DNA of 64,000 nt from an uncultured Planctomycetales bacterium. Its GTDB lineage: Bacteria > Omnitrophota > Gorgyraeia > Zapsychrales > JANLHA01. The stretch lies in NCBI GenBank assembly GCA_964489065.1, contig CAZAXH010000001.1, positions 374,358 to 438,357 of the forward strand, in the 5' to 3' direction. The notes under the pieces were generated by a model. That model searched no databases, was not told the DNA's origin, and was given only the letters and a program-made list of their open reading frames with translations. The translations under genes and the position numbers were made by a program. This document shows positions 1-64,000 of the stretch, piece by piece; positions within the stretch are counted from its first letter, which is position 1, and each line of letters begins with the position of its first letter.

Positions 1-1503
1 TCTATTTCCCGGTGGAAATGAATACCCTCGGTATCATGATAATGTTTGCGTTTCAACTTCATGGCGCACATGTCCTGAATATGTTGCCTTGTTTTCGTCC
101 CGAATTTTTGTTCAATCATGCTTAAATACCTCTCGCTAGTGTGATATTCCTGAAACGCCTTGTCCCGGAAACGCAGGACCTCCCCACTGGAAAGGCACTT
201 CGTCGGAAGGGGCAGAGTGTCCTCGCTGAACTGCGCGTATCCAGCCCATGTCTCCGGCAACGGGAGCCCCTGGGCGATAGCTTCATCATAAAGATGGGAA
301 CCCGGGTACGCCATGGCGCAATAAAAATTGCCGTATTCGCAGTTCAGCTCTTTGGCTAGATCCAGCGTTTCCCGCATTGTCTCGAGGTCATCCTCCGGCA
401 GGCCGAAAATAAAATTCCCGACAATATGGATCCCCTCAGCGTGGGTCATATCGATGACCTTCTTAATCTGCTCCTGGCCAAACCGCCCCTTGGAAACCCC
501 TTCCCGGACTTTTACACTCCCCGACTCAATACCGTAAGCGATCCAATTGATGCCTGCCTGCTTCATCTTTTTAAACATGGGCTCCTTCACCGTGTCGATC
601 CGGCCATAGACCCAGAAGTTCAAATCATGCCCCAGGGCGATCAGCCGGTCACACAACTCTTCGACATGGCTGGCTTTCAAGGCGAACATTTCATCCAGAA
701 TTTTAATATGCCTGACCCCGTAATGCCTGACCAGGAAATCCACTTCTTCCACGACCTTCTCCGGCGGACGATACCGGATCCCGGGGCCGCCGAAGATGCT
801 GTTAATACAACAAAAACTGCAATGAAACGGGCACCCCAGACTGGTATAGATGACCGCGTACGGCTGGCGTTTGCCCACATCATCAAACGCGTGCCAATTA
901 TGCGCACGGTATTTCTGCATCGGCAAAAGATCCCACGCCGGCATCGGAAGCAGCCCCAAATCCGGGATATTCGCCGCCCGGGGGTTGGAAACAATCTGTT
1001 CGCCTTTTCTATACCACAACCCGTCGACAGCAAAATCATCCCCAACGGCCCTCCCTGACTTTAACAAATTCAGCAATTCCACATACGTGGAGAAACCTTC
1101 CCCTTCGCATAAAAAATCCACGCTCTCTTCCTGCATCGTCTGCGCCGGTAATGACGAAGGATGAAGTCCTGAAATCGCCGTGGGACACACGGGCCGGACA
1201 CGCCTCATCTCTTTGAGACATTCTCCAGCGCCGGGCATATTGATGGTCGACGCGGACGGATTGGTGCCAGACACGACCACCGCCACTAAAAGAGGCTCAT
1301 ACGCCAGGGCCCGCCGGACGGTTTCCCGGGCGTCAAAATTTTCCACCTCGGCATCGATCACCTGCACCTGAAACCCCTGTTCCCGGAGGAAAGCCGCAGT
1401 CAAAATAATCCACAACGGCGGTTCCAAACCCGTGAAATCTCGGCTGAGGTCCTGATACGCTTTTTTTTGATTATTCGCTTTGATCAATACGATATCCGTC
1501 ATA
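1..1503 (-). CDS. B12-binding domain radical SAM protein (partial, 3' end beyond window start)
   Basis: Minus-strand reading frame opens at ATG ~1501-1503 and has no stop before coordinate 1, so it is absent from the ORF track. My translation gives MTDIVLIKANNQKKAYQDLSRDFTGLEPPLWIILTAAFLREQGFQVQVIDAE... (Rossmann-like B12-binding N-domain) followed by the radical-SAM cluster motif SLGCPFHCSFCCINS (CxxxCxxC) around residue ~225. All plus-strand track ORFs at 141-1371 are shadows of this gene. Confidence 0.7.
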
Positions 1504-1793
1504 TACGCTCCCCGATTCTTTCATGGAGCCCCCGCCCATGGGCGTGGTCCCGATTAACAATTCGCTTCGCAGAATGATCTGACGTCTTAACACGCGTGCG
1601 AACATCCCGCAACAGAAGACCTTGTCAACCTCCCGCCTATATCCACGGGCCTACCCATGGTCTTCTTCGCATGTGGACAAACCGCGTGGTCATTATATGT
1701 TGAATCCGCGAGACGGTCAAGACTGGCCCTGTCACCGGCCTCAAGATTTCTCCACGGCACAAAAGGCACAAGGCCTTCAAAAACCACCGGCGG

Positions 1794-2726
1794 TCAAATG
1801 TTGGCAAACTGGTTTCTCTTAATAATCTGGTATCCCTTAATCAACTCCCCGATACCGGCCTGCAGGGAAATGTCGGGGAAATAGCCGGTTTTCTCGATCT
1901 TTTCGTTGGAGACCACATAATCCCGTTTATCCGGATCTTCCCCAATGGCAGACTCCAAGACATAAAACTCCGGGACCTGCTTGCGGATTTCATCACATAA
2001 TTCTTTCTTGGTCAGATTCGCGTCGCTTAACCCGACGTTATAGGGCTCGCCCTTCATGGACTCATAATTTTTTAAACCATGAAGAAACGCCTTGGCCACA
2101 TCCCGGACATGGATAAAATTCCGTTTGAAGTGCGCCTCAAACAGAATAATAAACCGGTCATTGACCGCCCGGTAAGTAAAATCATTCACCAAAAGATCCA
2201 GGCGCATGCGAGGGCTGATCCCGAAGGCCGTTGCTAGCCGCAGCGTGATGCCCTTCCCGGACGACAGCACAGCATCTTCCGCCTGAACTTTAAGCCGGCC
2301 ATATAAGGAAATCGGGTTCAACGGCGTTTCTTCCGTGCAGAAACAATCTTTCTGCCCCACTCCGTATCCGCTGTTTGTCGTCGGAAGAATGATCATCTGA
2401 TCCCGGCCGCTCACATCCAAAACCATACGCACCGCGTCCACCAGCACCGTCTGGGCCGCCCAAGGGTCTTTTTTGCATAACGGCGCCCCCGTCAGGCAGG
2501 CCAAAGGAAAAACAGCGTCCGCGGATTTCATCAGGCGCTCCACGAGGGCCTTGTCCCGGGCGTCGCCCCGCACAACCGTGAGCCGGGGGTCGCAACAGCA
2601 GTCCAACAACGGCGTCTGGTTATACATAAAATTATCCAGGACCACAACCTCATGCCCTTCAGACAACAAACGCGGCACCAGGACCGAACCGATATAACCG
2701 GCTCCACCGGTCACCAATATTTTCAT
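1794..2726 (-). CDS. NAD-dependent epimerase/dehydratase (extended SDR family)
   Basis: N-terminal MKILVTGGAGYIGS Rossmann GxxGxxG; SDR-like length (310 aa); nucleotide-sugar gene neighbourhood. Confidence 0.8.
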   Translation of the reverse strand: MKILVTGGAGYIGSVLVPRLLSEGHEVVVLDNFMYNQTPLLDCCCDPRLTVVRGDARDKALVERLMKSADAVFPLACLTGAPLCKKDPWAAQTVLVDAVRMVLDVSGRDQMIILPTTNSGYGVGQKDCFCTEETPLNPISLYGRLKVQAEDAVLSSGKGITLRLATAFGISPRMRLDLLVNDFTYRAVNDRFIILFEAHFKRNFIHVRDVAKAFLHGLKNYESMKGEPYNVGLSDANLTKKELCDEIRKQVPEFYVLESAIGEDPDKRDYVVSNEKIEKTGYFPDISLQAGIGELIKGYQIIKRNQFANI

Positions 2727-2786
2727 GATTCTCTCCTCTGTATATATTTAATCCGTTCACCGCCCGCCGGAAATCCAAAAACACCT

Positions 2787-3827
2787 TCAGGCCATCAGGC
2801 GTTCCGCCGCGGCAACAATATCAGCCACCCCGGGATAAAAGGCTTCCTCCAAGACATAACTGGCCGGAGTCGGGATATCGGGAAGACACACCCGCACTGG
2901 TGGCTTTTTCAAAAAGCTAAAGCCTTTTTCCGCGGCCAGAGCCACGACTTCCGCCGCGAATCCGCTGGTTTTCCAGTCGACATCCGCGACCATCAATTTC
3001 CCGGTCTTCTCCAGCGACTTAAGAAAAATTTCTTCATCAAAAGGGCACAAAGTTCTGGGATCAATGACCTCCAGGCTGATCCCTTTCTTCTCCAGTTGTT
3101 CCGCCGCCCGGAGAGACTCAATCACCATATGCGATATCGCAAGTACCGTGATGTCTCGTCCCAGGCGTTTAATCGTGCCCTGGCCGAACGGAACCGCGTA
3201 AACATCCTGAGGGACATATCCCTTGTGCTGATAAAGCCAGCGGTGTTCTATAAACAACACCGGATTCGGGTCTGCCACGCTGGCGATAAAAAGGCCCTTG
3301 GCGTCATAAGCCGTGCTGGGCATCACAATTTTCAAGCCCGGCACATGAGTAAAAAGCCCGTGCAAAGACTGGGAATGCTGGGCGGCCGAGCCCCAACCCC
3401 GGCCGATGCAGGCCCGGATCACGAGAGGAATCGGCACCTGCCCCGAGAACATATAACACCATTTCGAGGCGGCGTTAACAATCTGGTCCATAGCCATCAT
3501 CAGGAAATCCGGACGGTTATGAATGGACACCGGCCGTAATCCTGCCATAGCCGACCCGATGGCCATGCCGATCGTCGCTTCTTCGGCTAAGGGGGTGTCA
3601 AAAATCCGCCGCGGCCCGTATTTTTCCCGTAACCCAAGCGTCGTCCCGAAAATCCCCCCGGGGTCATCAATCCCCTGCCCCATGGCATACACGCGGGGAT
3701 CCCGGACCAGAGCCTGATCCAACGCTTCACGCAGGGCTTCCCCGAAACTCAACTTGCGGACATCCTGCCCGGCATTTTCGTCGAAAACAGGCTCTTCCCG
3801 TTCAATTTGTAATTTTGTCCAAGGCAT
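2787..3827 (-). CDS. Thiamine-diphosphate-dependent 2-oxoacid dehydrogenase E1 component beta subunit (transketolase-like C-terminal)
   Basis: 346 aa; the SFGEALREALDQALVRDPRVYAMGQGIDD... region and the ...PSTAYDAKGLF... motif are typical of PDH/acetoin-DH E1-beta; 4-bp spacing to the alpha subunit gene. Confidence 0.8.
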   Translation of the reverse strand: MPWTKLQIEREEPVFDENAGQDVRKLSFGEALREALDQALVRDPRVYAMGQGIDDPGGIFGTTLGLREKYGPRRIFDTPLAEEATIGMAIGSAMAGLRPVSIHNRPDFLMMAMDQIVNAASKWCYMFSGQVPIPLVIRACIGRGWGSAAQHSQSLHGLFTHVPGLKIVMPSTAYDAKGLFIASVADPNPVLFIEHRWLYQHKGYVPQDVYAVPFGQGTIKRLGRDITVLAISHMVIESLRAAEQLEKKGISLEVIDPRTLCPFDEEIFLKSLEKTGKLMVADVDWKTSGFAAEVVALAAEKGFSFLKKPPVRVCLPDIPTPASYVLEEAFYPGVADIVAAAERLMA

Positions 3828-3830
3828 GGC

Positions 3831-4841
3831 TTATGCAAATAAATATTTCTTTAAATCCTCTTTCCGGGGAAGAGGCCCGTTTTGAGCATAATGGAACGCT
3901 TCTTCAATTTCCCCGTTCAGCATCCCGGTTATTTCCTGAATCACCGTTTCCTTCACCGCCCGCTGGGAACGCAGGACCTGTTCCAGGTCAGCCAAAGGAT
4001 CCCGCATCCAATCCGGTTTTAAATCCTGCGGGTTGCGGTATTGCTCCCGCAATGGGTCCCCGGCTCCCGCATGCGCCCGCCAGCGCTGCACGCAACATTC
4101 CAACACATAAGGCCCGCTTCCCTGCCGGGCATGATGAATGGCATCCCCGGCTTTCATAAAAACCTGTTCCGCATCCATTCCGTCAACTTTTACGGCGGGG
4201 ATATCAAAGGCCCGGGCGCGCATGGCGATATCCGGATTCGGCTGCCGGGCGGAAATATGCGAGCATACGGAATAAAAATTGTTTTCACAGACAAAAACAA
4301 CCGGCAGGCGTTTCAAAGCCGCCAGGCTCATGCTCTCAAAAAAGACCCCCTCCTCGCTGGCCGCATCCCCCAGGAAAGAGACCGCGACGGATTTCTTGTC
4401 CTGCATCATAAAGGCCAATGCCGCGCCCACTGCATGAGGGATGCTCCCCCCCACGATGGCGGAGGACCCCAAGTGGCCGACGGAAACATCAATCAAATGC
4501 ATCGACCCTCCCCGGCCTTTGGCGCACCCGGTTTCTTTGCAATACAACTCGGCGATCATCGCTTTAAGATCCCCGCCTTTGGCCAGATAATGGGCGTGAC
4601 TGCGGTGGCTACTAAAAATCAAATCCTCCGGATGCAAGTGCGCACACACACCCGCCGCGACAGCTTCCTCTCCCAGAGAAAGATGAATAGGCGTTTTCAT
4701 TTCATCCAGATGATATAAAGACTCAATCTTTAATTCAACCAGCCGGATCCGGGCCATGACCCGGTAAAGATTTAGAAGCTGTTCTGTGCCGATCTGGATG
4801 CAATCACCGTATGACTGATATTCATTCATGATGTCCGTCAA
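3831..4841 (-). CDS. Thiamine-diphosphate-dependent 2-oxoacid dehydrogenase E1 component alpha subunit
   Basis: 336 aa; TPP-binding [33 protein letters not shown] motif (GDG-x-N-like) characteristic of E1-alpha; overlaps the next gene by 4 bp. Confidence 0.8.
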
Positions 4842-5785
4842 ATCTTTTGTTGTTTAAACCATTCTATCGTTTCGGCGAGCCCTTTTTCCAGAGAAACCCG
4901 GGGGCTCCATTTCAGCAGGCGTCTGGCCAGAGAAATATCCGGCCGCCGCTGTTGAGGATCATCTTTAGGAAGCGATTTTTTAACGATCCTGGATTTTGAC
5001 CGTGATAATGTTAACACCAGTTGCGCGGCCTGCAAAATAGTAAACTCTTCAGGATTCCCGATATTAACCGGACTGGTATACTCCGAATGGAGAAGACGGA
5101 CAATGCCATCCAAAAGGTCAGTATAAAAGCAAAACGATCGGGTTTGCCTCCCGGTGCCGTAAACCGTCAGAGGCTTATTATGAAGCGCCTGAAAAATAAA
5201 GTTAGGAACGACACGCCCGTCCTTAACTCTCATCCGCGGCCCGTAAGTATTAAAAATCCGCACAATCCGCGTATCCAGCTTGTGGTAGCGATGATACGCC
5301 AGGGTCATGGCTTCCGCAAAGCGCTTGGCCTCGTCATAAACACCGCGCGGCCCGATCGGGTTGACATGCCCCCAGTATGTTTCCTTTTGCGGGTGTTCCT
5401 GAGGGTCCCCGTAAACCTCCGATGTCGAGGCCAGCAGGTACCGGGATTTTTTCAGTTTCGCCAATCCCAGCGTATTGTATGTCCCCAGGGATCCTACTTT
5501 CAGCGTAGGGATCGGGAACAGCAGGTAATCAATCGGACTCGCCGGGGAGGCAAAATGCAGGATATAATCAACGGGCCCCGGCAGCCGGATGTCCTTGGAG
5601 ATATCGTGGCGGATCAGCCGAAAATATTTATTGTTTTGCAGATGCCGGATATTTTGTTCGCTGCCGGTAATAAAGTTATCTACGCAAAAAACACGGCAGC
5701 CTTCCTCAAGCAAACGGTCACAGAGATGGCTTCCCAGGAACCCGGCGCCTCCCGTAACAACGGCAACTTTTTTCCTTGACCCCAT
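4838..5785 (-). CDS. UDP-glucuronate decarboxylase (UDP-xylose synthase-like, SDR)
   Basis: [20 protein letters not shown] Rossmann motif; YDEAKR catalytic Y-x-x-x-K; 315 aa; strong resemblance to UXS/ArnA-C-terminal decarboxylases. Confidence 0.85.
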
Positions 5786-5809
5786 GGTTGACGCTCCTTC
5801 GCTATAAAT

Positions 5810-7111
5810 TTACAGTTTTACCACCTTGGCACCGGGGCTGTTTTTGTAAACATTCCGGATATCAAAAATCAGTTTCGCATGACGCCGGATCAAAGCATAA
5901 TCAACGCCCGTATGGTCCGTCGCTATTACGGCACAATCACAGGCTTTGACCGCTTTGGGCGTTAACGGCACAGCGGTCAGATGGATGCCCGGGAAATCCA
6001 GATAAGGGATAATCGGATCATGATAATCGACCTGGCATCCGGCCTCCTGCAAAAGCTGGATCAATTTCAGCGGCGGCGACTTGCGGAGATCCTTAACGTC
6101 TTTTTTATATGTCACCCCCAGGATAAGAACCCGGATGCCCTTCAATTCCTTCCCTTTCCCGGCGAGGATATCCCTCAGGCGCTCAACGGCGTATTGCGTC
6201 ATATATGAATTCGTGTCGGCGGATATCTTAATATATTTCGAGCTGAACCCGTATTGTTTGGCCCTCCAGTACAAATACAACGGGTCATCCGGGATGCAAT
6301 GGCCGCCCACGCCCAGGCCGGGATAAAAAGGCATAAAGCCAAAGGGCTTGGTCTTCGCGGCCTCAATCACTTCCCATATGTCAATGCCCAGCTTATGGCA
6401 CATAATCGCCAGTTCGTTAATCCAGCCGATATTAATAATGCGAAAAGAATTTTCCAGAAGTTTAGTCATTTCCGCCGCTTCTGCCGTCGCCACGCAATGG
6501 ACTTTACATATAATTTTTTCATAAAGGGCCTTTGTCAACTGCCCACTTTCCGGCGTAACCCCGCCCACGACCTTGGTAATTTTAGTCACATCGTACCGGT
6601 CATTCCCGGGATCGATTCTTTCCGGAGAAAAAGCCAGGAAAAAGTCCTTCCCGGCCTTTAGCCCGGCCTTTTCGAGTTCCGGCAGAATTAGCTCTTTGGT
6701 GGTGCCCGGGTAGGTCGTGCTTTCCAAAACGATCAGCGTATCTTTCCGCAAATAACGCCGGATCGTCCGCACGGCATCAACAATATACGAGATATCCGGC
6801 GTGTACTTGCTCTTGAGCGGCGTCGGCACGCAAATGATCAGGACATCCATGTCCGAAATCACGGAAAAGTCCATCCCGGCCTCCAGCCGGCCACAGCGAA
6901 CAGCATCCGCGACGTCCTTGGTCGGGATATCAGAGATATAACTGACGCTGTTCTGGATATGCTCGACCCGGTCTTGGTCTTTGTCCAGCCCATGAACGCT
7001 ATATCCTTTTTTGGCGAAATTGACGGCCAAGGGAAGCCCCACATACCCCAAGCCCAAGACAGCAATTTTCGCCTTTTTGGAATCAATTTTCTTCTTCAAC
7101 ACAGTAGACAT
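5810..7111 (-). CDS. Nucleotide-sugar dehydrogenase (UDP-N-acetyl-D-mannosamine / UDP-GlcNAc 6-dehydrogenase family)
   Basis: 433 aa; N-terminal KIAVLGLGYVGLPLA NAD-binding motif, catalytic GGHCIP Cys region, UDP-binding C-terminal domain. Confidence 0.8.
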   Translation of the reverse strand: MSTVLKKKIDSKKAKIAVLGLGYVGLPLAVNFAKKGYSVHGLDKDQDRVEHIQNSVSYISDIPTKDVADAVRCGRLEAGMDFSVISDMDVLIICVPTPLKSKYTPDISYIVDAVRTIRRYLRKDTLIVLESTTYPGTTKELILPELEKAGLKAGKDFFLAFSPERIDPGNDRYDVTKITKVVGGVTPESGQLTKALYEKIICKVHCVATAEAAEMTKLLENSFRIINIGWINELAIMCHKLGIDIWEVIEAAKTKPFGFMPFYPGLGVGGHCIPDDPLYLYWRAKQYGFSSKYIKISADTNSYMTQYAVERLRDILAGKGKELKGIRVLILGVTYKKDVKDLRKSPPLKLIQLLQEAGCQVDYHDPIIPYLDFPGIHLTAVPLTPKAVKACDCAVIATDHTGVDYALIRRHAKLIFDIRNVYKNSPGAKVVKL

Positions 7112-7135
7112 CCCTCATCCCTCTCTTTCAATTTC

Positions 7136-8446
7136 CTAAACAGAAATACCCCGGCCGATGCCGTAGTATTCGTATCCCAAGTCGCTCAACCGGTCAGCAT
7201 GGTACAAATTCCTGCCGTCAAACACAATCGCTTGCCGCATTAAGGTTTTAAGTTTTTTGAAATTTAATTTTTTAAACTCCGCCCATTCGGTCAAAAGCAA
7301 CAAACAATCACAGCCTTTAGCTAAGGCGTAAGGATCTTTACAGAAAATCACCTTCTTCAGTGTTTTTTTGGCCTGCCCCATCGCCTGAGGATCATACGCT
7401 TTCACTTTGGCCCCTTCTTTCTGTAAGGCCGCGATAATATCCAAAGCCGGGGCGTTGCGCATATCATCCGTGTCAGGTTTAAAAGCCAGCCCCAGGACAC
7501 CGATCACCTTATCTTTCAGAATCCACAACTTATCCTCAATCAAGTGAACGAAAAGGGCCTTCTGGTCCTCATTCACCTGCCGGACTTCCTTCAGAAGATT
7601 GAACTGATACCCGCTCTTTTCACTCAGACGGATAAAGGCGTCCACATCCTTGGGAAAGCAACTGCCGCCGTACCCGATCCCGGCCCTCAAAAAACTTTTC
7701 CCTATTCTCTTGTCGTAGCCCATGCCTTCCGCCACTTTAAGGATGTCCGCGCCCACACGGTCACAGATCTGCGCCAGGGCGTTGGCGAAAGAAATTTTTG
7801 TGGCCAAGAACGAGTTAGACGCATGCTTGATGATTTCCGCGGAATTAATATTCGTCACCACGATATGCGGGTTTAAAGGCTGATAAATCTCACGTAAAAT
7901 TTTCTCCGCCCGGGCCGACTCAACTCCGATCACCACCCGGTCCGGGTTCATAAAATCCTCGATCGCCGAACCTTCCCGCAAAAATTCCGGGTTAGACGCC
8001 ACGTCAAAGGACACCGCTTTGCTGCGTTTAGGCAAGTTCAACCGGATGGTGCGTTCAATGCGTTTTCCTGTTTCCGCCGGCACCGTGGACTTTTCAATAA
8101 TTAACTTATAAGAGGTCATGCTGACGGCAATCTGCCGGGCGACATTTTCGACATACGTTAAATCCGCCTCGCCGTTTTTCTTGGACGGCGTCCCGACGGC
8201 GATAAAAATAACGTCTGTTTTCTGGGTGGCCTCCCGGACCGATCCGCAAAAACTTAAATGTTTCTTCTTCATGGCCTCACGCAGCAAGACATCCAGGCCG
8301 GGTTCATAAATAGGAACCTGGCCCGCTTTTAATTTTTTGATTTTTTCCTGATCACTATCCACGCAAAGGACCCGGTGCCCGATGGAGGACAAACACACTC
8401 CCGTCACCAGCCCCACGTAGCCACATCCGATAATTGAAATATTCAT
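7136..8446 (-). CDS. ugd: UDP-glucose 6-dehydrogenase
   Basis: NISIIGCGYVGLVTGVCL NAD-binding motif, GGSCFPKD catalytic Cys, 436 aa from the internal ATG (MNISII...) preceded by an AAAGGA RBS. The track ORF extends 8 codons further to 8470. Together with the decarboxylase this gives the established UDP-Glc to UDP-GlcA to UDP-Xyl route. Confidence 0.8.
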   Translation of the reverse strand: MNISIIGCGYVGLVTGVCLSSIGHRVLCVDSDQEKIKKLKAGQVPIYEPGLDVLLREAMKKKHLSFCGSVREATQKTDVIFIAVGTPSKKNGEADLTYVENVARQIAVSMTSYKLIIEKSTVPAETGKRIERTIRLNLPKRSKAVSFDVASNPEFLREGSAIEDFMNPDRVVIGVESARAEKILREIYQPLNPHIVVTNINSAEIIKHASNSFLATKISFANALAQICDRVGADILKVAEGMGYDKRIGKSFLRAGIGYGGSCFPKDVDAFIRLSEKSGYQFNLLKEVRQVNEDQKALFVHLIEDKLWILKDKVIGVLGLAFKPDTDDMRNAPALDIIAALQKEGAKVKAYDPQAMGQAKKTLKKVIFCKDPYALAKGCDCLLLLTEWAEFKKLNFKKLKTLMRQAIVFDGRNLYHADRLSDLGYEYYGIGRGISV

Positions 8447-8475
8447 AAAAATCCTTTCTTGATGTAACACCGCCC

Positions 8476-10644
8476 CTAATTCTGGGACCCGGCTTTTCGG
8501 CGGTTAAAACTCGTACCCACGTCAAATCCGATTTCAGGGAAAGCCTTCATCGTCATGACAACCCAAATTTCCGTGCCTTCCCCGCGGGTTTCGTTAAATG
8601 TCAGCGCCATCGTCCAAGCATGAAGGTCGCGCTCGAACCCGTATTGCTGCTCTTTCAAAGTCCCGGTATCGAGGTCAAACCGCTGATACACATTAAAAGT
8701 CCATTTCGGGTTCACCCTCCAGCCCACCTCCGTGGTGATCTGGTCATCCACCTCCCGGTTAAAACGCTTCCCAAATTTCCAGTACCACCGGGCGCCGTCA
8801 TCGTTAATATAAAAATCAACATTGGCGGTATCCAAATGCTCCTCAATCGTATCGTACCCGGCATCAAAAGACAGGGACCACCAATTGTAAGGGTTAAGTT
8901 CCAGATCCCCGGAAACGCTGTTAAAGCCCCCCTTCCCCGGATCCTCTTTTAAAAGAAAATTTGTCCCCACAATCATCCGGGCGAGATCAACGCTCTTGCC
9001 TCGCCGCTTGGTCTGCAGTTTGTTTTCCAGGTTAAAATTCAGGGAATGCGCCCGCGTCTGGGAGTCAACGCTGTCAAACTGGTCAAAGACGCTGTTATCC
9101 AAGGTGGGGTCATGGCGGTAAAGATAAGCCACCGACGGGGTCACAACGTGCCGCAACCGTTTAATGTCCAGCCCCCAGCGGTCAATGGTTGTTTCGTAAA
9201 TCTTATAGAATTTCGTGCTCAAATCCGACCCCGTGAAGAAGAGACCCCGGATGGAATTATAATCAGCCGGGTCTTTAGTCCGGCTGTAATATGTCTGCCG
9301 GGTGCCGACATAAGGCTTTAACTCGATAAAACTGACTTTCATAGGGTACGACAATTCGTTTTCTGAATCCATGCGCATGGTTTTGAGCGCATCTTCTGAC
9401 GGGCTGGCCGGCTTCAGCGAAAGGTTGGAGTAGGTAGAGGTCTCCTTAAAATAAAAACCGGTGTCCCCCAGTTCCTGGTTCGGCAAAGTATAACTGATTT
9501 CTGGAAGCCTCTCCACAATACTGGTAAAACGGTTCACCCGGACATCGCTCCTGAAACTGAACGTCCCGGCCGGGAAATTTCTGCTCAAAAGAAAATACGT
9601 AGAAGGGCTGGAATCCTCTTCATTATCTTTCTCAAAATAATCCTTTAAAAACGCCGCGTCACTGAGCCGGGAATACTGTAAGACCGCACTCGTATCCCGG
9701 TCTACGTTCCATTTATGCCGCCACTCTACTTTATAACGCTCCCGTTCAAGCGTGGGCTCGGTCCGTTCTTCAAAAAAATAATCCGCCTTGACGTCCCGTT
9801 CGTTCATATAATACGTGCGGAGAAGGCCGTAGCCGTAGCGGTCGGTTTTATAATCCGAGTCTACGCCCCACGCCACATCCTTTTTTTGCCGATAATCCAC
9901 GTGCACGGTCCCTTTAACCTTGGGAGACAATTCATACCGCCATCGGCTAAGCAAAAAAGGCCCCCAATCTTTATCATATCCCGGCGTGATTAAGAAAGCC
10001 GGTTTCCGTCCGGTCAAATCCTGTGTATATTTAGGAAGATAAAAGATTGGCACCTGCCCGATCTGCAGCCGCACATTTCTGGCCACGGCTTTGTCCCCCG
10101 GATAAATGTCCACCCTTCGGGACACAAAACGGAAATGAGGATCATCCAGATCACACGTTGTAATAAAGCCGCGATCAAGGACCATGTGATTCTCGTTGAT
10201 CCTGGTGACTTTCTCCCCGGCCCCGTAAAACGGTTCCGCGGCAATCCGTGTCTCTGCGAAATCGCCTTTCATGGTCAAAAAATTAAATTCCAGGCTGTCC
10301 CCGGTCAGCCGCTGGCTGCCGCGGATCAAAACAACATTACCTTCGGCATACACCATGTTGGATTGGTTGGAAAACTCCATGGAATCACAGAGCAGCGTCA
10401 CGTCCTCTTTTTTTACCGAGACGTTCCCTTCGGCGATGACTTTATTTTCGTGAATCAAATATTCCACCCGGTCTCCGTTAATTTCAACGGGGGAAACATC
10501 CTCTGCCGCAAGGGCGGACAAGGAAAAAGCAAACCCCACGGCCCAAACAATCACCCCACACCCCAATATCAAAACCGGGCTTTTTTTTATCCGCGGGACT
10601 TTTAAATAGACCAAAAACTTCATCCTTATTATCAACCGCCGCAA
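8476..10644 (-). CDS. lptD: LPS-assembly protein LptD (OstA family outer-membrane beta-barrel)
   Basis: 722 aa, signal peptide / TM at the N-terminus, OstA-like N-domain (INGDRVEYLIHENKVIAEGNVSVKKEDVTLLCDSMEF...AEGNVVLIRGSQRLTGDSLEFNF), aromatic-rich beta-barrel C-terminal half. Confidence 0.75.
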   Translation of the reverse strand: MRRLIIRMKFLVYLKVPRIKKSPVLILGCGVIVWAVGFAFSLSALAAEDVSPVEINGDRVEYLIHENKVIAEGNVSVKKEDVTLLCDSMEFSNQSNMVYAEGNVVLIRGSQRLTGDSLEFNFLTMKGDFAETRIAAEPFYGAGEKVTRINENHMVLDRGFITTCDLDDPHFRFVSRRVDIYPGDKAVARNVRLQIGQVPIFYLPKYTQDLTGRKPAFLITPGYDKDWGPFLLSRWRYELSPKVKGTVHVDYRQKKDVAWGVDSDYKTDRYGYGLLRTYYMNERDVKADYFFEERTEPTLERERYKVEWRHKWNVDRDTSAVLQYSRLSDAAFLKDYFEKDNEEDSSPSTYFLLSRNFPAGTFSFRSDVRVNRFTSIVERLPEISYTLPNQELGDTGFYFKETSTYSNLSLKPASPSEDALKTMRMDSENELSYPMKVSFIELKPYVGTRQTYYSRTKDPADYNSIRGLFFTGSDLSTKFYKIYETTIDRWGLDIKRLRHVVTPSVAYLYRHDPTLDNSVFDQFDSVDSQTRAHSLNFNLENKLQTKRRGKSVDLARMIVGTNFLLKEDPGKGGFNSVSGDLELNPYNWWSLSFDAGYDTIEEHLDTANVDFYINDDGARWYWKFGKRFNREVDDQITTEVGWRVNPKWTFNVYQRFDLDTGTLKEQQYGFERDLHAWTMALTFNETRGEGTEIWVVMTMKAFPEIGFDVGTSFNRRKAGSQN

Positions 10645-11571
10645 TTAAAAATCCGGGTTATCAACGAGTACGCGGGCCCCAAGCAGACCAGCATCATCCC
10701 CCAAATGGGCCCTCTTGATCTTAAACATCTCGCCCTGAACGGTCATCGCCCGGGCCCGAATCGTGTCAGAGATTGTTTTAAACAAAAACCGGTGAGCGTT
10801 TGCCACCCCTCCCCCGATAATGATCATCTTCGGATTAAGCAAATTAACGACTCCGGTTAAAGCATCCCCGATCATAACCGCCGTTTCGCGCCAAAACGCG
10901 AGGGCCTTCGGGTCTTTGCAGGAGGCCAAGCAGGAAACCTGTTCCAGGGTCATCGTTTTGTCCCGAAAGAGCTTCCTGGCGTTTTTCAGCAAAACGGTGT
11001 TCCCTACATAACGCTCGAAGCAGGCATATCCTCCGCAATTGCACGGGGGCCCTTTCCTTCCAAGCGGCATGTGCCCGATCTCTCCTGCCGCAAAACCCTC
11101 CCCCCGGTATAAGCGGTTATCCAAAATCAAACCGCTGCCGACACCCGTGCCCAACGTCATGCACACCAGATTCCGGCAACCGATTCCGGCGCCATATTTC
11201 CACTCGCCCAACGTAATCAGGTTCACATCATTCTCGATGCGTGCCGGCAGGCCCAACGTATCTTCCATCATGCGTTTCAAAGGAACATTCCGCCATCCGG
11301 GGATATTCGGCAAGATTTTCACCACCCCTTTTTCGGTGTCGATCAATCCCGGCAGGCCCATACCTACGCCCAGAATATCAGCCCGGCCACCCGGGCTCTT
11401 CTGAATAAGGCTCAAAACAGTATCCACAATAGCCGAAAACAGCAAACTCTTTTTTGATATATACTTACGGGTCTCCACGCGGGCTCTTGCAAGGATCTGT
11501 CCCTGCATATCAACAAGGCCGCATTTCGTGTTTGTACCGCCGACGTCAATTCCTATAATAATCTTATTCAT
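10645..11571 (-). CDS. ROK family sugar kinase (glucokinase-like)
   Basis: GIDVGGTNTKCGLV ATP-binding start, zinc motif CNCGGYAC typical of ROK kinases; 308 aa. Confidence 0.8.
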   Translation of the reverse strand: MNKIIIGIDVGGTNTKCGLVDMQGQILARARVETRKYISKKSLLFSAIVDTVLSLIQKSPGGRADILGVGMGLPGLIDTEKGVVKILPNIPGWRNVPLKRMMEDTLGLPARIENDVNLITLGEWKYGAGIGCRNLVCMTLGTGVGSGLILDNRLYRGEGFAAGEIGHMPLGRKGPPCNCGGYACFERYVGNTVLLKNARKLFRDKTMTLEQVSCLASCKDPKALAFWRETAVMIGDALTGVVNLLNPKMIIIGGGVANAHRFLFKTISDTIRARAMTVQGEMFKIKRAHLGDDAGLLGARVLVDNPDF

Positions 11572-11762
11572 AGTAATATTTTATAATAAGAAAAATTGCC
11601 TTCATTCTACACGATTTCTAAAAGGGATTCAAGGTGAAAAGCAAGGAAGGATAAATATCTCCGTGCCGATTATCCCTGGCAAACCAGGCGGGACAACCGG
11701 AAAAGGCGGCACCGAAAGACAAGGCCCCCGGCCAAATAACCGGAACCCGAGACTTTTCCGCG

Positions 11763-12806
11763 TCACTCTTTTTCATCATAAATCCCGAAAACACAAACCT
11801 TGTTCCGCCCCATTTTCTTGGCCCGGTAAAGCGCCCAGTCCGCCTTGTCGATCAACTCCGGCACGTTCTTCCCATCGGCCGGATAACAAGCAACACCGAT
11901 GCTGACCGTTAATCGTACTTTTGTATCATACGCTTTGACCACTGTTTTTTCAACCGCCTGCCGCATACGTTCCGCCACATATTGCGCCCCGCTGCCATCC
12001 GCATCCGGAAGCACCACACAAAATTCCTCCCCCCCATACCGTCCGACAATATCAATCTCACGGATATTCTCCTGAATAATCCCGGCCACATTTCTTAATA
12101 TCTGATCTCCGGTCAAATGTCCGTATTGATCATTAAAGTGTTTAAAATAATCCACATCAATCATCAGGAACGCAATCGGGATCTTCTGCGTACGAGCCCG
12201 GAGAAGCTCCTCCCGAAACCGCTCCAAAATATACCGGCGCGTATGCACCCCGGTTAAACTGTCTGTTATGGCCAGGGACTCCACCTGCCGGTACAAACGG
12301 TCCCGCCGAATCACCATGGCTAACTGATGCGCCAGGATTGTCGCTTTTTCAAGCCCTTCCGTAGAACATCCTTTAAGAAGCAAATACCCCAAAAGCTGCT
12401 GCTGAGCCATCAGGGGGATAACGGACACGCCTGGTGTTTCCCGGATATGATTCATATCTTCCGCCTCCGGGAGCACAAACCGGCAATCTTCGCAAGGGAC
12501 ACTGTCCGACAATTTACCCTTAAAAATACGGATGGAATCCTCTTCGCTGAAATTCTTGGTCAGCTCCTTCGTCATATCATACAAAGTAAAAATCTCCTGG
12601 GCTTCCTCGGCAAAATTCACTTTTTCCTCATCAATCTCCCTCTTTTTCTGCTGCAAAGAATTGAAATAACGCCGGGCTTCCAGGACATCGATCGTGCATT
12701 TATGCTGAAAAGACTCATGCATACGCCGCAGGACGAACAAAACAAAGGCAAAATATACCACGGCAGAAAACGACTCTATGTAAGTAAAAGGCATCATCAC
12801 GATCAC
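11763..12806 (-). CDS. Membrane-anchored diguanylate cyclase (GGDEF domain, with RxxD I-site)
   Basis: N-terminal TM helix; C-terminal GGDEF domain with REIDIVGRYGGEEFCVVLPD (I-site RxxD plus GGEEF active site). Confidence 0.85.
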   Translation of the reverse strand: MIVMMPFTYIESFSAVVYFAFVLFVLRRMHESFQHKCTIDVLEARRYFNSLQQKKREIDEEKVNFAEEAQEIFTLYDMTKELTKNFSEEDSIRIFKGKLSDSVPCEDCRFVLPEAEDMNHIRETPGVSVIPLMAQQQLLGYLLLKGCSTEGLEKATILAHQLAMVIRRDRLYRQVESLAITDSLTGVHTRRYILERFREELLRARTQKIPIAFLMIDVDYFKHFNDQYGHLTGDQILRNVAGIIQENIREIDIVGRYGGEEFCVVLPDADGSGAQYVAERMRQAVEKTVVKAYDTKVRLTVSIGVACYPADGKNVPELIDKADWALYRAKKMGRNKVCVFGIYDEKE

Positions 12807-12821
12807 CTCGATCCACAGAAT

Positions 12822-14123
12822 TTAAAGGGCCGAAGGGCAAACACGGTTCCGTCCCAGGGCCTTGGCCCTATACATGGCCATATCCGCCTTCCCCACAAGG
12901 TCTTCCTTCAGTTGAGCGTCATCCGGGAATGTTGCCACGCCAATGGAAACCGTCATATGGGTTTTTTCCCGGCGCAACACGACCGGATGATTTTGAACCC
13001 TTTCCCGGAATGTCTCCGCTAAAGCCACCGCTTCGTCCTTCGGGCAATCAGGCAACAGCACCGCGAACTCCTCCCCGCCATACCGGCAGATAAAATACTT
13101 CGGCGAGGCAAAAATCTCCCTCAAAATCTGACCTATCGTTTTCAGCACAATGTCCCCGGCCGGGTGGCCGTAGCGGTCATTATATTGTTTGAATTCATCG
13201 AGGTCCACCATCAGAAACGAAAGCGGTTGCTGGCGCTTCAGTTGCCTGGATATCTCCTGTCCGATCCTATCCAAAAAATGCCGCCGCAAAAACAACCCTG
13301 TCAGGCTGTCCCGGATGGCCAAGTCTTCAATCCGTTCATACAACTGGGCGTTTTCAACCGCCATGGCCCCCAGGTCTGCGATCGTGTTCAGTAGCCGGAC
13401 ATCCTCCGTCGTAAAATAATTCTCACGCGTGCTGTCCACCCGTAAAATACCGACCGCTTTGGCCCCCAGGCACAGCGGGACGCTCATCAAAGACCGGACC
13501 GCCCGGGAACGGTCTCCTTCCAGTTTATCCGCATCAAACCTGAAATCTGTCCTGGTATCCTCGATCAACAACGGCTTTAAAGTCTTAACAACCCACTGGT
13601 CATAGAGATCGCCTTTTTTCGCTTCAATGTTAACGCTCATTTCGCCTTTTTGAGAGGACGACAGGCCTAATTCACCGGTTCGGGAATGAAAAAGATACAA
13701 AATAACAGTCGCGTCCTTGTCTCCGAAAAATTTATTAACTTCCGAAGAGAGGACCGAGGATGTTTCCTGCAACGTAAAGCTGACACATAATTTCTCGGTA
13801 AGCCCCTTCAACTGGGAATAGTTCAGGATCTTCTTGCAATAAGATTCAATACTGATCCATTCCCGGTTCATGTCCTCCTCCAGAAGATTAGCCTTCTCCG
13901 TCATGTCCTGTTTCTGAAGGTCAACACTGGCGCGGCGATGCGTCATGTCTTGGTAAATGTAGAAGAGATACAGCAGGCTTGCCAACAGGCCCGCAACCAG
14001 GAGGTAAAAGAAAGCGGGATGATACAGAGCAGCATAGACAAAAAAACCTATAAGAGGCAGGGATACTGAGGTAAGATAAAAAAACCGTTGATTATATAAT
14101 TGTTTCTTCAGTGTCCTTATCAA
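12822..14123 (-). CDS. Membrane-anchored GAF-GGDEF diguanylate cyclase
   Basis: Two N-terminal TM helices, central GAF-like region, C-terminal RYGGEEFAVLLPD GGDEF active site; tandem with the preceding GGDEF gene. Confidence 0.85.
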   Translation of the reverse strand: MIRTLKKQLYNQRFFYLTSVSLPLIGFFVYAALYHPAFFYLLVAGLLASLLYLFYIYQDMTHRRASVDLQKQDMTEKANLLEEDMNREWISIESYCKKILNYSQLKGLTEKLCVSFTLQETSSVLSSEVNKFFGDKDATVILYLFHSRTGELGLSSSQKGEMSVNIEAKKGDLYDQWVVKTLKPLLIEDTRTDFRFDADKLEGDRSRAVRSLMSVPLCLGAKAVGILRVDSTRENYFTTEDVRLLNTIADLGAMAVENAQLYERIEDLAIRDSLTGLFLRRHFLDRIGQEISRQLKRQQPLSFLMVDLDEFKQYNDRYGHPAGDIVLKTIGQILREIFASPKYFICRYGGEEFAVLLPDCPKDEAVALAETFRERVQNHPVVLRREKTHMTVSIGVATFPDDAQLKEDLVGKADMAMYRAKALGRNRVCPSAL

Positions 14124-15195
14124 AAAAGTGCACCTTGCTCATATCAAAAACCAGATCCATATCACGGTTGACCTCTGGGCGGTCATGAGCGCCGACCCGG
14201 GCGAGAAACGTATTTTTCCCGGAATTAAGATACAAATACACTTCCGAGCCCATCGGTTCAACCACTTCACAGGTTGCCTTGATCGTGTTCTCGGGAGACG
14301 CTTCAGATACAAACAGTTTATCATAAATATCTTCCGCCCGTATCCCGAAAACAACATTTTTGCCCTGATACGGAGCGATAGACTTATGCATCTCTTCCAC
14401 AATTTTAATATGGAACTTCCCTTCGTCAAAATAATACCGGCGATCCTTTTTGATAATACGGCCTTCCATCAAATTAATCGGCGGCGACCCGATGAAACTG
14501 GCCACAAATTTATTGGCCGGTTTGTCATAAATCGTTATCGGATCCGCGCACTGCTGAATTTTACCTTTACGCATAACGGCAATCCGGTCCCCCAGGGTCA
14601 TGGCTTCAACCTGATCATGCGTGACATAAACAAACGTGGTCTGCAGCCGCATCCGCAGCTTATGTATTTCCGTGCGCATCAAAACCCGCATTTTGGCGTC
14701 TAAGTTGCTAAGAGGTTCGTCAAACAAAAACACTTCCGGCTTACGGACAATCGCCCGGCCCAAGGCCACGCGCTGCCGCTCCCCGCCGGAAAGCTGGCGC
14801 GGCTTGCGTTCCAGATAGGTTTTGATCCCTAATATTTCCGCCGCTTCGTGAACCCGGCGGGTAATTTCAGTCTTGGGATATTTTCTTAACCGGAGGCCAA
14901 AAGCCATATTTTCAAAAACCGTCATATGCGGATAAAGGGCATAATTCTGAAAAACCATAGCAATATTGCGGTCTTTCGCCGGGACATCATTGACAAGCCG
15001 GTCTCCAATCCAAATATTCCCTTCAGAGATATCTTCCAGTCCCGCGATCATCCGCAGGGTCGTGGACTTCCCGCATCCCGAAGGCCCCACCAGAACAAGA
15101 AACTCCTTGTTTTCGATACCCAGGGAAACATTATCAACGGCTTTGACCCCGCCTTTATATATTTTGCTAACATCTTTAATGCTAATCTGTGCCAT
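14092..15195 (-). CDS. Sugar ABC transporter ATP-binding protein (MalK/MsmX/UgpC type), orphan
   Basis: Walker A GPSGCGKST, ABC signature LSGGERQRVALGRA, Walker B VFLFDEPLSNLD, C-terminal TOBE/MalK regulatory domain; no permease or SBP genes adjacent; 3' end overlaps the GGDEF gene start by ~32 nt. Confidence 0.85.
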   Translation of the reverse strand: MAQISIKDVSKIYKGGVKAVDNVSLGIENKEFLVLVGPSGCGKSTTLRMIAGLEDISEGNIWIGDRLVNDVPAKDRNIAMVFQNYALYPHMTVFENMAFGLRLRKYPKTEITRRVHEAAEILGIKTYLERKPRQLSGGERQRVALGRAIVRKPEVFLFDEPLSNLDAKMRVLMRTEIHKLRMRLQTTFVYVTHDQVEAMTLGDRIAVMRKGKIQQCADPITIYDKPANKFVASFIGSPPINLMEGRIIKKDRRYYFDEGKFHIKIVEEMHKSIAPYQGKNVVFGIRAEDIYDKLFVSEASPENTIKATCEVVEPMGSEVYLYLNSGKNTFLARVGAHDRPEVNRDMDLVFDMSKVHFFDKDTEETII

Positions 15196-15276
15196 GACAT
15201 AATCCTTTTAAGTTAAAGACGTGGTTCCTATTCTATTAAAAAAAATAAAATCTTGCAACTTTTTATTTTAGAAGAG

Positions 15277-16125
15277 TTAAGAATCATTCCGGCAGTACTG
15301 AATCAACTGGGTCAGAACCTGTTTCATATCTTTGCGGTCGGTAATCATATCAATCAACCCGTGTTCCAAAAGAAATTCCGATCGCTGAAATCCCTCAGGA
15401 AGTTTTTGCCGAATTGTCTGCTCAATAACTCTGGGGCCGGTAAACCCTATCAGGGCCTTAGGTTCCGCTATAATAACATCGCCGATCCCCGCGAAAGAGG
15501 CCATTATTCCTGCCATCGTCGGGTTCGTCAGCACGGAGACATACAACAAACCCGCTTCATGATGCTTCGCCAGGGCCGCGCAGGTCTTGGCCATCTGCAT
15601 CAAAGAATACAGTCCTTCATACATCCTGGCCCCGCCGCCGGAACCGGACACAATAACCACTGGCAGTCGCTGGCGCGTGCCATACTCAATCGCGCGCGTA
15701 ATCCGTTCTCCCACCACCGACCCCATGGACCCCATGATAAAACGGGAATCGGTCACGCAAAGAACCAGAGGTTGCCCGTTCATATCTCCGGTCCCCGTAA
15801 TCACGGCGTCTTTAAGGCCCGTGCTCTTAGTATCGCTCGCCAGCTTTTCCAAATAGGTCTTGGGTCCCTTGAATTCTAAGGGGTCCATGGAAAGAAGCTG
15901 CGAGTCAAATTCCTGAAATGTTCCGGTGTCTGTTAAAAGATCTATACGTTGCTGAGCTGTTAGAGGGAAATGGTGGCGACATTTTGGGCACACGTTCAAA
16001 TTATCCTGAAGGGCTTTGACATAGGTAGGAGACTGGCATTCCGGGCATTTCGACCAAATCCCTTCCGGAATATTTTTTTTCTTCACACTGATGAGAGTGT
16101 ATCGCTTTTTGCCGAACAAGGACAT
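15277..16125 (-). CDS. accD: Acetyl-CoA carboxylase carboxyltransferase subunit beta
   Basis: N-terminal zinc ribbon CPECQSPTYVKALQDNLNVCPKCRHH, carboxyltransferase domain; the likely start is the internal ATG (MSLFGKKRY...) and the track ORF begins 7 codons upstream at an alternative start. Confidence 0.85.
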   Translation of the reverse strand: MSLFGKKRYTLISVKKKNIPEGIWSKCPECQSPTYVKALQDNLNVCPKCRHHFPLTAQQRIDLLTDTGTFQEFDSQLLSMDPLEFKGPKTYLEKLASDTKSTGLKDAVITGTGDMNGQPLVLCVTDSRFIMGSMGSVVGERITRAIEYGTRQRLPVVIVSGSGGGARMYEGLYSLMQMAKTCAALAKHHEAGLLYVSVLTNPTMAGIMASFAGIGDVIIAEPKALIGFTGPRVIEQTIRQKLPEGFQRSEFLLEHGLIDMITDRKDMKQVLTQLIQYCRNDS

Positions 16126-16151
16126 AATATCTGCTCTGCTTCCCACATCAA

Positions 16152-17417
16152 TTAATGAATTTTATGGATCGTTAGCCCGGACAGCACTTTGGGGTAGAAA
16201 TACGTTGTTTTAGGAGGCATTTTTTCGCCCTGAAGCGCAATAGCTTTCAGTTGCTGAATCTTAACCGGATTCATAATAAAACTCGCCTCGGCCAGCCTCG
16301 CATCCACATCATGAGTCGCGCGGGCCAGATCATGGGTGTACACAATATCTTCCGAAGCCACTCCCGCCCGGTCAAGTATAAAATGCTTTAGGATCGTGGC
16401 GTCCAAACGGCGGAATTCCTCGGACCCGTCCTGAATATATTTATCGATAAGCGACGGATTCCTCAAACGTAACAACCTGATGTTGTCGGCGGTATACAAA
16501 CCGAACGCATGTTCATTCTTCCCGGCTTTCGCCAGTCGGATACTCAAATCTTCCTTAGTCTTGAATTTGTCAATGCGAAACAGTTCTTCCAGGCATTCTG
16601 TTTTCAGGGATATTTTTTTGATAATCCGATGCATCGGAAAAATTTTCAGATCCCGGGAACCGATATCCGTTAAATACGTCATCACGAAATTAAAAGGCTC
16701 TTCCCCGGTATAATGCGGCACCTTTTCCCTCATTTGCTTCCGCAGCTCTTTCGCCACCTCATAACGATGATGGCCGTCAGCGATAAACAACGGCTGGCCC
16801 GACAAGGCCTCAACGATCTTCTGAACTAGGCCGGGTTCGCTCAACCGCCATACCGTATGATGAACGCCATCGTCATCTTCAACGTCAATCATCGGTTCAG
16901 TAGAAGCCACTTTCTCGAGAAAAATTGTGTTGACTCTTTTTGTTCTATCGGAAAAACACACAAAAATCGGGCTAAGATTTGCTGAGAGGCTCTTCCACAG
17001 CTTCAAACGGTCTTCTTTGGCTTTCGAATGGGTATTTTCGTGCGGGAATATCTTGGCGTCCTGGTCATCATGGATTCTCATCAGGGCAATAAAACCCAGC
17101 CGGCTGTGTTTTTCCCCCATGACTCTATATTCTTGCTTATAATAATAAATACTGGGGTGCTCATCTTCAATCAAAATGCCGTCCTGTTGCCATTGCTGAA
17201 AAAGGTCCTTCGCCCGGCTGTATTTATTGGAATTCCGATCGTCCTCCGGTTGGTCCTTCCCCAGGATAATGCGGACAAAATTGTACTCACTTTCGTTACA
17301 ATACGCTGTCTGTTGTTCCGGGGAAATCACATCATAAGGCGGGCATACGACTTTTGATAAATCCCCCAATTTTATTTTGTTGTAATAAAGGGCTTTAAAA
17401 GGTTGTATTTCACTCAT
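16152..17417 (-). CDS. DUF1015 family protein
   Basis: 421 aa; N-terminal FKALYYN and central IADGHHRYE motifs characteristic of the DUF1015 family. Confidence 0.7.
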   Translation of the reverse strand: MSEIQPFKALYYNKIKLGDLSKVVCPPYDVISPEQQTAYCNESEYNFVRIILGKDQPEDDRNSNKYSRAKDLFQQWQQDGILIEDEHPSIYYYKQEYRVMGEKHSRLGFIALMRIHDDQDAKIFPHENTHSKAKEDRLKLWKSLSANLSPIFVCFSDRTKRVNTIFLEKVASTEPMIDVEDDDGVHHTVWRLSEPGLVQKIVEALSGQPLFIADGHHRYEVAKELRKQMREKVPHYTGEEPFNFVMTYLTDIGSRDLKIFPMHRIIKKISLKTECLEELFRIDKFKTKEDLSIRLAKAGKNEHAFGLYTADNIRLLRLRNPSLIDKYIQDGSEEFRRLDATILKHFILDRAGVASEDIVYTHDLARATHDVDARLAEASFIMNPVKIQQLKAIALQGEKMPPKTTYFYPKVLSGLTIHKIH

Positions 17418-17741
17418 AGGTATTTAAAAAACATCCTTCTTAAAAGGAGCATCTCCTTTCTTCCATTTAAATAGAGATACCGCTTGTTTTTTTTAGCAGA
17501 ACTAACATGTCATAATAGCAAAATAACGCCTTTATGGGAATTGATTTCTATGAAATTTCGTTGTCGTTGCTTATGGAAAAAATTGTTACCGGATGCAATA
17601 GGCCAGCCCTGTTTATACACCAGGGGATTAAGTGGAAACATGGGGGAGCCATGGGATCAGCGGTGGGCCATCCCATCATAACATATTATCATTCTTGGAG
17701 TTAAGAGAATATCGTCCTTTCTCCACCAAATTCCAAAAAGG

Positions 17742-18002
17742 CTAGCAGGCTCCATCGCACGGACAGGAACACGAAGAGGTTTTTCCGCCCTCAACCGGAC
17801 ATTTTTTTTGGGCGGGTTGCCGCTTATAATCCGTTTCAAAAAAGCCGTTTCCCTTGAAAATAATTCCGCTGCCGGCTCCAATCAAGCGCTGGAGGGAGTC
17901 TTGCCCGCATTGAGGACACCGCGTCAGCTTAGCATCGGTAATCGCCTGCATGATTTCCATCCGTTCTCCACAATGGGCGCATTCATACTGGTACGTTGGC
18001 AT
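17742..18002 (-). CDS. FmdB-family zinc-ribbon protein
   Basis: 86 aa; MPTYQYECAHCGE...RCPQCG CxxC pairs typical of the FmdB putative regulatory zinc ribbon; Cys-rich C-terminus; lies at the end of the dnaJ operon. Confidence 0.6.
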   Translation of the reverse strand: MPTYQYECAHCGERMEIMQAITDAKLTRCPQCGQDSLQRLIGAGSGIIFKGNGFFETDYKRQPAQKKCPVEGGKTSSCSCPCDGAC

Positions 18003-18018
18003 AATTTTTCACCTCATG

Positions 18019-19170
18019 TTATTTAAACACGCTTTTAATTTTTTCCTTTAATGAATCATTTCCCTTGGGCATATCATGCCCGCTTATGCGCGCGTACTCT
18101 TCCAGTAAACGACGCTGCTCCGCGTTCAAACGAGTCGGGACCTGAATCATCACCTTGACAAACTGGTCTCCCGGCGACCCGCCATGCACATCAGGCATGC
18201 CTTTTCCCTTTAAACGAAAAATCTTGCCGCTCTGCGTCCCCGCTGGAATTTTCATCACGACCTGGCCATTCAGGGTCGGCACGTCCTCTTCTCCCCCGAG
18301 GGCTGCGGTCACGAAGCTGATAGGGAGCTGGCAATAAATATCCCGACCGTCTCTTTCAAAATCCGGGTGCGGCTTAACGGCAATATATAAATAAAGATCT
18401 CCCGCCCCGGCACTGCCCACCTCTCCTTCTCCACGCACCCGCAAACGGCTGTCATTATCCACACCCGCAGGGATATTAACATCAATGTTTCTTGTGACGC
18501 GGATCGTCGTGCGCCCCTGGCATTGCGGGCAGACCGTTTCAATGATTTTCCCCTGCCCCCGGCAGGTGCCGCATGTTTGGGCCATACGGAAAAAACCGCT
18601 GGTCATAAACACCTGGCCCTGGCCACCGCAGGTCGGGCAGGATTTAGGCTGCGTTCCTGGCTTGGCGCCGCTGCCGTTACAATGCGTACAAATTTCTTCC
18701 CGGGGAACCTGAATTTTTTTATGAACACCGCTAAAGGCCTCCTCAAGGGAAATATTCACTTCGTACTGGATATCCCGGCCCCGCCTGGCCCGCCCCCGGC
18801 GGCCCCCAGATCCCGCCCCCCCGAAAATATCTCCAAAAAGGGACTCCCCGAAAAACTGGCCGAAAACATCACCCAGCCCACCTTCGCCAAAAATACTGCT
18901 AAAGTCCGCGCCGCGGAAAATATCTTCAGTGGTGTACCGCTGGTCAATCCCCGCATGGCCATACTGATCATACATCTGCCGTTTCTGCGGATCGGACAAA
19001 ACCGCGTAGGCCTCGGAAATTTCCTTGAATTTTTCTTCGGCCTCTTTTTTCTTTTCCTGCGGCACGCGGTCCGGATGGTTCCGCAACGCCAATGACCGGT
19101 AAGCCTTCTTCACCTGTTGAGGGCTGGCATCTTTGGGTATTCCAAGAATTTCATAATAATCTTTTTTCAT
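18019..19170 (-). CDS. dnaJ: Molecular chaperone DnaJ
   Basis: J-domain with HPD ([12 protein letters not shown]), G/F-rich linker, four CxxCxG zinc-finger repeats, C-terminal domains; likely start at the internal [14 protein letters not shown] with a GAGG RBS, and the track ORF begins 7 codons upstream. Confidence 0.9.
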
Positions 19171-19294
19171 AATAACCTCAAAATAATTCACGGGAGAACC
19201 GCTGAGACGCCAAAAGCAAAACGCCTTCTTCCCTAATAAAATAACTCAAAAAACTCTCTAAGCAACCCCGGCAAGATCAAAACCGGCACACGCT

Positions 19295-21223
19295 TTATTT
19301 GCTATCATCTTCCGCTTTAAAATCAGCATCAATGACATCATCCTTGCTCCCGCCAGCAGACCCCTCTTTTTGAGAAGAACCGCCCTGGCCCCGGGGCTTC
19401 GCTTCAGGCTGGGGCTCCTCCGTCCCTTGAGCCGCCTGCTGGGACGCCGTGGCCTTATAAATTTCTTCCGCCAGCTTATGACTCACCTTCTGCAAGGATT
19501 CCATCCCCGCCTTGATTTTCTCCAAGTCGTGACTCTTCACGGATTCCTTAAGCCGGCCAATTTCCTTTTCAATATTCTCCTTATCCCCGGCCGGAATTTT
19601 CTCGCCGTAATCCTTCAAAGACTTCTCCGTCGAATAAATCAGGCTGTTCGCCTGATTGACCACCTCGACCTCTTCTTTCTTCTTCTTGTCTTCTCCCGCG
19701 TACTTCTCGGCTTCTTTGACCATGCGGTCGATCTCGTCCTCTGATAATTTCGTCGGGGCGGTAATCCGGATCGACTGTTCCTTACCGGTGCCTTTATCCT
19801 TGGCCGACACGTGAACGATCCCGTCCGTATCAATGTCAAACGTCACTTCCACCTGAGGCACCCCTCGGGGAGCCGGAGGTATCCCGACCAGATCAAAACG
19901 GCCCAGTTCCGTATTATCATTGGCCATCTGCCGTTCTCCCTGCAGGACGCGAATGGTGACCGCCGGCTGATTATCTTCCGCCGTAGAAAAAACCTGGCTC
20001 TTTTTCGTAGGGATGGTGGTGTTACGTTCAATCAGTTTCGTAAAAACGCCCCCCAGGGTTTCAATCCCCAGCGAAAGGGGCGTCACGTCCAATAACAACA
20101 CTTCCTTAGCCTCGCCTCTCACAATACCTGCCTGGATCGCCGCGCCCAAAGCCACGCATTCCATCGGATCAATCCCACGCTCGATCTTCTGGCCCACTTC
20201 TTTCTCAACGAACTGCTGAATGATCGGCATACGGGTCGGTCCACCGACAAGGATAATCCGGTCAATTTTCACCTGTTCCCCCAGCTTGCCGCTGGCATCC
20301 TTAAGCGCCTGGATAATAGGACCGCGGCAGCGCTCAACGATGCTGCTGATCAGGCTCTCGAGCTTCGCCCGCTCAATGGTCATGTTCAAATGTTTCGGGC
20401 CTGTCTGATCCGCCGTGATGAACGGCAAATTGATATCCGTAGAAATCGTGCTGGACAACTCGACCTTGGCTTTTTCCGCCGCTTCCCGCAGCCGCTGAAA
20501 AGCCATCTTATCTTTGCCCAGATCAATCCCGGATTCCTTCTTAAATTCTCCCGTAATATAGTCAATAAGCAGGTTATCCATGTCCGTCCCGCCCAGATTG
20601 TTATCTCCGCTGGTGGACAAAACCTCGAACGTCGCGGCCTTGCTCTCTTCATCCCACCCCATCTCCAGCACCGTAACATCCAGCGTTCCTCCGCCGAAAT
20701 CAAAGACCATGATCTTCTGCTCTTTACCGGCTTTATCCAGGCCGTACGCCAGGCAGGCTGCTGTAGGCTCATTAATGATCCGCAGTACTTTCAGACCGGC
20801 GATTTCCCCGGCATCCTTCGTAGCTTGACGCTGATTATCATTAAAGTACGCCGGAACGGTGATCACCGCTTCTTCAACAGGTTCACCAAGATATTTCTCG
20901 GCATCGACCTTAATTTTCTGCAGGATAAACGCGCTGATCTGCTGGGCGGTAAACTCTTTATCCCACACCTTAAATTTATGATTGGTCCCCATTTTGCGTT
21001 TGGCCGCGTAAATCGTCCCCTCTGAATTAATCGGAGCCTGCCGCCGGGCAGGTTCGCCCACCAGCCGCTGACCTTCTTTCGTGAATGCGACAAAAGACGG
21101 GAACGCTTTGCCCGAGGCCACCCCGGCCCCCTCCGCAGATGGGATAATCGCCGGACGCCCACCTTCCAAAACGGCTGCCGCCGAATTAGATGTACCCAAA
21201 TCAATTCCAATTGCTTTTGCCAT
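19295..21223 (-). CDS. dnaK: Molecular chaperone DnaK (Hsp70)
   Basis: [19 protein letters not shown] and [11 protein letters not shown] Hsp70 signatures; 642 aa with an acidic C-terminal tail. Confidence 0.95.
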
Positions 21224-21240
21224 AATATCGTCCCTCCGTA

Positions 21241-21900
21241 TTACGTTAAATCTTCGTTATTTTCTGAAATCTTCCCTTCGGCCTCTTCCGCCGGCCGCTC
21301 TTCCGGAACATCCGGCCGGGCGGTTTTTTCGACCGCAACCTTAACCTTGGCGGTCCGGATCACCCGGTCCCCCAAGGAATACCCTTTTTGAAATTCCTCA
21401 ACCACCTGAACGCCTTTCACCTCATCGCTTTCCACCTGCATAAGGATTTCATGGTAATGCGGGTCGAATTTCTGGCCAACCGCTTCCATCGGCTTGACGG
21501 AATAATTCTTTAACATATCCCGCACCCTGGCCATAACCATTTCGACCCCTTTAAGAAAGGCTTTATAATCCTGATGCTGCGCACGCGCCGCGTCAACGGT
21601 CCGGTCCAGGTCATCGAGGATCGACAGAAAATCAACAAGAAGCCGCTCATTGGCATATTTCACATACTCGATCCGCTCCCTTTCATACCGTTTACGCGTA
21701 TTTTCAAATTCCGCGCAAAGGCGGATATATTTGTCCCGAGTCTCCTGCAGCTGCGCCTTTAACAACGCGCTGTTATCCGCCGCTGCCGCTTCTATTTTCG
21801 TATCTTGCGCTGTTTCCCCTTGGGCCTTTTCAGGGGACGGGTTTTCCTGACCTACAGGGTGATCAGCCGAAGCTTGACTTTTCTTTTTATTTTCAAACAT
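21241..21900 (-). CDS. grpE: Nucleotide exchange factor GrpE
   Basis: Coiled-coil region and C-terminal beta-domain; GrpE-typical [16 protein letters not shown] motif; likely ATG start at MFENKKK, and the track start at 21924 is a GTG overlapping the hrcA stop. Confidence 0.85.
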
Positions 21901-21920
21901 ATTTCCAATCCCTTTAGAAA

Positions 21921-22655
21921 TCACATTATTTCTTCAATCACGCTTTTTAAATAATCCAAAGCCGAAACGACACGCGCATAATCCATTCGCTGGGGCCCCA
22001 AGACAGCAATGCGGCCACAGGCACCGAGTGAAGTTCTGAAGCTCGAAACCGCCAAGGCACAGGAATCAGAAATACTTTCACATGCAATTTCGCTTCCGAT
22101 TAAAATTTTCACCTTTTTTTCCAATTCCTGATTGATAATCGACAGCAACCGCTCTTTTTCTTCCAAAATAACCAAAATCCCCCGGATTTTCTGGATATCC
22201 TGGTATTCCGGATATGTCACGACATAATTTGTGCCACGGCAAAACAGTCGCCCCTGCCAGCAATCTACGGACACAATACTGGTATAATGCGTCATATCTG
22301 AAAGCAGTTGCGACGTTTTCTCCAGCAATGCTTCCAAATCCTTGACGCCCTGGTCATATTCCTCCTTAATGCGGGCTTTTTCCTCCTCGAGAAGCTTTAT
22401 TTCAAACATTAAATTGTCCACATAAAACCGGTACCCATCCTGGGTGGGAATCCTCCCGGCAGAAACATGAGGGTGTGTCAGGAAGCCTTCCTCTTCCAGT
22501 TCAGCGAGGATATTCCGGATTGTCGCAGAACTTAAATCCGGCAAATATTCATGAGCGATAAATGAAGAACTGACCGGAGACACGGTTTTGATATATTCAT
22601 TGACAACAATCCCCAAAACCCTTTCTTTCCTGATCTGGTAGTCAACATTTTTCAT
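21921..22655 (-). CDS. hrcA: Heat-inducible transcription repressor HrcA
   Basis: N-terminal winged-helix with LSSATIRNILAELEEEGFLTHPHVSAGRIPTQDGYRFYVD, diagnostic for HrcA; first gene of the hrcA-grpE-dnaK operon; a CIRCE-like element lies immediately upstream. Confidence 0.8.
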   Translation of the reverse strand: MKNVDYQIRKERVLGIVVNEYIKTVSPVSSSFIAHEYLPDLSSATIRNILAELEEEGFLTHPHVSAGRIPTQDGYRFYVDNLMFEIKLLEEEKARIKEEYDQGVKDLEALLEKTSQLLSDMTHYTSIVSVDCWQGRLFCRGTNYVVTYPEYQDIQKIRGILVILEEKERLLSIINQELEKKVKILIGSEIACESISDSCALAVSSFRTSLGACGRIAVLGPQRMDYARVVSALDYLKSVIEEIM

Positions 22656-22710
22656 GGCAATACCGGTTCCTCAAAATTGTAACTACTTGATATTAATTAA
22701 ATTTTAACTT

Positions 22711-22737
22711 TTAGCACTCAGCCTGTGGGATTGCTAG
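22711..22737. promoter_or_regulatory. CIRCE-like HrcA operator upstream of hrcA (TTAGCACTC-N9-GATTGCTAG)
   Basis: The left arm matches the CIRCE consensus TTAGCACTC exactly; the right arm has 2 mismatches to GAGTGCTAA, with 9-nt spacing; it lies ~55-80 bp upstream of the hrcA start. Confidence 0.6.
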
Positions 22738-22846
22738 GCGGATATTATAACAAAATTACCATCATTGTCAATAATGTTTTTCTCTCCCCAACCCCCGGTT
22801 TTCGGCACATAGAAATTTCTGAAAACCGGGGACAAGAGGACGTCTA

Positions 22847-23464
22847 TCACGTGTTCTTTCGGGTTTTCAAAAGGCTGTCAATAAGGTGGCTGGAACCGAC
22901 TCCACAGCTAATAATAGACCGCATGGCTTCTTCAACCGAAACCTGAGTCACGAAGACCGTACCTGCCGGAAGATGAAAAATCAGACCGGTTGTGGGATTG
23001 GGAGCGGTGGGAACAAAAACCGTGTAGCTCCCGTCCTGGTGTTCATCGGTCACAAAAGCCGTCATTAAGACTCCCGACCCGCCGATGTCCACCAGCGCTA
23101 CTTTTGAGAAAAAATGCTTCTTCCCTCCCAGTATTTGCAGGACTGTTTCCTTAATCAAATTATACCCAGGGGCAATTTTAAGGAATTTTTCTTCAATCAA
23201 GGAATGAACGATCCGCCCCACTCCGGTGCGGACCACGACCCCGACCACAAAACACAAAAGCACGATAACAAGCAGGCCCAGGAAGTCCGCGAGAAGCTCC
23301 TTCACGCGAGAATGCGCCACGATCAGATTCGTTATCGGCTGCAATAAACCCGTGATGAAATTAAACAGCCAGCTGAAAACCGTGAACAAAATCGCGACCG
23401 GGAGAATCACGGTCAACCCGCCGATAACTGAAGTTTTAAAAAAACGTTTCAATCTGGCAACCAT
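22847..23464 (-). CDS. DUF502 family membrane protein
   Basis: 205 aa, two N-terminal TM helices followed by a conserved soluble domain with the pattern typical of DUF502; unknown function. Confidence 0.55.
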   Translation of the reverse strand: MVARLKRFFKTSVIGGLTVILPVAILFTVFSWLFNFITGLLQPITNLIVAHSRVKELLADFLGLLVIVLLCFVVGVVVRTGVGRIVHSLIEEKFLKIAPGYNLIKETVLQILGGKKHFFSKVALVDIGGSGVLMTAFVTDEHQDGSYTVFVPTAPNPTTGLIFHLPAGTVFVTQVSVEEAMRSIISCGVGSSHLIDSLLKTRKNT

Positions 23465-23473
23465 AAGTGGAAA

Positions 23474-24148
23474 CTATGTCCTTGCCTTCATTTCCGTCAA
23501 TTTAACAATCAAAGGAAGGATCTTTTTTATGTACTCTTCAATAGAAGACACATTCAACTGCAAATTAAGCAGACTGGGTTTAAGCCCCCCACCCGGAGGA
23601 TGAAAATGCAGGATAACAAAACCTTCAACAACTTCCAGCGACATAACGGGATGCCCTACGGAGTCCCTGTTTTTAAAAGATTCAAATATCTTCTGTATTT
23701 TATCGTCGTTTAACACTTCAACCGCCTTAAGCCCGTCATTCGTACTCAATTCAAAATCGCCCAACCCTTTCGGCAAGGGAATACGCGTCAGCGCCTGCGG
23801 GTTGGCGACATCCAGGAGAGAATCCAGGCTGGCCCGCATGGACTGCCGGCTGCGTTCTGTAAAATTCAGCGTCAGCGGAAGGGGAGTTTGCGCTTTAAGA
23901 CAGGCGCGGTGAAGCCTTTTTCCTCCAGAAACGGTTTCCTCAATGTGCTCAAAAACAAAAGGCTTCCCCTCGTATGTGAAATCAATCCGTTGCGGATAGG
24001 CGTCATCACCTTGCAACTCTTTTCCCTGACCCAAAAATTTCGCCATAGCTTTAAGATATTTCTTGGCATCATTGGATTTACTAGTATCTTTCTTAATGAA
24101 AATAAAAATCACCAGACCGATGATCCCCAGAACAATCAAATTGTTCAT
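23474..24148 (-). CDS. Hypothetical N-terminally anchored membrane protein
   Basis: 224 aa; single N-terminal TM (LIVLGIIGLVIFIFI); no recognisable domain. Confidence 0.4.
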   Translation of the reverse strand: MNNLIVLGIIGLVIFIFIKKDTSKSNDAKKYLKAMAKFLGQGKELQGDDAYPQRIDFTYEGKPFVFEHIEETVSGGKRLHRACLKAQTPLPLTLNFTERSRQSMRASLDSLLDVANPQALTRIPLPKGLGDFELSTNDGLKAVEVLNDDKIQKIFESFKNRDSVGHPVMSLEVVEGFVILHFHPPGGGLKPSLLNLQLNVSSIEEYIKKILPLIVKLTEMKART

Positions 24149-24368
24149 ACCCTATCCTTTGCCCGTTAAACCACGCCCCAAGCCATACAGGGCGCCGCGC
24201 CTAATTTTAAGGGAGATCCACGGGAAAAACAGCCCGGGCGGCCATCCTTAAGCCTTGAAATAATCCAGTTTATGAACGCAAAAAATAACGCGCAAAACGA
24301 CCACTTTATAAGTATTCCTATTCTATCAAATCATTATAATTTCTCAATATATTATCTAAGGAATCCTG

Positions 24369-26951
24369 TCACTGTCTTTTAATCACCAGCTCACTCCCAT
24401 CCGGAGCGACATCCATGTTTACACAATCGCCCTCGGCAACGCCTCCCTTAAGAACCAAGAGGGCTATAGGATCCTGCGCGTATTTCTGCACCACCCGCTT
24501 TAAGGGCCTAGCGCCATAAACCGGGTCATATCCTTTCCTGCCCAGCCAGGACAAAGCATCCGGGGTCAGAACAAGTTCAATGCCTTTCCGCGATAATCTT
24601 TCCTTGAGAACGCGAATTTGAATATCCACAATCTGCCGGATATCCTCTTTTTTAAGGCGGTTAAAAATAATCTTCTCATCCACTCGGTTCAAAAATTCCG
24701 GACGGAACACCGCTTTAAGCGCGTCGTTCATACGGGATTCAATCGCGGAGCTGTTATCAGCGTCGGCAAAAAGCTCGGCCCCGATGTTAGATGTCATGAT
24801 AATGATCGTATTCCTGAAATTAACGACCCGGCCCTGCCCATCGGTCAGCCGCCCGTCATCCAGGATCTGCAGCAAAGCGTTGAAAACATCATGGTGAGCT
24901 TTTTCGATTTCATCAAAAAGCACAACCGTATACGGCCGGCGCCGAACCGCTTCCGTGAGTTGCCCTCCTTCATCGTAACCGACATACCCCGGCGGGGCCC
25001 CGATCAGCCTGGACACGCTGTGCTTTTCCATATATTCGCTCATATCAATCCGGATCAGCGCCTCCGGGTCGTCGAACAAAAACCACGCCAGCGATTTGGC
25101 CAGTTCAGTTTTTCCGACGCCCGTGGGTCCCGCAAAAATAAACGAGCCAAGCGGACGGTGCGGGTCACTCAGGCCCGTGCGGGAGCGACGGATGGCTGCT
25201 GCGACCAAATCCACCGCCTGTTCCTGCCCCACAATCCGGGATCGCAGACTCTCTTCCATATGGATTAATTTTTCCGTCTCTCCTTCCATCAGCTTGGAGA
25301 GAGGGATATTGGTCCAATGGGACACAATTTCCGCGATATCCTGATCATCCACCTCTTCCTTTAAAAGCGCGCCGTTCGCCTGCATGGCGGACAAAGCACG
25401 GTTTTCTTCCTGTAATCTTTTCTCCAGATCCACGATAATCCCATAACGGATTTCCGCGACTTTCCCCAAATTCCCCTCTTTTTCAAAACGGACTTCCTCG
25501 CTCTTCTGCCGGTCGATTTCCGCTTTAATCGACTGAATTTTATGGATGGATTCTTTTTCGGCTTCCCAGCGCAACCGCAACTTTTTATTCCCCTCTTTCA
25601 GGCCGGCCAAGTCTTCATCCAGCGCCTGCAGGCGTTTGACCGAGGCCTCATCCTTCTCCTTCTTTAACGCCTGCCGTTCTATTTCCAGCTGCCGGATGCG
25701 GCGCTCATTGACGTCAAGTTCCTGAGGCATGCTGTCGATTTCGATACGCAGCCGCGACGCCGCCTCATCGATAAGATCGATGGCTTTGTCCGGCAAAAAC
25801 CGTTCCGTGATATACCGCTGAGATAAATTCGCGGAGGCAATCAAAGCCGCGTCCTGAATACGGACCCCGTGATGGACCTCGTAACGTTCTTTCAGCCCCC
25901 GCAAAATCGCGATCGTGTCTTCCACAGACGGCTCATTAACAATCACGGGCTGAAACCGTCGCTCCAAGGCCGCGTCTTTCTCAATATATTTACGATATTC
26001 ATCCAGGGTAGTTGCCCCCACGCAACGCAGAGCCCCCCGGGCCAACGCGGGTTTTAATAAATTGGAGGCGTCAATGGCCCCTTCCGCCTTCCCGGTTCCG
26101 ACAATGGTGTGAAGTTCATCAATAAAGAGGACCACCTCGCCATTACGGTTCTCCACGTCTTTCAATACGGCTTTTAACCGGTCTTCGAATTCTCCCCGGT
26201 ATTTAGCCCCGGCGATCAACGCCCCCATATCGAGGGTAATCACTTTTTTGTTTTTTAAGCCCTCCGGAACGTCCCCGGAAAAAATCCTCTGCGCCAGCCC
26301 CTCGGCGATAGCGGTCTTACCCACGCCCGGCTCACCAATCAGGACAGGGTTATTCTTCGTTCTCCGGGATAAAACCTGGATCACCCGCCGTATCTCCGCA
26401 TCACGCCCGATCACCGGGTCCAATTTCCTTTCCCTCGCTAAAGCCGTTAGGTCCCGCCCATAGCGCTCCAATGCCTGATATTTCTCCTCGGGATTGGCAT
26501 CCGTGACCTGCTGTCCTCCCCGGATCTCCCGCAAAACACGCAGGATGTCATCCTCTGAAACGCCGTGTTTCCTCAGTGCCCGGGCCAGGGAATTATTTCC
26601 CTCCCGGTACAGCACAAGCAGAATATGCTCCTGAGAAGCATACTCATCTTTCATCTGCCCCGCGGCCTTAACGGCCTGAGACAAAATTTTGTTCATCTCG
26701 GCTGACAAAAAAGGCGGCTGTCCTTCCACCCGGGGCTTTTTGCTTAATTCCTTCTCACAGGTTTCCGACACGGCGTCCGGCGGAACACTCAACCGTTTAA
26801 GGATTGCAGGGACGACCCCATCCTTTTCCTGCAGAAAGGCCATAATCACATGCTCGGCGTCAATCTGCTGATGCTGCAATTCTCCAGCCAGCTCAACCGC
26901 CTTTTGCAAAGATTCCTGATTTTTAATCGTAAATTTGTTTAAGGGCAACAT
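24369..26951 (-). CDS. clpB: ATP-dependent chaperone ClpB (Hsp100 disaggregase)
   Basis: 860 aa; Clp N-domain, two AAA+ modules ([10 protein letters not shown] and [12 protein letters not shown] Walker A), long coiled-coil middle domain between them. Confidence 0.9.
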
Positions 26952-26975
26952 GTCCGCCTCATTTCTTTAAAATCA

Positions 26976-27113
26976 GAAGGATCAATTCGCATTTCTAGTT
27001 TACACTCCCTCTGGTCGTGTATTAAAACCAACATCCTTCGGCTCGTTCGCTTGGGCTCTCTCGCACCGAAGGATCAATTCGCATTTCTAGTTTACACTCC
27101 CTCTGGTCGTGTA
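26976..27113. repeat. Two identical 46-bp direct repeats separated by a 46-bp spacer (92-bp period) in the clpB upstream region
   Basis: GAAGGATCAATTCGCATTTCTAGTTTACACTCCCTCTGGTCGTGTA occurs at ~26976-27021 and ~27068-27113. The spacer contains an 8-bp-stem hairpin (TCCTTCGG...CCGAAGGA). Confidence 0.6.
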
Positions 27114-27200
27114 AACTAAATGCTCATTGAAATACTGCCGGCGGCCTGGGAATGACCGGGCCATTCCCAGGATCACCTTTGCATGAAAATTAACACCTTA

Positions 27201-27650
27201 TCATTCTTTAATTTCCACGCGCCGCTCTTTAGACTCCTTCGATTTCGGGAGCACAATTTCAAGCACTCCTTCCTTATATTTCGCCTCAACGCCAGCGGCG
27301 TCGACATCCGAATCTAAAACAATCCGGCGCTCAAAGGCTCCGCAAAAGCGCTCGATTCTCCGGTAGACTTCCTCTTCGAGAGACTTTTCCTGCTTTCGTT
27401 CTCCGCTGACCGTTAACACATTGCGGTCCAAAAATATCTGAATATCTTCCTTCTTCAGTCCAGGGATATCCGCTTTAACAATGACTTTTTCGTTATTTTT
27501 TATGACATCCAAAGCCGGAGAAACGTTCCCGTTCCCTGCGTCGCCTTCCTTTATTAAAGGAAAAAATGACAGGCCGAAAAACGGGTGCCCCCAGTCAAAG
27601 ACGTCATTCCCGAGTTCTGATTGTAATTTTCTCCATTTTATAAGTGACAT
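27201..27650 (-). CDS. Hsp20/alpha-crystallin family small heat-shock protein
   Basis: 149 aa; alpha-crystallin domain with AxxxxGVLTV-like C-terminal pattern (KEGVLEIVLPK); AAGGAGG RBS. Confidence 0.85.
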   Translation of the reverse strand: MSLIKWRKLQSELGNDVFDWGHPFFGLSFFPLIKEGDAGNGNVSPALDVIKNNEKVIVKADIPGLKKEDIQIFLDRNVLTVSGERKQEKSLEEEVYRRIERFCGAFERRIVLDSDVDAAGVEAKYKEGVLEIVLPKSKESKERRVEIKE

Positions 27651-27676
27651 GGCAACCTCCTTTGTTTATTGATTTG

Positions 27677-27703
27677 TTAGCACACTCGCCCCAAGAGTGC
27701 TAT
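27677..27703. promoter_or_regulatory. CIRCE-like HrcA operator upstream of hsp20 (TTAGCACAC-N9-GAGTGCTAT)
   Basis: One mismatch in each arm relative to TTAGCACTC-N9-GAGTGCTAA; located in the 70-bp gap between the MerR-type gene and hsp20, ~25 bp upstream of the hsp20 RBS. Confidence 0.6.
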
Positions 27704-27720
27704 TTTAAAAACAAAAAAAA

Positions 27721-27999
27721 TTATTCTTCTTTATCCCGGTCTAAAATAATTTGTATTCCGCTGATATTAACTTTTTTAATAAACAATAAATATCGAATAT
27801 AATTCAATTTCTTTATCTGCTCCTTGGAATAACAGCGGGTCTTTTTTCCAATCCTCTCCGGGCAAACGATTCCTCTTTCATCCAGTTTTCTTAATGTCCA
27901 TATAGGGATATGAACCATTTCACTGACTACGCTGATGATAAATAACGGCTCGGTGGGATTAATTTCAACATCAAAATTATCAGGATAGCTTTTATCCAT
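27721..27999 (-). CDS. Small MerR-family transcriptional regulator (HspR-like heat-shock regulator candidate)
   Basis: HTH region FIISVVSEMVHIPIWTLRKLDERGIVCPERIGKKTRCYSKEQIKKLNYIRYL matches the MerR N-terminal DNA-binding fold; the likely start is the ATG of MDKSYPD preceded by GGAGG, and the track ORF extends to 28050 into the promoter; ~92 aa, lacking a long effector domain. Confidence 0.65.
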   Translation of the reverse strand: MDKSYPDNFDVEINPTEPLFIISVVSEMVHIPIWTLRKLDERGIVCPERIGKKTRCYSKEQIKKLNYIRYLLFIKKVNISGIQIILDRDKEE

Positions 28000-28026
28000 T
28001 TTTACCCCTCCGTTAATCTCGCAAAA

Positions 28027-28055
28027 AATATAACATGATCTAATTATCATGTCAA
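28027..28055 (-). promoter_or_regulatory. Consensus sigma70-type promoter (TTGACA-N17-TATATT) with embedded 7-6-7 dyad ACATGAT-CTAATT-ATCATGT
   Basis: Read on the minus strand: TTGACATGATAATTAGATCATGTTATATT, located ~30 bp upstream of the MerR-type gene RBS. The perfect inverted repeat fills the -35/-10 spacer, the typical geometry of a repressor operator overlapping a promoter. Confidence 0.5.
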
Positions 28056-28122
28056 GAATATATAACTAAAATAATTATATTTTCTAACCAGCTATAACAT
28101 CTTATATGGTAAAGACTTATTT

Positions 28123-29388
28123 CTATTCTTTGCCGGGGATCTGACTATTATAATAAACAGAGGCTATTTTGGATGGAATAGACGCGCGAAGATAAATAAC
28201 TTCATTATAATATTTCACTGCAAAAACTTGACCTTCGGCATAAGCCCGATGCACCAGGTCCATGCGGGATATAGGCAAAGTGACCTCAACTTCCGTGACA
28301 AAATCTCCGAGCAGTCGCTGCACCGTCCTCAACAGTTCCTCCACCTGTTCTCCTGTCCTAGCTGAAATCGCGACAGGATGCTGACAACTGCTCTTCAATT
28401 CACTCAACCACGCCCGGTCGTCAATAAGGTCAATCTTGTTCAATACCGTTATAATCGGCTTTTGGTCCGCCCCCAGTTCTTTTAAAACATCCAACACGGC
28501 ATTATGCCGGTTCCGAAAATGAACATCGCCGACATCCAGGACCAAAAGAAGCATGTCGGCAAAAAACACCTCTTCAAGCGTGGCCTTAAAAGATTCAATC
28601 AAATTGTGCGGCAAATTATGCATAAACCCAACGGTGTCGGAAAGGATCACCTTCTGCCGGTTGGGCAGGACACATTGCCGGGACAGCGAATCCAGCGTCG
28701 TGAACAGCCCGTCCCTGACGACCTGCTGGGCGCCGGTCAATCGGTTTAACAGCGTTGACTTCCCGGCGTTGGTATACCCCACAAGCGATATGAGAGGCAG
28801 AGACTGATCCCTCCGCTTCTTTCTCTTAGTCGCACGGTTAAGAGAGACTTCCTTTAAATTTTTCTTTAGTTTTACAATCCGTTCCCCGATACGGCGACGA
28901 TCCACTTCCAATTTGGTTTCTCCCGGCCCCAGCGTTCCGATGCCACCTCCCAGCCGGGAAAGAGCGATTCCTTTACCGACAAGCCGGGGAAGCAGATACT
29001 CCAGTTGCGCCAGTTCCACCTGCATTTTGCCTTCCTGGCTCGTGGCATGGCGCGCGAAAATATCAAGGATCAATTGGGTACGATCAATGGTTTTAACCTT
29101 AAGAATCTCCTCCAGGTTGCGCTGCTGACTCCCTTTCAAATCATGGCTGAACACGATCGTATCCACCTCAAGCTGAGCGCAAAGCGCGGCCAATTCCTGA
29201 ACTTTCCCCTCCCCCAAAAAATAAGCTGCCGTCGGTCTTTCCAGCCTGCAAAGCAAGGTCTCCACAACATCCCCGTAACAGGCCAACACCAGTTCTTCCA
29301 TTTCCCGGGCCACCTCATGGATCTGCCACCCCCGGGTCAGTTCATAATCGATCACGACCAAAAAAACTCTTTCTTTTCCGCCAGCCAT
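28123..29388 (-). CDS. hflX: GTPase HflX
   Basis: 421 aa; N-terminal HflX domain, G-domain GYTNAGKSTLLNRLT (G1), DTVGF (G3), NKID (G4). Confidence 0.85.
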   Translation of the reverse strand: MAGGKERVFLVVIDYELTRGWQIHEVAREMEELVLACYGDVVETLLCRLERPTAAYFLGEGKVQELAALCAQLEVDTIVFSHDLKGSQQRNLEEILKVKTIDRTQLILDIFARHATSQEGKMQVELAQLEYLLPRLVGKGIALSRLGGGIGTLGPGETKLEVDRRRIGERIVKLKKNLKEVSLNRATKRKKRRDQSLPLISLVGYTNAGKSTLLNRLTGAQQVVRDGLFTTLDSLSRQCVLPNRQKVILSDTVGFMHNLPHNLIESFKATLEEVFFADMLLLVLDVGDVHFRNRHNAVLDVLKELGADQKPIITVLNKIDLIDDRAWLSELKSSCQHPVAISARTGEQVEELLRTVQRLLGDFVTEVEVTLPISRMDLVHRAYAEGQVFAVKYYNEVIYLRASIPSKIASVYYNSQIPGKE

Positions 29389-29416
29389 ATACCCACACCT
29401 CTGTTTTATGATTCTT

Positions 29417-30364
29417 TCAATTTCCGGCCTTCCATCCGTCCGGCGGACAAACAGCCGTCCTGATATGCTCCGCCACGTCTCCCGCCGTCATGCCCTCGCG
29501 GATATCAACCCACTGAAGCCGCCTTTCCTTGCGAAACCACGTCAGCTGGCGTTTGGCGTAATGCCGGGTATGGAGTTTCATTAAATACCGGGCCCGGTCT
29601 TCCCCGTACTCCCGGTTCAAATACCCGGCGACTTCGCTAACACCGATAATCCGTCTCGCCGTTGGGCTTAAAGAACGCCGCAGCAAACGGCGGATTTCCT
29701 CAACCAGACCCTCTTCGAACATCTCGTCGGTTCTGGCATGGATACGGCCGTACAATGCCTCCCGAGAGCGATTAAGCGCGACCAATGTCATGCCATGACG
29801 CCCCCAGAGACCCGCCCTTTCTTGTTGAAGTTGTGAAAAAGGTTTAGCCATCGACCGGCAGATTTCCAGGGCGCGGATGATCCTTCGCACATCATGCGGA
29901 TGAATTTTCCGGGCGGCAACCGGATCCCGCTCCTCTAATTCCTTAAAAAGCACCCCGGCCCCCTCGGATTCCAAACACTGCCACAGTTCGTCCCTCAGGT
30001 ATTGTTGTTTCGGCGCCCCCAGGAAAATACCATCCAATAAAACCTGCATGTACATTCCGCTGCCGCCGGTAACAATCGCTGTTTTGTGCCGGGAATGAAT
30101 ATCCCGAATCGCCCGCCCCGCCAGGTCGTTATAAGCAGCGACATCAAACTCCTCTTCGACATCCCGGATATCAATCAGGTGATGCGGAATGCGGGCCAGG
30201 ATATCCCGCGAAGGCTTGTTTGTGGCGATATTGACATCCCGGTAAACCTGCATGGCGTCGCAAGACACGATTTCCGCCCCTAATTGCTCCGCCAGCAAGC
30301 AGGCTACGTCTGTTTTCCCGACCGCCGTCGGGCCGACAATAAAAATAACGTGCTCACAGGACAT
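29417..30364 (-). CDS. miaA: tRNA dimethylallyltransferase
   Basis: P-loop GPTAVGKT at the N-terminus, MiaA-typical length and motifs; classical miaA-hflX adjacency. Confidence 0.9.
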   Translation of the reverse strand: MSCEHVIFIVGPTAVGKTDVACLLAEQLGAEIVSCDAMQVYRDVNIATNKPSRDILARIPHHLIDIRDVEEEFDVAAYNDLAGRAIRDIHSRHKTAIVTGGSGMYMQVLLDGIFLGAPKQQYLRDELWQCLESEGAGVLFKELEERDPVAARKIHPHDVRRIIRALEICRSMAKPFSQLQQERAGLWGRHGMTLVALNRSREALYGRIHARTDEMFEEGLVEEIRRLLRRSLSPTARRIIGVSEVAGYLNREYGEDRARYLMKLHTRHYAKRQLTWFRKERRLQWVDIREGMTAGDVAEHIRTAVCPPDGWKAGN

Positions 30365-30365
30365 G

Positions 30366-31142
30366 CTAAGGATAGATTAAGGCAGGATAGCCCCAGTCGG
30401 CTAATTTTGTTTTTAAATTTTTGGCCTCGGGAAGCGTTGTGAAACGCCCTACCCGTACGCGGTAAAAACCGGTGCCGTCCTTGTCAACTGTTTCAACGAT
30501 ATACGCGTATTCCCCCCGGCCCCTCAGTTCCGCGACCAGGGTTTCGGCATGGCCCCTCTGCAGGAAAGATCCGCACTGAACAGAAAAAAACTGTTTTTCC
30601 TCTAAAAGCTGCCGGGCGGTCATGGCCTCCATGCTTCCGGGAGCAATTATAATGATCTTATCCAAAGCCCGGCGGGAATCTTCCCATCGGCCCAGTCTCA
30701 GGTTCGCCCGGGCGATCTTCAAATAGATCAGCGCTTCCAAATCCCCCCGCGGCTTGTCCCGCAATAAGGCCTCGGCTTTATGCAAAGCCACTTCATACTT
30801 TTCCTGAAAAAAATAGGCGTCAACCTCTCCGATCAGAACCCGGCCTTGCAAATGAGGGTCCGGGCTATTATTCAGAATCCGCATGAATATTTCCCGGGCC
30901 TTTTCAGGTTGTCCCAGGAACAGTTCACTCAACCCCAAGAAATACATCGCCTCATTTTTCTGAGCGAGCCCAGGTCCAGCGTCCAGGAACTCCTGGGCCA
31001 GGACTTTTGCCTCAGCGTAATCTCTCTCAATCACCGCGGTTTCAATGTCCTCCAGCGTGGCGGGAGAAAAGCCGCACAGGGCCACCCCAAAGACGCCTAA
31101 AGGCAAAATACACCGGAACACATACAGAAGTAATCGCTTCAT
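30366..31142 (-). CDS. TPR-repeat protein with C-terminal SPOR (peptidoglycan-binding) domain, secreted/periplasmic
   Basis: Signal peptide MKRLLLYVFRCILPLGVFGVALCG; TPR-like helical repeats; C-terminal FSVQCGSF...AELRGRGEYAYIVE...YRVRVGRFTTLPEAKNLKTKLADWGY resembles a SPOR domain. Confidence 0.6.
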   Translation of the reverse strand: MKRLLLYVFRCILPLGVFGVALCGFSPATLEDIETAVIERDYAEAKVLAQEFLDAGPGLAQKNEAMYFLGLSELFLGQPEKAREIFMRILNNSPDPHLQGRVLIGEVDAYFFQEKYEVALHKAEALLRDKPRGDLEALIYLKIARANLRLGRWEDSRRALDKIIIIAPGSMEAMTARQLLEEKQFFSVQCGSFLQRGHAETLVAELRGRGEYAYIVETVDKDGTGFYRVRVGRFTTLPEAKNLKTKLADWGYPALIYP

Positions 31143-31194
31143 GGCGTTTATATTAACAGAAACTCAACGACTTTGCCATTAAAAACAGCATAGA

Positions 31195-34100
31195 TCATGT
31201 GTCCGGGCAGGTTTTCCAAGAAGACGGGACTTCCAAACGATTCCGCCTTCGCTGCCGCCACCTCAGCCACAGAACAAACACCCCCCCTACAATCCAGGCT
31301 GAAGGCGCCGGGGTGTCAAAATCGTCTTCAAATTCCAGCCCCGCCGCGCTGGCCATTTTCTGCCGCTCCTTCATGCCCAACGTTTTCCATTGAGAACTGC
31401 GTTCAACCACGATATGGGACGTCGACGGGATCATGACCCCCCTGGCCTTGCTGTCCCGCACCAAAGCCGGGAGGGCCGACGACAGCCTAGCCGGATTTCT
31501 CATCATAAGGGCGTTGTTGACAAAAAGCCCCAGGGCCTCTGCGTAATCAGATTCGAAAGGAATGTTGAGAGATTGTAACGGCATAAATTTATCTTCCAAA
31601 GGAGCATAGACCTCATAAGCGGCATGCGGCGTTTGTCCCAAATTCGTGGCTAAGCGCCATTGCGGATCAGCAAAGACCGGAACCCAGGCAATATGCGGGC
31701 CATGCTTAACCACAATAATTTCCTTTGTGGCTGCCTCGTTAGCCGGGAAGCCGAGGGAGAAATTTTTTACCCCCGGATCCGGGCCCAAGACATAATACCG
31801 GGACTGCTCCGGAATCAAGCCCTGATAAAACGCCATTTCCTCCGGCCCTAAAAGATGGTCTTCCCGGTCTGTTATCACCACAAAAACAGGATACCATTGC
31901 CATGTGTTAGGAATCCCGGCCGTCAGCTTAGCCCGGTACATCAATAAAATGTGCTTCATGGCCCGGGTCAGGTCCAGACTTCCCCGGCGGGGGAGCCGGG
32001 CCTGTTGAATGACCTGCCGGATCAACGCTGTATCGCCCGGGATAATATAATCCGGGCTTAAAAGTTCAACTTCCAAATTAGCCGCGCTGACCTGAATCAA
32101 GTCCGCTCCGGGGAAAACAGCCCCCGCCTTAAGGATTCTCTCCAGGGCGGTGTCCGCGGTCAGCGTTGAACCGGCAGAGAAATCGAGGATAAAATGCAAA
32201 TAAGGTTTCCGCTGGAAAAACAAAGGGGAATAGGCGGGGTGGGTGAGAAGCATAGCATAATCCCCTCCGGGGCCGCTGCCTGTCAAGGCCATCGGCAGCC
32301 TGCCATTATGCACGGGTTCGTCCTGCAAAAAAATCGGGTACTGGCCGATCTTGATAACCGGGACCATCCCCCGGGGATAAGTCAACTCCAGCTCGGCAAG
32401 ACGGACTTCGTTGTGCCGAAAAGGAAAAATACTCATCTCTATGCGGGTCGGCGACGTATATACAAGCAGCCCCGGGTCGCGGCGCGTCCAGTCCCGAATC
32501 ATATGATAGACCCAGGTGGCGGTTTCCCTTTCGAACAACCGGCCCGGCACCATTTCCTTGTCCACCTGCAGGCGGAAACCCGTGATCAAGACCCCGGCGG
32601 GGATCTCGCATTCCTGAAAAAATTCGGCCGCATCATCCTCGCTGGTGTTTCTCATGGACAACTGCAATCTGGTTACAGTCGTAAATTCTTTCTCTTCACT
32701 GGTCCTCTTGAATGAAGACAATATCACCTCCCGGTTGCGCTGTATCTGACGGCGTTGTCCCCCGCCCCGGGAAGACCGGACACGGCCCCACCGGCCGGAG
32801 AACGAGGCGGACGCAGGCAACTCCGGCACAGATTCCCCCGTAAAAAGCCTGAACATATATTCAATCTTGTCGTCCGGCAAAACCATGCCGTTAAAAACCA
32901 CCTGATTATAAAAAGCGGAAATATACGGCAGCCGGGCACCGGCTTTCATCTTCTTCATTTTGATTAAAATTTCTTTTACCGTACGAACAGATCCTTTAAA
33001 ACGTTGTGGCCGTTCATAATCAGCGCAATACACATAATCCAATGCCCGCTGGATAGCACCCCGGTCCCTCCCCGCCTCCAGGATCAAATACCCCGGCAAT
33101 ATCAGGCAGGCAAGCAACACCAGGGTTGCCGCTTGTGTCCGCCCTGCCTGAAGCGACCATAACCGGACATCGTCCACAAGGATCTTCGTGTGAATTAAAA
33201 ATAGCATTAACGGAATCAGAAAAAGGAAACCCAGACCCATCGCGCAAATCGCCAAGAGGGATAAAGGCAAAAAGGGGAGAAAAACAAGAAAAAAATAAAC
33301 CGTAAAAGGATAGGTCGCGGCCCGGGAGAACACCAGCCAGCCCCGGCGCCGCATCCTCACAAGAGACGGGACAAGCAACACAAGCCCATTAAGGACCGCC
33401 AGGACATAAATTCCCCGAGCCTGGAAATCCGCCGGGAACGGGACATGATAATTCAGGAGCAACCCAGCCAAAGGGCCGACGACCGCCACCAGGGCGATCA
33501 CGGTGTTGTGGATCCACGGGTCTTTTTTTTGATACCAGCCGTAAAATAAAACGCTCAGCCGGATCAGGGCGATGAGTGTGACTAGCGTGATCCCGACGAA
33601 AAAAATAATCCCCACAACCGGCGGGAACCAGCCCCATGTCCACCGGACGCACGTCGACAATCCCAGCATGGCCGTGTACCATAAGGCTGGCGCAGCCACC
33701 GCGACCAGCAGACTGCGCCCGATATCCGCCCCCCGGTTCAGCCGGGTTTCGAAACACGCCAGCCGCATCGCCGCATAAAACAAACCCGGCATCATAAACG
33801 TATATTGCCACAGGATCACCTGCCCTTGATCCAAGGCCCAAGATTCTACCGCACCAGGTATAATATATGTGATCTCCGCTGTCGCAAACCACAAATAAGC
33901 GATATGAGACAAAAGAAAAACCCAATTCCATACCCAGGGGACCTCAAGGTATCCGCTCCGTTTCCAAGAAAAAAGCAGAGCTCCGCATAACACGATCAAC
34001 AATATTTCACTGCCCCCCAGCATCGCTGCCGCCGCCAGATTTTGAGGGAGGACTTCTTCCCGGATGATCCAAAAGGAAAAACAATTCAGCACAAACAATA

Positions 34101-34197
34101 TGCTCTGGGGAAGGATAAAAACCCAAAAGAGCATCATGATTTTCTTAAAAGGGCCTGGTAAAACAGATTCCCGGGCGTCATTGTTCATAAAAACCAA
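31195..34197 (-). CDS. Large (1000 aa) polytopic membrane protein with big extracytoplasmic C-terminal domain and PEP-CTERM-like C-terminal tail (MSEP-CTERM-like family candidate)
   Basis: The N-terminal ~400 aa contain >10 predicted TM helices, followed by a ~550-aa soluble region. The extreme C-terminus DTPAPSAWIVGGVFVLWLRWRQRRRNRL has a short Pro-containing motif, a TM helix and an Arg cluster, the architecture of exosortase sorting signals. Confidence 0.5.
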   Translation of the reverse strand: MVFMNNDARESVLPGPFKKIMMLFWVFILPQSILFVLNCFSFWIIREEVLPQNLAAAAMLGGSEILLIVLCGALLFSWKRSGYLEVPWVWNWVFLLSHIAYLWFATAEITYIIPGAVESWALDQGQVILWQYTFMMPGLFYAAMRLACFETRLNRGADIGRSLLVAVAAPALWYTAMLGLSTCVRWTWGWFPPVVGIIFFVGITLVTLIALIRLSVLFYGWYQKKDPWIHNTVIALVAVVGPLAGLLLNYHVPFPADFQARGIYVLAVLNGLVLLVPSLVRMRRRGWLVFSRAATYPFTVYFFLVFLPFLPLSLLAICAMGLGFLFLIPLMLFLIHTKILVDDVRLWSLQAGRTQAATLVLLACLILPGYLILEAGRDRGAIQRALDYVYCADYERPQRFKGSVRTVKEILIKMKKMKAGARLPYISAFYNQVVFNGMVLPDDKIEYMFRLFTGESVPELPASASFSGRWGRVRSSRGGGQRRQIQRNREVILSSFKRTSEEKEFTTVTRLQLSMRNTSEDDAAEFFQECEIPAGVLITGFRLQVDKEMVPGRLFERETATWVYHMIRDWTRRDPGLLVYTSPTRIEMSIFPFRHNEVRLAELELTYPRGMVPVIKIGQYPIFLQDEPVHNGRLPMALTGSGPGGDYAMLLTHPAYSPLFFQRKPYLHFILDFSAGSTLTADTALERILKAGAVFPGADLIQVSAANLEVELLSPDYIIPGDTALIRQVIQQARLPRRGSLDLTRAMKHILLMYRAKLTAGIPNTWQWYPVFVVITDREDHLLGPEEMAFYQGLIPEQSRYYVLGPDPGVKNFSLGFPANEAATKEIIVVKHGPHIAWVPVFADPQWRLATNLGQTPHAAYEVYAPLEDKFMPLQSLNIPFESDYAEALGLFVNNALMMRNPARLSSALPALVRDSKARGVMIPSTSHIVVERSSQWKTLGMKERQKMASAAGLEFEDDFDTPAPSAWIVGGVFVLWLRWRQRRRNRLEVPSSWKTCPDT

Positions 34198-34621
34198 ACC
34201 TTTCCGTCACTAAATGACTCAAAATAAGGACACCTAAAAAAACAGCGATTCCAACCGCCATGTGGATCACCGGCTGAAAATAAGCCGGGAAAAGCGCCCG
34301 GCTCAGACACGCAACATGGTAGGCACACGTCATCCGGGCGGCGTTGGCAAAAATGGTCGTCAGATAAACCATGGGGATCACCCAAAAGGCCGCTTTCCAG
34401 GCCCGGCGCCGGGGACCGCCCCGGGCAATAACCATCAGCGTATAAAAACCCAGCAACGCAAAAAACCCAAACCCGCTACAACCCTGCGTCACATGAATCG
34501 GGCAGGGTTCCAGGAGAATCCATACTTCCCCACCCTGATCCGGCGTAATCCCGGCGCCATGAAACACGGCGGTCAGCCAAGCCGACGGGTAAGCGAATAA
34601 ATTGTAAATCAAATGTATCAA
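34178..34621 (-). CDS. Small polytopic membrane protein with conserved-looking Cys-Ser-Gly and Arg residues (exosortase-like candidate, very tentative)
   Basis: 147 aa, ~4 TM helices; motif VTQGCSGFGFF in a TM helix plus downstream Arg residues (ANAARM, LSRAL); overlaps the start of the 1000-aa gene by 20 nt and lies 15 nt downstream of PrsW. Confidence 0.35.
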   Translation of the reverse strand: MIHLIYNLFAYPSAWLTAVFHGAGITPDQGGEVWILLEPCPIHVTQGCSGFGFFALLGFYTLMVIARGGPRRRAWKAAFWVIPMVYLTTIFANAARMTCAYHVACLSRALFPAYFQPVIHMAVGIAVFLGVLILSHLVTERFGFYEQ

Positions 34622-34636
34622 ACAGCCGTCCTCTCT

Positions 34637-35326
34637 TTAAATTCCGGACCCCGGCCCGATCATTTTCATCTTTTTTTTGAGTTCCAGGTAATACCACAAA
34701 ACAAGCGGGATCGTAAACAGCGCGAAAACAGACCCTAATATCGGAGATAAAAAAAGAAGAAAATCATAACATCCGTGGATCAAAACAGCTTCCCATAATC
34801 CTTGATTCATACATTTTTTTTCTTCCTCAAGGCGGGTTAAAGTCCTAGCACGCTTGGCCCGCCCAATATAATATCCCATGACGCCCGAACACACGGCATG
34901 CATAGGCACCGCCGTAAACCCCCGGGCCAGAGCCATACTCCAGGAATGATTGACCACATAAAGGATGTTCTCCATACAGGCAAAGCCCATGCTCGCCACG
35001 ACAGTGAAAACAATGCCGTCCCGTTCCCCCCGAAAAAAATCAGCGCTATAAATATATTTTTTAATAATCCTTAATTTAATATATTCCTCGCACAATCCGG
35101 CGACGATAAAAGCTTCAAAAAAATAATACAGGATAAAAGACCAGGGCGGAAAAATATTATACTGGGCCAAAATCACTTCCAAAATATAAACTGGAAGTGT
35201 GTAAATAATTCCCAAAAGAAACACTTTGATTATAGACCTTTTCGGCGCAGGGTGGGCTTTATAGAAATACCGCACCAGCAGTAAAGCCGGCAGCACCGCC
35301 GACACGAAAGAAAAAAGTGTATGCAT
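34637..35326 (-). CDS. PrsW-family intramembrane metalloprotease
   Basis: 229 aa polytopic; diagnostic motifs CEEYIKL (EExxK), GFACMENILY (FxxxEN) and HGCYDF (HxxxD). Confidence 0.7.
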   Translation of the reverse strand: MHTLFSFVSAVLPALLLVRYFYKAHPAPKRSIIKVFLLGIIYTLPVYILEVILAQYNIFPPWSFILYYFFEAFIVAGLCEEYIKLRIIKKYIYSADFFRGERDGIVFTVVASMGFACMENILYVVNHSWSMALARGFTAVPMHAVCSGVMGYYIGRAKRARTLTRLEEEKKCMNQGLWEAVLIHGCYDFLLFLSPILGSVFALFTIPLVLWYYLELKKKMKMIGPGSGI

Positions 35327-35424
35327 AGCGATCTGGCCTTTAAAAGATGGGGCCCCAAAAGGGAGCCCGAAGGTTCTCGTCTCCCGATATCCATATCATC
35401 CGTTTGTCTCCCGCCTGCTCCCTT

Positions 35425-36237
35425 TCAGGAGAAGAGACCCGAGGTCCAAAGCTCCAAGATAACGACCCCTGCCCCCACGCTGACCGCGGCCCAGGCGTGC
35501 CGCCAACGGACGTCCAGCCGAGGGTAAGCGCCCCTAAATAAACACCGGCTCAGCTCACCCGACAACCAGCCCCCCACGAGAGCCATCCCCAGAATCCCCG
35601 CCATAAAGATACAGTAACGCATCAGGCGCGAAAAATCATAAATGCTATTATAAACAACAATCCCTGCCAGATACGGGAACACTCCGCCGAGCAGGACTCC
35701 GGCTCGTCTTAGATGAGTCATGTCCGGAGAAAGTCCCGTCAAAGGGAGGGAACGCATAAACGCCCAACCTCCCGCGGCCAGACAATATATTCCCGCCGCA
35801 AAAAGTCCTTCCGCCGGGCAGCCCAGCGCAATCATCCGGCCCGGATCACCGAACCCTTTTAAAATGGAACTGCCCAAGACAAGATACAAGCCATTTCCAA
35901 CCAAGGAGGCAACCCCCGCCATCGCCAGCGGCAGCGCATAAGGACTCCGGCTTGTTTTCAAGGACGCCAAAAAGGCTGCGCCCCCCAGTATCCCCAGAAA
36001 GATACCCGCAACGGAAATTGCAAAATGCGGCGCCGTAACCGGAATATTGTATATCACCACCGACCTCGTAAACGGCTGCAATTGAATTTTCGTCACCTCT
36101 CCTCCGCACCCCAGGATAACCAGAACATGACCCGCTTCGTGCAAAGCGATCGCCGCGACGCATCCAAATGCCAAGGACCCGGCTAAATGCAACGCGAGTT
36201 TTAGACATTCCCGGAACTTATGCCGCACTCTCTTCAT
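35425..36237 (-). CDS. Polytopic membrane protein with HExxH (HEAGH) motif in a TM helix - putative site-2-protease-like (M50-like) metalloprotease
   Basis: Likely start MKRVRHKF (ATG ~36237); the track ORF 35425..36447 extends upstream through a low-complexity Arg/Gly-rich stretch and is probably over-called; HEAGH sits within the first TM helix. Confidence 0.5.
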   Translation of the reverse strand: MKRVRHKFRECLKLALHLAGSLAFGCVAAIALHEAGHVLVILGCGGEVTKIQLQPFTRSVVIYNIPVTAPHFAISVAGIFLGILGGAAFLASLKTSRSPYALPLAMAGVASLVGNGLYLVLGSSILKGFGDPGRMIALGCPAEGLFAAGIYCLAAGGWAFMRSLPLTGLSPDMTHLRRAGVLLGGVFPYLAGIVVYNSIYDFSRLMRYCIFMAGILGMALVGGWLSGELSRCLFRGAYPRLDVRWRHAWAAVSVGAGVVILELWTSGLFS

Positions 36238-36317
36238 TTCACCTTTGCCCCGAAGCCTTTGTGGGTACGGGCTCATCCGCACACTAAAAAAACCAGGCGG
36301 CCGCCTGTTGAAAAACA

Positions 36318-36527
36318 TTATGCCTCTTTGCGGATAAGCAACGTGTAGCTGACCAACCCTCCGGCTACCAAAACCGCCCCGGCAATAAAAGGCAAACTGG
36401 CGGCAGCGGTCAAAACCACCTGAGTGCCGGCGATAAACGGCACACACAACATCATACCGTAAGCGCCTGCCGCGACAGAAACCAAAGCAGCCGCTTTACA
36501 TAAACTTCGAATGGCTTCCGGTGTCAT
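36318..36527 (-). CDS. Small (69 aa) two-TM hydrophobic protein
   Basis: MTPEAIRSLCKAAALVSVAAGAYGMMLCVPFIAGTQVVLTAAASLPFIAGAVLVAGGLVSYTLLIRKEA; strong AGGAGGG RBS 6 nt upstream of the ATG; the track ORF (36318..36566) starts 13 codons further up. Confidence 0.45.
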   Translation of the reverse strand: MTPEAIRSLCKAAALVSVAAGAYGMMLCVPFIAGTQVVLTAAASLPFIAGAVLVAGGLVSYTLLIRKEA

Positions 36528-36605
36528 AGGTGACCCTCCTTTCTTTATATTTTTTCCCTTTAACACGATCCCGGCCTTCCGGGGCCATGGGCCTCCCCGG
36601 CGATC

Positions 36606-37994
36606 CTAGCTGAATTCGGCCTCACACCATTTCCGATAACCGCTCTTCAAAAACATATAGACACCCAGCCAGCAAACCAGGCTCACCCCTAAATTGGTTA
36701 CGCCGTAAAAATGTCCGCTGACCATAAATAACACCTGGGCGAGGGCGCACAAAAGGCTTCCGTGAATGATGACAAACCACGGCCGCGCAGAATAGCAACT
36801 CATAAAGACAACCCAGGATAACGTCAACAACGCGAAACTTCCCGTCAGTAAAAGGTACCCCCAAAAACGCGGCAGGACCAGTTCCGCCGGTTTAAAAACC
36901 AAATGCGGAATCAAGATCAGGTACAAAACAAAAAGGGACCAATAAAGGCCTAATCCCCCCAACAAAACCAGCCCCTGCTCCTGAAGGAAATCCTCCTTGC
37001 GCACAGGCTTCAAGATATCGTAACCCCAGGTAGTCATATTACGGTGATTCGCACACAGCACCAGCAAGACCGGGGCGACAGTATATAGCAGAAAATTATT
37101 ATACGGGTCATCAAAAAGGCCATGACCCCAAGAGAAACGGCTGATAGCGGCCATATAGGCCGGAGTTAAAACCAATAACGCCATCCACACACTCTTTAAT
37201 TCAGCGAAATCGATCCGGTGCCAATGAAGCGCCCGGCGCCATAGCGCGGCCCGCCGGGGGTATGGGGGAAGAGCCGGAACCACAGACCGAAGCCCCAAAC
37301 GTTTCCGGAGAGTGCGCACGCCGCGGGTATACAGCTCGCCCGCCTTAATCTGATTATGCAAAAATTCTTTCTGCGGCCAGGACATCATATACCCGTACTC
37401 AAAGGATTCCTCTTGGAGAGACATCGTCCTGCTGGCCAAAATCAACATCAAAGCGGCGCTCGCCAAGCCTAAGACAGGTTGCCAAACAATGTTTTCCGTC
37501 AAGAAAACAACAAGATTATACGCCTGCCAGGAAAGCACCAGCAGGAAAAAATAGGATAGATAAACAAGCATATTAATTGACAAATACCCCACCCAAATAA
37601 CCAAAGAAATCACCAAAGCGCACAAGACAAAAACTGACCAGACCGCGGCCGCTTTCACGATAATAATGGGGTACAGACTAACCAGCCAATACCCAAAAAC
37701 AATGACAAAAAATGCGAAGAACGTAAAAGGGACGATAATATGTGCGGCACGGTAATGGGGGAGCAACGAAGCCCTGTGCTGGGCCATCTGCCTTTTTAAA
37801 AGAACGCCGGCGGTGAAGGCCAGCCACACGCTCACAACGACAAAAAACGTAAAAAAGTCATCCGCAATGGCCACGAGTCTATGCTCCAGGGAAAACCTGG
37901 AAAGCACCGCGGTCCCTAATAAACTCAACGCCAAAATCCGATAAGGCAAATACCGGACGTAAAGAAGAACGACCTGATAATAACGGTTTTTCAT
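36606..37994 (-). CDS. Polytopic membrane protein, putative ABC-2-type permease partner of the upstream ATPase
   Basis: 462 aa, ~10-12 TM helices, start overlaps the ABC ATPase stop by 4 nt (ATGA); no recognisable motif beyond topology. Confidence 0.5.
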   Translation of the reverse strand: MKNRYYQVVLLYVRYLPYRILALSLLGTAVLSRFSLEHRLVAIADDFFTFFVVVSVWLAFTAGVLLKRQMAQHRASLLPHYRAAHIIVPFTFFAFFVIVFGYWLVSLYPIIIVKAAAVWSVFVLCALVISLVIWVGYLSINMLVYLSYFFLLVLSWQAYNLVVFLTENIVWQPVLGLASAALMLILASRTMSLQEESFEYGYMMSWPQKEFLHNQIKAGELYTRGVRTLRKRLGLRSVVPALPPYPRRAALWRRALHWHRIDFAELKSVWMALLVLTPAYMAAISRFSWGHGLFDDPYNNFLLYTVAPVLLVLCANHRNMTTWGYDILKPVRKEDFLQEQGLVLLGGLGLYWSLFVLYLILIPHLVFKPAELVLPRFWGYLLLTGSFALLTLSWVVFMSCYSARPWFVIIHGSLLCALAQVLFMVSGHFYGVTNLGVSLVCWLGVYMFLKSGYRKWCEAEFS

Positions 37995-38870
37995 GCGTGC
38001 AGCTCCAGAAATATCTCTTCCAGGTTTAAATCCTCCACTTCAATTTTGGCGTTAAGACGCCGCTCCATCTGGGATTTCATCCCGGCATTAAACCCCCGCA
38101 CAGACAAAACCGCCTCATATTGAGACAACTCGCAGTGCAGGACCCCGTCCAGCGGGATATCCCGGGACAAAGGAACAGAAGAAACAATCCTCAACCGTTT
38201 CACTTCATCTTTCAGGACATCCAGTTCTCCGCAGAAATCGATAGCCCCGTTTTTAAGCAAGGCCACCCGGTCTGCCACGCGTTCCAAATCGGTCGTAATA
38301 TGCGTGGAAAAAAATATCGTGCATTCGCGGTCCGCGACAATGTTTAAAATCGTTTTCAAAAATTTCCGCCGGGCCGCCGGGTCCAGGCTCGCCACCGGCT
38401 CGTCAAAAACCAGCAATTCAGGCTCATGCCCCAAGGCGAGGATAATCGCGAGTTTCTGCGCCTGCCCCTCGGAAAGCAGGCCGACTTTTTCCTCCTCGTC
38501 CAGTTCCCAGTCCTGAAGCAGCTTACCGACCAGCGGCATCTTCCACCGGGGATAAAAAGACGCCGTATACGCGACAAGTTGCCGGACGGTGAGCCAGGGA
38601 TACGGCCGGTCAGATTGCGGGACATATCCTATGCGCTCTTTGGTGCTTTCCAGAAAATTTCCCGGGTTGTCCCCCAGCACCGATATCCGCCCCTCCTGGG
38701 GATACATGAGGCCTAATACGCATTTTATAAGCGTCGTTTTCCCGGCCCCGTTCTTCCCTAAAAGGCCTAAGACCGATCCCCTGGGAACCGCTAAAGACAA
38801 ATCGTCAAGAACCGGTTTACTCTTATACCGTTTCGTGACATGCTGGATTTGGATCACGGGATCATTCATG
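37991..38870 (-). CDS. ABC transporter ATP-binding protein (ABC-2 / YtrB-like)
   Basis: Walker A GKNGAGKTT, signature LSEGQAQKLAIILA, Walker B LLVFDEPVASLD; likely start MNDPVIQIQHV, and the track ORF extends 18 codons upstream to 38923 into the GntR gene. Confidence 0.85.
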
Positions 38871-39266
38871 AGCACTCTCCTTCCATAAACGTTCAAGCAT
38901 CGCCGTAACAGTTTCCGGGTCAACAGATAACTGGCAGGCCTGTATTATGACCTGCTTTAAAATCGGGACCAGGGCCTCTTCTCGTTCTTTCATGTCTTTT
39001 TTGGAAATACGGCCTTCTTTAACCCGCATCCCCTGGCCCCGGACATATTCAAGGACCCCCTCCTTCTCAAGCCAGGAATACGCCTTGGAAACTGTCATCG
39101 GATTAATCTCAAGTTCCTGAGCCACCTGCCGCACGGAAGGCAGAAAATCTCCGGGGATGATCCGTTGGGAAGCCGATAAAGTCTTGACCTGATCAATAAT
39201 CTGCCGGTAAATCGGCACCCCGGATGTTGCCGCGATATGGAAATAAAACCTGGCTTTTTCGGTCAT
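38862..39266 (-). CDS. GntR-family transcriptional regulator (YtrA subfamily, short)
   Basis: 134 aa; winged-HTH GDFLPSVRQVAQELEINPMTVSKAYSWLEKEGVLEYVRGQG; short C-terminal helical region typical of YtrA-like regulators that sit in front of ABC-2 cassettes. Confidence 0.8.
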   Translation of the reverse strand: MTEKARFYFHIAATSGVPIYRQIIDQVKTLSASQRIIPGDFLPSVRQVAQELEINPMTVSKAYSWLEKEGVLEYVRGQGMRVKEGRISKKDMKEREEALVPILKQVIIQACQLSVDPETVTAMLERLWKESAHE

Positions 39267-39443
39267 AATGATTCTCCCAAATTCATGCTATGTTTGTGTA
39301 TTATAAGCATAATACAGTAATACACCAAAGTCAAGCGCCGAAAAAAAGAATCCTAATTTCTGCCTGGATAACAATATTTAAGGAAGAGATTTTGAAGCGG
39401 AATGAATTGGCTTCTTAAAATACGTACGAACCTCCCCGAAACC

Positions 39444-39471
39444 GAAGACCGCGGGCATACCCGCGGTCTTC
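39444..39471 (-). terminator. Perfect 12-bp GC-rich hairpin (GAAGACCGCGGG-CATA-CCCGCGGTCTTC) ~120 bp downstream of the giant Cys-repeat gene
   Basis: Seen directly in sequence; no clear U-tract follows on the minus strand, so intrinsic-terminator status is uncertain. Confidence 0.35.
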
Positions 39472-39592
39472 AACGAAAACGGATAAAGGACGTAAACTTC
39501 GGGTTAAATTAAAAGAAGAAAGGTCACGAGCCCCGCCTGTAAAAATTATAAGGCCACAGAATACGGGGCGCGCGGACAAAATCATAAAAAAC

Positions 39593-42500
39593 TTACAAAC
39601 AAATACCGCTCCAGTTCCCGCAGCTTGTGCAGGACTCTGTCCCGGGAATAATAAAATATTTCAGACAGGAGCGAGTCTGCCCAGGCGTACAGTCACTATA
39701 AGGAAGCTCACAGTTTCCGTCGAACGCTCCGGTGACATCGTTACAGTACACGACCCCGGACGTACAGCCGGACGTGGTCGTACAGGTTTTTGTCGATCCG
39801 CTGATACAAACACAGGTCTCGTAAAGGCCGCTGGAAGTATTACAAGTCTGTGTCCCCAAGACACCGTCAATATAACAATACACCACGCCGGGCAAACATC
39901 GGCAATCCTCATAATCATCCCCGCAGGAAACGCACTCCTCCACGCCCGGGTTCCCATCGCCCAAAGTACAGTCCCGGGTGCTGCCGGGCGCGCAGGTCGG
40001 GTTGCTCTGTTCACACGCCGTCCACCCTCCGCCGGAACAGGTCCCAATCCCCGGACAAGAAGACGATGTCGTGCAGCTTTGGGTTTCCTGCGGGTCACAC
40101 CAGCACAGACCCCAGCCCGTCCCGCAGGCATTACATGTTTTCTTGGAAATAAAGCCGTCGGCATTAGGCTCGCAATTCACAACTTCGCCCGGCGTACAGA
40201 CCGGATTGGCCTGCTGACAGGAACTCCAGGTTCCGCCCACGCACAGGCGATGATACGGGCAGCCTCCGACCGGAGGGCATTCCAATGTTTCTCCCGAAGA
40301 ACACGTCGTACACGAGGTGTTATACGAACACGTTTTCTGCACCGGGCAAGCGCTGTTGACAGGGGTGGTCACAATCAACCTCTTGTCATAAGTACAGGTC
40401 AACCCGTCATACGTTGCCCCGCAGCCCAAATCCTCGGTTGTGCCGGTTGTGTACCCGCAGCAAATTTCCGCATAATTCACTTGATTCACCTTGACGACCG
40501 GGCAGCTTTTCCCACCGCCGGGCTCTTTCACAGTGACGTAGTGAGTTGCCGGGACATTTAAAGGCGACCCATACCCGCAATAATAATTCGTCGTATACTC
40601 ACAGCACGTGTCGTGGTAAGGATAGGGATTCCGGGACCTGACCGGACATTCGGTCAGGACCGGTTCTTTAATTTCGACTCGAGTCGTTTCCGGATATCCT
40701 AAAGGTGCGTATCCGCACACCACCGTATAAGTCGCTGGGTAGCCGCAACAAGTGTTATCATTATGAATCTGGCTGATCACTTTAATCGGACAGTCCGCAT
40801 GAACAATCCCCGGCTCCTGCCAAGTCACGTAGTCCGTGACCGGGAACATCACCCCGTCCCCGCACCCCTGCTGCAGAGCCCCGTATTGACAGCACGTTTC
40901 ATCATAAGCCGGGACTCCGACAATCTGAACTTCGCAGGTGGGGTTCGTGGGCGACTCCAGATAAGACACCAAATACGTAACAGGATACCCCAAAGCCCCG
41001 CATTCCGTCGTAGGGGACGCCGGATAATCGCAACAGCTCTGGTGGTTTGTCTGTTCGGTCACTATCGGGTCACACCCGGTGGACGACGTCTGCGTCGTGA
41101 TCCAGGAACTCGTCGGGTACGTCACGCCGTCGCCGCATGCCGAAGTCGCGGCCCCATAAGCACAACATGTGTATTCATAAGGAACCACATTCTGAAACAG
41201 TGGATCACAGCCGGGTAACGCGTTCCCCGGCTCATTGACCTGCAATTGGGTATGATCCGGGTACCAGCCCGAGTACCCGCATTGGGACGCCTGAAACCCG
41301 CCGTAATTACAGCAGAATGGATCATTGGCGATTTCGTTCTGTACCACCGTCGGGCATTCCGCGAAATTCTGCGTCGGAGTCTGGACCTCGACCGAGGTTG
41401 TCTCGGGGCGGCCGTCATACCCGCAGAGTCGCGTGAATCCCCCATATCCGCAGCATCCGTCAGCCGTCGGACGGTCAACAATAACGTCACAGCTGGGGTT
41501 ATTCGGCGTCAATGTCTCAAACAGCGTTGTCACCGGATAGGTCACGCCGTCCCCGCAATGGGCACTGGTCACCTCGTAATCGCAGCAATAATCACACATT
41601 TCTTCCGTGCTCCCGTAGATGTCCGGGCAATTCGAATTACCCGGTTTCTTAGCGCCATAAATACATGTGGTTTCGGGATAAACAACGCCATCCCATGTGC
41701 CGCCGCACTGCACGCTCGGATCCGGATAATTGCAGCACACATCCTCATACGGACCGCACACATCCCCGAATATCGGGCTGCAGAGAGGATTGGTCGGTTC
41801 CCGGAAATCAACAAGATAAGTATCATCATAATATCCTGGATACCCGCATTGATCATACTGCCACGGGCCGTACCCGCAGCACGCCTCATTAAAAGGATCT
41901 TCCGTAATTTCCGTCGGACACGCCGGGTTGCAGCTCGGGGTAGAGGAAACAACCATACTGGAAGTCGGATAGGTCACGCCATCACCGCAGGCTGACGAGG
42001 AAGTGTAACAGCAGCAGCTGTCGGCGTTTTCAACATGATTCCGGTACTCGGTCGGGCACGCCGCATCGACCAACCCCGGGACATTATATTCGATCCAGTC
42101 CGTATCCGGATAAGACCCATACCCGCAACTGCCGATGAACCCGCTGTAGTAACAACAGTATTTGGTCGGGTCATCCTCAATATCGACTTGCTGGACAATC
42201 TTGTGGTCGCAATTCGAGTTCGCCGGGGTCCTGAACTGAAGAAAAGTAGTGGGCGGGAAGACGACCATTTCTCCGTTGACTTTTAAAGTCGCCCCGCAGC
42301 TCGGCGGAACTTCAATGTCTCCGTAATCACAGCAGTCATCCGCATTGGGCGTAATCGTGATATCCGCGGCGCAGTTGGTATTTCCCGCGCTGCGGTAGGT
42401 GATCAGGGTAGAATCCGGATAGACCACACCCTCGACTTCACCGCCGCAGGAACTGCTCTGCGGACCGTAATCACAGCAGTTCGCTTTTGAAACAGGGTCA

Positions 42501-43414
42501 TCCGCCGGATAAATCGTGCCAAACTCCGGCTCGCACGCCGGATTAGCCGGGATATTGACTTCCAGCCACTGGGTGTCAGGATAAAGGATGTCATAACCGC
42601 ACTGCCAGACCAAACCCGCATAATCACAGCAAGATTTAAGCTCCGCGCACTGGAAACGCTCCGGACAATCCTCGACGCCTGTCGCGGAACGCTGAATCTG
42701 CTGCATAGCGGTCGGATCGCACTCGCCTCCGCCGCAAAGATAATCCTCCCACGGGCCATAATTACAGCAGGCGTCGTAAGCGGTGACGCATTCGACCAGG
42801 TCCAGGCAGCCTTCTTCCGGGGCTGTCTTTGTCCTCATAATTTCGTTCGGTTCACAGGGCGACACGCCGCAGCCCATAATAACCCAATCCGTATAGGTGC
42901 AGGCCCCGCAGTCGACCGGGCAATTCGCCAAATCTTCATAAGGAGGATTGCATTCTCCATCCCCGCAGCAGCTAACCACTTCAAGGGACGTCCGCAACTC
43001 ATAAATATGGGACGCCTGAATCGCGGCATCCGCCGGGATATCCGTTTCCAGCACCACGTCTTCCGGAAGAGGCCGGGCCGGGGGCAGGTCGTAAATGTCC
43101 TTCAGCGTTTGGCGCAGTTCCTCAATATGCTGAGCCCGGATAGGGGTAACCTTGGAAATGAGGTTCGGGTTTTCCCAAACAGGAGCGGACATGCCGCACA
43201 GCATGCGTTTGTTATAAATAGCTCTCCTCAACTCCCGGATATGAATCGGTTTTACAGGCCGTTGCAAAGTCACCAGATCATCGTCTGTCCACGTCTGGGC
43301 CGACGCCTGTTGCAACCCCAACAGGCACACCGCCACGGCCACCATCGCGGTCACCGCAAAAAAACATCCCCCTCTTCCGCAGAAAAACCCGTCGTTCCTT
43401 GCCATATCCCCCAT
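39593..43414 (-). CDS. Giant secreted cysteine-rich tandem-repeat protein (1273 aa), novel, no recognisable family
   Basis: Signal peptide (…AVTAMVAVAVCLLGLQQASAQT); N-terminal region with three IxxxHIxELRxxL repeats. About 17 tandem ~45-50-aa modules follow, each starting CC-x-Y-G/S/P and containing four Cys (e.g. CCDYGPQSSSCGGEVEGVVYPDSTLITYRSAGNTNC, CCGYGGFTRLCGYDGRPETTSVEVQTPTQNFAEC). The C-terminal ~230 aa form a Cys/Thr/Gly-rich stalk with two duplicated C-x-G-x-C...NP-x-C-x-PG modules. There is no C-terminal anchor. A strong single frame is maintained across 3.8 kb of repetitive DNA. Confidence 0.8.
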   Translation of the reverse strand: MGDMARNDGFFCGRGGCFFAVTAMVAVAVCLLGLQQASAQTWTDDDLVTLQRPVKPIHIRELRRAIYNKRMLCGMSAPVWENPNLISKVTPIRAQHIEELRQTLKDIYDLPPARPLPEDVVLETDIPADAAIQASHIYELRTSLEVVSCCGDGECNPPYEDLANCPVDCGACTYTDWVIMGCGVSPCEPNEIMRTKTAPEEGCLDLVECVTAYDACCNYGPWEDYLCGGGECDPTAMQQIQRSATGVEDCPERFQCAELKSCCDYAGLVWQCGYDILYPDTQWLEVNIPANPACEPEFGTIYPADDPVSKANCCDYGPQSSSCGGEVEGVVYPDSTLITYRSAGNTNCAADITITPNADDCCDYGDIEVPPSCGATLKVNGEMVVFPPTTFLQFRTPANSNCDHKIVQQVDIEDDPTKYCCYYSGFIGSCGYGSYPDTDWIEYNVPGLVDAACPTEYRNHVENADSCCCYTSSSACGDGVTYPTSSMVVSSTPSCNPACPTEITEDPFNEACCGYGPWQYDQCGYPGYYDDTYLVDFREPTNPLCSPIFGDVCGPYEDVCCNYPDPSVQCGGTWDGVVYPETTCIYGAKKPGNSNCPDIYGSTEEMCDYCCDYEVTSAHCGDGVTYPVTTLFETLTPNNPSCDVIVDRPTADGCCGYGGFTRLCGYDGRPETTSVEVQTPTQNFAECPTVVQNEIANDPFCCNYGGFQASQCGYSGWYPDHTQLQVNEPGNALPGCDPLFQNVVPYEYTCCAYGAATSACGDGVTYPTSSWITTQTSSTGCDPIVTEQTNHQSCCDYPASPTTECGALGYPVTYLVSYLESPTNPTCEVQIVGVPAYDETCCQYGALQQGCGDGVMFPVTDYVTWQEPGIVHADCPIKVISQIHNDNTCCGYPATYTVVCGYAPLGYPETTRVEIKEPVLTECPVRSRNPYPYHDTCCEYTTNYYCGYGSPLNVPATHYVTVKEPGGGKSCPVVKVNQVNYAEICCGYTTGTTEDLGCGATYDGLTCTYDKRLIVTTPVNSACPVQKTCSYNTSCTTCSSGETLECPPVGGCPYHRLCVGGTWSSCQQANPVCTPGEVVNCEPNADGFISKKTCNACGTGWGLCWCDPQETQSCTTSSSCPGIGTCSGGGWTACEQSNPTCAPGSTRDCTLGDGNPGVEECVSCGDDYEDCRCLPGVVYCYIDGVLGTQTCNTSSGLYETCVCISGSTKTCTTTSGCTSGVVYCNDVTGAFDGNCELPYSDCTPGQTRSCLKYFIIPGTESCTSCGNWSGICL

Positions 43415-43429
43415 CTCCTTTTTGAAATA

Positions 43430-44290
43430 TTACGGCGCATACATCGCATAATATCCCGACGTGCTCGGGTCCCCGGTATCAATATACCGCAGTTTTATTT
43501 CCCCGACCGGGTCACTGCCGAGCTTAACTTCAATCGGCCCGTTAATGCGCAGCTTCCCGCTGGGCAGCAAAACAAGTTCCGTCGTGGCACCAACGGCGGT
43601 CCCGTAGTTAATCTTAAAATAATTATCCGCAGCATCAAGCCCCATCGTCACAAACGTCGTCCCCCGGGAAAACGTCACCTGGCTGTCCTGACCGGCGTCG
43701 ACCGTGATCTCCACTTTTCCCTTAACGACCAATTCATGGGTAGGATTGGTCATATTCACCCCCACGTTCCCCTGGGGCGTGATATGAATCCGGGTTGTAT
43801 TATTCGTATTAATTTGAAGAGACGTATTGCTGGAGGTTCCGATGGAGGAGTTCGTGGCCTGACTTCGCACAACATAAGCGCTGCCGCCCATCTGGTCGAC
43901 TTTAAAAGTAGCGTCGGCCCCCTGCGCTTCAACCTGCAGCAGGCTGTCAGGATTAATGGTCCCGATCCCGACTTTCAGGGAGCTGTAATTCGTCACATCC
44001 GTCAGGAAAACCGCGTCCCCATCCTGAGTCCACGCGGTCGGTAAAAGCCCGTACGTTGAATCGTTCCGGCAATACATTAAAAGACCTGTGGTTTCATCCA
44101 CGTACATGCTCCCGACATCACAGGCGCCGCTTATAGCGGCGCGAGGAACAAGGCGAAACTGGGAGTAGGAACCAAACGGCGCGGGATAATAGGTCGTTAA
44201 CGTCAACGTCCCCGCGCGAACAGGAGAAACGGAAAGCCCTAAAAACATGATCCCCGACAACAAGACAAAAAATTTCTTTTTCTGTTTCAT
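43430..44290 (-). CDS. Secreted beta-rich protein (287 aa) with tail-fibre-like repeats, co-transcribed with the giant Cys-repeat protein
   Basis: Likely start MKQKKKFFVLLSGIMFLGLSVSPVRAG (signal peptide) with a GAGGAG RBS; the track ORF 43430..44491 has a 67-codon upstream extension that is probably not translated. Ser/Thr/Gly/Asn-rich with repeated units of the form LKVGIGTINPDSLLQVEAQG and GNVGVNMTNPTHELVVKG, resembling beta-helical tail-fibre/collar motifs. Only 15 nt separate its stop from the giant gene start. Confidence 0.55.
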   Translation of the reverse strand: MKQKKKFFVLLSGIMFLGLSVSPVRAGTLTLTTYYPAPFGSYSQFRLVPRAAISGACDVGSMYVDETTGLLMYCRNDSTYGLLPTAWTQDGDAVFLTDVTNYSSLKVGIGTINPDSLLQVEAQGADATFKVDQMGGSAYVVRSQATNSSIGTSSNTSLQINTNNTTRIHITPQGNVGVNMTNPTHELVVKGKVEITVDAGQDSQVTFSRGTTFVTMGLDAADNYFKINYGTAVGATTELVLLPSGKLRINGPIEVKLGSDPVGEIKLRYIDTGDPSTSGYYAMYAP

Positions 44291-44766
44291 TCTGAGTCTC
44301 CTCACGGCAAGGCAAATAAGCTTGCCAGGCTTCTTTTCATCGCTGTTATAAAAAGTATACAATAATATTTTAATAAATGGCCACAATCTCCCGGTGCCCC
44401 CGGCAGCCCCAGACGCATTCTCCCGTCGGGGGAAATCCGCAGGAAACAGTAAAAGTCCGTGACCCCATCCGAGATAGACGGGAAAAGGCATGAAGAAAGC
44501 GCTTTCTCCCCGGATGCACGTCCCTCCTCTTTTGAAAAACAGCTCCCGGGAAAGTGGCTCAAAATAATTATATCCTCAGCCACGGGTTATTCTAGACATA
44601 ATTCATATTTTATCTTTTAAAACAGAAGGGCAGAACTTTAGCGAGGCCGTTTCTGCAGAAGCCGAATCAGGACATAAATCACCACCACAATCCCCACGGT
44701 GACAAACCCCGCGGCCATATCGGATAATCCCGGAAGGGTTTCTTCTCCCATAACGTTTTCCCTCTA

Positions 44767-45699
44767 TTAATAAGTTCCGTTCAAGTAGTCCTGAAGGACG
44801 CTCTTGTGGTCAAACGCAAACGTGTAAGACAAAATGGCCTCTTTAGGAATCACTTTCAGGCCCTTGGCATCATCCCCGAATTGGGGGATGCCGCGCCCCC
44901 GCGCCACAAACACCGTGGTGACTGTGTGGAACCTCGGATCCCGGTCAGGGTCGGAATATGTGTGGAACTGCCGCAACCCGTCCAGCGCCAACCCGGTTTC
45001 CTCTCTGGCTTCCCTCCGGGCTGCCGCCTCCAGAGACTCGCCGGGATCCACAAATCCTCCCGGCAAGGCCAAACCAAAAGGAGGATTTGACCGCTCAATA
45101 ACGACAAGGCCATCCGGTTGTTCAATAATAATATCCACGGTCACATACGGACCGAGACCCAATTCGTCCTGAATATGATTAATATATCCGCTCATTTCCC
45201 GAAGATAAAGGTCATAATCTCCGGCATTGTCAAGGCAAACGACGATCCTCTTCACCCCGCCCGGATCCGTGCGGGCAAATCTTAGAATTTCCTGGGCCAG
45301 GATCTTAACCGCCCCGCGGGAAGGGAAGTCCACCCCCGCCGGGAAAAGCGGCGGGAATGCCAAAATTTCCGCTTCCCGGGAACGGGCAAGCGCCAAAGCG
45401 TTCCGGCAGGCCTGACGCAGGATATTTTCATCCGTTCGTCCGTCCTCCACGAACAGAGCATGAATCACCAAACGGTTCGGAAAACTATCCTCCATCGTCC
45501 AGGCGACCGAGCCCGGCCCAGGCAATCCGGGCAAATCTTCCCCTGTGCTCCCCTTCAAAAACCCCTCCCGCACCTTGATCCCGCCCAAAACACCGGCAAG
45601 GGAACCGCGGGCATCACAAGGGTTAACAAACGCGTCTGCCCGCGCCTCCCCGACGTGCCCCCGGACAATATCCACCTCGAGATTTTTTATTTTCAACAT
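44767..45699 (-). CDS. Macro-domain / NUDIX hydrolase fusion protein (ADP-ribose processing)
   Basis: N-terminal macro-like region (EVDIVRGHVGEARADAFVNPCDARGSLAGVLG). C-terminal Nudix box GGFVDPGESLEAAARREAREETGL (Gx5Ex7REUxEExGU). The annotated start overlaps the 3' end of the CCA-enzyme gene by ~77 nt, so the true start may be further downstream. Confidence 0.7.
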   Translation of the reverse strand: MLKIKNLEVDIVRGHVGEARADAFVNPCDARGSLAGVLGGIKVREGFLKGSTGEDLPGLPGPGSVAWTMEDSFPNRLVIHALFVEDGRTDENILRQACRNALALARSREAEILAFPPLFPAGVDFPSRGAVKILAQEILRFARTDPGGVKRIVVCLDNAGDYDLYLREMSGYINHIQDELGLGPYVTVDIIIEQPDGLVVIERSNPPFGLALPGGFVDPGESLEAAARREAREETGLALDGLRQFHTYSDPDRDPRFHTVTTVFVARGRGIPQFGDDAKGLKVIPKEAILSYTFAFDHKSVLQDYLNGTY

Positions 45700-47224
45700 C
45701 CGTGCTTTTCTCCTTGTAGATCCCCGCAGGCATGCCCGTGGAACTCAAAACAGTTCCTGGGAAACGGGCCGCGATACGCTCCGCCAGCGCCAGCGCCTCC
45801 GGCTTGGACGTCACCGCGCCCAAGGCCTGCTGTTCTTCAATTTCCCGCAGAATAACCGAAAACATCGGAGACGGCGGGAGCTTCAGCGTTTCGATAAGAT
45901 CGTCTCCGGTTAACAGCCGCGCGGCCGGGATTTTTTTTCTGTTTTCAAAATAAGCGTGAACAAGCCGCCAGCATATCTCCTCGTGGTGCCTCTGATCTTC
46001 CTCTGTGGTTAACGGCCCCCGTGTCGACTTTTGATCCGCGAGAGAAATCAGCGCGACGCTGACCGCCTCCTCTTTCGTGTCACGGAAATAACGAAAAATA
46101 GCTTTCGCGCTCGGGCACTTAAAATTGGAAAGGTATCCCGGCCGCAGGTGACACGCCACCATATCCATAAGGGCGTGGCGTTCCCGCGTTGAAAGTTTCA
46201 GCATACGGGCGACATGATTAACGATTTGACTTCCGATCCGTTCATGCCCGTGAAAAAGCGTTCGGTTATCCTGTTTTCGTTTTGATTCAGGCTTGCCGAT
46301 ATCGTGCAGCAGCGATCCCAGCTTCATCAAAGCCCGGCGGGACCGGTCCGCCCCCAGGGATTCCGCTAAATATCCGGCAAGCGCGGGATCCGTGGCCACC
46401 TGAGCCAAAATATTATCCAGTTGAACAACCGTTTCCAGGGAATGAGGCCAGACATCCAGATGATGATAAGTGCCCTGTTTCACACGATACATCACCCTGA
46501 CCTGCGGAATCACCTGTTCCAAAATTTTGAGCCGGTCCATTTCCTTCAGAATGCGTGCCGCCGCGCCCGTCTCTAATATTTTAAAAAGCTCGTCCCTGAC
46601 TCTTTCCGGAGACACGTCCCGCAGGCGTTCTTTATCCAGGCAAATCTGCTGCCGGGTACGCGCATCCATATCAAACCCCAGGGCTGCCTTTAAGCTGAAG
46701 GCCCGCAGAATGCGCAACGGATCCTCACGGAACACTTTGACGGACGCCATGCGGATCCTCTGTCCGCGTATATCCGGCCAGGCTTTCCTGTAATCCTGAA
46801 TAACGTCCTTCAGCTCGGCATCAACGGGGCAGGCGGCCAGATTCACGACCAAAGTATTGATCGTGAAATCCCGGTGACCCAAATCTTTCCGGAGAGTCTC
46901 CGCCCGATAATCGGCAAAATCATAAGTCAGCCGTCCTCCCCGCTCCTTTTTAACCACCCGGGCGCACCCGTGTTCTTCGTCCAGGAGAACAAATGCGCCT
47001 TTCACGGTTCGGGCAAAAACCCGGGCCAGCGCGACCGCATTGCGGCTGACGGCAAAATCAAAATCATCACAAGGCCGGCCGAGGGCGAAATCACGCAAAA
47101 ATCCCCCCACTAAAAACACCTCTAGACGGCGTTTCCTGGCTAAATCCCGGATCATTTTTAAAAACGGATATTGATTAAGGAAAGGCACGGGGGCATGTCC
47201 TTGTTTTTCCGGACAACACGTCAT
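45623..47224 (-). CDS. cca: CCA tRNA nucleotidyltransferase / poly(A) polymerase family with C-terminal HD domain
   Basis: Pol-beta nucleotidyltransferase head FLVGGFLRDFALGRPCDDFDFAV; HD motif LLHDIGKP in the C-terminal half; 533 aa. Confidence 0.8.
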   Translation of the reverse strand: MTCCPEKQGHAPVPFLNQYPFLKMIRDLARKRRLEVFLVGGFLRDFALGRPCDDFDFAVSRNAVALARVFARTVKGAFVLLDEEHGCARVVKKERGGRLTYDFADYRAETLRKDLGHRDFTINTLVVNLAACPVDAELKDVIQDYRKAWPDIRGQRIRMASVKVFREDPLRILRAFSLKAALGFDMDARTRQQICLDKERLRDVSPERVRDELFKILETGAAARILKEMDRLKILEQVIPQVRVMYRVKQGTYHHLDVWPHSLETVVQLDNILAQVATDPALAGYLAESLGADRSRRALMKLGSLLHDIGKPESKRKQDNRTLFHGHERIGSQIVNHVARMLKLSTRERHALMDMVACHLRPGYLSNFKCPSAKAIFRYFRDTKEEAVSVALISLADQKSTRGPLTTEEDQRHHEEICWRLVHAYFENRKKIPAARLLTGDDLIETLKLPPSPMFSVILREIEEQQALGAVTSKPEALALAERIAARFPGTVLSSTGMPAGIYKEKSTDVENKKSRGGYCPGARRGGAGRRVC

Positions 47225-47262
47225 TCTTGAACGCCAGACGCCCGTTTCTGTGACAATCCGGG

Positions 47263-47715
47263 CTAATCCAGCTTAAAAAACGAGGCTTTCTGCAAAACTT
47301 CTTCTTCCACAAAAATCGGCGCATGCGCCCGGACCGCCAAAGCGATGCCATCGGAAGGCCGGGAATCAATGATCCGCTCTTCCCCGTCCCGGGTCCGAAG
47401 CGCAAGTTTAGCGTGAAAGGTGTTTTCGACAAGCTTATCGATCACCAGTCTCTCCATTTTGGCCTCCAACGCCTGAATCGTGGCCAACAAGAGGTCATGA
47501 GTCATCGGCCGGGGGACCGCAATCCCCGACAACTTCATTTTGATCGTCGACGCTTCCATAAAGCCGATGACAATCGGGAATTGCCGCTCTCCCTTGCGTT
47601 CTTTCAGGACAATCACCTGGTCCTGACGCCGCTCATCAATAATAATTTTCGTTAAATCAACCTGAACCATACCTCTATTCTTTCTTCCCTCGCCATGCCG
47701 GCCCCAAGCCGGCAA
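47263..47715 (-). CDS. DUF151 bifunctional-nuclease-family protein
   Basis: Core MVQVDLTKIIIDERRQDQVIVLKERKGERQFPIVIG...THDLL matches the DUF151/BFN domain pattern; the track start is a non-ATG codon 15 codons upstream of the MVQV ATG. Confidence 0.6.
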   Translation of the reverse strand: MPAWGRHGEGRKNRGMVQVDLTKIIIDERRQDQVIVLKERKGERQFPIVIGFMEASTIKMKLSGIAVPRPMTHDLLLATIQALEAKMERLVIDKLVENTFHAKLALRTRDGEERIIDSRPSDGIALAVRAHAPIFVEEEVLQKASFFKLD

Positions 47716-47719
47716 GCGT

Positions 47720-48196
47720 TCATTTCCGGCGAACCGGCGCCTTATCTTTTTCCAAAATATATTTAATCTCCGTCATAAAATGGTTCACATCCCGGAATGG
47801 CCGGTAGACCGACGCAAACCGGACATAAGCGACCTGATCCAGGGCCGCCAGCTTTTCCATGATAATTTCCCCGATATCGCTGTAAAGGACTTCCCGGTCG
47901 TATTTTTTCTGGATGGCGCGCTCGACATCCAGGGTCAGTTCTTCGATCTTGTCAACGCTCACCGGTCTTTTTTCGCACGCTTTCACCAGCCCGGCAATAA
48001 TTTTCTTGCGGTCAAAAGGCTGGCGGCGCCCATCTTTTTTAATAACCATCAACGGCGTCTGTTCAATATATTCATACGTCGTGAACCTCTTTTCGCATTT
48101 CAGACATTCCCGGCGGCGGCGTATCACGCAATTATCCCCGCTCATGCGGGAATCGACGACTTTGGTTTCCTTATGGCCACAGGCCGGACATTTCAT
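47720..48196 (-). CDS. nrdR: Transcriptional repressor NrdR
   Basis: MKCPACGHKETKVVDSR...CLKCEKRFTTYE zinc ribbon followed by an ATP-cone domain; 158 aa. Confidence 0.9.
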   Translation of the reverse strand: MKCPACGHKETKVVDSRMSGDNCVIRRRRECLKCEKRFTTYEYIEQTPLMVIKKDGRRQPFDRKKIIAGLVKACEKRPVSVDKIEELTLDVERAIQKKYDREVLYSDIGEIIMEKLAALDQVAYVRFASVYRPFRDVNHFMTEIKYILEKDKAPVRRK

Positions 48197-48219
48197 AACT
48201 GCTCACCCGCCTTCCCATG

Positions 48220-49467
48220 TTATTCCGTCAACCGTTCATAAACCGGGAACGTATCCGTCAACGCTTTCACTCCGTCCCGGACCCGTGACAACACGACTTC
48301 ATCGTCTTTATGCGTAAGCGCCTCATCGATCAGTTCAGCCACCCGCTTCATCTGCGGTTCCTTCATCCCGCGCGTTGTCAGCGCCGGAGTGCCGACCCTG
48401 ATCCCGCTGGTGACCATGGGACTCTGCGGGTCATGCGGGATCAAATTTTTATTGACCGTAATATGCACGCTGTCCAGAATGGAAGACGCCTCTTTGCCCG
48501 TCACCTGTTTGGAGCGCAGGTCGACCATGAACAAATGATTGTCGGTCCCGCCGGCCACAATACGAAATCCGCGTTCCGCCAAACTGGCCGCCAGGCTTTT
48601 GGCGTTGGCAACAATCTGTTTTTGATACTGTTTAAACTCTTGCGAAAGCGCCTCCTGGAACGCCACGGCCTTAGCCGCGATCACATGCATTAAAGGTCCC
48701 CCCTGCAAACCGGGGAAAACAGCCGTGTCAATTTTCTTCCCGAATTCCTGACGGCATAAAATCATCCCTCCGCGGGGGCCGCGCAAGGTTTTATGCGTCG
48801 TGGTGGTAACGAATTCGGCGTACGGGACCGGGCTGGGATGCAGGCCGGCCGCCACGAGGCCGGCGATATGCGCCATGTCAACAAACAGAACTGCCCCGAC
48901 GGCGTCACAAATTTTGCGAAATTTTTCAAAATCAATAAAACGAGAATAGGCAGAAGCACCAGCCACAATCATTTTCGGTTTGTGCTGGCGGGCCAGGCGT
49001 TCAATCTCATCATAGTCCAGCATTTCGGTCTCGGGATGGACCGTATAAGGGACCATATGGTACGTCTTCCCGGAAAAATTCAGTTTATGGCCGTGGGTCA
49101 GATGCCCGCCGCAGGCCAGATCCAAAGCCAAAACCGTGTCCTGCGGCTGCACAGCCACCTGATAAACCGCCTGATTAGCCTGGGAACCCGAATGCGGCTG
49201 GACATTAACGTGCTCGGCCCCGAATAAGGTCTTGGCCCTTTCAATCGCCAGCTGTTCTGCCACATCGATATATTGGCATCCGCCATACCACCGGCGGTCA
49301 GGATACCCTTCCGCATATTTATTAGTCATAACGCATCCCTGGGCTTCCAAGACCGCCTCGGACACGATATTCTCAGAAGCAATCAACTCCAAATTGTTCC
49401 GCTGCCGTTTTAATTCCTGAATAATGGCCTGATAGATCTCGGGATCTGTCTTTTTTATGTGCTCCAT
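48220..49467 (-). CDS. glyA: Serine hydroxymethyltransferase
   Basis: 415 aa; PLP-lysine region [14 protein letters not shown]; classic SHMT N-terminus [11 protein letters not shown]. Confidence 0.95.
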
Positions 49468-49545
49468 TGTATTCCCCTTTACTCATATGCCCCGCTATAA
49501 AAACCCGGGCCGGGCTTAAAATGAAAATCCCCTCTTCCGGGGCGG

Positions 49546-50001
49546 CTATGTCTTTAAAAATCTTTTTTCTATCTCCTGTATCTTCTCCACCCGCTGCAGA
49601 TGACGCCCGCCTTCAAACTTGGTCTGCAACCAGGTTAAAACAATATCCAGAATTTCAGATTCCGGCACAAACTTGGCACCCAGGACCAGAATATTGGCAT
49701 TATTATGCTCACGGGATAAAACAGCGGCTTCCTTATTGTAACACAAAGCGGCGTAAGCCCCGGGAACTTTATTGGCGGCGATGACATGGCCAATGCCGGT
49801 CATGCAAACCAGAATCCCCCGGGTTCCGGGATTTTGGCTGACAGCGCAAGCCACCTTACAAGAAAGTTCCGGATAATCGCATGGAACGCCCTCGTCATAA
49901 CAGCCCTCATCGCAAACCTCAAACTCTTGGCTTTGAAGAAATTTTTTAATTGCCTGCTTCAGGTGAAAACCCCGGTGATCCGCAGCAATAAAAATTTTCA
50001 T
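49546..50001 (-). CDS. rpiB: Ribose-5-phosphate isomerase B (RpiB/LacAB family)
   Basis: Likely start MKIFIAADHRGF (RpiB hallmark); catalytic Cys region; the track ORF begins 13 codons upstream. Confidence 0.85.
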   Translation of the reverse strand: MKIFIAADHRGFHLKQAIKKFLQSQEFEVCDEGCYDEGVPCDYPELSCKVACAVSQNPGTRGILVCMTGIGHVIAANKVPGAYAALCYNKEAAVLSREHNNANILVLGAKFVPESEILDIVLTWLQTKFEGGRHLQRVEKIQEIEKRFLKT

Positions 50002-50052
50002 AATCTTCCTTTTCCTGCGAAGCCGTGTCTCTCCCCACAACCCCGCCGTTCC

Positions 50053-51117
50053 TTATATTAACTTAACCAGTTTCTTCACAGACTCCTGAATTAACAAAAG
50101 ACATCCCTCATACGCGTCCGCCGGCTTCCCGATAGGATCAGGGATATCCGGGCCTGTTTGCCGGGCCGCAGGGTCATCATTAAATTCACCCAAAAGGTAC
50201 ACCCGGTTCTCCACGGCCGGCAACCGTTCCAGAATCTGCTGGCGGTGCGTCCGGGTCATCACAAGAATCAAGTCCGCCTGATTCAGCAAAATATTGGTCA
50301 CCGGCTGGGAAACATGCATCGATGCATCAATCCCCCGTCGGGCAAGCACATGCATGGTTTCCTGGCTGGCAGACGACCGCAGAAAAACCCCGGTCCCGGC
50401 CGATTGAATTTCCACATCATCGCGGTCTTGCAGGGCATGCCGCAATAAATATTCCGCCATCACCGAACGGCAGCTGTTTCCCGTACAAATAAACAAAATC
50501 GTCTTCTTACCCGTAATGCGATCCACATCCTCCTGGGAAATGGCGCCCTGCCGCACAACCTTCGGGGCCTCGCCGGTAAAATCCACGACCGAGGAAGACT
50601 TGCCCAGCGAAGCCGGTCCGCCGTCGATCGCGATATCGATCAGCCCGTCCAAGTCACGCAAGGCGTCCTCACAGGTAGAAGGAGCCGGCTTCCCGGCCAG
50701 GTTCGCTGAAGGAGCCGCGACCGTGCATTGGGATTCCTGCACGAGCATGAGAGCGATATTATTCTGGGGCATACGTATGCCGATCGTTTTATTCCCGGTC
50801 CGATCCGGGACAATCACGGTAACAGGGCCGGGCCAGCAGGTGTCAATGAGCTTATACAATTTCGGGTCCGTCATGGACGTATAGTTGTAAACCAGACTCT
50901 TCTGCCAAATATGAATAGAAAACGGCTTATCTTCCGCCCGCTGTTTCACCTCCCGGAGGCGGGCCATCGCCTTAGGATGATTGTAATCCGCCGCAATGCC
51001 GTATACAGTATCCGTCGGAAAAATGACCAGGCCACCCTGCCGGATCATTTTGGCGCAGGATGCGATTTTCTCCAGCTCCGGATATTCCGGATCAATAGAG
51101 ATAATCCGAGTCTTCAA
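50053..51117 (-). CDS. Fusion: L-threonylcarbamoyladenylate synthase (TsaC/YrdC/Sua5 family) plus low-molecular-weight protein tyrosine phosphatase
   Basis: N-terminal YrdC-like domain (GGLVIFPTDTVYGIAAD, SANLAGKP); C-terminal LMW-PTP with the P-loop CTGNSCRS (CX5R) and downstream DP Asp loop. The order glyA-rpiB-tsaC/PTP mirrors the B. subtilis ywlC-ywlE-ywlF...glyA neighbourhood. Confidence 0.75.
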   Translation of the reverse strand: MKTRIISIDPEYPELEKIASCAKMIRQGGLVIFPTDTVYGIAADYNHPKAMARLREVKQRAEDKPFSIHIWQKSLVYNYTSMTDPKLYKLIDTCWPGPVTVIVPDRTGNKTIGIRMPQNNIALMLVQESQCTVAAPSANLAGKPAPSTCEDALRDLDGLIDIAIDGGPASLGKSSSVVDFTGEAPKVVRQGAISQEDVDRITGKKTILFICTGNSCRSVMAEYLLRHALQDRDDVEIQSAGTGVFLRSSASQETMHVLARRGIDASMHVSQPVTNILLNQADLILVMTRTHRQQILERLPAVENRVYLLGEFNDDPAARQTGPDIPDPIGKPADAYEGCLLLIQESVKKLVKLI

Positions 51118-51599
51118 AAATCCACCTTTTGTTGCAGAATTCTTTGTTTTTGCCGCTCCTGGAAATCCAGCAATTTCTGCCTGATATCCGGCCGTTGCAG
51201 GGCCAAAATCCTTAAAGCCAACAGCGCGGCATTTTTGGCTCCGGCTTTCCCAATGGCGACTCCCCCGACCGGAACTCCCGGCGGCATTTGAACGGTCGAC
51301 AACAGGGAATCCATCCCCTGCAGCACGGATTCAATCGGGACCCCGATCACCGGCAAGGATGTGTGGGCGGCAACGACACCGGCCAAAGCGGCAGAACCGC
51401 CCGCCCCGCAGATCACCACCTGCACCCCCCGCGTCATGAGCTCTTCAGCATAAGCGGCGGTCTCTCTGGGCGTGCGATGCGCAGATAAAATCTTAACTTC
51501 ACATTCCACTCCGAATTCCCGGAGCATTTTGACCGTTTCTTCCATCGTTGGCCAGTCCGACTGGCTCCCCATCATGACCGCGACTTGAATTGACTCCAT
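51114..51599 (-). CDS. purE: N5-carboxyaminoimidazole ribonucleotide mutase
   Basis: VAVMMGSQSDW and AGGSAALAG PurE signatures; 161 aa. Confidence 0.9.
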   Translation of the reverse strand: MESIQVAVMMGSQSDWPTMEETVKMLREFGVECEVKILSAHRTPRETAAYAEELMTRGVQVVICGAGGSAALAGVVAAHTSLPVIGVPIESVLQGMDSLLSTVQMPPGVPVGGVAIGKAGAKNAALLALRILALQRPDIRQKLLDFQERQKQRILQQKVDF

Positions 51600-51619
51600 C
51601 CTCGTGTCCTCTCATGTAG

Positions 51620-52921
51620 TTAAGAGTTGTATTCGGGCACCCGTGCCGCGCACCGCCGCAGTGCCCGGGCGCCGATATCCCGGCGGAAAAAACACCGTTC
51701 GAAATAAATCTCTTCAACCGCCTGATAAGCTTTCTGAACCGCAGTTTCTATATTATCACCCAAAGCGGTCACGCCCAGAACCCGTCCGCCGGAAGTAATC
51801 ACCTGTCCCTGGGCTTCTTTCGTCCCGGCGTGAAAAACCCACACATCCGCCCTGTCCGCCAGACGGTCCAGTCCCTTAATCGCTTTCCCTTTCTCATAAG
51901 CACCGGGGTAACCGCCGGAACTCATCACGACACAAACACAACTGCGGGCATCCCATTGCAAAGCCTTGTCGCCCAATTGCCCTTCACTCGCCGCCAACAA
52001 AATATCTAAAAGATCCGTTTTAAGCCGCGGGATGACGACCTGCGCTTCCGGGTCCCCAAAGCGAACGTTATACTCCAAAACTTTCGGGCCGTCCGGCGTT
52101 ATCATCAACCCGGCATAAAGGACCCCCCGGAACGGGCACCCCTCCTGCGCCATACCCCGGATCGTCGGGGCGAGAATATACCGGTCAATGTCATACACGC
52201 AACTTTTCGTCGCCACGGGTGCCGGAGAATACGCCCCCATCCCCCCGGTATTCGGGCCCAAATCATCATCAAAAATCCTTTTATGATCCTGGGACGTCTC
52301 CAAAACCGCATAATTCATACCGTCGCTCACCGCCAAAATCGACACTTCTTCCCCCGTCAAACATTCTTCAATAATCACCTGGTTGCCGGCCGCCTGAAAC
52401 GCTTTGGCCACCATCGTCTGCTCAACGGCCTCTAACCCCTCCTCAAGGTTCTGGCAAACGAAAACGCCCTTACCCGCCGCTAGTCCATCAGCTTTGACAA
52501 CAACCGGAAACCGCGTTTTATGAAGGAACATTCGCGCCTTTTCCGCATCATGAAAGATCTTGAACTCTGCGGTCGGGATTTTATAACGCTGCATAAATTG
52601 TTTGGCAAAGACCTTGCTCCCCTCCAATTGGGCCGCCTGGCGGCTCGGGCCGAAAACCTTCAGGCCGTTCAGTTGAAAAACATCCACCAGCCCGGCGACA
52701 AGCGGCGTTTCCGGTCCGACAATCGTTAAATCGATATTTTTTTCTTTGGCAAGCTTCACCAAACCGCTGATATCATCCGCCTCCACCGGACAACAGACGG
52801 CAATGCCGGCAAGACCGCCGTTCCCCGGCGCGCAAAAAACCTGTTTCACCTTCGGGCTTTGCCGCAATTTCCAGGCCAGCACATGCTCCCGGCCTCCGGA
52901 TCCCACGACCAAAATATTCAT
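51620..52921 (-). CDS. purD: Phosphoribosylamine--glycine ligase
   Basis: MNILVVGSGGREHVLAWKL start; ATP-grasp; 433 aa. Confidence 0.9.
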   Translation of the reverse strand: MNILVVGSGGREHVLAWKLRQSPKVKQVFCAPGNGGLAGIAVCCPVEADDISGLVKLAKEKNIDLTIVGPETPLVAGLVDVFQLNGLKVFGPSRQAAQLEGSKVFAKQFMQRYKIPTAEFKIFHDAEKARMFLHKTRFPVVVKADGLAAGKGVFVCQNLEEGLEAVEQTMVAKAFQAAGNQVIIEECLTGEEVSILAVSDGMNYAVLETSQDHKRIFDDDLGPNTGGMGAYSPAPVATKSCVYDIDRYILAPTIRGMAQEGCPFRGVLYAGLMITPDGPKVLEYNVRFGDPEAQVVIPRLKTDLLDILLAASEGQLGDKALQWDARSCVCVVMSSGGYPGAYEKGKAIKGLDRLADRADVWVFHAGTKEAQGQVITSGGRVLGVTALGDNIETAVQKAYQAVEEIYFERCFFRRDIGARALRRCAARVPEYNS

Positions 52922-52951
52922 GCTGACTCCCTTAAGTCGATATCTGCTGGA

Positions 52952-53959
52952 TTAATTTAAAAACCTCAATTTACGTTTGGTGTCCTTGGCGACCTCACCT
53001 ATAACATACGTTTTCAACCGGCGGCGGGCCAAAAAGTTTTTAACCGGCACGACGTCCTGAGGCCGCACCACCAGAACCATCCCAATGCCCATATTAAACG
53101 TTTTATACATGTCTTCTCGGGGAACCCGCCCCTGGTCTTGCACTCTGCCGAAAATCTCCGGAACAGGCCAGCTTTTACGATCCACGATAAAGCACATCCC
53201 CGGGGGAAGAATTTTTGTGAGTTTCTCATAATAAGCGCCGCCCGTAATATGAGCGATCCCTTTCAGGGAAAAATTTTCCAGACACGCCAGGACCTCCCGG
53301 ACATAAATCCGTGTGGGCTTAAGAAGTTCCCCGGCCAGCCGCTTCTGTTCCGCGGGAGAGAATACCTTCCGCACAAGACTAAACCCGTTGGAATGCAACC
53401 CGCTGGAGGCCAACCCGATCATCTGATCCCCGGGCCTTATATCCGAACCATCAACACATTTCTGCTTTTCAACGACGCCTACGGCAAAACCCGCCAGGTC
53501 ATATTCCTCAGACCCGTACATGCCCGGCATTTCTGCAGTTTCCCCGCCGATCAGGCCGCATCCGGACTGCCGGCAGCCCTTCACAATCCCGGCCACAACG
53601 TTTTTTAACACCTCCTGATGAAGCTTCCCGCAGGCGATATAATCCAGGAAAAACAGCGGCCTGGCCCCCACGCATAAAATGTCATTCACGTTCATCGCCA
53701 CGCAATCAATCCCAATCGTATCATGCTTCCCAACGGCCTGGGCAATGAGAAGTTTCGTGCCCACACCATCGGTCGAAGAAACCAGGACTGGTTCATGATA
53801 CTTTTCCCGGGAAAAATCAAATAAACCGCCGAAGCCTCCGCGGGTGCGTATAACGGCCGGAGAACAGGAGGACCCCATCATGTTCTGAATAGAACGGACA
53901 AAACTATTAGCGCCGTCGATGTCAACGCCACTGGACTGATACGTCACGATTCTTCTCAT
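52952..53959 (-). CDS. purM: Phosphoribosylformylglycinamidine cyclo-ligase
   Basis: AIR synthase (PurM) N- and C-domains; 335 aa; the DGVGTKL motif is present. Confidence 0.9.
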   Translation of the reverse strand: MRRIVTYQSSGVDIDGANSFVRSIQNMMGSSCSPAVIRTRGGFGGLFDFSREKYHEPVLVSSTDGVGTKLLIAQAVGKHDTIGIDCVAMNVNDILCVGARPLFFLDYIACGKLHQEVLKNVVAGIVKGCRQSGCGLIGGETAEMPGMYGSEEYDLAGFAVGVVEKQKCVDGSDIRPGDQMIGLASSGLHSNGFSLVRKVFSPAEQKRLAGELLKPTRIYVREVLACLENFSLKGIAHITGGAYYEKLTKILPPGMCFIVDRKSWPVPEIFGRVQDQGRVPREDMYKTFNMGIGMVLVVRPQDVVPVKNFLARRRLKTYVIGEVAKDTKRKLRFLN

Positions 53960-53973
53960 AATCCTCCCTCACT

Positions 53974-54786
53974 TTACACCAAATTTTTTTTCGCGTACGC
54001 GACACCGTTCTGAAAAATCCCGGCCCCGTCCCCGTACTCCGATTTCTTTTCCAAACGCGTCCAGGCCGGATGCTGGGTCCACACAAAATGCCGTTCCGGA
54101 TGAGGCATCAGCCCCAGCACGCGCCCGGTACGGTCCGCGATCCCGGCGATATGGTCCATGGATCCGTTAGGATTCTCCGGATAAGACACGGGCCGCCCGC
54201 CTTCCGAACAATAGCGGAAGACCACCTGTCCGTTACTTTGCAGGGAATGTAAAACCCCCTCATCCTGGGTCACGAATTTTCCTTCCGCATGCGCGACCGG
54301 GAATAAAACAGTATCCGGAAGACCTTCCGTCCACACTGACCGTCCGCACACCTTTAACCGGACCCACCGGTCTTCAAATTTCCCGGAATCATTATAGGTC
54401 AGGCTTACGGCCTGAGGCACTCCGGGATGCCACACGGGATCGCCATTCAGCGGCCCCGGCAATATGCCGGCCCGGACCAAAACCTGAAACCCGTTGCAGA
54501 TCCCGATCACAAGTTTACCGGAGACGATAAAGGCCTCGATGTCCTGCCCCAAATTTAACCGCAGTTCGTTGGCCAGAATCCGCCCCGAGATAATATCGTC
54601 CCCATAGGTAAACCCCCCGGGAACCGCAAGGATATGATAATCCCGCAAAGACACGCTCCCGTTCATCAGCCGGTTAATATGAACCAGATCAACCGCGGCG
54701 CCGCAGCGCCCAAAAGCATAAGCGGTTTCTCCGTCACAGTTTGTTCCGGCTGTCCTCAACACAATAACCCGAACACCTTGAGCCAT
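53974..54786 (-). CDS. purQ: Phosphoribosylformylglycinamidine synthase glutaminase subunit
   Basis: Class-I GATase with the nucleophile GICNGFQ and a His/Glu pair near the C-terminus; likely start MAQGVRVIVLRTAG, and the track ORF extends 55 codons upstream into the LOG gene. Confidence 0.8.
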   Translation of the reverse strand: MAQGVRVIVLRTAGTNCDGETAYAFGRCGAAVDLVHINRLMNGSVSLRDYHILAVPGGFTYGDDIISGRILANELRLNLGQDIEAFIVSGKLVIGICNGFQVLVRAGILPGPLNGDPVWHPGVPQAVSLTYNDSGKFEDRWVRLKVCGRSVWTEGLPDTVLFPVAHAEGKFVTQDEGVLHSLQSNGQVVFRYCSEGGRPVSYPENPNGSMDHIAGIADRTGRVLGLMPHPERHFVWTQHPAWTRLEKKSEYGDGAGIFQNGVAYAKKNLV

Positions 54787-54787
54787 A

Positions 54788-55447
54788 TCATCTCTTTTTG
54801 TAAAAAGCCCTGATTGCGGCCACAACTTCTTCCGGCTTGTCAACGATTGTAAAAATATCGAGGTCTTTTCCTTGAATATTCCCTTCCGCCAGCATTGACT
54901 CCTTGAGCCAGCCGATAAGGCCTCCCCAATAAGCGGATCCGAATAACACAACGGGAAACCTGTCGATACGTCCCGTTTGAATCAACGTGACGCTTTCAAA
55001 AAATTCATCCAGCGTCCCAAACCCGCCAGGAAAAATAACAAAAGCTTTGGCATACTTCACAAACATAACCTTCCGGCAGAAAAAATAATGAAATTTGATC
55101 AAATGAGAAATATATCTGTTCGGTTTCTGCTCAAACGGAAGCTCAATATTCAGCCCAATGGATTGGTCCGGCTTGATGAACGCCCCCCGATTGGCTGCTT
55201 CCATAATCCCGGGCCCGCCGCCGGTGATCACGCTATAGCCTTCCTTCACCAAAAGCTGGGCGGTTTTCTGGGCATTTTTATACATCTTATGCTTCACCCC
55301 TGTACGGGCAGAACCAAAAATTGTCACCGCGTCCCCGACCTGAGACAACTGGTCAAATCCGTCAACGAATTCCGCCATAATTCGGAACACGCGCCATGGG
55401 TCTTCCATATTATTGATTTCATCCGTAATTTTACGTCCTTTGGCCAT
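54788..55447 (-). CDS. LOG-family protein (cytokinin riboside 5'-monophosphate phosphoribohydrolase-like)
   Basis: GGGPGIMEA and PGGFGTLDEFFE LOG/TIGR00730 signatures; 219 aa; embedded inside the pur operon. Confidence 0.75.
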   Translation of the reverse strand: MAKGRKITDEINNMEDPWRVFRIMAEFVDGFDQLSQVGDAVTIFGSARTGVKHKMYKNAQKTAQLLVKEGYSVITGGGPGIMEAANRGAFIKPDQSIGLNIELPFEQKPNRYISHLIKFHYFFCRKVMFVKYAKAFVIFPGGFGTLDEFFESVTLIQTGRIDRFPVVLFGSAYWGGLIGWLKESMLAEGNIQGKDLDIFTIVDKPEEVVAAIRAFYKKR

Positions 55448-55512
55448 ACCTCACCGCTTTCTTAGCATTTGTTGGACATTGTCCTAAAATTTTTCATCCC
55501 CCGCAAGCCCCG

Positions 55513-58482
55513 TTACCAGCGCAAAGGCTGCTGCCAGGCCTCTTTTAAATCACGGAGCATCACGTTTACGCAGACCTTGTTATCCCGACCGTAAATTACA
55601 AATTCCGGACTTTCTTCAACCCGGCCGATGCAGCGGCAGGGAACCGGCCCCATCGCTTTTTCAAACGCCTTTTGCTGCTGCGGGCTAACTTCCGCGACGA
55701 ATCTTGACGTTGATTCCGAGAACAAAATAATATCATCACGCGCCCCCGTCCCCTTAAAAGAGACGTCTTTCAAGGTCACCGTGGCTCCCCACCCGCCGCC
55801 GAACGCCATTTCCGCCAAAGCCACGCCCAATCCTCCTTCCGAACAGTCATGGAGGGAGCGGATACGCCCCTGCCGGATCGCCTGATAGAGGCAGTTAAAA
55901 ATCATCTTCCCCGTCTTAAAACGCACCCGCGGAACATCCGCGCCCAGGCATCCCAACGTGTCATAATAAATCGAGCCTCCCATTTCGTCATACGTCTCCC
56001 CAATAAGATAAATCAACGACCCGGGGGTTTTAAAATCCATGGTCACGCAGCGGCCCACATCATCAATAATCCCAATGGCGGAAATCAGAAGGGTGCCAGG
56101 GATAGCGATAGACTTTTTATTCAGCGTGTACTCATTATAAAGGCTGTCTTTCCCGGAAATAAAAGGCACGCCGTAGGCGACAGCCGCCTTATAACACCCT
56201 TGAGCGGCCCGCACCAGGCCCCCCAGGCGGTCTGGCTTGTCCGGATTCCCCCAGCAAAAATTATCCAGAATCGCGATCCGATCCGGATTCCCGCCCACGG
56301 CAACAACCTGCCGGACAGCCTCATCGATGCAGGCCGCCGCCATCCAATAAGGATCGATCTTGCCGTAAAGGACGTTAATGCCGTTGGCGACCGCCAAACC
56401 TTGATCGGAATGGAGCCGCGGCCGGATCACGCTGGCGTCAGAAGGGCCGTCAAACCCCGCCCCGCATAGCGGTTTAATCACGCTGCCGCCCTGGACCTCA
56501 TGATCATACTGACGGATAACCCATTCCTTGGAACACACATTATAATGCGAAAGCACATCCAGAAGAACCGTCGTTACATCAGCCGGGCATGGAACACGCG
56601 GCGTTTTAAGCCGGGGCGTTTTCCACACGGCCTTTTTCGTGATGTCCGGGATACCGTCGTGCATGAAAGACATTTGAAGATCGCAGACCTGCCGCCCGTG
56701 GAAAAACAGCTCCAGCTTTCCCGTACCGGGGAAAGAGCCGATCACGGTCGCTTCGACATTCTCCGCGCGAAAAACATCAAGCAGGGCCTCCGCCTCCTGA
56801 GGGCCGACCGCCAGAACCATGCGCTCCTGGGACTCGGAAATCCATATTTCCATGTAAGAAAGCCCCTGATACTTCAAAGGCACTTTCTCCAGGTCAACGC
56901 GCGCGCCCAGGGTTTCCCCCATCTCCCCCACCGCCGAAGAAAGCCCGCCCGCGCCGCAATCCGTGATCGCGTGATACAAATTCCGGTCCCGCGCCTGCAT
57001 CAGGCAGTCCAAGACTTTCTTTTCCTGTATCGGATCCCCGATCTGCACCGCCCCGGAAGAAACCACCTCCGAGGCATCGGTGAGCTCGGCGGAAGAGAAC
57101 GTGGCCCCGTGAATGCCGTCCCGCCCGGTCCGGCCTCCCGCGACGACAATAAGGTCCCCTTTCAGCACCTTTTTAAATTCTTTGCCCTTCGGGATAATCC
57201 CGACATTGCCGCAGTACACCAACGGATTCCCGACAAACCCGTCGTCAAACAGGATCGCCCCATTCACTGTCGGGATCCCCATTTTGTTGCCGTAATCACG
57301 AACCCCGGACACCACCCCTTTCATAATCCGCTTGGGATGAAGCGTCCCGGCAGGCAGTTCCTCCCGGGGGAAATCAGGCGAAGCAAAACAAAAAATGTCC
57401 GTGTTGCAGACCGGCTTGGCGCCCAGCCCCGTGCCCAGAACGTCCCGGATCACCCCGCCGATACCGGTATTCGCCCCCCCGAAAGGTTCCAGAGCGGAAG
57501 GATGGTTATGCGTTTCTACTTTAAAACACACATTCGTTTCTTTATCAAAACGGATCACCCCGGCGTTGTCATGAAAAACCGAAACGCACCAAGGTTTGGC
57601 CAAGTGCCTCGTGGCTTTGGCAATCGTCGACTTCAGCAAATTATTAATCACCCGTACTTTTTTCCGGCCGCGTTCCTCAAACTCATAACGGATTTTGCCT
57701 CGAAACGTTTTGTGATGACAATGCTCACTCCAGGTCTGGGCAATCGTTTCCAGTTCGCAGTCGGTCGGGTTACGTCCAAGAGCCAGAAAATATTTCTGGA
57801 TGGTCCGCATTTCTTCCCGGTTCAAAAACAACTGGCCGTCGGCGCTGAGCTTCAATAGCTCTTTGCCGGAGGCCGAAAGAATCGGGACCGTGTACACCTC
57901 TTCCGGGGACAATCGAACCGCCGGGGCGTCCCCGTAAGAAGACCTGGGGACCTGAACGGCATGCTGAATCAATTTATTAGACAGGACTTTCTCGATAATC
58001 AAAGTCACCTGGCGCTTCGACAAGCTCCCGTATAAATAATATTTCTTTGCCGTCCTCACCCATTCCACCGGCCCCAAGCCAAGGTCCTTTATCCCCTTCA
58101 TCGTCGAGGCCTCGGCCGGATCCATCACCCCTGGATTATGCGCCACTTCAATTTCCGTGCAGGCCGATGATGACGGGCTATCCACAGCGCGCTCTAAAAG
58201 GCTGCACGAATAATCCTGGGTCACCGGGTCCGCCAAAAGCCGGGAAGCGATGGCGACGACTTGTTCTTCTGATAAAGACGCCTTAATCGTATAAAACTGA
58301 GAAACGTCTACGCGACTTAGCGAGGTTATCCCCAAGTCGGCAATATCACGCAACAGGCCAGGCCCCGCCGGGCCTGTCATTCCTGGTTTTTCTTTAATCT
58401 CAATACGCCAAATCATCGAGGATAACATGGTATCATGAAAAAAGTTGTCTTCGCTGTGTGCTGTTCCCCTGAGGGGTTCCAA
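55513..58482 (-). CDS. purL: Phosphoribosylformylglycinamidine synthase PurL, long form with N-terminal PurS-like domain(s) (PurSL fusion)
   Basis: The C-terminal ~740 aa are a typical small-PurL (PurM-like duplicated domains). The N-terminal ~190 aa contain two PurS-like segments (…IEIKEKPGMTGPAGPGLLRDIADLGI… and …IEVAHNPGVMDPAEASTMKGIKDLGLGPVEWVRTAKKYYLYG…). The true start is probably one of the internal Met residues (MLSS/MIWR) rather than the first track codon. Confidence 0.85.
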   Translation of the reverse strand: MEPLRGTAHSEDNFFHDTMLSSMIWRIEIKEKPGMTGPAGPGLLRDIADLGITSLSRVDVSQFYTIKASLSEEQVVAIASRLLADPVTQDYSCSLLERAVDSPSSSACTEIEVAHNPGVMDPAEASTMKGIKDLGLGPVEWVRTAKKYYLYGSLSKRQVTLIIEKVLSNKLIQHAVQVPRSSYGDAPAVRLSPEEVYTVPILSASGKELLKLSADGQLFLNREEMRTIQKYFLALGRNPTDCELETIAQTWSEHCHHKTFRGKIRYEFEERGRKKVRVINNLLKSTIAKATRHLAKPWCVSVFHDNAGVIRFDKETNVCFKVETHNHPSALEPFGGANTGIGGVIRDVLGTGLGAKPVCNTDIFCFASPDFPREELPAGTLHPKRIMKGVVSGVRDYGNKMGIPTVNGAILFDDGFVGNPLVYCGNVGIIPKGKEFKKVLKGDLIVVAGGRTGRDGIHGATFSSAELTDASEVVSSGAVQIGDPIQEKKVLDCLMQARDRNLYHAITDCGAGGLSSAVGEMGETLGARVDLEKVPLKYQGLSYMEIWISESQERMVLAVGPQEAEALLDVFRAENVEATVIGSFPGTGKLELFFHGRQVCDLQMSFMHDGIPDITKKAVWKTPRLKTPRVPCPADVTTVLLDVLSHYNVCSKEWVIRQYDHEVQGGSVIKPLCGAGFDGPSDASVIRPRLHSDQGLAVANGINVLYGKIDPYWMAAACIDEAVRQVVAVGGNPDRIAILDNFCWGNPDKPDRLGGLVRAAQGCYKAAVAYGVPFISGKDSLYNEYTLNKKSIAIPGTLLISAIGIIDDVGRCVTMDFKTPGSLIYLIGETYDEMGGSIYYDTLGCLGADVPRVRFKTGKMIFNCLYQAIRQGRIRSLHDCSEGGLGVALAEMAFGGGWGATVTLKDVSFKGTGARDDIILFSESTSRFVAEVSPQQQKAFEKAMGPVPCRCIGRVEESPEFVIYGRDNKVCVNVMLRDLKEAWQQPLRW

Positions 58483-58555
58483 AGGGCAAAGCCATGAAGC
58501 GGAGGAACTTGGTTAATTGTTCAGAAGCACGGGAAGGTTTTCAGAAAAACACGCC

Positions 58556-59260
58556 CTAACGGCTGACCCGGCACAAAACTTCCTGGTAAGCCTCTTCAAT
58601 CTCACCCAGGTCTTTCCGGAAACGGTCTTTATCCAGCTTACGCCCCGACCCCACCTCCCACAGCCGGCAGGTGTCCGGTGAAATTTCATCCGCGAGTATG
58701 ATTTGTCCTTTATAACGGCCGAACTCCAGTTTAAAATCAACCAGCGTGATGTTCAAGGATTTAAAAAACCTCGTCATGACATCGTTAATCCGGAACGTCA
58801 AATCCTTAATAACCGTCATTTCGTCATCCGTGGCTAAGCCCAAAGCCCGGATATGATATTCATTGATCATGGGGTCGTTTAAACGGTCTTCCTTGTAGCT
58901 AAACTCCAGGGTCGGACACCGCAAAGCCATCCCTTCCTCCAGTCCCAGAAGGCGGCAAAGGCTGCCGGCGGCGACATTGCGGACAATCACTTCCAACGGA
59001 ACGATCTCCACCCGTTTAACAAGCATCTCCCGGTCGCTGAGAAGTTTCTCAAAATGCGTGGGAATGCCTTCCGACTTCAGAAGCTCAAAAACCTTAGCGG
59101 AAATTTTGTTGTTGACCACCCCTTTATCGCGGATCGTCCCCTTCTTGGCCGCGTTAAACGCCGTTGCATCATCTTTAAAATATTGGATGATGTAATCCGA
59201 AGAATCGGTCTCATAAAGAATTTTAGCCTTCCCTTCGTAAATCTTTTTTCCTTTTTCCAT
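58556..59260 (-). CDS. purC: Phosphoribosylaminoimidazole-succinocarboxamide synthase
   Basis: MEKGKKIYEGKAKILYET start typical of SAICAR synthetase; 234 aa. Confidence 0.9.
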   Translation of the reverse strand: MEKGKKIYEGKAKILYETDSSDYIIQYFKDDATAFNAAKKGTIRDKGVVNNKISAKVFELLKSEGIPTHFEKLLSDREMLVKRVEIVPLEVIVRNVAAGSLCRLLGLEEGMALRCPTLEFSYKEDRLNDPMINEYHIRALGLATDDEMTVIKDLTFRINDVMTRFFKSLNITLVDFKLEFGRYKGQIILADEISPDTCRLWEVGSGRKLDKDRFRKDLGEIEEAYQEVLCRVSR

Positions 59261-59303
59261 TGGAATAAGCCCTCAATAAAAATTATTGAAAAACAAGTGT
59301 CCC

Positions 59304-60599
59304 TTATTTTAACCCAACGCGTTTATAGATCATATCCCGGTAACGGGCATAGTACTTAATGTCAAAACACGCGTCTATCTCCGCGGTGCTGAGATGTTTA
59401 CGCACTCTACGGTCCCGGTAAAGCACGTCTTTGAATTCGGAGGTCTCTTTCCAAACCTGCATAGCACAATACTGAATAATCTCATAAGCGTCTTCCCGGG
59501 TGAGCCCCTTCTTCATAAGTTCCAGAAGAACCCGCTGGGAATAAATCAGCCCCTTGGTCTTACTGAGGCTGATGACCATATTTTTTGGATAGACCAGAAG
59601 ACCGTCTATGATGGGAATTAATTTATGCAGCATGTAGTGCAAAGCGATCGTGCTATCCGGCAGAATGACCCGCTCCACGGAGGAATGGCTGATATCTCTT
59701 TCATGCCAAAGGCAAATATTTTCAAAAGCGGCCTGCGCATTCGCGCGGAGGATCCGGGAAAGCCCGGAAATCCTTTCGCAGGTCACGGGGTTCCGTTTAT
59801 GTGGCATGGCGGACGAACCGATTTGTCCCTTAAAAAACGGCTCCTCAACTTCAAGCACTTCTGTTTTCTGAAGCAGCCGGATTTCGGTCGCAAATTTATT
59901 CAGGGACGATCCAACCAGCGCCAGCGTCGTCACAAATTGGCAATGAACGTCGCGCTGAATAATCTGCGTGGCGATATTAGCCGGCTTCAGCGCCAGCTTC
60001 TCGCATACATATTCCTCGACAGAAGGGTCAATATTGGCAAACGTACCGACCGCGCCCGACAACTTGCCGATGCGCATCGCTTCCCTGGCCTGTTCCATGC
60101 GCTCAATATTCCGCTTCGTTTCATCATACCAGACAGCCAGTTTCAAACCAAACGTAATGGGTTCGGCATGCACGCCATGAGTCCGGGCGATACAAAAGGT
60201 GTCCTTATATTTCTTCGCCTTGACTTTTAACGCGGCCAAAAGTTTTTTCAAATCACCGATCAGAATATCGCTGGCTTCAACGCACTGTACAGAAAGCGAG
60301 GTATCCAAAAGATCCGATGAGGTCAAGCCCATGTGCAAATACCGGGCTTCCGGGCCGAGATACTGCCCGACATTATTGATAAAAGCGACAATATCGTGCT
60401 TTGTCCTTTCTTCCAGGCGCTGAACCTCATCGATATCAAATTTGGCATTTTTCTTTATTTTTTCCATGGCTTTCTTCGGAATAATCCCCAGCTTCGTCAA
60501 TGCTTCACAGGCCAAGACTTCTATTTGAAGCATGATAGAAAATTTGTGCTCATCCGTCCAGATATTCCCCATCTTGGATAAAGTATAACGATCTATCAT
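59304..60599 (-). CDS. purB: Adenylosuccinate lyase
   Basis: Fumarase/ASL family; SSAMPHKRNP signature; 431 aa. Confidence 0.9.
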   Translation of the reverse strand: MIDRYTLSKMGNIWTDEHKFSIMLQIEVLACEALTKLGIIPKKAMEKIKKNAKFDIDEVQRLEERTKHDIVAFINNVGQYLGPEARYLHMGLTSSDLLDTSLSVQCVEASDILIGDLKKLLAALKVKAKKYKDTFCIARTHGVHAEPITFGLKLAVWYDETKRNIERMEQAREAMRIGKLSGAVGTFANIDPSVEEYVCEKLALKPANIATQIIQRDVHCQFVTTLALVGSSLNKFATEIRLLQKTEVLEVEEPFFKGQIGSSAMPHKRNPVTCERISGLSRILRANAQAAFENICLWHERDISHSSVERVILPDSTIALHYMLHKLIPIIDGLLVYPKNMVISLSKTKGLIYSQRVLLELMKKGLTREDAYEIIQYCAMQVWKETSEFKDVLYRDRRVRKHLSTAEIDACFDIKYYARYRDMIYKRVGLK

Positions 60600-60688
60600 A
60601 AAATTACTCCTTTTTTTTGGATTATAAACGCATGTAATATAGCAAATTATGGTTTATTGGTCAATGGGTTTCGCAACAAAATTTAGTA

Positions 60689-60722
60689 TATAGAATATTA
60701 ATATTAATATTAATATTCTATA
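60689..60722. repeat. 34-bp perfect AT-rich palindrome TATAGAATATT(AATATT)2AATATTCTATA containing four tandem AATATT hexamers
   Basis: Seen directly; it lies in the 160-bp AT-rich gap between the PilZ gene stop and the purB start, i.e. the pur operon promoter region. Confidence 0.5.
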
Positions 60723-60762
60723 AATAATAATTTTATTTGCCTTTTCTGTTGTAAAAGTGAAA

Positions 60763-61125
60763 TTAAAATATAAAGGAAGGTTTGCGTACAAGCCGGTACA
60801 TTCTCTGAATTTGCATAAAATTATCTTTATGAAATTTCAGCCCGACATCCCAAAGATGGGGGGACTTTTCTTCAATCCACATAACACGGCCGTTCAAAGA
60901 CAGAGGACTCCCCCCGTCAGGCAGCTTAACCAGCAGGGACACACTGTCCTTCACGTACACACGCTCCGAAGTGGAAAATTTCGCTCCCTGGGCAGAAGCG
61001 TCGCGGAGGAAAATGTTGGTTCCATAATCCTGAGGAGAATGTTGGTACTTGACAGGGAACCGCGCCGGAAAACGTTCGAACAACCGGTTATCGTTTTCCA
61101 AGGGGGACATAAGATTCTTCTTCAT
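60763..61125 (-). CDS. PilZ-domain protein (c-di-GMP receptor candidate)
   Basis: 120 aa; RLFER (RxxxR) near the N-terminus and DASAQG (D/NxSxxG) motifs of PilZ domains. Confidence 0.65.
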   Translation of the reverse strand: MKKNLMSPLENDNRLFERFPARFPVKYQHSPQDYGTNIFLRDASAQGAKFSTSERVYVKDSVSLLVKLPDGGSPLSLNGRVMWIEEKSPHLWDVGLKFHKDNFMQIQRMYRLVRKPSFIF

Positions 61126-61134
61126 AAGGCTCGA

Positions 61135-61560
61135 TTATTTGGAATACCGGGAAGGTTCCATTTTGAAATAATTCTTTAACCGGGACCGCGATCCGGAACC
61201 GACTTCCTCGCAGAAAGACATCCCCAATCGGTAATAATCCGCATGCTGGGCTTTCTCAATCCACTTGACTTCCCCCAACACCAGCACCGGCTGTTCCTCC
61301 GGGCCCAGGTCTATTTGCACAACGATCTTCTCATTGACAGGTATCGCCTTATTAGAAATCAACCCCACGCCACCCTGACAAATATCCACAGTGCGGATCC
61401 CCTCAAAAGCACCGCCCTCTTTCCCGTCAACAGGAACGGCACACAGCTGTCTCGACATCCTTCTTTGTTCAGTTTTTTTTCTCATAAGGCTTTCCTTGTG
61501 ACCGCGGTGATTAAGATTAATATCCAAATTAATTTTATGCTTTACCTTCTTAATAATCAA
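61135..61560 (-). CDS. PilZ-domain protein (second, tandem)
   Basis: QRRMSR (RxxxR) and DICQGGVG (DxSxxG-like) motifs; likely start at MRKKTEQRR; 10-nt gap to the next PilZ gene. Confidence 0.55.
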   Translation of the reverse strand: MIIKKVKHKINLDINLNHRGHKESLMRKKTEQRRMSRQLCAVPVDGKEGGAFEGIRTVDICQGGVGLISNKAIPVNEKIVVQIDLGPEEQPVLVLGEVKWIEKAQHADYYRLGMSFCEEVGSGSRSRLKNYFKMEPSRYSK

Positions 61561-61695
61561 TAGAATTATTTGATAATTTCAGGAAACACGTGAGGGATTC
61601 CCCATCCCGGAAAATTTTTAAAAAGTCCCCAAGAGCCCGCCGCTTGTAAGACCTTCGCGCCGGGTGTTATTCCGACAAATTTATTTATAAAATAT

Positions 61696-61724
61696 TGAAC
61701 CCGCCATGGTTCCATGTTATAGTC
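61696..61724 (+). promoter_or_regulatory. Near-consensus sigma70 promoter TTGAAC-N17-TATAGT for the only plus-strand genes
   Basis: TTGAACCCGCCATGGTTCCATGTTATAGT followed by a GAGG RBS and the ATG at ~61744. Confidence 0.5.
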
Positions 61725-61743
61725 GAGCCGAGGCTTAAACATT

Positions 61744-62100
61744 ATGGAAGAACAAGGCAAAAAAGTCCCGAACCAGGAGAGCGAACGGCTCCCGGAAGAA
61801 CGCCAGCACCTTGAGGAAGAATATAAAAAGCGCGGAGCGCAATCTATTTCCTACAAAGATTATATTGCGCAGAGGGACAAGAAAAGAAACCGGAAAAAAA
61901 TCGTAATCCCTTTGCATATTAAATTTATCCTGGGAACCCCGTTTCTTATCCTCTTCGGTTATGGCATTTTTTTTATCCCCTGGATTATTTACGTCGTTCT
62001 TACGAACCCGGAAGAAAAAACGGCCGACAGCAAAAAAGACGAAACGAGCATCGCCGACAAAAAAGACCGCACAGCGAAAGATAAAACGTCCCGACGGTAA
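61744..62100 (+). CDS. Small membrane protein, Lys/Glu-rich termini (hypothetical)
   Basis: 118 aa; charged N-terminus, one or two central TM helices (ILGTPFLILFGYGIFFIPWIIYVVL), Lys-rich C-terminus; preferred over the F-rich antisense track ORF 61735..62154. Confidence 0.45.
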   Translation: MEEQGKKVPNQESERLPEERQHLEEEYKKRGAQSISYKDYIAQRDKKRNRKKIVIPLHIKFILGTPFLILFGYGIFFIPWIIYVVLTNPEEKTADSKKDETSIADKKDRTAKDKTSRR

Positions 62101-62143
62101 AAAACCTTGATGGACGCGGGTATTCTCATAAAAGGGAGAGACG

Positions 62144-62878
62144 ATGACATACACAGATTACGGAGTCGCGGCGACAGGGCTCCTTCTTTTCTTCAGCGGG
62201 TTCAGGAAGGGATTATGCCGCACCCTCAGCGGCCCGGTGGCCTTCCTCCTTTGTTGCGTCGGAGCCGTCATCTATTACGATATCACAGGGAACATCCTCC
62301 ACGCATTGATGATCACCTCTATCGGAACAATCCTGCTGTCCCTTGCCTTCCGGCTGGTCCTGATGATCGGAAAATCCACCATCGGAAAAACCGGGGACGA
62401 CACGACCCTTCTCTTAAGCCGTATTTTGGGCGGGCTTGTGAACCTCGCCTGGAAATGGAGCATTCTGTTCGGGATTCTTTTTCTGATAACCCTCATCCCT
62501 TTTAACGCGCTCAATCTGGGGACGATTAAAAACGACATCAACGGATCCGTTTCTTTCTCTCTTCTGAACCGGTTTGTTTTAAGCCGTATCCCCCAGACAA
62601 AAAAAATCAAGCAGGCCTTCCGCGTCCTCGAAAACCCCAAAAAGCTGCAGACCTTATCAACGAACCCGGAGTATAAAGCCCTTTTATCCGACCCCAAAGT
62701 AAAAGACATCACGGAGGATCAGGAAATACAGGAGCTGATAAACAAACAGGATTACATAAAACTGCTTTCACACCCGAAAATCAAATCTCTTATAAAGGAT
62801 GACAAGCTATTAGAGAAACTGACGCGGTTGAGCGAATCTTTGACGCGGGAACCCCCTGACGAGAAGCCAGCCCCTTAA
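62144..62878 (+). CDS. Polytopic membrane protein with C-terminal helical repeats (hypothetical, CvpA-like topology)
   Basis: 244 aa; four N-terminal TM helices, then a soluble tail with repeated x-P-K-[VI]-K-x-[LI] units (NPEYKALLSDPKVKDI / DYIKLLSHPKIKSLI). Confidence 0.5.
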   Translation: MTYTDYGVAATGLLLFFSGFRKGLCRTLSGPVAFLLCCVGAVIYYDITGNILHALMITSIGTILLSLAFRLVLMIGKSTIGKTGDDTTLLLSRILGGLVNLAWKWSILFGILFLITLIPFNALNLGTIKNDINGSVSFSLLNRFVLSRIPQTKKIKQAFRVLENPKKLQTLSTNPEYKALLSDPKVKDITEDQEIQELINKQDYIKLLSHPKIKSLIKDDKLLEKLTRLSESLTREPPDEKPAP

Positions 62879-62919
62879 TATCCGCAGCAATCCTGATACC
62901 ATTCCCGGAACGGGCGGGC

Positions 62920-64000
62920 TTATTTCCCGATACAAAATTCCGAAAAAATTTTATCCAACAACTCCTCACTGGCGTCCCGTCCTGTAATCTGATCCAGGGC
63001 CCGGACGGCGGCCTTAATATTTTCCGAAACAAATTCCCAGGACAACCCCGACTTCAGATGAACACATGCTTCCAGCAAAAAATCTTCGGCCTGACGAAGC
63101 GATTCCACATGCCGCGTGTTGCTGACCACGACGTTCCGACAGTAATGCGCCTCATCCGGGACAGCGGCCTGCAACATCCTTTCCCCAAGCAACGAAACCC
63201 CTTCTCCGGTAAGGGCAGAAACACAAACAACAGCCCGATCCGGGAAAAACTGTCTCACGCCGGGGTCATTCTGGCTCGGCAGATCGCATTTATTCAAGAC
63301 AACCAGAACATTTTTATCCTGAACAGCAGGGATCAAATCCTTGTCTTCCGCAGTCAGCTCCGCAGAACCGTCGACGACAAACAAAATCAAATCCGCGCTT
63401 TCCACGCAGAGGCGGCTGCGCCGGACAGCTTCCTCTTCAATGGAACTTCGCGGGCGAAGGATTCCCGCCGTATCAACAAGTTGAAAAGGAATTCCGTTGA
63501 TAGAAACAGTTTCTTCGATGGTGTCCCGCGTGGTCCCTTCAACAGGGCTGACAATCGCTCTCGGCTGCCGCAGAAGCCGGTTCAAAAGCGATGATTTCCC
63601 GACATTCGGCTTTCCGCAAATGACCGCTTTCACCCCGTCTTTTAAAACGCGCCCCTGGTTTGATGTGGCGACCAACTCCTGGATTTTTCCGCAAGCCTGT
63701 TCTACCGAGGCCAGCGGACCGGCCGACAGGCCACTCCCGCCGCCCCGGGCATGGCCGTCCGGACGATGGGCGCGGTCCAGCTGCGGGATATCATCTTCCG
63801 GGAAATTCACTGCGGCCTCCAACCGGGCATAAACATCCATCAGCTGTTCCCGGATTGTTCCCAACGCAACAGTCAGGTCCCCTTTCAATTGCTGTGCACT
63901 GACTTTCACGAACGCTTCGGTTTTAGAACGGATAATATCCAGAACCGCCTCCGCCTGTGTCAAATCAATCCGGCCCTTTAAAAACGCCCTCTTCGTGAAT
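62920..64000 (-). CDS. mnmE: tRNA modification GTPase MnmE (TrmE), 5' end beyond window
   Basis: C-terminal CIGK tetrapeptide and G-domain GKPNVGKSSLLN / DTAG / NKCD. The frame stays open upstream of the track start codon to the window edge (…KGRIDLTQAEAVLDII is the MnmE N-domain motif), so the track start is an internal alternative codon. Confidence 0.85.
   Translation of the reverse strand, partial: FTKRAFLKGRIDLTQAEAVLDIIRSKTEAFVKVSAQQLKGDLTVALGTIREQLMDVYARLEAAVNFPEDDIPQLDRAHRPDGHARGGGSGLSAGPLASVEQACGKIQELVATSNQGRVLKDGVKAVICGKPNVGKSSLLNRLLRQPRAIVSPVEGTTRDTIEETVSINGIPFQLVDTAGILRPRSSIEEEAVRRSRLCVESADLILFVVDGSAELTAEDKDLIPAVQDKNVLVVLNKCDLPSQNDPGVRQFFPDRAVVCVSALTGEGVSLLGERMLQAAVPDEAHYCRNVVVSNTRHVESLRQAEDFLLEACVHLKSGLSWEFVSENIKAAVRALDQITGRDASEELLDKIFSEFCIGK

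Follow-up and report, generated by a model that had tools for sequence, protein, structure and literature searches.

Positions 1–8470 of the window (the whole 64,000-nucleotide stretch of DNA analysed here) are best explained as the promoter-proximal part of an Omnitrophota envelope-glycan locus in which two units are joined (Table 1). The lptD-linked unit is best read as Ugd, a UDP-HexNAc-type 6-dehydrogenase and UXS, together supplying UDP-GlcA, UDP-Xyl and a HexNAc uronic acid. The other unit is best understood as a module conserved across phyla, of which the window holds a ThDP-dependent E1 alpha/beta pair, a Cj1427-type C4-dehydrogenase and a B12-binding radical-SAM enzyme. These last genes are part of a widespread, uncharacterised pathway, the product of which is most likely a 3-deoxy-heptose with a two-carbon branch, destined for the cell envelope.

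Table 1. Genes and promoter at the start of the window, with the evidence for each
Feature	Position	Strand	Evidence or remark
B12-binding radical-SAM enzyme	3..1502	-	PF02310 + PF04055; 500 aa in window
Sigma-70-like promoter (TTGACC, 17 nt, TATAAT)	1692..1720	-	In the 290-nt gap upstream of the radical-SAM gene
Cj1427-type NDP-heptose C4-dehydrogenase (SDR)	1794..2726	-	Match to PDB 6vo6
ThDP enzyme beta subunit (E1 beta-like)	2787..3827	-	PF02779 (Transket_pyr) + PF02780 (Transketolase_C)
ThDP enzyme alpha subunit (E1 alpha-like)	3831..4841	-	PF00676 (E1_dh), 205 bits
UDP-glucuronate decarboxylase (UXS)	4838..5785	-	365 bits to human UXS1
NDP-sugar 6-dehydrogenase, UDP-HexNAc type (WecC/TviB-like)	5810..7111	-	TIGR03026, 427 bits
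UDP-glucose 6-dehydrogenase (Ugd)	7136..8470	-	TuaD-type model, 548 bits; TIGR03026, 479 bits
LptD-like outer-membrane LPS assembly protein	8476..10644	-	PF04453, PF19838, PF03968; heads the gene row

All seven genes of the original prediction were found where it had placed them, on the minus strand and with lptD upstream. The window contains a single copy of the promoter pattern, where chance predicts none, and the pattern is kept in the same gap of the related loci L001, L004 and L005. The cluster is cut by the window edge, so that the window shows no more than a part of it, and the radical-SAM gene runs off the window start, lacking only its last codon and stop as judged by the 501-aa orthologue in L084. 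The L084 contig, with 94.7% DNA identity to the window, shows the genes past this edge, as does L001; in L084 they encode an HddA-like heptose kinase, an HddC-like nucleotidyltransferase, a His-type DegT protein, a GT4 and a GT2 glycosyltransferase, and a deacetylase. The glycosyltransferases that were to be looked for past the window start are thus present in this close relative, and with lptD upstream and GT4, GT2 and the deacetylase downstream in relatives, the proposed LPS or capsule destination is plausible.

Ugd and UXS had been proposed to form a route from UDP-GlcA to UDP-Xyl, and this route is genuine: residues 4–313 of UXS align full length with human UXS1 (PDB 4gll and 2b69, E = 2e-108). 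The ratio of UDP-Xyl to the 4-keto product cannot be read from the sequence of such enzymes (PMC10338323). The second UDP-HexNAc-type dehydrogenase is likewise present, its top matches being the UDP-ManNAc dehydrogenase and TviB-type models, all below cut-off. The lptD-Ugd-dehydrogenase-UXS block recurs in L001, L004, L005, L007, L011, L031, L053, L062, L084 and L085. The tie originally drawn between the UDP-Xyl route and the E1, SDR and radical-SAM genes was not supported, since a true UXS accompanies the radical-SAM/ThDP module in only about nine of the loci surveyed, all with the lptD-Ugd-UXS arrangement of Omnitrophota type: next to the ThDP/dehydrogenase/radical-SAM pathway, the genes for UDP-xylose are no more than neighbours particular to this lineage.

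The radical-SAM family was detected in at least 573 species genomes from many anaerobic bacterial and archaeal phyla, and co-occurrence was assessed in 40 loci anchored on it and flanked by 7 kb or more on either side. A ThDP enzyme was found in 38 of the 40, as an E1 pair (22 loci) or a split transketolase (16 loci) and never as both, with the two types intermingled on the radical-SAM tree. The other partners were the kinase (34 loci), His-type DegT (34), C4-dehydrogenase (33), nucleotidyltransferase (32) and an Fcl-like protein (30) scoring 421 bits to GDP-fucose synthase. Together, the ThDP enzyme, Cj1427-like dehydrogenase, kinase, nucleotidyltransferase and His-type DegT indicate that the substrate is likely a GDP-heptose, not a UDP-pentose. 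Among 13 loci anchored on E1 beta that contain the heptose core, ten had the radical-SAM gene and three (L110, L133 and L147) did not, which suggests that the branching core can stand alone and that the radical-SAM enzyme is an add-on.

The original assignment of the SDR was correct as to family, but the generic epimerase/dehydratase label gives way to a Cj1427-type C4-dehydrogenase on the basis of a full-length match to PDB 6vo6 (406 bits, E = 7e-121, 57% identity over 308 ungapped residues), a structure linked to Campylobacter jejuni Cj1427 through its primer-encoded peptide. Cj1427 is a GDP-heptose C4-dehydrogenase whose tightly bound NADH is recycled by alpha-ketoglutarate in a ping-pong mechanism, and the 3-deoxy-4-keto product of the pathway is documented as well (PMC10680097). 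Candidate heptose genes occur in the radical-SAM-anchored loci: HddA-like kinases (34/40 loci) and HddC-like transferases (32/40), both below the respective cut-offs, and in some loci GmhA (8/40) or a GmhB fusion (5/40), with no HddA, HddC, GmhA or GmhB gene inside the 64-kb window. Among solved structures, the kinase seen in relatives comes closest to heptose kinases (WcbL, 3k85 and 4n3o), and its best NCBIfam model is HddA (157 against a cut-off of 600); for the nucleotidyltransferase, the best models are Man-1-P guanylyltransferase and HddC (145 against the HddC cut-off of 300). Both proteins fall far below the HddA and HddC cut-offs, so that heptose and GDP are putative assignments. In the DegT-family protein, a His aligns with the catalytic Lys186 of perosamine synthase, which is the 3-dehydratase signature, and the L084 sequence at this site reads FSLYAAHIVTSIEGG. 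His occurs in all cluster-associated copies, there is a second, ColD/E1-like DegT class, and the His-type protein shares an operon with the E1 pair in relatives.

The ThDP enzyme has the two-subunit E1 alpha/E1 beta architecture, and its alpha subunit has an intact ThDP motif (GDAA...ENN) and retains the His aligned with human His263. The motif and the His, together with pyruvate dehydrogenase E1 alpha and beta models as best family matches and an alignment (E = 6e-46) with the human PDH E1 alpha protein, might suggest an ordinary pyruvate or acetoin dehydrogenase E1 lying in a sugar cluster by chance. We consider this explanation barely credible, as both subunits score under curated cut-offs (alpha, 297.7 against 393.85; beta, 305.7 against 321 for the subfamily model and 292.5 against 454), no E2/E3 signature motif was detected across the 64-kb window or within about 10 kb past its start in L084 and L001, and the association with sugar genes is kept in dozens of loci from many phyla. 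The pair thus lacks E2/E3 partners in this span, as originally noted. Across phyla it is always found inside nucleotide-sugar clusters, where a split transketolase can take its place, and this constant setting fits the proposed role in C2-branching of keto-sugars. Members of the E1 beta family occur in GDP-sugar clusters, and the same E1 family adjoins ManC, GMD and Fcl in a GDP-mannose cluster (L150). Both E1 alpha/beta pairs and split transketolases have precedents as keto-sugar branching enzymes (PMC12247030, PMC4753412), and 3-deoxy-4-keto sugars serve as ThDP acceptors (PMC9306805).

HMM sub-classification of the radical-SAM enzyme, suggested in the original prediction, upheld the B12-binding domain and radical-SAM core (PF02310, 60 bits, residues 23–143; PF04055, 68 bits, residues 219–383) but not membership of a curated methyltransferase family. 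By its score, the N-terminal domain is a true B12-binding domain. Its GxHxS and GEG motifs do not vary within the family, and C224, C228 and C231 of the CxxxCxxC motif, along with G112, H114, S116, D129, G134 and E135, are invariant in 49 family sequences. All NCBIfam models were far under cut-off, the closest being HpnJ (155 against 577.6) and BchE (138 against 481); the methyltransferase models Sden_1168 (125.8 against 575), TIGR03975 (86.5 against 281.85) and PhpK (74 against 600) were not passed either. Foldseek on the AlphaFold model (pLDDT 93) ranked AprD4 at the top, followed by TsrM, MgmA, CysS and OxsB, and the diol dehydratase AprD4 is the best PDB match by both sequence and fold. 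With the nearest relatives being non-methylating, the chemistry may be methylation, dehydration or rearrangement. Radical-SAM tailoring of sugars has precedents in AprD4 on paromamine and GenK on gentamicin.

Based on these results, we propose a pathway from GDP-heptose through 4-keto and 3-deoxy intermediates to a C4-branched, radical-SAM-tailored envelope sugar, an order of steps about equally apt to hold or to fail. A heptose phosphate would be activated to a (GDP-)heptose, as family resemblance suggests, and oxidised at C4 by the SDR, a reaction shown for Cj1427 and predicted here from 57% identity. The His-type DegT, by its Lys-to-His signature, would then remove the 3-hydroxyl to give a 3-deoxy-4-keto-heptose, the product that Cj1427 and the HS:5 dehydratase yield in vitro (PMC10680097). 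The E1 pair may decarboxylate pyruvate and place the acetyl equivalent on the ketone at C4, which would become a tertiary alcohol bearing a two-carbon branch, as gene context and the alpha-KADH2 and YerE precedents would predict. The radical-SAM enzyme would tailor the branched sugar; C-methylation is the working assumption here, but a radical dehydration or a rearrangement would be no less plausible. GT4 and GT2 would then place the sugar in LPS or another envelope glycan.

In a eurekanate-like route, in line with the original reading, the UXS-type decarboxylase would free UDP-4-keto-xylose, the E1 pair would acetylate it at C4 to a branched pentose, and the SDR and radical-SAM enzyme would tailor the product. 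The UXS stop and E1 alpha start share 4 nt (4838–4841), which suggests UDP-4-keto-xylose as a possible acceptor and counts against our model, and UXS immediately precedes the E1 genes in L001, L004, L005, L007, L011 and L084–L087. Everninomicin biosynthesis offers a precedent, where EvdS6 frees UDP-4-keto-xylose and the E1-like pair EvdU5/EvdS3 is proposed to acetylate that sugar (PMC10338323). We nonetheless regard this route as unlikely: UXS joins the module in a single lineage-specific arrangement and is nearest to the reducing human UXS1, the module has keto-sugar-forming enzymes of its own, and in L053 and L062 the block is followed by an Fcl-like gene, the C4-dehydrogenase and a transketolase subunit, so that the adjacency of UXS and ThDP genes is not conserved.

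Similarly improbable is a colitose-like scheme, in which the C4-dehydrogenase, 3-dehydratase and Fcl-like enzyme make a GDP-3-deoxy-heptose, the radical-SAM enzyme dehydrates the exocyclic C6–C7 diol in the manner of AprD4, and the ThDP enzyme adds two carbons to the carbonyl so formed; the product would be a linear higher-carbon sugar with no C4 branch. The match to AprD4 and the near-constant pairing of radical-SAM and ThDP enzymes agree with it, and an Fcl-like epimerase/reductase, present in 30 of the 40 loci, could reduce C4 as in colitose synthesis and leave no ketone for branching, which also weighs against our model. Yet window-type loci have no Fcl-like gene, so their C4 ketone is without another dedicated consumer, and the E1-type heptose modules lacking the radical-SAM gene indicate that the ThDP enzyme is independent of a radical-SAM-made carbonyl; moreover, the B12-binding domain here scores as genuine, whereas AprD4 is not known to use cobalamin. 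Many anaerobes and archaea employ split transketolases for housekeeping, and GmhA adjoins the ThDP genes in some loci (for example, L013, L103 and L125), in keeping with a ThDP enzyme that makes a sugar-phosphate precursor (sedoheptulose 7-phosphate by transketolase, or the product of a DXS-like condensation) with no nucleotide-sugar branching. This is far less probable still, because E1-type enzymes decarboxylate 2-oxo acids and cannot form sedoheptulose 7-phosphate, yet the E1 type fills the transketolase slot with repeated swaps, and GmhA could not isomerise a 1-deoxy-ketose product to an aldose.

The proposed branched-heptose pathway resembles in its early steps the C. jejuni capsular heptose pathway (HddA, HddC, Cj1427/MlghA, the HS:5 C3-dehydratase and Fcl-like reductases), with which it has in common the SDR, a GHMP kinase of heptose type, a nucleotidyltransferase resembling HddC, and a His-type DegT; most relatives add an Fcl-like protein. 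The predicted intermediate, GDP-3-deoxy-4-keto-heptose, is one that C. jejuni enzymes have yielded in vitro. However, the C. jejuni pathway has neither a ThDP nor a radical-SAM enzyme, the His-type DegT of our module forms a lineage of its own that is nearest overall to GDP-perosamine synthase, and the module's kinase and transferase are only about 30% related to characterised ones. The radical-SAM enzyme resembles class B members and AprD4 in having a Rossmann domain of B12 type ahead of the radical-SAM barrel, and its model superposes on AprD4, TsrM, MgmA, CysS and OxsB; it shows, however, at most 20% identity to any solved member and passes no curated family model, and HpnJ and BchE, its nearest HMMs, are not methyltransferases.

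Acyl-branched LPS sugars made by YerE/YerF (yersiniose) and ErwE/MygE share with our model a 4-keto sugar, 3-deoxygenation by a His-type PLP/PMP enzyme, ThDP-dependent acyl transfer at C4 and an LPS destination. YerE-type enzymes are single-chain, acetolactate-synthase-like proteins acting on CDP-3,6-dideoxy-4-keto-glucose, whereas here an E1 alpha/beta pair or split transketolase stands in their place, and the probable sugar, a GDP-heptose, would retain C6 and C7. The transketolase halves (N- and C-terminal) that occupy the E1 slot in 16 of the 40 relatives recall the split transketolases proposed for miharamycin and amipurimycin branching, although the window itself is of the E1 type; the 13 split transketolases listed earlier are all from Streptomycetes and uncharacterised (PMC12247030). 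By architecture and context, the pair may be likened to the alpha-KADH2 branching enzymes (AviB1/B2, Pau11/12, EvdU5/S3, the aldgamycin pair and KbDH-alpha/beta), heterodimeric E1 enzymes without E2/E3, whose genes lie among those for NDP-keto sugars and for which the predicted reaction moves an acetyl equivalent from pyruvate onto the ketone of a sugar. Known alpha-KADH2 cases come from actinobacterial secondary-metabolite clusters and involve TDP- or UDP-linked deoxyhexoses or pentoses; by contrast, the pair described here lies in an lptD-linked envelope locus, with heptose-type activation genes and usually a B12 radical-SAM partner, as part of a module that occurs across numerous uncultivated anaerobic phyla as well as some archaea.

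The window edge cuts through an operon, which the original prediction, made from the window alone, could not see. A contig from an activated-sludge assembly (L084) matches window positions 1-12000 at 94.7% DNA identity with gene order kept, and because its B12-binding radical-SAM protein (rSAM) has 501 aa, the window copy lacks one codon and the stop. Beyond rSAM, L084 continues with a GHMP kinase, an NTP transferase, a DegT-family protein, GT4, GT2, and a TPR/polysaccharide deacetylase gene, an arrangement shared by three loci with 84-89% rSAM identity (L001, L004, and L005); GT4 and GT2 are glycosyltransferases of the sort sought past the window start. Inside the window, a homologue search found no GmhA, GmhB, kinase, transferase, or DegT homologue. 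The gene content originally predicted for 1-8470 held throughout, each call being confirmed by Pfam and NCBIfam. An Rfam scan of the whole window gave 0 matches at gathering score; the sole weak match within 1-12000, CcsR1 at 5717-5799 (+), antisense within UXS, reached 24 of the 65 bits needed for the gathering score and was read as chance.

Features of the window in and around the nucleotide-sugar gene row
Feature	Position	Strand	Support or remark
B12-binding radical-SAM (rSAM)	3-1502	minus	beyond 290-nt gap after SDR; runs off window start
Promoter-like site, TTGACC-17-TATAAT consensus	1692-1720	minus	between SDR and rSAM (1503-1793)
Extended SDR	1794-2726	minus	Pfam, NCBIfam
E1 beta	2787-3827	minus	Pfam, NCBIfam
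E1 alpha	3831-4841	minus	Pfam, NCBIfam
UXS	4838-5785	minus	365 bits to human UXS1, full length
Second NDP-sugar 6-dehydrogenase, WecC/TviB type	5810-7111	minus	no equivalog model above cut-off
Ugd	7136-8470	minus	Pfam, NCBIfam
LptD-like gene	8476-10644		ahead of the 1-8470 gene row
ROK kinase	10645-11571		ahead of the 1-8470 gene row
Tandem GGEEF-motif (diguanylate cyclase) proteins	11763-12806 and 12822-14123	minus	directly upstream of ROK kinase/lptD row

The SDR has 6vo6/6vo8 as its top PDB match (406 bits, E 7e-121, 57% identity over 308 residues with 0 gaps), the second-ranked match scoring just 78 bits. As the published primer Cj1427cF918 encodes RAFKMMKV, the peptide with which the 6vo6 chain ends, 6vo6 is Campylobacter jejuni Cj1427, and the SDR is, judged by sequence, an orthologue-grade relative of that enzyme; an exact-sequence look-up of the window SDR returned 0 matches. 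Cj1427 and the HS:5 C3-dehydratase together yield GDP-D-glycero-4-keto-3-deoxy-heptose (PMC10680097, PMC7949155). Among solved structures, the kinase is nearest to those of heptose kinases (WcbL, 3k85, and 4n3o), and its top NCBIfam model is HddA, below cut-off; the top matches of the NTP transferase, mannose-1-P guanylyltransferase and HddC, are likewise all below cut-off. Overall, the DegT protein most resembles GDP-perosamine synthase, but it carries His at the catalytic Lys186 position (FSLYAAHIVTS), a substitution that is the hallmark of ColD/E1 sugar 3-dehydratases. His was found in every cluster-associated DegT, and loci without this first class have a ColD/E1-like class (FSFYFAHHMST) in its place. 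A role as a 4-aminotransferase making a 4-amino-heptose was rejected in view of the invariant Lys-to-His change.

An rSAM alignment scan with one genome per species matched at least 573 genomes, the best 80 of which (50-89% identity) came from Omnitrophota, Elusimicrobiota, Planctomycetota, Desulfobacterota, Nitrospirota, Chloroflexota, KSB1, and Margulisiibacteriota, with one CPR member, one Nanoarchaeote, one Methanoperedenaceae archaeon, and one cultured strain, the deltaproteobacterium NaphS2. ORFs were called per locus and searched with the proteins of the window and L001-L003, and the remaining ORFs were clustered; counts cover the 40 loci in which rSAM is flanked on each side by 7 kb or more. 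A ThDP enzyme of any type was present in 38 of the 40 loci, as the E1 alpha/beta type in 22 and the split transketolase type in 16, and the two never occurred together (0/40). The HddA-like kinase and the His-type DegT were each found in 34 loci, the Cj1427-like SDR in 33, the NTP transferase in 32, and a GDP-fucose-synthase-like (Fcl-like) gene (421 bits) in 30, with GmhA (8/40), Ugd (6/40), and a GmhB fusion (5/40) less frequent. True UXS occurs in only about nine loci, all carrying an lptD-Ugd-(DH)-UXS block. The original prediction had the kind of chemistry right in proposing sugar branching and the precursor route wrong in drawing it through UDP-xylose. On the rSAM tree, loci of the E1 and transketolase types are intermingled, which indicates that the two types were swapped repeatedly, by non-orthologous displacement, in one functional slot.

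The module, including rSAM and a ThDP enzyme, is also carried by L018 (Nanoarchaeota), L039 (Methanoperedenaceae), and L068 (WWE3, CPR), and therefore its product cannot be LPS-specific. In three loci, the C-terminal-half transketolase gene (309-377 aa) stands alone between the C4-dehydrogenase and rSAM genes (L053, 8887-9978; L062, 9058-9987; L081, 8836-9969); no N-terminal-half gene was among the ORF calls there, and it may have been missed, lie elsewhere, or be truly absent. An HMGL-like aldolase/synthase gene directly precedes the E1 genes in L003 (1-1146) and L030, from Chloroflexota and Planctomycetota. It recalls ErwI, the pyruvate aldolase that makes extended 2-oxo-acid donors for erwiniose, a hint that certain lineages may build branches beyond C2.

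The rSAM protein has a PF02310 B12-type domain (60 bits) and a CxxxCxxC motif, and across 49 homologues the class-B-style GxHxS and D...GEG motifs never vary. The B12-type radical-SAM architecture originally predicted was thereby borne out, while the suggested C-methylation was not: no curated NCBIfam model passed its cut-off, the top models were HpnJ (155 vs 577.6) and BchE (138 vs 481), and methyltransferase models scored lower. The nearest solved structure to its AlphaFold model (pLDDT 93) is the sugar 1,2-diol dehydratase AprD4 (TM 0.71/0.78, 20% identity), followed by TsrM, MgmA, CysS, and OxsB. C-methylation is possible, and was favoured by none of the tests run. The promoter-like site between SDR and rSAM is conserved in L001, L004, and L005, so the rSAM, kinase, transferase, DegT, and glycosyltransferase genes may form their own transcription unit. 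Rfam detected no cobalamin riboswitch upstream of rSAM. Its 5' leader in the window is longer than in relatives by an insert of about 140 nt, which has no second copy in the window or the fetched loci, a strong predicted hairpin (-66.5 kcal/mol for the 190-nt leader), and no Rfam match. One to four extra B12/radical-SAM paralogues, scoring about 60-200 bits to the rSAM query, adjoin the module in many loci (L020, L022, L030, L035, L046, L092, and others), and L026 has two copies of the rSAM family itself (430 and 605 bits), a pattern that suggests serial radical-SAM tailoring.

In the reverse direction, a metagenome scan anchored on E1 beta gave 19 well-flanked loci, 13 with the heptose-type core and six of other cluster types. 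The rSAM family was present in 10 of the 13 and absent from three (L110, L133, and L147). A recurrent E1 cluster lacking rSAM (L150, 8658-19747; also L115, L121-L123, L135, L141, L153, and L155) contains ManC, FUT8-like glycosyltransferases, E1 alpha/beta, an SDR, an APH-type kinase, an Fcl-like protein, and GDP-mannose 4,6-dehydratase, and looks like a GDP-6-deoxyhexose branching pathway. The window E1 family is thus consistently embedded in GDP-keto-sugar chemistry. As rSAM almost always has a ThDP partner and the reverse is untrue, rSAM is most simply an add-on acting after the ThDP step or on its product; a role in making the ThDP acceptor is disfavoured, E1-type cores existing without it.

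Our preferred reading, held tentatively, is a pathway to a branched envelope sugar. Heptose phosphate would be activated to NDP- (probably GDP-) heptose, oxidised by the SDR to the 4-keto sugar, and converted by the His-type DegT to the 3-deoxy-4-keto sugar. E1 alpha/beta with pyruvate would then form a 4-C-acetyl tertiary alcohol (hydroxyacetyl instead in loci with the interchangeable transketolase type), rSAM would tailor the branched sugar, and GT4 and GT2 would transfer it to an envelope glycan. In its boldest form, which is less likely than not, the pathway would be shared across phyla (Omnitrophota, Planctomycetota, Desulfobacterota, Elusimicrobiota, Chloroflexota, CPR, and some archaea), with the branched sugar remodelled by a dedicated B12 radical-SAM family not classified before, and would yield an undescribed class of branched, higher-carbon sugars on the surfaces of uncultivated anaerobes. 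Sequence features, close or diagnostic, underlie the proposed 4-keto and 3-deoxy steps, and the putative C2 branching by E1 draws on context and precedent. In yersiniose, erwiniose, and caryophyllose, ThDP-dependent acyl branching takes 3-deoxy-4-keto nucleotide sugars as its acceptors (PMC9306805). For aldgamycin, paulomycin, avilamycin, kosinostatin, and kibdelomycin, E1 alpha/beta ("alpha-KADH2") pairs use pyruvate to build C2 branches, as demonstrated in vitro for KbDH-alpha/beta; hydroxyacetyl transfer by split-gene transketolases, in miharamycin and amipurimycin, is so far a proposal (PMC12247030, PMC4753412). A heptose link for miharamycin was dropped, as this compound is UDP-GlcA-based. 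Window-type loci have no Fcl-like reductase, so branching would be the only dedicated fate of the C4 ketone there.

A eurekanate-like route, in which UXS releases UDP-4-keto-xylose for acetylation by the E1 pair, has a real precedent (PMC10338323) and accords with the 4-nt overlap of UXS and E1 alpha, but we consider it unlikely because the UXS association is confined to one lineage and variable in position. Similarly improbable is a colitose-like 3-deoxy-heptose with side-chain extension initiated by rSAM, which is weakened by the E1 cores without rSAM, and a ThDP enzyme merely supplying a precursor, a role that fails for the E1 type, is very unlikely. That the pair is a housekeeping PDH or acetoin E1 is essentially excluded; E2/E3, named originally as part of what would speak against branching, were found neither by a motif scan of the 64-kb window nor among the downstream genes of L084, L001, L004, and L005.

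If the heptose-branching pathway holds, it predicts a new group of surface sugars in poorly known phyla, offers natural E1 and transketolase pairs for probing tertiary-alcohol-forming carboligation, and opens a tractable in vitro route, via the substrates prepared earlier for the C. jejuni enzymes, to the function of a large orphan radical-SAM family. To our knowledge, no radical-SAM step is known in primary cell-envelope nucleotide-sugar biosynthesis; literature searches found none, nor any earlier description of this gene combination. The module is not categorically new, because each enzyme type has precedent. The combination for which the searches gave no description joins activation of the heptose type, an oxidase like Cj1427, a new lineage of His-type DegT, E1/transketolase branching enzymes that replace one another, and a dedicated orphan B12 radical-SAM family, in an lptD-linked envelope locus and spread over many uncultivated phyla. 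In published inventories, alpha-KADH2 and split-transketolase branching enzymes come from actinomycete secondary metabolism (PMC12247030). Here, both ThDP types share one slot in a conserved, probably heptose-based module of hundreds of environmental species, usually including a B12 radical-SAM enzyme. Sugar branching by E1 pairs or, as a proposal, by split transketolases has so far been known only from antibiotic clusters of actinomycetes; the genes described here belong to an lptD-linked envelope locus.

Follow-up and report, generated by a model that had tools for sequence, protein, structure and literature searches.

In Streptomyces, the HrcA and HspR regulons are separate. Joint control is documented in other bacteria: in Campylobacter jejuni and Helicobacter pylori there are operons that both HspR and HrcA repress, and in Mycobacterium tuberculosis acr2/groEL2 is under both (PMC7464140, PMC6102357). 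The operators known for HspR extend over more than 70 bp, with low-affinity sites flanking a single site of high affinity, which is an inverted repeat in C. jejuni and H. pylori (PMC6102357, PMC7464140). As summarised in PMC7464140, the Streptomyces HspR/HAIR regulon comprises the dnaK operon, clpB and lon, with promoters that carry multiple inverted repeats, and CtsR and HrcA act as two heat-shock repressors on one chaperone operon in Staphylococcus and Streptococcus.

The locus described here, from a stretch of Omnitrophota DNA of 64,000 nucleotides (the window), resembles those of C. jejuni and H. pylori in that HrcA/CIRCE and a putative heat-shock repressor of the MerR type would act on one chaperone operon, and in having the gene of a putatively autoregulated repressor at the head of a chaperone operon, where the autoregulated hspR gene of those species is first or early. 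The original prediction called such layering unusual, which was overstated in view of the joint control known in C. jejuni, H. pylori and M. tuberculosis. The locus differs from the documented joint cases in its serial layout, with a CIRCE that lies inside the operon after the regulator gene, apparently promoter-less and preceded by a conserved T tract. In both C. jejuni and H. pylori the two repressors act on one promoter region, HrcA over the core promoter, and the CtsR and HrcA operators likewise share a single promoter region, CtsR being of another family than the MerR-type partner found here. Streptomyces also has a MerR-type repressor in a chaperone operon and clpB under HspR control, but the regulator gene is last there and first here. 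To our knowledge, gene regulation in the Omnitrophota, a widespread and almost entirely uncultured phylum, has had no experimental study, and no paper on their heat-shock regulation was found in the literature searched.

Gene order and the small regulator

The window carries on its minus strand, from which all features of the locus are read, a promoter with a dyad, a gene for a small MerR-type (HspR-like) regulator of 92 amino acids (27721..27999 including the stop codon; Pfam MerR_1, 8.3e-11), a CIRCE, hsp20 for a small heat-shock protein (27201..27650; Pfam HSP20, 2.5e-20) and the disaggregase gene clpB (24369..26951; Pfam Clp_N, AAA, AAA_lid_9, AAA_2 and ClpB_D2-small), in that order. The hflX GTPase gene (28123..29388; Pfam GTP-bdg_N, GTP-bdg_M, MMR_HSR1 and HflX_C) lies directly upstream of the regulator gene on the same strand, and hrcA-grpE-dnaK (19295..22655), with a CIRCE of its own at 22711-22737, lies 5 kb downstream of the regulator-hsp20-clpB operon. 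HrcA (hrcA, 21921-22655) is a short form of 244 amino acids that scores 221.6 bits on TIGR00331 (cut-off 197.2).

Comparison with 46 related Omnitrophota loci (47 with the window, giving 43 aligned promoters) indicates that the order hflX, merR, [hsp20], [clpB] and then hrcA-grpE-dnaK is kept across the 46. In almost all 47 loci, the regulator gene is followed by hsp20, clpB or hrcA-grpE-dnaK, and in 24 of them hflX ends less than 600 nt upstream of it. What is kept among the related loci is the gene order, a near-consensus promoter and a CIRCE after the regulator gene. The heat-shock unit that had been predicted, headed by a small MerR/HspR-like regulator, containing hsp20 and clpB and accompanied by a nearby hrcA with its own CIRCE, is present, and its arrangement is conserved.

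The regulator starts at the ATG at 27999, which is preceded by GGAGGGG; another ATG, at 28050, falls within the -35 element. The best NCBIfam match is HspR (NF047375), at 55.3 bits, which is below the equivalog cut-off of 105 and spans positions 1-74 of the 92 in the profile. Both the length of only 92 amino acids and the score below this cut-off set the protein apart from HspR of C. jejuni and H. pylori, although some JGI records call its homologues HspR. The source-given organism names of the 257 homologues are all Omnitrophota/Omnitrophica, and the family ranges in length from about 89 to 121 amino acids.

GlnR is the first gene product of an autoregulated two-gene operon with tandem operators, and it is to GlnR/TnrA that the predicted fold of the regulator is closest. 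The AF2 model (pLDDT 88) consists of a helix-turn-helix, a wing and two helices; its Foldseek matches are mostly MerR-family folds, with TM scores of 0.73-0.80 (query-normalised) and 0.84-0.91 (target-normalised) against 4R4E and 7TEA, and the best PDB sequence matches are also to GlnR (7.8e-9). The regulator shares with GlnR/TnrA (PDB 4R4E, 7TEA, 4R22) a winged helix that lacks a long coiled coil, and a PLF motif conserved at the N terminus; the coiled-coil dimerisation helix of classic MerR is absent from the AF2 model, the protein ending after a helix at 79-91. Unlike glnR and tnrA, the regulator gene has no glnA in its neighbourhood and adjoins chaperone genes, the TnrA model scores only 19 bits on the protein against a cut-off of 140, and the TGTNA-N7-TNACA box of GlnR/TnrA does not occur in the window.

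No promoter before clpB was found in the hsp20-clpB spacers of the window and the related loci. The spacer in the window contains a GC-rich inverted repeat after hsp20 (27145..27171), a hairpin without a U tract that shows one compensatory change relative to the closest relative, L001; the spacers of most loci contain similar hairpins. Upstream of clpB, the window also has a 46-nt direct repeat, perfect in its two copies (26976-27021 and 27068-27113); together these make up 1.5 copies of a tandem unit of about 92 nt, in a region (26976..27113) with a folding z of -6.6. L001 has three 89-nt copies of the unit, which is absent from all other loci compared.

The operon promoter and the palindrome upstream of it

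The predicted TTGACA-N17-TATATT promoter upstream of the regulator gene was recovered on the minus strand with a score of 11/12, the best of any sigma-70-like site in 24000-29500. Its -35 hexamer TTGACA (28050..28055) is invariant in the 43 aligned promoters except for one T in place of G, and is separated by a 17-nt spacer from TATATT (28032-28027), which a TG at 28035-28034 turns into the extended -10 element TGtTATATT (28027..28035); TG and TAT..T are kept in 39-43 of the 43 loci. The pattern CTTGACA-N17-TGnTATATT, with its spacer of 17 bp, was found in 43 of 47 loci.

The spacer of the window is filled, as predicted, by a perfect dyad, ACATGAT-N6-ATCATGT (28033..28052), and a scan of the 64-kb window for further exact copies returned only the one at 28052-28033. 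MerR-family proteins classically bind a dyad between the -35 and -10 elements, so that a dyad which is perfect, unique in the window and an exact fill of the spacer could be read as the operator of the MerR-type protein, in a classic MerR or repressor geometry. This reading, proposed originally, is very unlikely. The dyad is missing in the closest relative (L001, 97% protein identity, with the spacer aaataattatcgcatgt) and in 42 of the 43 homologous promoters. Over the 43 promoters, 56 of 172 inner-arm pairs are complementary versus 54.8 expected, a total that is matched or exceeded by 43% of column shuffles; only the window has all four inner pairs complementary, and at least one such promoter arises in 32% of shuffles. 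Two to three of the 7 bp of the dyad are by-products of the conserved ACA of TTGACA and TGT of the extended -10 element, and the conserved spacer bases, TTAG (+12) and TG (+20/21), are not symmetric. Classic MerR activation uses a spacer of 19-20 bp, but 43 of 47 loci have one of 17 bp, and the protein is predicted to lack the coiled-coil helix of classic MerR dimers. Comparison of the promoters thus does not support the dyad as a conserved control site: it is lineage-specific and encloses a conserved TTAGA half-site (28039-28043). Even a perfect dyad between the -35 and -10 elements may thus have arisen by accident in a single lineage, with some of its bases supplied by the -35 and extended -10 consensus.

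The conserved palindrome sits instead upstream of the -35 element. It is 19 bp long, with the family consensus TAGTTAGAT-A-ATCTAACTA, and its centre lies 26 bp before the first T of TTGACA, or about 62 bp before the start site; its position is fixed, its information content is high and it is conserved position by position across 43 loci. The copy in the window, TGGTTAGAAAATATAATTA (28072..28090), a candidate high-affinity operator, is recovered by a consensus search with 2 mismatches and is degenerate (TATAA for TCTAA, with TTATA as the second half-site). In a PWM scan of 567 kb, strong sites occur only upstream of the regulator gene, and the window copy scores 18.9. A metagenome scan for AGTTAGAWWWTCTAACT returned matches (at least 120), among those listed none near a merR homologue, and these were therefore taken as chance. 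TTAGA-like half-sites stand 22 bp apart, at -32, -10, +12 and +34 when counted from the first T of TTGACA, and cross the -35, the -10 and the start region.

The palindrome and the half-sites together are a candidate operator of the small MerR protein, to judge from their conservation and placement. With its candidate inverted repeat flanked by presumably weaker half-sites at 22-bp spacing, such an operator would resemble those of HspR in C. jejuni and H. pylori, although TAGTTAGAT-A-ATCTAACTA is not the HAIR sequence CTTGAGT-N7-ACTCAAG bound there and in Streptomyces; the only match to HAIR in the window with up to 3 mismatches is at 61264, which equals chance expectation, and there is none at the operon. 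Because the palindrome and the regulator gene always co-occur, co-occurrence alone cannot name the binding protein and another factor could bind, or the palindrome could be a class-I-like activator site, a centre near -62 being a typical activator position. It is nevertheless improbable that the palindrome serves a different factor or activation in place of nucleating an autorepressor. Activation appears unnecessary since the promoter is already near-perfect, with an extended -10 element and an optimal spacer; the palindrome occurs at the regulator gene only, within the 567 kb scanned; and HspR is documented to bind well upstream of core promoters (PMC7464140).

The junction between the regulator gene and hsp20

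The CIRCE that had been predicted between the MerR-type gene and hsp20 is present at 27677-27703. It reads ATAGCACTC-N9-GTGTGCTAA and differs at 2 positions from the consensus searched, TTAGCACTC-N9-GAGTGCTAA; the scan of the window (up to 3 mismatches) yielded two sites with 2 mismatches each, versus 0.01 expected by chance, the other being the CIRCE of hrcA. A CIRCE directly follows the regulator gene in 43 of 47 loci, where it precedes hsp20 (29 loci), clpB (10) or hrcA (4); it is wholly missing in one locus (L009). In the window it lies about 350 bp downstream of the operon promoter and is a candidate site for a roadblock by HrcA.

The two CIRCE elements differ in their surroundings. The hrcA promoter and its CIRCE (22711..22771) have a conventional layout, with TTGACA at 22766-22771, TATAAT at 22744-22749 and, after 6 nt, the CIRCE at 22711-22737. 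This CIRCE is conserved in 37 of 41 loci, in 32 of which (out of the 37) the promoter scores 12/12, and the -10 element ends about 6 nt upstream of it in most loci and up to 11 nt in a few. A CIRCE over the start site, just downstream of a -10 element, is thus encountered at hrcA but not at the intra-operon CIRCE, where the best sigma-70 scores are 5-10 of 12 and neither a -35 nor a -10 element is conserved.

What accompanies the intra-operon CIRCE is a hairpin-less T8 tract (27713..27720), which directly follows the regulator stop codon and ends 10 nt before the CIRCE. A T run of at least 6 ends at this same position in 35 of 43 loci, versus a background of 0.9%, and the tract of T6-8 keeps its fixed distance of 10 nt whatever gene comes next. 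The tract and the CIRCE behave as an element of the gene end, being kept even where hrcA follows with its full promoter and second CIRCE (L016, L040, L043 and L045). The tract was rejected as the tail of an intrinsic terminator: the median energy of the preceding hairpin is 0 kcal/mol, and a hairpin of -8 kcal/mol or lower precedes it in 1 of 41 loci versus 19% of control positions. A sigma-54 interpretation of the TTGGCAC variants of this CIRCE was also discarded, the spacing to the GC element being inconsistent by eye.

The junction could separate two transcription units, such that a promoter belonging to the intra-operon CIRCE, weak or non-canonical, uses the T tract or TAAATT as its -10 or UP-like element, hsp20-clpB is ordinarily repressed by HrcA, and the MerR protein controls only itself. 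The usual place of a CIRCE is over a promoter or start site, which is also where that of hrcA lies. The stop codon and T run together give, in most loci, TAAATT or TAATTT with the key -10 positions, TAAATT at -20 to -15 resembling a -10 element, and a conserved G follows 7 nt downstream; AAATTTTTTT followed by N9 may also resemble an UP element before TTAGCA. This alternative is nonetheless rather doubtful, since a conserved -35 is lacking, as is a TG extension, sigma-70 scores of at best 5-10 of 12 compare with 12/12 at most hrcA promoters, the T run is retained where no -10-like A exists (L021 and L027), and the T tract and CIRCE stand directly before a complete hrcA promoter with its own CIRCE (in L016 and L043). 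An internal promoter within the merR coding sequence was rejected as well, the codon alignment having no signal beyond coding constraint, and this lack of a synonymous-site sign counts against separate units.

Small heat-shock genes are classic targets of RNA thermometers, and the U run might pair with the hsp20 Shine-Dalgarno sequence as a fourU-like thermometer enclosing the CIRCE hairpin, or form with that hairpin a processing or stability element. In the minimum free energy fold predicted for the window (-19.4 kcal/mol, z = -1.95), pairing between UAAUUUUUUUUGUUU and AAACAAAGGAGGUUG encloses the CIRCE hairpin, and the U run of L001 is predicted to pair with the hsp20 Shine-Dalgarno sequence likewise. 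Yet at least 3 such pairs form in only 7 of 38 loci, and the T tract is fixed relative to the CIRCE, whereas the Shine-Dalgarno sequence lies 1 to about 50 nt downstream of it. Selection for a hairpin in the arms of this CIRCE was rejected: A-C mismatches are common, so that there is no covariation, and compensatory pairs are lacking. A search against Rfam gave no match to the window at the gathering threshold, and 26900-28150 had none even with E raised to 1. Control at the RNA level is accordingly unlikely to account for the junction.

Two candidate repressors in series

The proposal that accommodates these features, with about an even chance of being correct, is a phylum-wide Omnitrophota heat-shock operon with one near-consensus sigma-70 promoter and two repressors in series. 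The binding partners, the transcript structure and the roadblock mechanism it includes are read from the way the sequence elements are conserved and arranged, and from the protein families and synteny described above. In the first step, the minimal MerR protein of 92 amino acids would repress its own promoter, nucleating on the TAGTTAGAT-A-ATCTAACTA palindrome about 62 bp upstream of the start site and spreading cooperatively over the TTAGA-like half-sites spaced at 22 bp, to cover the -35 element, the spacer and -10 element, and the start region; the spacer dyad would merely overlap the third half-site. In the second, HrcA, whose gene lies 5 kb downstream behind a CIRCE-controlled promoter of its own, would bind the intra-operon CIRCE and stop polymerases that started at the operon promoter. 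The active site of a polymerase blocked in this way would lie in the T tract, 10-17 nt upstream of this CIRCE, where a weak rU:dA hybrid would favour backtracking or release. The regulator would then always be made, and hsp20 and clpB would be expressed only when heat or chaperone titration inactivates both repressors.

Repressors that act as roadblocks in bacteria include PurR, CodY and CcpA (PMC10310618), and where Reb1 is bound, RNA polymerase I pauses 15 bp upstream of it, within a T-rich element (PMC12366685). HrcA at the intra-operon CIRCE may be analogous to these as a DNA-bound protein downstream of a promoter, and the position of the T tract, 10-17 bp upstream of the CIRCE, resembles that of the T-rich element; RNA polymerase I also needs an upstream RNA hairpin, however, and none is found here. 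The literature searched contained neither a case of HrcA acting as a roadblock nor a bacterial repressor site paired with a T tract.

The T tract and CIRCE may more specifically form a conditional, HrcA-dependent terminator, at which HrcA stalls polymerase and the weak rU:dA hybrid promotes release, and which together with the minimal HspR-like autorepressor on its new operator would constitute a serial AND gate for hsp20 and clpB; this is a tentative suggestion, with a likelihood well short of even. If true, such a terminator would parallel, in bacteria, the Reb1/T-rich terminator of RNA polymerase I, and HrcA, which is among the most widespread of bacterial repressors, would gain a new mode of action. 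It would also account for the different expression of a regulator gene and its targets from a single promoter. The locus offers a testable picture of the heat-shock circuit of the Omnitrophota, with a minimal HspR-like regulator that has a candidate operator unlike HAIR, and an intra-operon CIRCE behind a T tract.

Gene order and the small MerR-type regulator

The genes concerned all lie on the minus strand of the window: hflX (28123-29388), a 123-nt spacer, a gene for a 92-aa MerR_1 protein (27721-27999), hsp20 (27201-27650), a structured 249-nt spacer, clpB (24369-26951), two genes of unknown function (22847-24148, encoding a 224-aa protein without a Pfam match and a 205-aa DUF502 protein) and hrcA (21921-22655), followed by grpE and dnaK. 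A scan with one genome per species yielded 46 related loci (47 with the window), nearly all titled Omnitrophota and a few labelled Planctomycetales or unclassified; by tblastn with the window proteins, the order hflX, regulator, optional hsp20, optional clpB and hrcA-grpE-dnaK is kept across them. The gap between clpB and hrcA is of similar size in many loci. HflX is a ribosome-associated GTPase with a link to heat stress in E. coli; in 24 of 47 loci, fewer than 600 nt separate the end of its gene from the regulator gene downstream on the same strand. No terminator was seen in the 123-nt spacer of the window, so that read-through from hflX into the operon is possible.

The regulator starts at the ATG at 27999, with GGAGGGG just before it; a longer reading frame, from 28050, begins inside the -35 hexamer of the operon promoter. 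For this protein 257 homologues of about 89-121 aa were detected, some of them named HspR in JGI records, and every organism name given by a source is Candidatus Omnitrophota or Omnitrophica. Conservation is strong, with 22 invariant residues across 23 diverse sequences. In the AlphaFold model (pLDDT 88) the helix-turn-helix and wing are followed by two more helices, after which the chain ends; the long helix through which classic MerR proteins dimerise is absent. GlnR and TnrA are the best solved relatives, and GlnR-DNA complexes rank first in Foldseek (4R4E and 7TEA, TM-scores of 0.73-0.80 normalised to the query and 0.84-0.91 to the target). Among NCBIfam models the HspR equivalog is the best match, at 55 bits under a cut-off of 105, and neither the HAIR box of HspR (CTTGAGT-N7-ACTCAAG) nor the TnrA box (TGTNA-N7-TNACA) is present, which places the regulator outside HspR both by family score and by operator. 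In function it probably works like HspR, as the MerR-type head of a chaperone operon.

The operon promoter and its palindromes

The operon promoter (minus strand; TTGACA at 28055-28050, a 17-nt spacer and TGtTATATT at 28035-28027) is the best sigma-70-like site within 24000-29500, matching 11/12 positions plus the TG extension, and 43 of 47 loci, counting the window, have CTTGACA-N17-TGnTATATT ahead of the regulator gene. With positions counted from the first T of TTGACA, the 43 aligned promoters give the consensus taGTTAGATaAtCTAAcTAtt.t.aTtAgAa...CTTGACAaaataaTTAg.ttaTG.TATATTTtta.TGag, which starts with a perfect 19-bp palindrome, TAGTTAGAT-A-ATCTAACTA, centred at -26 and so approximately 62 bp before the expected start of transcription. 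Of the 43 loci, 38-41 keep its core positions; the window copy (28072-28090, minus strand, TTAGAAAATATAA) is slightly degenerate. TTAGA-like motifs recur at -32, -10 and +12, with a weaker version, TGAG, at +34; the period is 22 bp or about two helical turns, such that the later copies overlap the -35, the spacer and -10, and the start region. The C directly before TTGACA (33/43) is consistent with a second palindrome, as part of its right half-site. Across 567 kb, comprising the window and all loci to 6 kb either side of the regulator gene, a position weight matrix finds strong matches to the palindrome only upstream of the regulator gene; in a metagenome scan, none of the matches listed, at least 120, lay near a merR homologue, and they were taken as chance. 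A promoter this close to consensus, with its spacer of optimal length, would call for repression rather than activation. The preferred reading is autorepression by cooperative spreading of the regulator.

The original prediction had assigned the operator role to a perfect dyad within the promoter spacer, ACATGAT-N6-ATCATGT (28052-28033, minus strand). Promoter, dyad and the CIRCE (HrcA operator) downstream are present in the window as described, but the dyad is not conserved, and the 64 kb hold no second exact copy of it. The closest relative (L001, 97% protein identity) lacks it, its spacer being aaataattatcgcatgt. All four inner pairs of the dyad are complementary in the window only; over the 43 promoters, 56 of 172 inner pairs are complementary versus 54.8 expected from column shuffles, 32% of which contain at least one promoter with four of four. 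The outer pairs (C4-G21 in 39/43, A5-T20 in 42/43, A3-T22 in only 19/43) are forced by the conserved bases of TTGACA and of the extended -10 TG. From these alignments it is concluded that the dyad is probably a lineage-specific coincidence overlapping a real conserved element.

The hsp20-clpB spacer and the short HrcA

In most loci the hsp20-clpB spacer contains a GC-rich hairpin without a U tract after hsp20 (for example L002, L012, L014, L015, L022, L029, L030 and L034), and no promoter was found in most of these spacers. The hairpin of the window (27145-27171, minus strand) differs from that of L001 by one compensatory pair, T-A to G-C. This suggests that hsp20 and clpB are co-transcribed, with an internal hairpin that may be stabilising or attenuating. 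The spacer of the window folds far better than shuffled sequences (z = -6.6) and contains perfect 46-nt direct repeats 92 nt apart (26976-27021 and 27068-27113), whereas L001 has three full 89-nt tandem units in the same place (1693-1959), so that near-identical genomes differ in copy number. Each unit holds a pair of hairpins, TACAC...GTGTA and CCTTCGG...CCGAAGG. No other locus has the repeat, and Rfam gave no match to it.

HrcA (21921-22655) has only 244 aa versus about 338 positions of TIGR00331, which it matches in two stretches, so that a middle segment is missing; this short form is kept in all 41 hrcA-bearing loci.

CIRCE sites, the T tract and a proposed serial control

Two CIRCE-like sites were found in the 64 kb (0.01 expected at three or fewer mismatches), both on the minus strand: site 1 (27677-27703), between the regulator gene and hsp20, and site 2 (22711-22737), in front of hrcA, which bears out the prediction that hrcA, near hsp20-clpB, has a CIRCE of its own. 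Site 2 is a textbook arrangement, with TTGACA-N16/17-TATAAT (12/12) ending about 6 nt upstream in most loci. It is systematically asymmetric: 28 of 37 loci have A or T at left-arm position 7, facing a G at position 21 for which a perfect palindrome would need C. Site 1, unlike site 2, mostly has C-G at this pair.

In 43 of 47 loci, site 1 (four or fewer mismatches) lies 3' of the regulator gene, whichever gene comes next (hsp20 in 29, clpB in 10, hrcA in 4). It is preceded by the consensus tAAatTTTTTTg...t.aAa, with six or more consecutive T in 35 of 43 loci (five or more in 41); the run always ends 10 nt ahead of the site, and the background frequency of such runs is 0.9%. The T tract often begins directly after the regulator stop codon, and its position is unchanged where the stop codon sits 40 or 115 nt upstream. 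In four loci with the stop codon 40 nt upstream of site 1 (L006, L013, L021 and L027), GGAGG-N6-ATG, seen by eye, opens a short putative frame in which the T tract would read Phe-Phe and the CIRCE Leu-Ala-Leu.

Three explanations of the T tract found no support. As the tail of an intrinsic terminator it would need a hairpin before it, for which the median energy is 0 kcal/mol. As a conserved anti-Shine-Dalgarno strand it pairs strongly in the window, yet in only 7 of 38 loci overall, the distance to the Shine-Dalgarno sequence varying from 1 to about 50 nt. For a promoter within the regulator coding sequence, synonymous sites gave no signal. The main rival, in which the T tract carries a weak promoter of non-canonical type, could draw on TAAATT, which is -10-like in most loci, but is considered unlikely; no conserved -35 or -10 was found for site 1 across loci (best sigma-70 scores 5-10/12). 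In L016, L040, L043 and L045 the T tract and site 1 are kept directly before a complete hrcA promoter with its site 2, and the pair thus appears to behave as an element that goes with the regulator gene's end rather than with a promoter further downstream.

In the proposed model, a single strong promoter would drive the regulator gene, hsp20 and clpB, with autorepression at that promoter as a first lock and HrcA on site 1, blocking elongating polymerases, as a second. When a bound protein halts a polymerase, the active site comes to lie roughly 13-15 bp upstream of it, or 15 bp in the case of Pol I at Reb1 (PMC12366685). HrcA footprints span 30-40 bp around a CIRCE (PMC7464140); together, footprint and stall distance would put the 3' end of the transcript in or at the T tract (-17 to -10), where the weakest rU:dA hybrid would make backtracking or release more likely. 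PurR, GalR, CodY and CcpA are established roadblock repressors (PMC10310618); a literature search on HrcA as a roadblock returned nothing relevant, and its action at site 1 is a hypothesis. L009, in which clpB is joined to the regulator gene by a 25-nt spacer without CIRCE and T tract, is a natural variant with what would be the first lock only.

The description of this layering as unusual was overstated, since dual control by HspR and HrcA is already known: in C. jejuni and H. pylori, groESL and hrcA-grpE-dnaK are targets of both repressors, and acr2 and groEL2 are under both in M. tuberculosis, while staphylococci and streptococci have promoters common to CtsR and HrcA (PMC7464140). No paper on heat-shock regulation in Omnitrophota was found. 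What is new is the phylum, the minimal 92-aa regulator and the candidate operator sequence, together with the serial layout, in which an apparently promoter-less CIRCE stands behind a T tract.

Follow-up and report, generated by a model that had tools for sequence, protein, structure and literature searches.

The three open reading frames noted in the first-pass annotation lie side by side on the minus strand of the window (the 64,000-nucleotide stretch of DNA analysed here, from a Candidatus Omnitrophota bacterium), and all three were confirmed. Their features are as follows:

31195..34188 (minus strand): MSEP-CTERM family protein, 997 aa plus stop codon, matching TIGR04286
33028..34137 (minus strand): N-terminal polytopic domain of this protein (residues 18-387), 11 transmembrane (TM) helices predicted from an AlphaFold2 model
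31351..32727 (minus strand): predicted periplasmic module (residues 488-946) with VIT and vWA-like parts and a helical C-terminal region, from Foldseek and Pfam
31234..31317 (minus strand): tripartite sorting signal (residues 958-985), read from the sequence
34178..34621 (minus strand): exosortase K-like intramembrane cysteine protease/transpeptidase, 147 aa, 4 TM helices, matching TIGR04178 with exosortase K (XrtK) as the best specific match
34478-34480, 34334-34336 and 34262-34264 (minus strand): candidate catalytic codons for Cys48, Arg96 and His120, respectively, from invariance
34637..35326 (minus strand): PrsW-family glutamic-type intramembrane protease, 229 aa, matching PF13367

The large protein was originally given as 1000 aa. 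An open reading frame of that length is present from a TTG codon (31195-34197), but the likelier start is the ATG at 34188, which yields 997 aa; GGAAAGG is found upstream of this ATG, and a public gene call of the same length, P0006, is 100% identical. The small open reading frame has a TTG start with GAGAGGA in front of it and no room for a 5' extension, as the PrsW stop codon lies in frame 15 nt upstream. Its exact 147-aa product is also a public gene call. The small and large genes overlap, by 11 nt if the large gene starts at the ATG and by 20 nt if it starts at the TTG, making the suggested translational coupling plausible. All three genes are under purifying selection, with dN/dS values of 0.16-0.18 (large gene), 0.21-0.26 (small gene) and 0.08-0.13 (PrsW).

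The large protein belongs to the family that had been suggested for it: it matches the NCBIfam model TIGR04286 ("MSEP-CTERM") with 366.4 bits (cutoff 150, E = 3e-109) in an alignment of residues 21-983 to profile positions 7-915 of 920. Public proteins at least 90% identical to it carry the NCBI name "MSEP-CTERM sorting domain-containing protein". A search with this protein returned 107 homologs, and its relatives are found in 266 species genomes. The AlphaFold2 model (pLDDT 82.3, pTM 0.80) contains the multi-TM region described previously (helices H18-45 through H350-387), although this region makes up approximately 39% of the protein and not half. A Pfam search of the N-terminal polytopic domain gave no match and no family assignment; the homolog alignment shows an invariant motif in it, YFF.VFLP.LP. 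Lys and Arg residues of this domain number 18 in the predicted cytoplasmic loops versus 3 in the short periplasmic loops. In the periplasmic module, Pfam VIT (PF08487) scores 25 bits, slightly below the cutoff of 26.5, and is a precomputed annotation in most homologs. The best Foldseek matches of this module are to inter-alpha-inhibitor heavy chain ITIH1 (6fpy and 6fpz, E = 2e-11, approximately 593 columns), followed by vWA domains. Taken together, the AlphaFold models and charge counts indicate a predicted topology with the N-terminus inside, 11 TM helices, the soluble module outside and a C-terminal helix whose Arg cluster lies in the cytoplasm.

The sorting signal comprises a D-TPAPS motif, a short hydrophobic helix (AWIVGGVFVLWL) and the Arg cluster RWRQRRRNR. 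The tail quoted in the first-pass annotation, DTPAPSAWIVGGVFVLWLRWRQRRRNRL, is real and corresponds to residues 958-985 of the 997-aa form, but the 12 residues that follow it, EVPSSWKTCPDT, had been omitted. Pro962 is invariant in alignment A1, and the AlphaFold2 model has a helix at residues 964-984. Orthologs conserve the tail: xP[A/E]P or xSEP stands ahead of a helix, in the same layout of motif, helix and basic cluster, in 87 of the 99 full-length homologs. TPAPS had been regarded as a deviation from MSEP; it is instead a common variant in this family, where SPAP (17), APAP (11) and TPAP (9) occur among the 99 homologs and literal MSEP is found in only 10. Within the window, a tail of this layout is present in only one of 254 open reading frames, that of the large protein. 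None of the generic CTERM models recognizes the tail when it is searched alone: the generic PEP-CTERM model gives no match, and the sole CTERM-model match is to MYXO-CTERM, below threshold (12.7-15.7 bits).

The 147-aa protein passes the exo_archaeo signature model TIGR04178 (34.2 bits, cutoff 23). Among the specific models, exosortase K (TIGR04287) matches best, at 32.3 bits, which is below the cutoff of 55, and the protein is therefore "hypothetical" in public records. This score and the absence of the first TM helix, which is missing in XrtK of the window clade and present in other members, place the protein outside strict XrtK HMM membership. Its small size had been considered anomalous, but the XrtK model itself spans only 163 positions, and 170-185 aa is the usual length of family representatives. 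A length of 147-148 aa and the reading frame are kept in six loci; this is an exosortase-family gene, as had been proposed. Five residues are invariant in 34 small-protein sequences (C48, N93, R96, H120 and G124), three of which (C48, R96 and H120) match the Cys/Arg/His triad proposed for the exosortase family (bioRxiv 10.1101/2023.06.07.544157) and supported by ArtA mutagenesis (PMC6098224). The Cys-Ser-Gly motif is found at residues 48-50; it had been placed inside a helix, but in the AlphaFold2 model (pLDDT 85.9, pTM 0.80) Cys48 is located just ahead of helix 51-67. The protein is predicted from this model to have four TM helices, with both termini inside and the catalytic candidates on the outer side.

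A homolog of the small protein is encoded immediately upstream of the large gene, usually with an overlap, in 76 of 80 genome loci from at least five phyla. The pairing is found in Omnitrophota, Planctomycetota, Verrucomicrobiota, Lentisphaerota, Kiritimatiellae, Gammaproteobacteria and Bacteroidota, and no further gene family is conserved across the 80 loci. XrtK matches were obtained for 33 of 34 partner proteins. Those from Bacteroidota score 115-133 bits, above the cutoff, confirming the XrtK/MSEP-CTERM pairing; eight non-Bacteroidota partners scored individually are all below it (29-44 bits). With both proteins matching family models, the proposal of a dedicated exosortase-type sorting module is upheld, but the enzyme serving MSEP-CTERM proteins is exosortase K and not, as given in the first-pass annotation, XrtN. 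An XrtN-type system was rejected as next to impossible: the large protein does have a VIT domain and a weak match to the XrtN-target model TIGR04477, and 5 of 34 partner proteins match XrtN weakly, but the TIGR04477 match reaches only 38 of the 250 bits required, the small protein of the window has no XrtN match at E ≤ 1, and the XrtN model spans 406 positions against 147 aa here. The locus is not a chance arrangement, given the TIGR04286 match, the pairing and the dN/dS values of 0.08-0.26; as a two-gene protein-sorting unit, it is ordinary and has already been catalogued.

The next gene upstream does encode a member of the PrsW family, matching PF13367 with 108.7 bits (cutoff 23.5) and carrying the motifs EEYIK, FACMEN and HGCYD; its match to the NCBIfam PrsW equivalog NF033739 (121 bits) is under the cutoff of 225. 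PrsW is known for cutting the Bacillus anti-sigma factor RsiW. The first-pass annotation had included this gene in the module, but it is a neighbour only in the window's own clade: PrsW adjoins the pair in the window and loci L001-L003 of the 80 genome loci, plus metagenome loci L081 and L083. An M50B-like peptidase is an upstream neighbour only in the narrow Omnitrophota clade of the window. Housekeeping neighbours (a SPOR/TPR protein, MiaA and HflX) are conserved in the clade equally well as PrsW, so the PrsW adjacency may be plain synteny. PrsW and the M50B-like peptidase are most likely lineage-specific neighbours.

It is doubtful that PrsW works together with the shortened exosortase in this clade as part of a three-component module, in which it might clear the excised C-terminal helix like a signal-peptide peptidase, make a second cut, or structurally replace the lost first XrtK helix. 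The two genes are close (15 nt apart in the window, with a 4-nt overlap in L003) and stay together even where the partner proteins share only 49-52% identity, but the remaining 76 of 80 loci lack PrsW. The clade that lost XrtK helix 1 is also the one that gained PrsW, but the two changes count as one evolutionary event, a correlation with n = 1. A terminator-like hairpin upstream of PrsW (35368-35350), which would make PrsW, xrtK and the target one transcription unit, is weak evidence, and the scan for terminators gave 24 against 17.5 ± 4.7 in shuffled sequence, which is no enrichment. Myxosortases of the CPBP family are glutamic-type intramembrane proteases like PrsW, and this family contains established or predicted sorters of other tripartite signals (10.1101/2023.06.07.544157; PMC11980579), but the motif of myxosortase-type signals includes an invariant Cys, which is missing from TPAPS. 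NCBIfam also includes a family named 'exosortase E/protease' (TIGR04162).

We favour, with a probability of roughly 85%, a dedicated exosortase system of the XrtK/MSEP-CTERM type that pairs one enzyme with one substrate, in which the neighbouring exosortase is predicted to act on the 997-aa protein alone. This protein would enter the inner membrane by its 11 N-terminal helices, with a cytoplasmic N-terminus, and display its inter-alpha-inhibitor-heavy-chain-like VIT plus vWA module in the periplasm; the short C-terminal helix would re-enter the membrane, with the Arg cluster holding its end in the cytoplasm. The 147-aa protein would be a minimal exosortase with little beyond the family catalytic core. 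Its Cys48, Arg96, His120 and Asn93 are predicted at the periplasmic membrane face, level with the TPAPS motif abutting the last substrate helix. By homology to ArtA and analogy to sortases, Cys48 would attack the substrate backbone in or beside TPAPS, and the cut would remove the C-terminal helix and Arg cluster. The new C-terminus could then be released by hydrolysis or transferred to a putative lipid or glycan acceptor, and the periplasmic module would be freed or re-anchored at its C-terminal end only. Since the N-terminal membrane domain stays on the substrate, the cut would not release the protein, and cleavage is probably a maturation rather than a secretion step. No paper naming XrtK or MSEP-CTERM, and no experimental study of either, was found; we thus infer the cleavage, its site and the acceptor.

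That the C-terminal helix is instead an uncleaved second anchor, and the 147-aa protein a decaying fragment or non-catalytic membrane protein, is very improbable. Such a reading would account for a small protein that falls short of the family norm at its N-terminus and scores below the XrtK cutoff, and it would fit the literature search, which found no experiment demonstrating cleavage in this family. However, the length and frame kept in six loci at a dN/dS of 0.21-0.26, the retention of every family-invariant residue, the confident fold prediction (pLDDT 85.9) and the enzyme-substrate adjacency across phyla all argue against it.

The closest known counterpart is XrtK/MSEP-CTERM of Bacteroidota, on whose genomes both models (TIGR04287 and TIGR04286) were defined. 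The two share the same two-gene unit with the same order and overlapping genes, a target of approximately 1000 aa (polytopic N-terminal part, VIT-containing periplasmic part and tripartite signal) and a very small enzyme with invariant Cys, Asn, Arg and His. The window system differs in having TPAPS in place of MSEP, TPAPS-type motifs being the common form outside Bacteroidota; in an enzyme that scores below the curated cutoff, like the eight non-Bacteroidota partners; in the loss of the first TM helix (147 versus approximately 175 aa); and in the PrsW and M50B-like genes inserted upstream in its clade. Exosortase N (TIGR04476) with its VIT-domain protein (TIGR04477) is similar as a dedicated exosortase with a VIT-domain target, and the two systems cross-match weakly; it differs in a target model whose cutoff the large protein does not reach and in an enzyme model far longer than the window enzyme.

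XrtA/PEP-CTERM (EpsH) shares the enzyme superfamily and the logic of motif, helix and Arg cluster (PMC1569441). The P-[A/E]-P motif of the window type is nearer to PEP than the family name MSEP suggests. In contrast to the single adjacent substrate and 4-TM enzyme here, XrtA is a one-to-many system with an 8-TM enzyme and many substrates per genome. Partner proteins align to XrtA positions 166-259 of 261 and EpsH positions 115-233 of 241; the window enzyme corresponds to only the C-terminal catalytic half of XrtA/EpsH. XrtA systems are reportedly linked to exopolysaccharide loci (Haft et al., 2006 and 2012). Archaeosortase ArtA of Haloferax volcanii, which acts on PGF-CTERM proteins, belongs to a homologous enzyme family, of which it alone has experimental support: for C-terminal cleavage, for a need for the conserved active-site residues and for coupling to lipid attachment (PMC6098224; 10.1101/2023.06.07.544157). 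Unlike the window system, it is archaeal, with many substrates and another motif.

The inter-alpha-inhibitor heavy chains (ITIH1, 6fpy) resemble the whole periplasmic half of the large protein, including the VIT, vWA and C-terminal helical regions, but identity is approximately 12%, and they are secreted eukaryotic proteins that lack membrane domains. ITIH heavy chains lose a C-terminal propeptide, and their new C-terminus is esterified to a glycosaminoglycan. By analogy, this processing may parallel the predicted cut of the window protein.

The locus is an already catalogued XrtK (exosortase K) / MSEP-CTERM system in Omnitrophota. The three co-directional ORFs claimed in the first-pass annotation, which had described a candidate exosortase-type module, are present on the minus strand:

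31195-34197, minus strand: ORF of the large protein (the putative substrate), 1000 aa if read from a TTG
34178-34621, minus strand: ORF of the small protein (the putative enzyme), 147 aa, TTG start
34637-35326, minus strand: ORF of PrsW, a glutamic-type intramembrane protease, 229 aa

The most likely start of the large protein is the ATG at 34188, which is preceded by GGAAAGG and gives a 997-aa product; read from this codon, the gene shares 11 nt with the end of the small gene. GAGAGGA lies ahead of the TTG of the small gene, and this ORF cannot be extended 5' because 15 nt further up it meets the PrsW stop codon in the same frame. The 997-aa and 147-aa products are both identical to those of the public gene calls. 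The ORFs of PrsW and the exosortase share a frame, with one TAA between them, in the window and in two related genome loci (L001 and L002). A read-through fusion of the two is ruled out by a third (L003), in which the genes overlap by 4 nt and are in different frames. The minus strand carries nearly every gene of the 64-kb window, so co-orientation of the three ORFs is by itself uninformative. GC skew is negative throughout positions 1-64000 (-0.07 to -0.22); together with the near-exclusive use of the minus strand by long ORFs, this is consistent with one replichore with a strong gene-strand bias.

The large protein belongs to the MSEP-CTERM family, as the first-pass annotation had suggested: it matches the NCBIfam model TIGR04286 with 366.4 bits (E = 3e-109, cutoff 150) over profile positions 7-915 of 920. 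It also has the other features that define membership, being a polytopic protein of about 1000 aa with a tripartite tail and an adjoining exosortase gene. Its length of 997 aa is typical of its homologs, which are mostly 930-1030 aa. In the AlphaFold2 model (pLDDT 82.3, pTM 0.80), an N-terminal region of 11 helices (residues 18-387) is followed by a disordered basic stretch (461-481), a beta-sandwich (488-620), an alpha/beta domain reaching to about residue 870, helices at 881-946 and a final helix at 964-984. In a Foldseek search, the soluble half resembles inter-alpha-inhibitor heavy chain 1 (6fpy; E = 2e-11, about 593 columns), with vWA domains as the next matches. Topology was called from the AlphaFold helices together with a count of K/R residues, of which there are 18 in the predicted cytoplasmic loops versus 3 in the short periplasmic loops. 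This count places the predicted N-terminus and the Arg cluster inside and the soluble module in the periplasm. The basic stretch at 461-481 (window 32746-32808, minus strand) is Arg/Gly-rich (...SGRWGRVRSSRGGGQRRQIQRNRE..., pLDDT below 50) and lies directly before the VIT domain, in the predicted periplasmic part of the protein; such charge is unusual for an exported segment.

The C-terminal tail of the large protein reads TPAPS, then AWIVGGVFVLWL, then RWRQRRRNR. The tail quoted in the first-pass annotation is real, and 12 further residues come after the part that was quoted. Conservation of this tail in orthologs had been proposed as a test, and 87 of 99 full-length homologs do carry xP[A/E]P or xSEP, followed at once by a hydrophobic stretch and then a basic cluster. 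The literal MSEP tetrapeptide is absent from the window's large protein, and TPAPS had therefore been taken as a deviation. The counts among the 99 homologs do not bear this out: SPAP occurs in 17, SPEP in 12, TPEP and APAP in 11 each, MSEP in only 10 and TPAP in 9, and with 87 homologs carrying xP[A/E]P or xSEP, TPAPS is a mainstream variant of the family. Pro962 is invariant in the homolog alignment. The name "MSEP" mirrors the Bacteroidota members used to name the family, which are a minority of it; the name is thus misleading, since most members have the unremarkable PEP-like motif [S/T/A]-P-[A/E]-P. Generic PEP-CTERM models, which had been proposed as a check, matched neither the whole large protein nor the isolated tail at E <= 10; the single match of the isolated tail was a sub-threshold one to MYXO-CTERM. 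We also scanned the 254 ORFs of at least 60 aa in the window for a second such tail (P[AEST]P or [ST]EP, then a hydrophobic stretch, then K/R) and found none besides that of the large protein. This agrees with a dedicated system of the one-to-one type, as Haft 2023 (10.1101/2023.06.07.544157) uses the term.

Relatives of the large protein were sought by pattern scan in one genome per species and were found in 266 genomes. The best 80 loci were analysed; these span Omnitrophota, Planctomycetota, Verrucomicrobiota, Lentisphaerota, Kiritimatiellae, Gammaproteobacteria and Bacteroidota. Iterative ORF searches showed that 76 of the 80 encode a small-protein homolog, almost always directly upstream of the large gene and overlapping it, so the comparison of gene neighbourhoods that had been suggested upholds the pairing. 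When all neighbouring ORFs were clustered, the large and small proteins were the only families conserved across the 80 loci.

The exosortase identity of the small protein is confirmed by the TIGR04178 exosortase/archaeosortase signature, which it passes with 34.2 bits (cutoff 23) over residues 43-138. Its best specific match is exosortase K (TIGR04287), at 32.3 bits over profile positions 63-157 of 163, below the cutoff of 55. XrtK is thus its best-matching exosortase subfamily, and its gene adjoins a TIGR04286 gene; it departs from the full-length XrtK architecture (about 165-185 aa with an N-terminal first transmembrane [TM] helix) in being 147 aa long. XrtK is among the matches for 33 of 34 partner proteins (homologs of the small protein). 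When scored one by one, the two partners taken from Bacteroidota loci obtain 115-133 bits on XrtK, above the cutoff, and NCBI names such partners "exosortase K". Eight non-Bacteroidota partners scored individually (from Omnitrophota, Verrucomicrobiota, Kiritimatiellae and Gammaproteobacteria-type loci) reach 29-44 bits, all below 55. The 33 of 34 matches and the scores of the Bacteroidota partners identify XrtK, not XrtN, as the enzyme that goes with MSEP-CTERM proteins. The XrtN system had been named in the first-pass annotation; its assignment (TIGR04476 / TIGR04477) is rejected, as the target scores 38.3 bits on TIGR04477 against a cutoff of 250 and the enzyme has no match at E <= 1 (cutoff 200). 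Our literature search found no paper that names MSEP-CTERM and no relevant paper that names XrtK or exosortase K.

The small size of the enzyme had been regarded as an oddity. An exhaustive profile search yielded 1925 representative clusters of the small-exosortase type, typically 170-185 aa, so a small enzyme is the norm in this family; nearly all of the 150 top-scoring representatives of the family are nonetheless longer than the window's enzyme, with its 147 aa and four TM helices. The first TM helix of other members is missing in the enzymes of the window and of L001-L003, and the three metagenome loci that we found (L081-L083) encode a product of the same length, 147 aa. The possibility that this ORF is a pseudogene or fragment, raised at the outset, is ruled out by the length kept in six loci, a dN/dS of 0.21-0.26 and the retention of the invariant residues.

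Those residues are Cys48, Asn93, Arg96, His120 and Gly124, each invariant in an alignment of 34 partner sequences; a second alignment adds Gly50. The Cys and Gly of the Cys-Ser-Gly motif noted earlier are thus conserved and its Ser is not, making the actual motif C-x-G. Cys, Arg and His form the catalytic triad proposed for the exosortase/archaeosortase family (10.1101/2023.06.07.544157), which is backed by mutagenesis of the homologous archaeosortase ArtA (review PMC6098224); C48, R96 and H120 are the candidate triad here. In the AlphaFold2 model of the small protein (pLDDT 85.9, pTM 0.80), a helix at residues 2-21 is followed by a three-stranded sheet (24-44) and by helices at 51-67, 71-110 and 113-141, with Cys48 located between the sheet and the helix at 51-67. 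Setting the basic loop RGGPRRRAWK in the cytoplasm gives a predicted N-in/C-in orientation, which would put Cys48, Asn93, Arg96 and His120 all at the periplasmic face. The predicted topology of the large protein is such that TPAPS would meet the active site at the outer membrane face. Neither the sequence search nor the fold search of the PDB gave a relative of the exosortase model.

To the sequence features, predicted topology and gene pairing reported here we add a mechanism, in which cleavage, its site and any acceptor are drawn by homology to ArtA and from family logic. The substrate would enter the membrane via its 11 helices and its VIT/vWA module would fold in the periplasm, with the C-terminal helix and Arg cluster keeping TPAPS at the outer membrane face. 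Cys48 of the exosortase would attack at TPAPS and the C-terminal helix would be cut away, after which the new C-terminus would be hydrolysed or handed to an acceptor. Because the substrate retains its N-terminal membrane domain, the outcome is probably maturation or re-anchoring rather than release from the cell. A more speculative and improbable extension starts from the resemblance of the periplasmic module to the inter-alpha-inhibitor heavy chain: the new C-terminus might be passed to a glycan, as in eukaryotic heavy-chain transfer.

The genes further upstream of the exosortase gene differ among lineages. In the window they are as follows:

34637-35326, minus strand: PrsW
35425-36447, minus strand: M50B-like peptidase carrying the motif HEAGH; it scores 25.7 bits on Pfam PF13398, whose cutoff is 26
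36606-39266, minus strand: GntR regulator, ABC ATPase and a polytopic protein of about 460 aa (no Pfam match)
39593-43414, minus strand: ORF of 1273 aa, next upstream of the GntR gene; Pfam gave nothing at E <= 0.001

The identification of PrsW in the first-pass annotation is sound: the protein scores 108.7 bits on Pfam PF13367 (gathering score 23.5) and 121 bits on NCBIfam NF033739, below the equivalog cutoff of 225. It is thus a PrsW family member without being equivalog to the Bacillus protein. For cluster mates at >=90% identity, NCBI uses the name "PrsW family glutamic-type intramembrane protease"; those of the large protein are called "MSEP-CTERM sorting domain-containing protein" and those of the small protein "hypothetical protein". 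Only in a narrow clade is the pair joined by PrsW and the M50B-like peptidase and, downstream, by a SPOR/TPR protein, MiaA and HflX. This clade comprises the window, L001-L003 and the metagenome loci L081 and L083, and its large proteins are as little as about 50% identical. Its exosortase is the short form (147-148 aa) without the first TM helix found elsewhere. A metagenome scan for the short-enzyme clade returned three loci only, all close relatives; two of them, from activated-sludge assemblies, keep the gene order. Values of dN/dS of 0.08-0.26 for the exosortase, large and PrsW genes indicate purifying selection on all three, which rules out a pseudogene as the source of the short enzyme.

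Three predicted intramembrane peptidases of distinct catalytic types (M50B-like zinc, PrsW glutamic and exosortase cysteine) thus lie in a row, an arrangement kept in L001-L003, L081 and L083 only. The loss of helix 1 from the exosortase may have coincided with the arrival of the PrsW gene and the M50B-like gene upstream of it. We consider it improbable that the XrtK system in this Omnitrophota clade became a three-protease processing unit with these two enzymes. Housekeeping neighbours unrelated to the pair are conserved over the same range as PrsW, and a single evolutionary event accounts for both the gain of PrsW and the loss of helix 1; functional coupling between PrsW and the exosortase is therefore not demonstrated by the data. 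Coupling is possible in view of the tight 15-nt spacing, a weak candidate terminator upstream of PrsW and the processing of other tripartite signals by related glutamic intramembrane proteases. PrsW might work with the minimal four-TM exosortase by clearing the excised helix, making a second cut or steadying the truncated enzyme.

The 98 nt that separate the M50B-like gene from PrsW hold the best terminator-like hairpin of the region (35350-35368, minus strand; 7 pairs, 6 of them G-C, then a T-rich run); the terminator-hairpin scan as a whole gave no enrichment versus shuffled sequence. The longest M50B-like ORF has a 5' extension (36240-36447, minus strand) with which an 82-aa two-helix ORF (36318-36566, minus strand) overlaps, and short ORFs in L002, L003 and L083 match this extension at the protein level. 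The M50B-like homologs in L001-L003 are only about 265-270 aa, so the real start of the M50B-like protein is probably the internal MKRVRH.

In nine loci of Omnitrophota type, some of them labelled Planctomycetales, the GntR, ABC ATPase and 460-aa protein genes immediately precede the xrtK-like gene; besides the window, the loci named for this trio are L005, L006, L008, L011 and L013. The trio stays beside the xrtK-like gene even where all other synteny is gone, which hints at a functional tie to the sorting pair in Omnitrophota. At nine loci of Verrucomicrobiota and Lentisphaerota type (L014, L021, L027, L031, L033, L041, L046, L062 and L064), one or two paralogous same-strand ORFs, of about 370-420 and about 500 aa and sometimes fused, precede the exosortase gene. 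Six of these proteins were searched against Pfam and none gave a match; the XrtK system may thus have an accessory family that has so far been overlooked.

The locus adds little new biology: the system is defined in NCBIfam, and the large protein is correctly named in public records. Its variant features, an enzyme without helix 1 and the PrsW and M50B-like neighbours, are both minor. There is an annotation gap in that the curated XrtK model, with its cutoff of 55, misses all eight individually scored non-Bacteroidota partners. In the Omnitrophota records that we checked at NCBI, the enzyme half is consequently labelled "hypothetical protein" despite clear gene order and invariant residues. 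The 147-aa, four-TM enzyme could serve as a handy minimal model, in structural or biochemical studies, for a protease family without a solved structure. Compared with canonical exosortases, the partners align only to the C-terminal part, positions 166-259 of 261 in XrtA and 115-233 of 241 in EpsH, so XrtK-type enzymes consist of little beyond the catalytic core.
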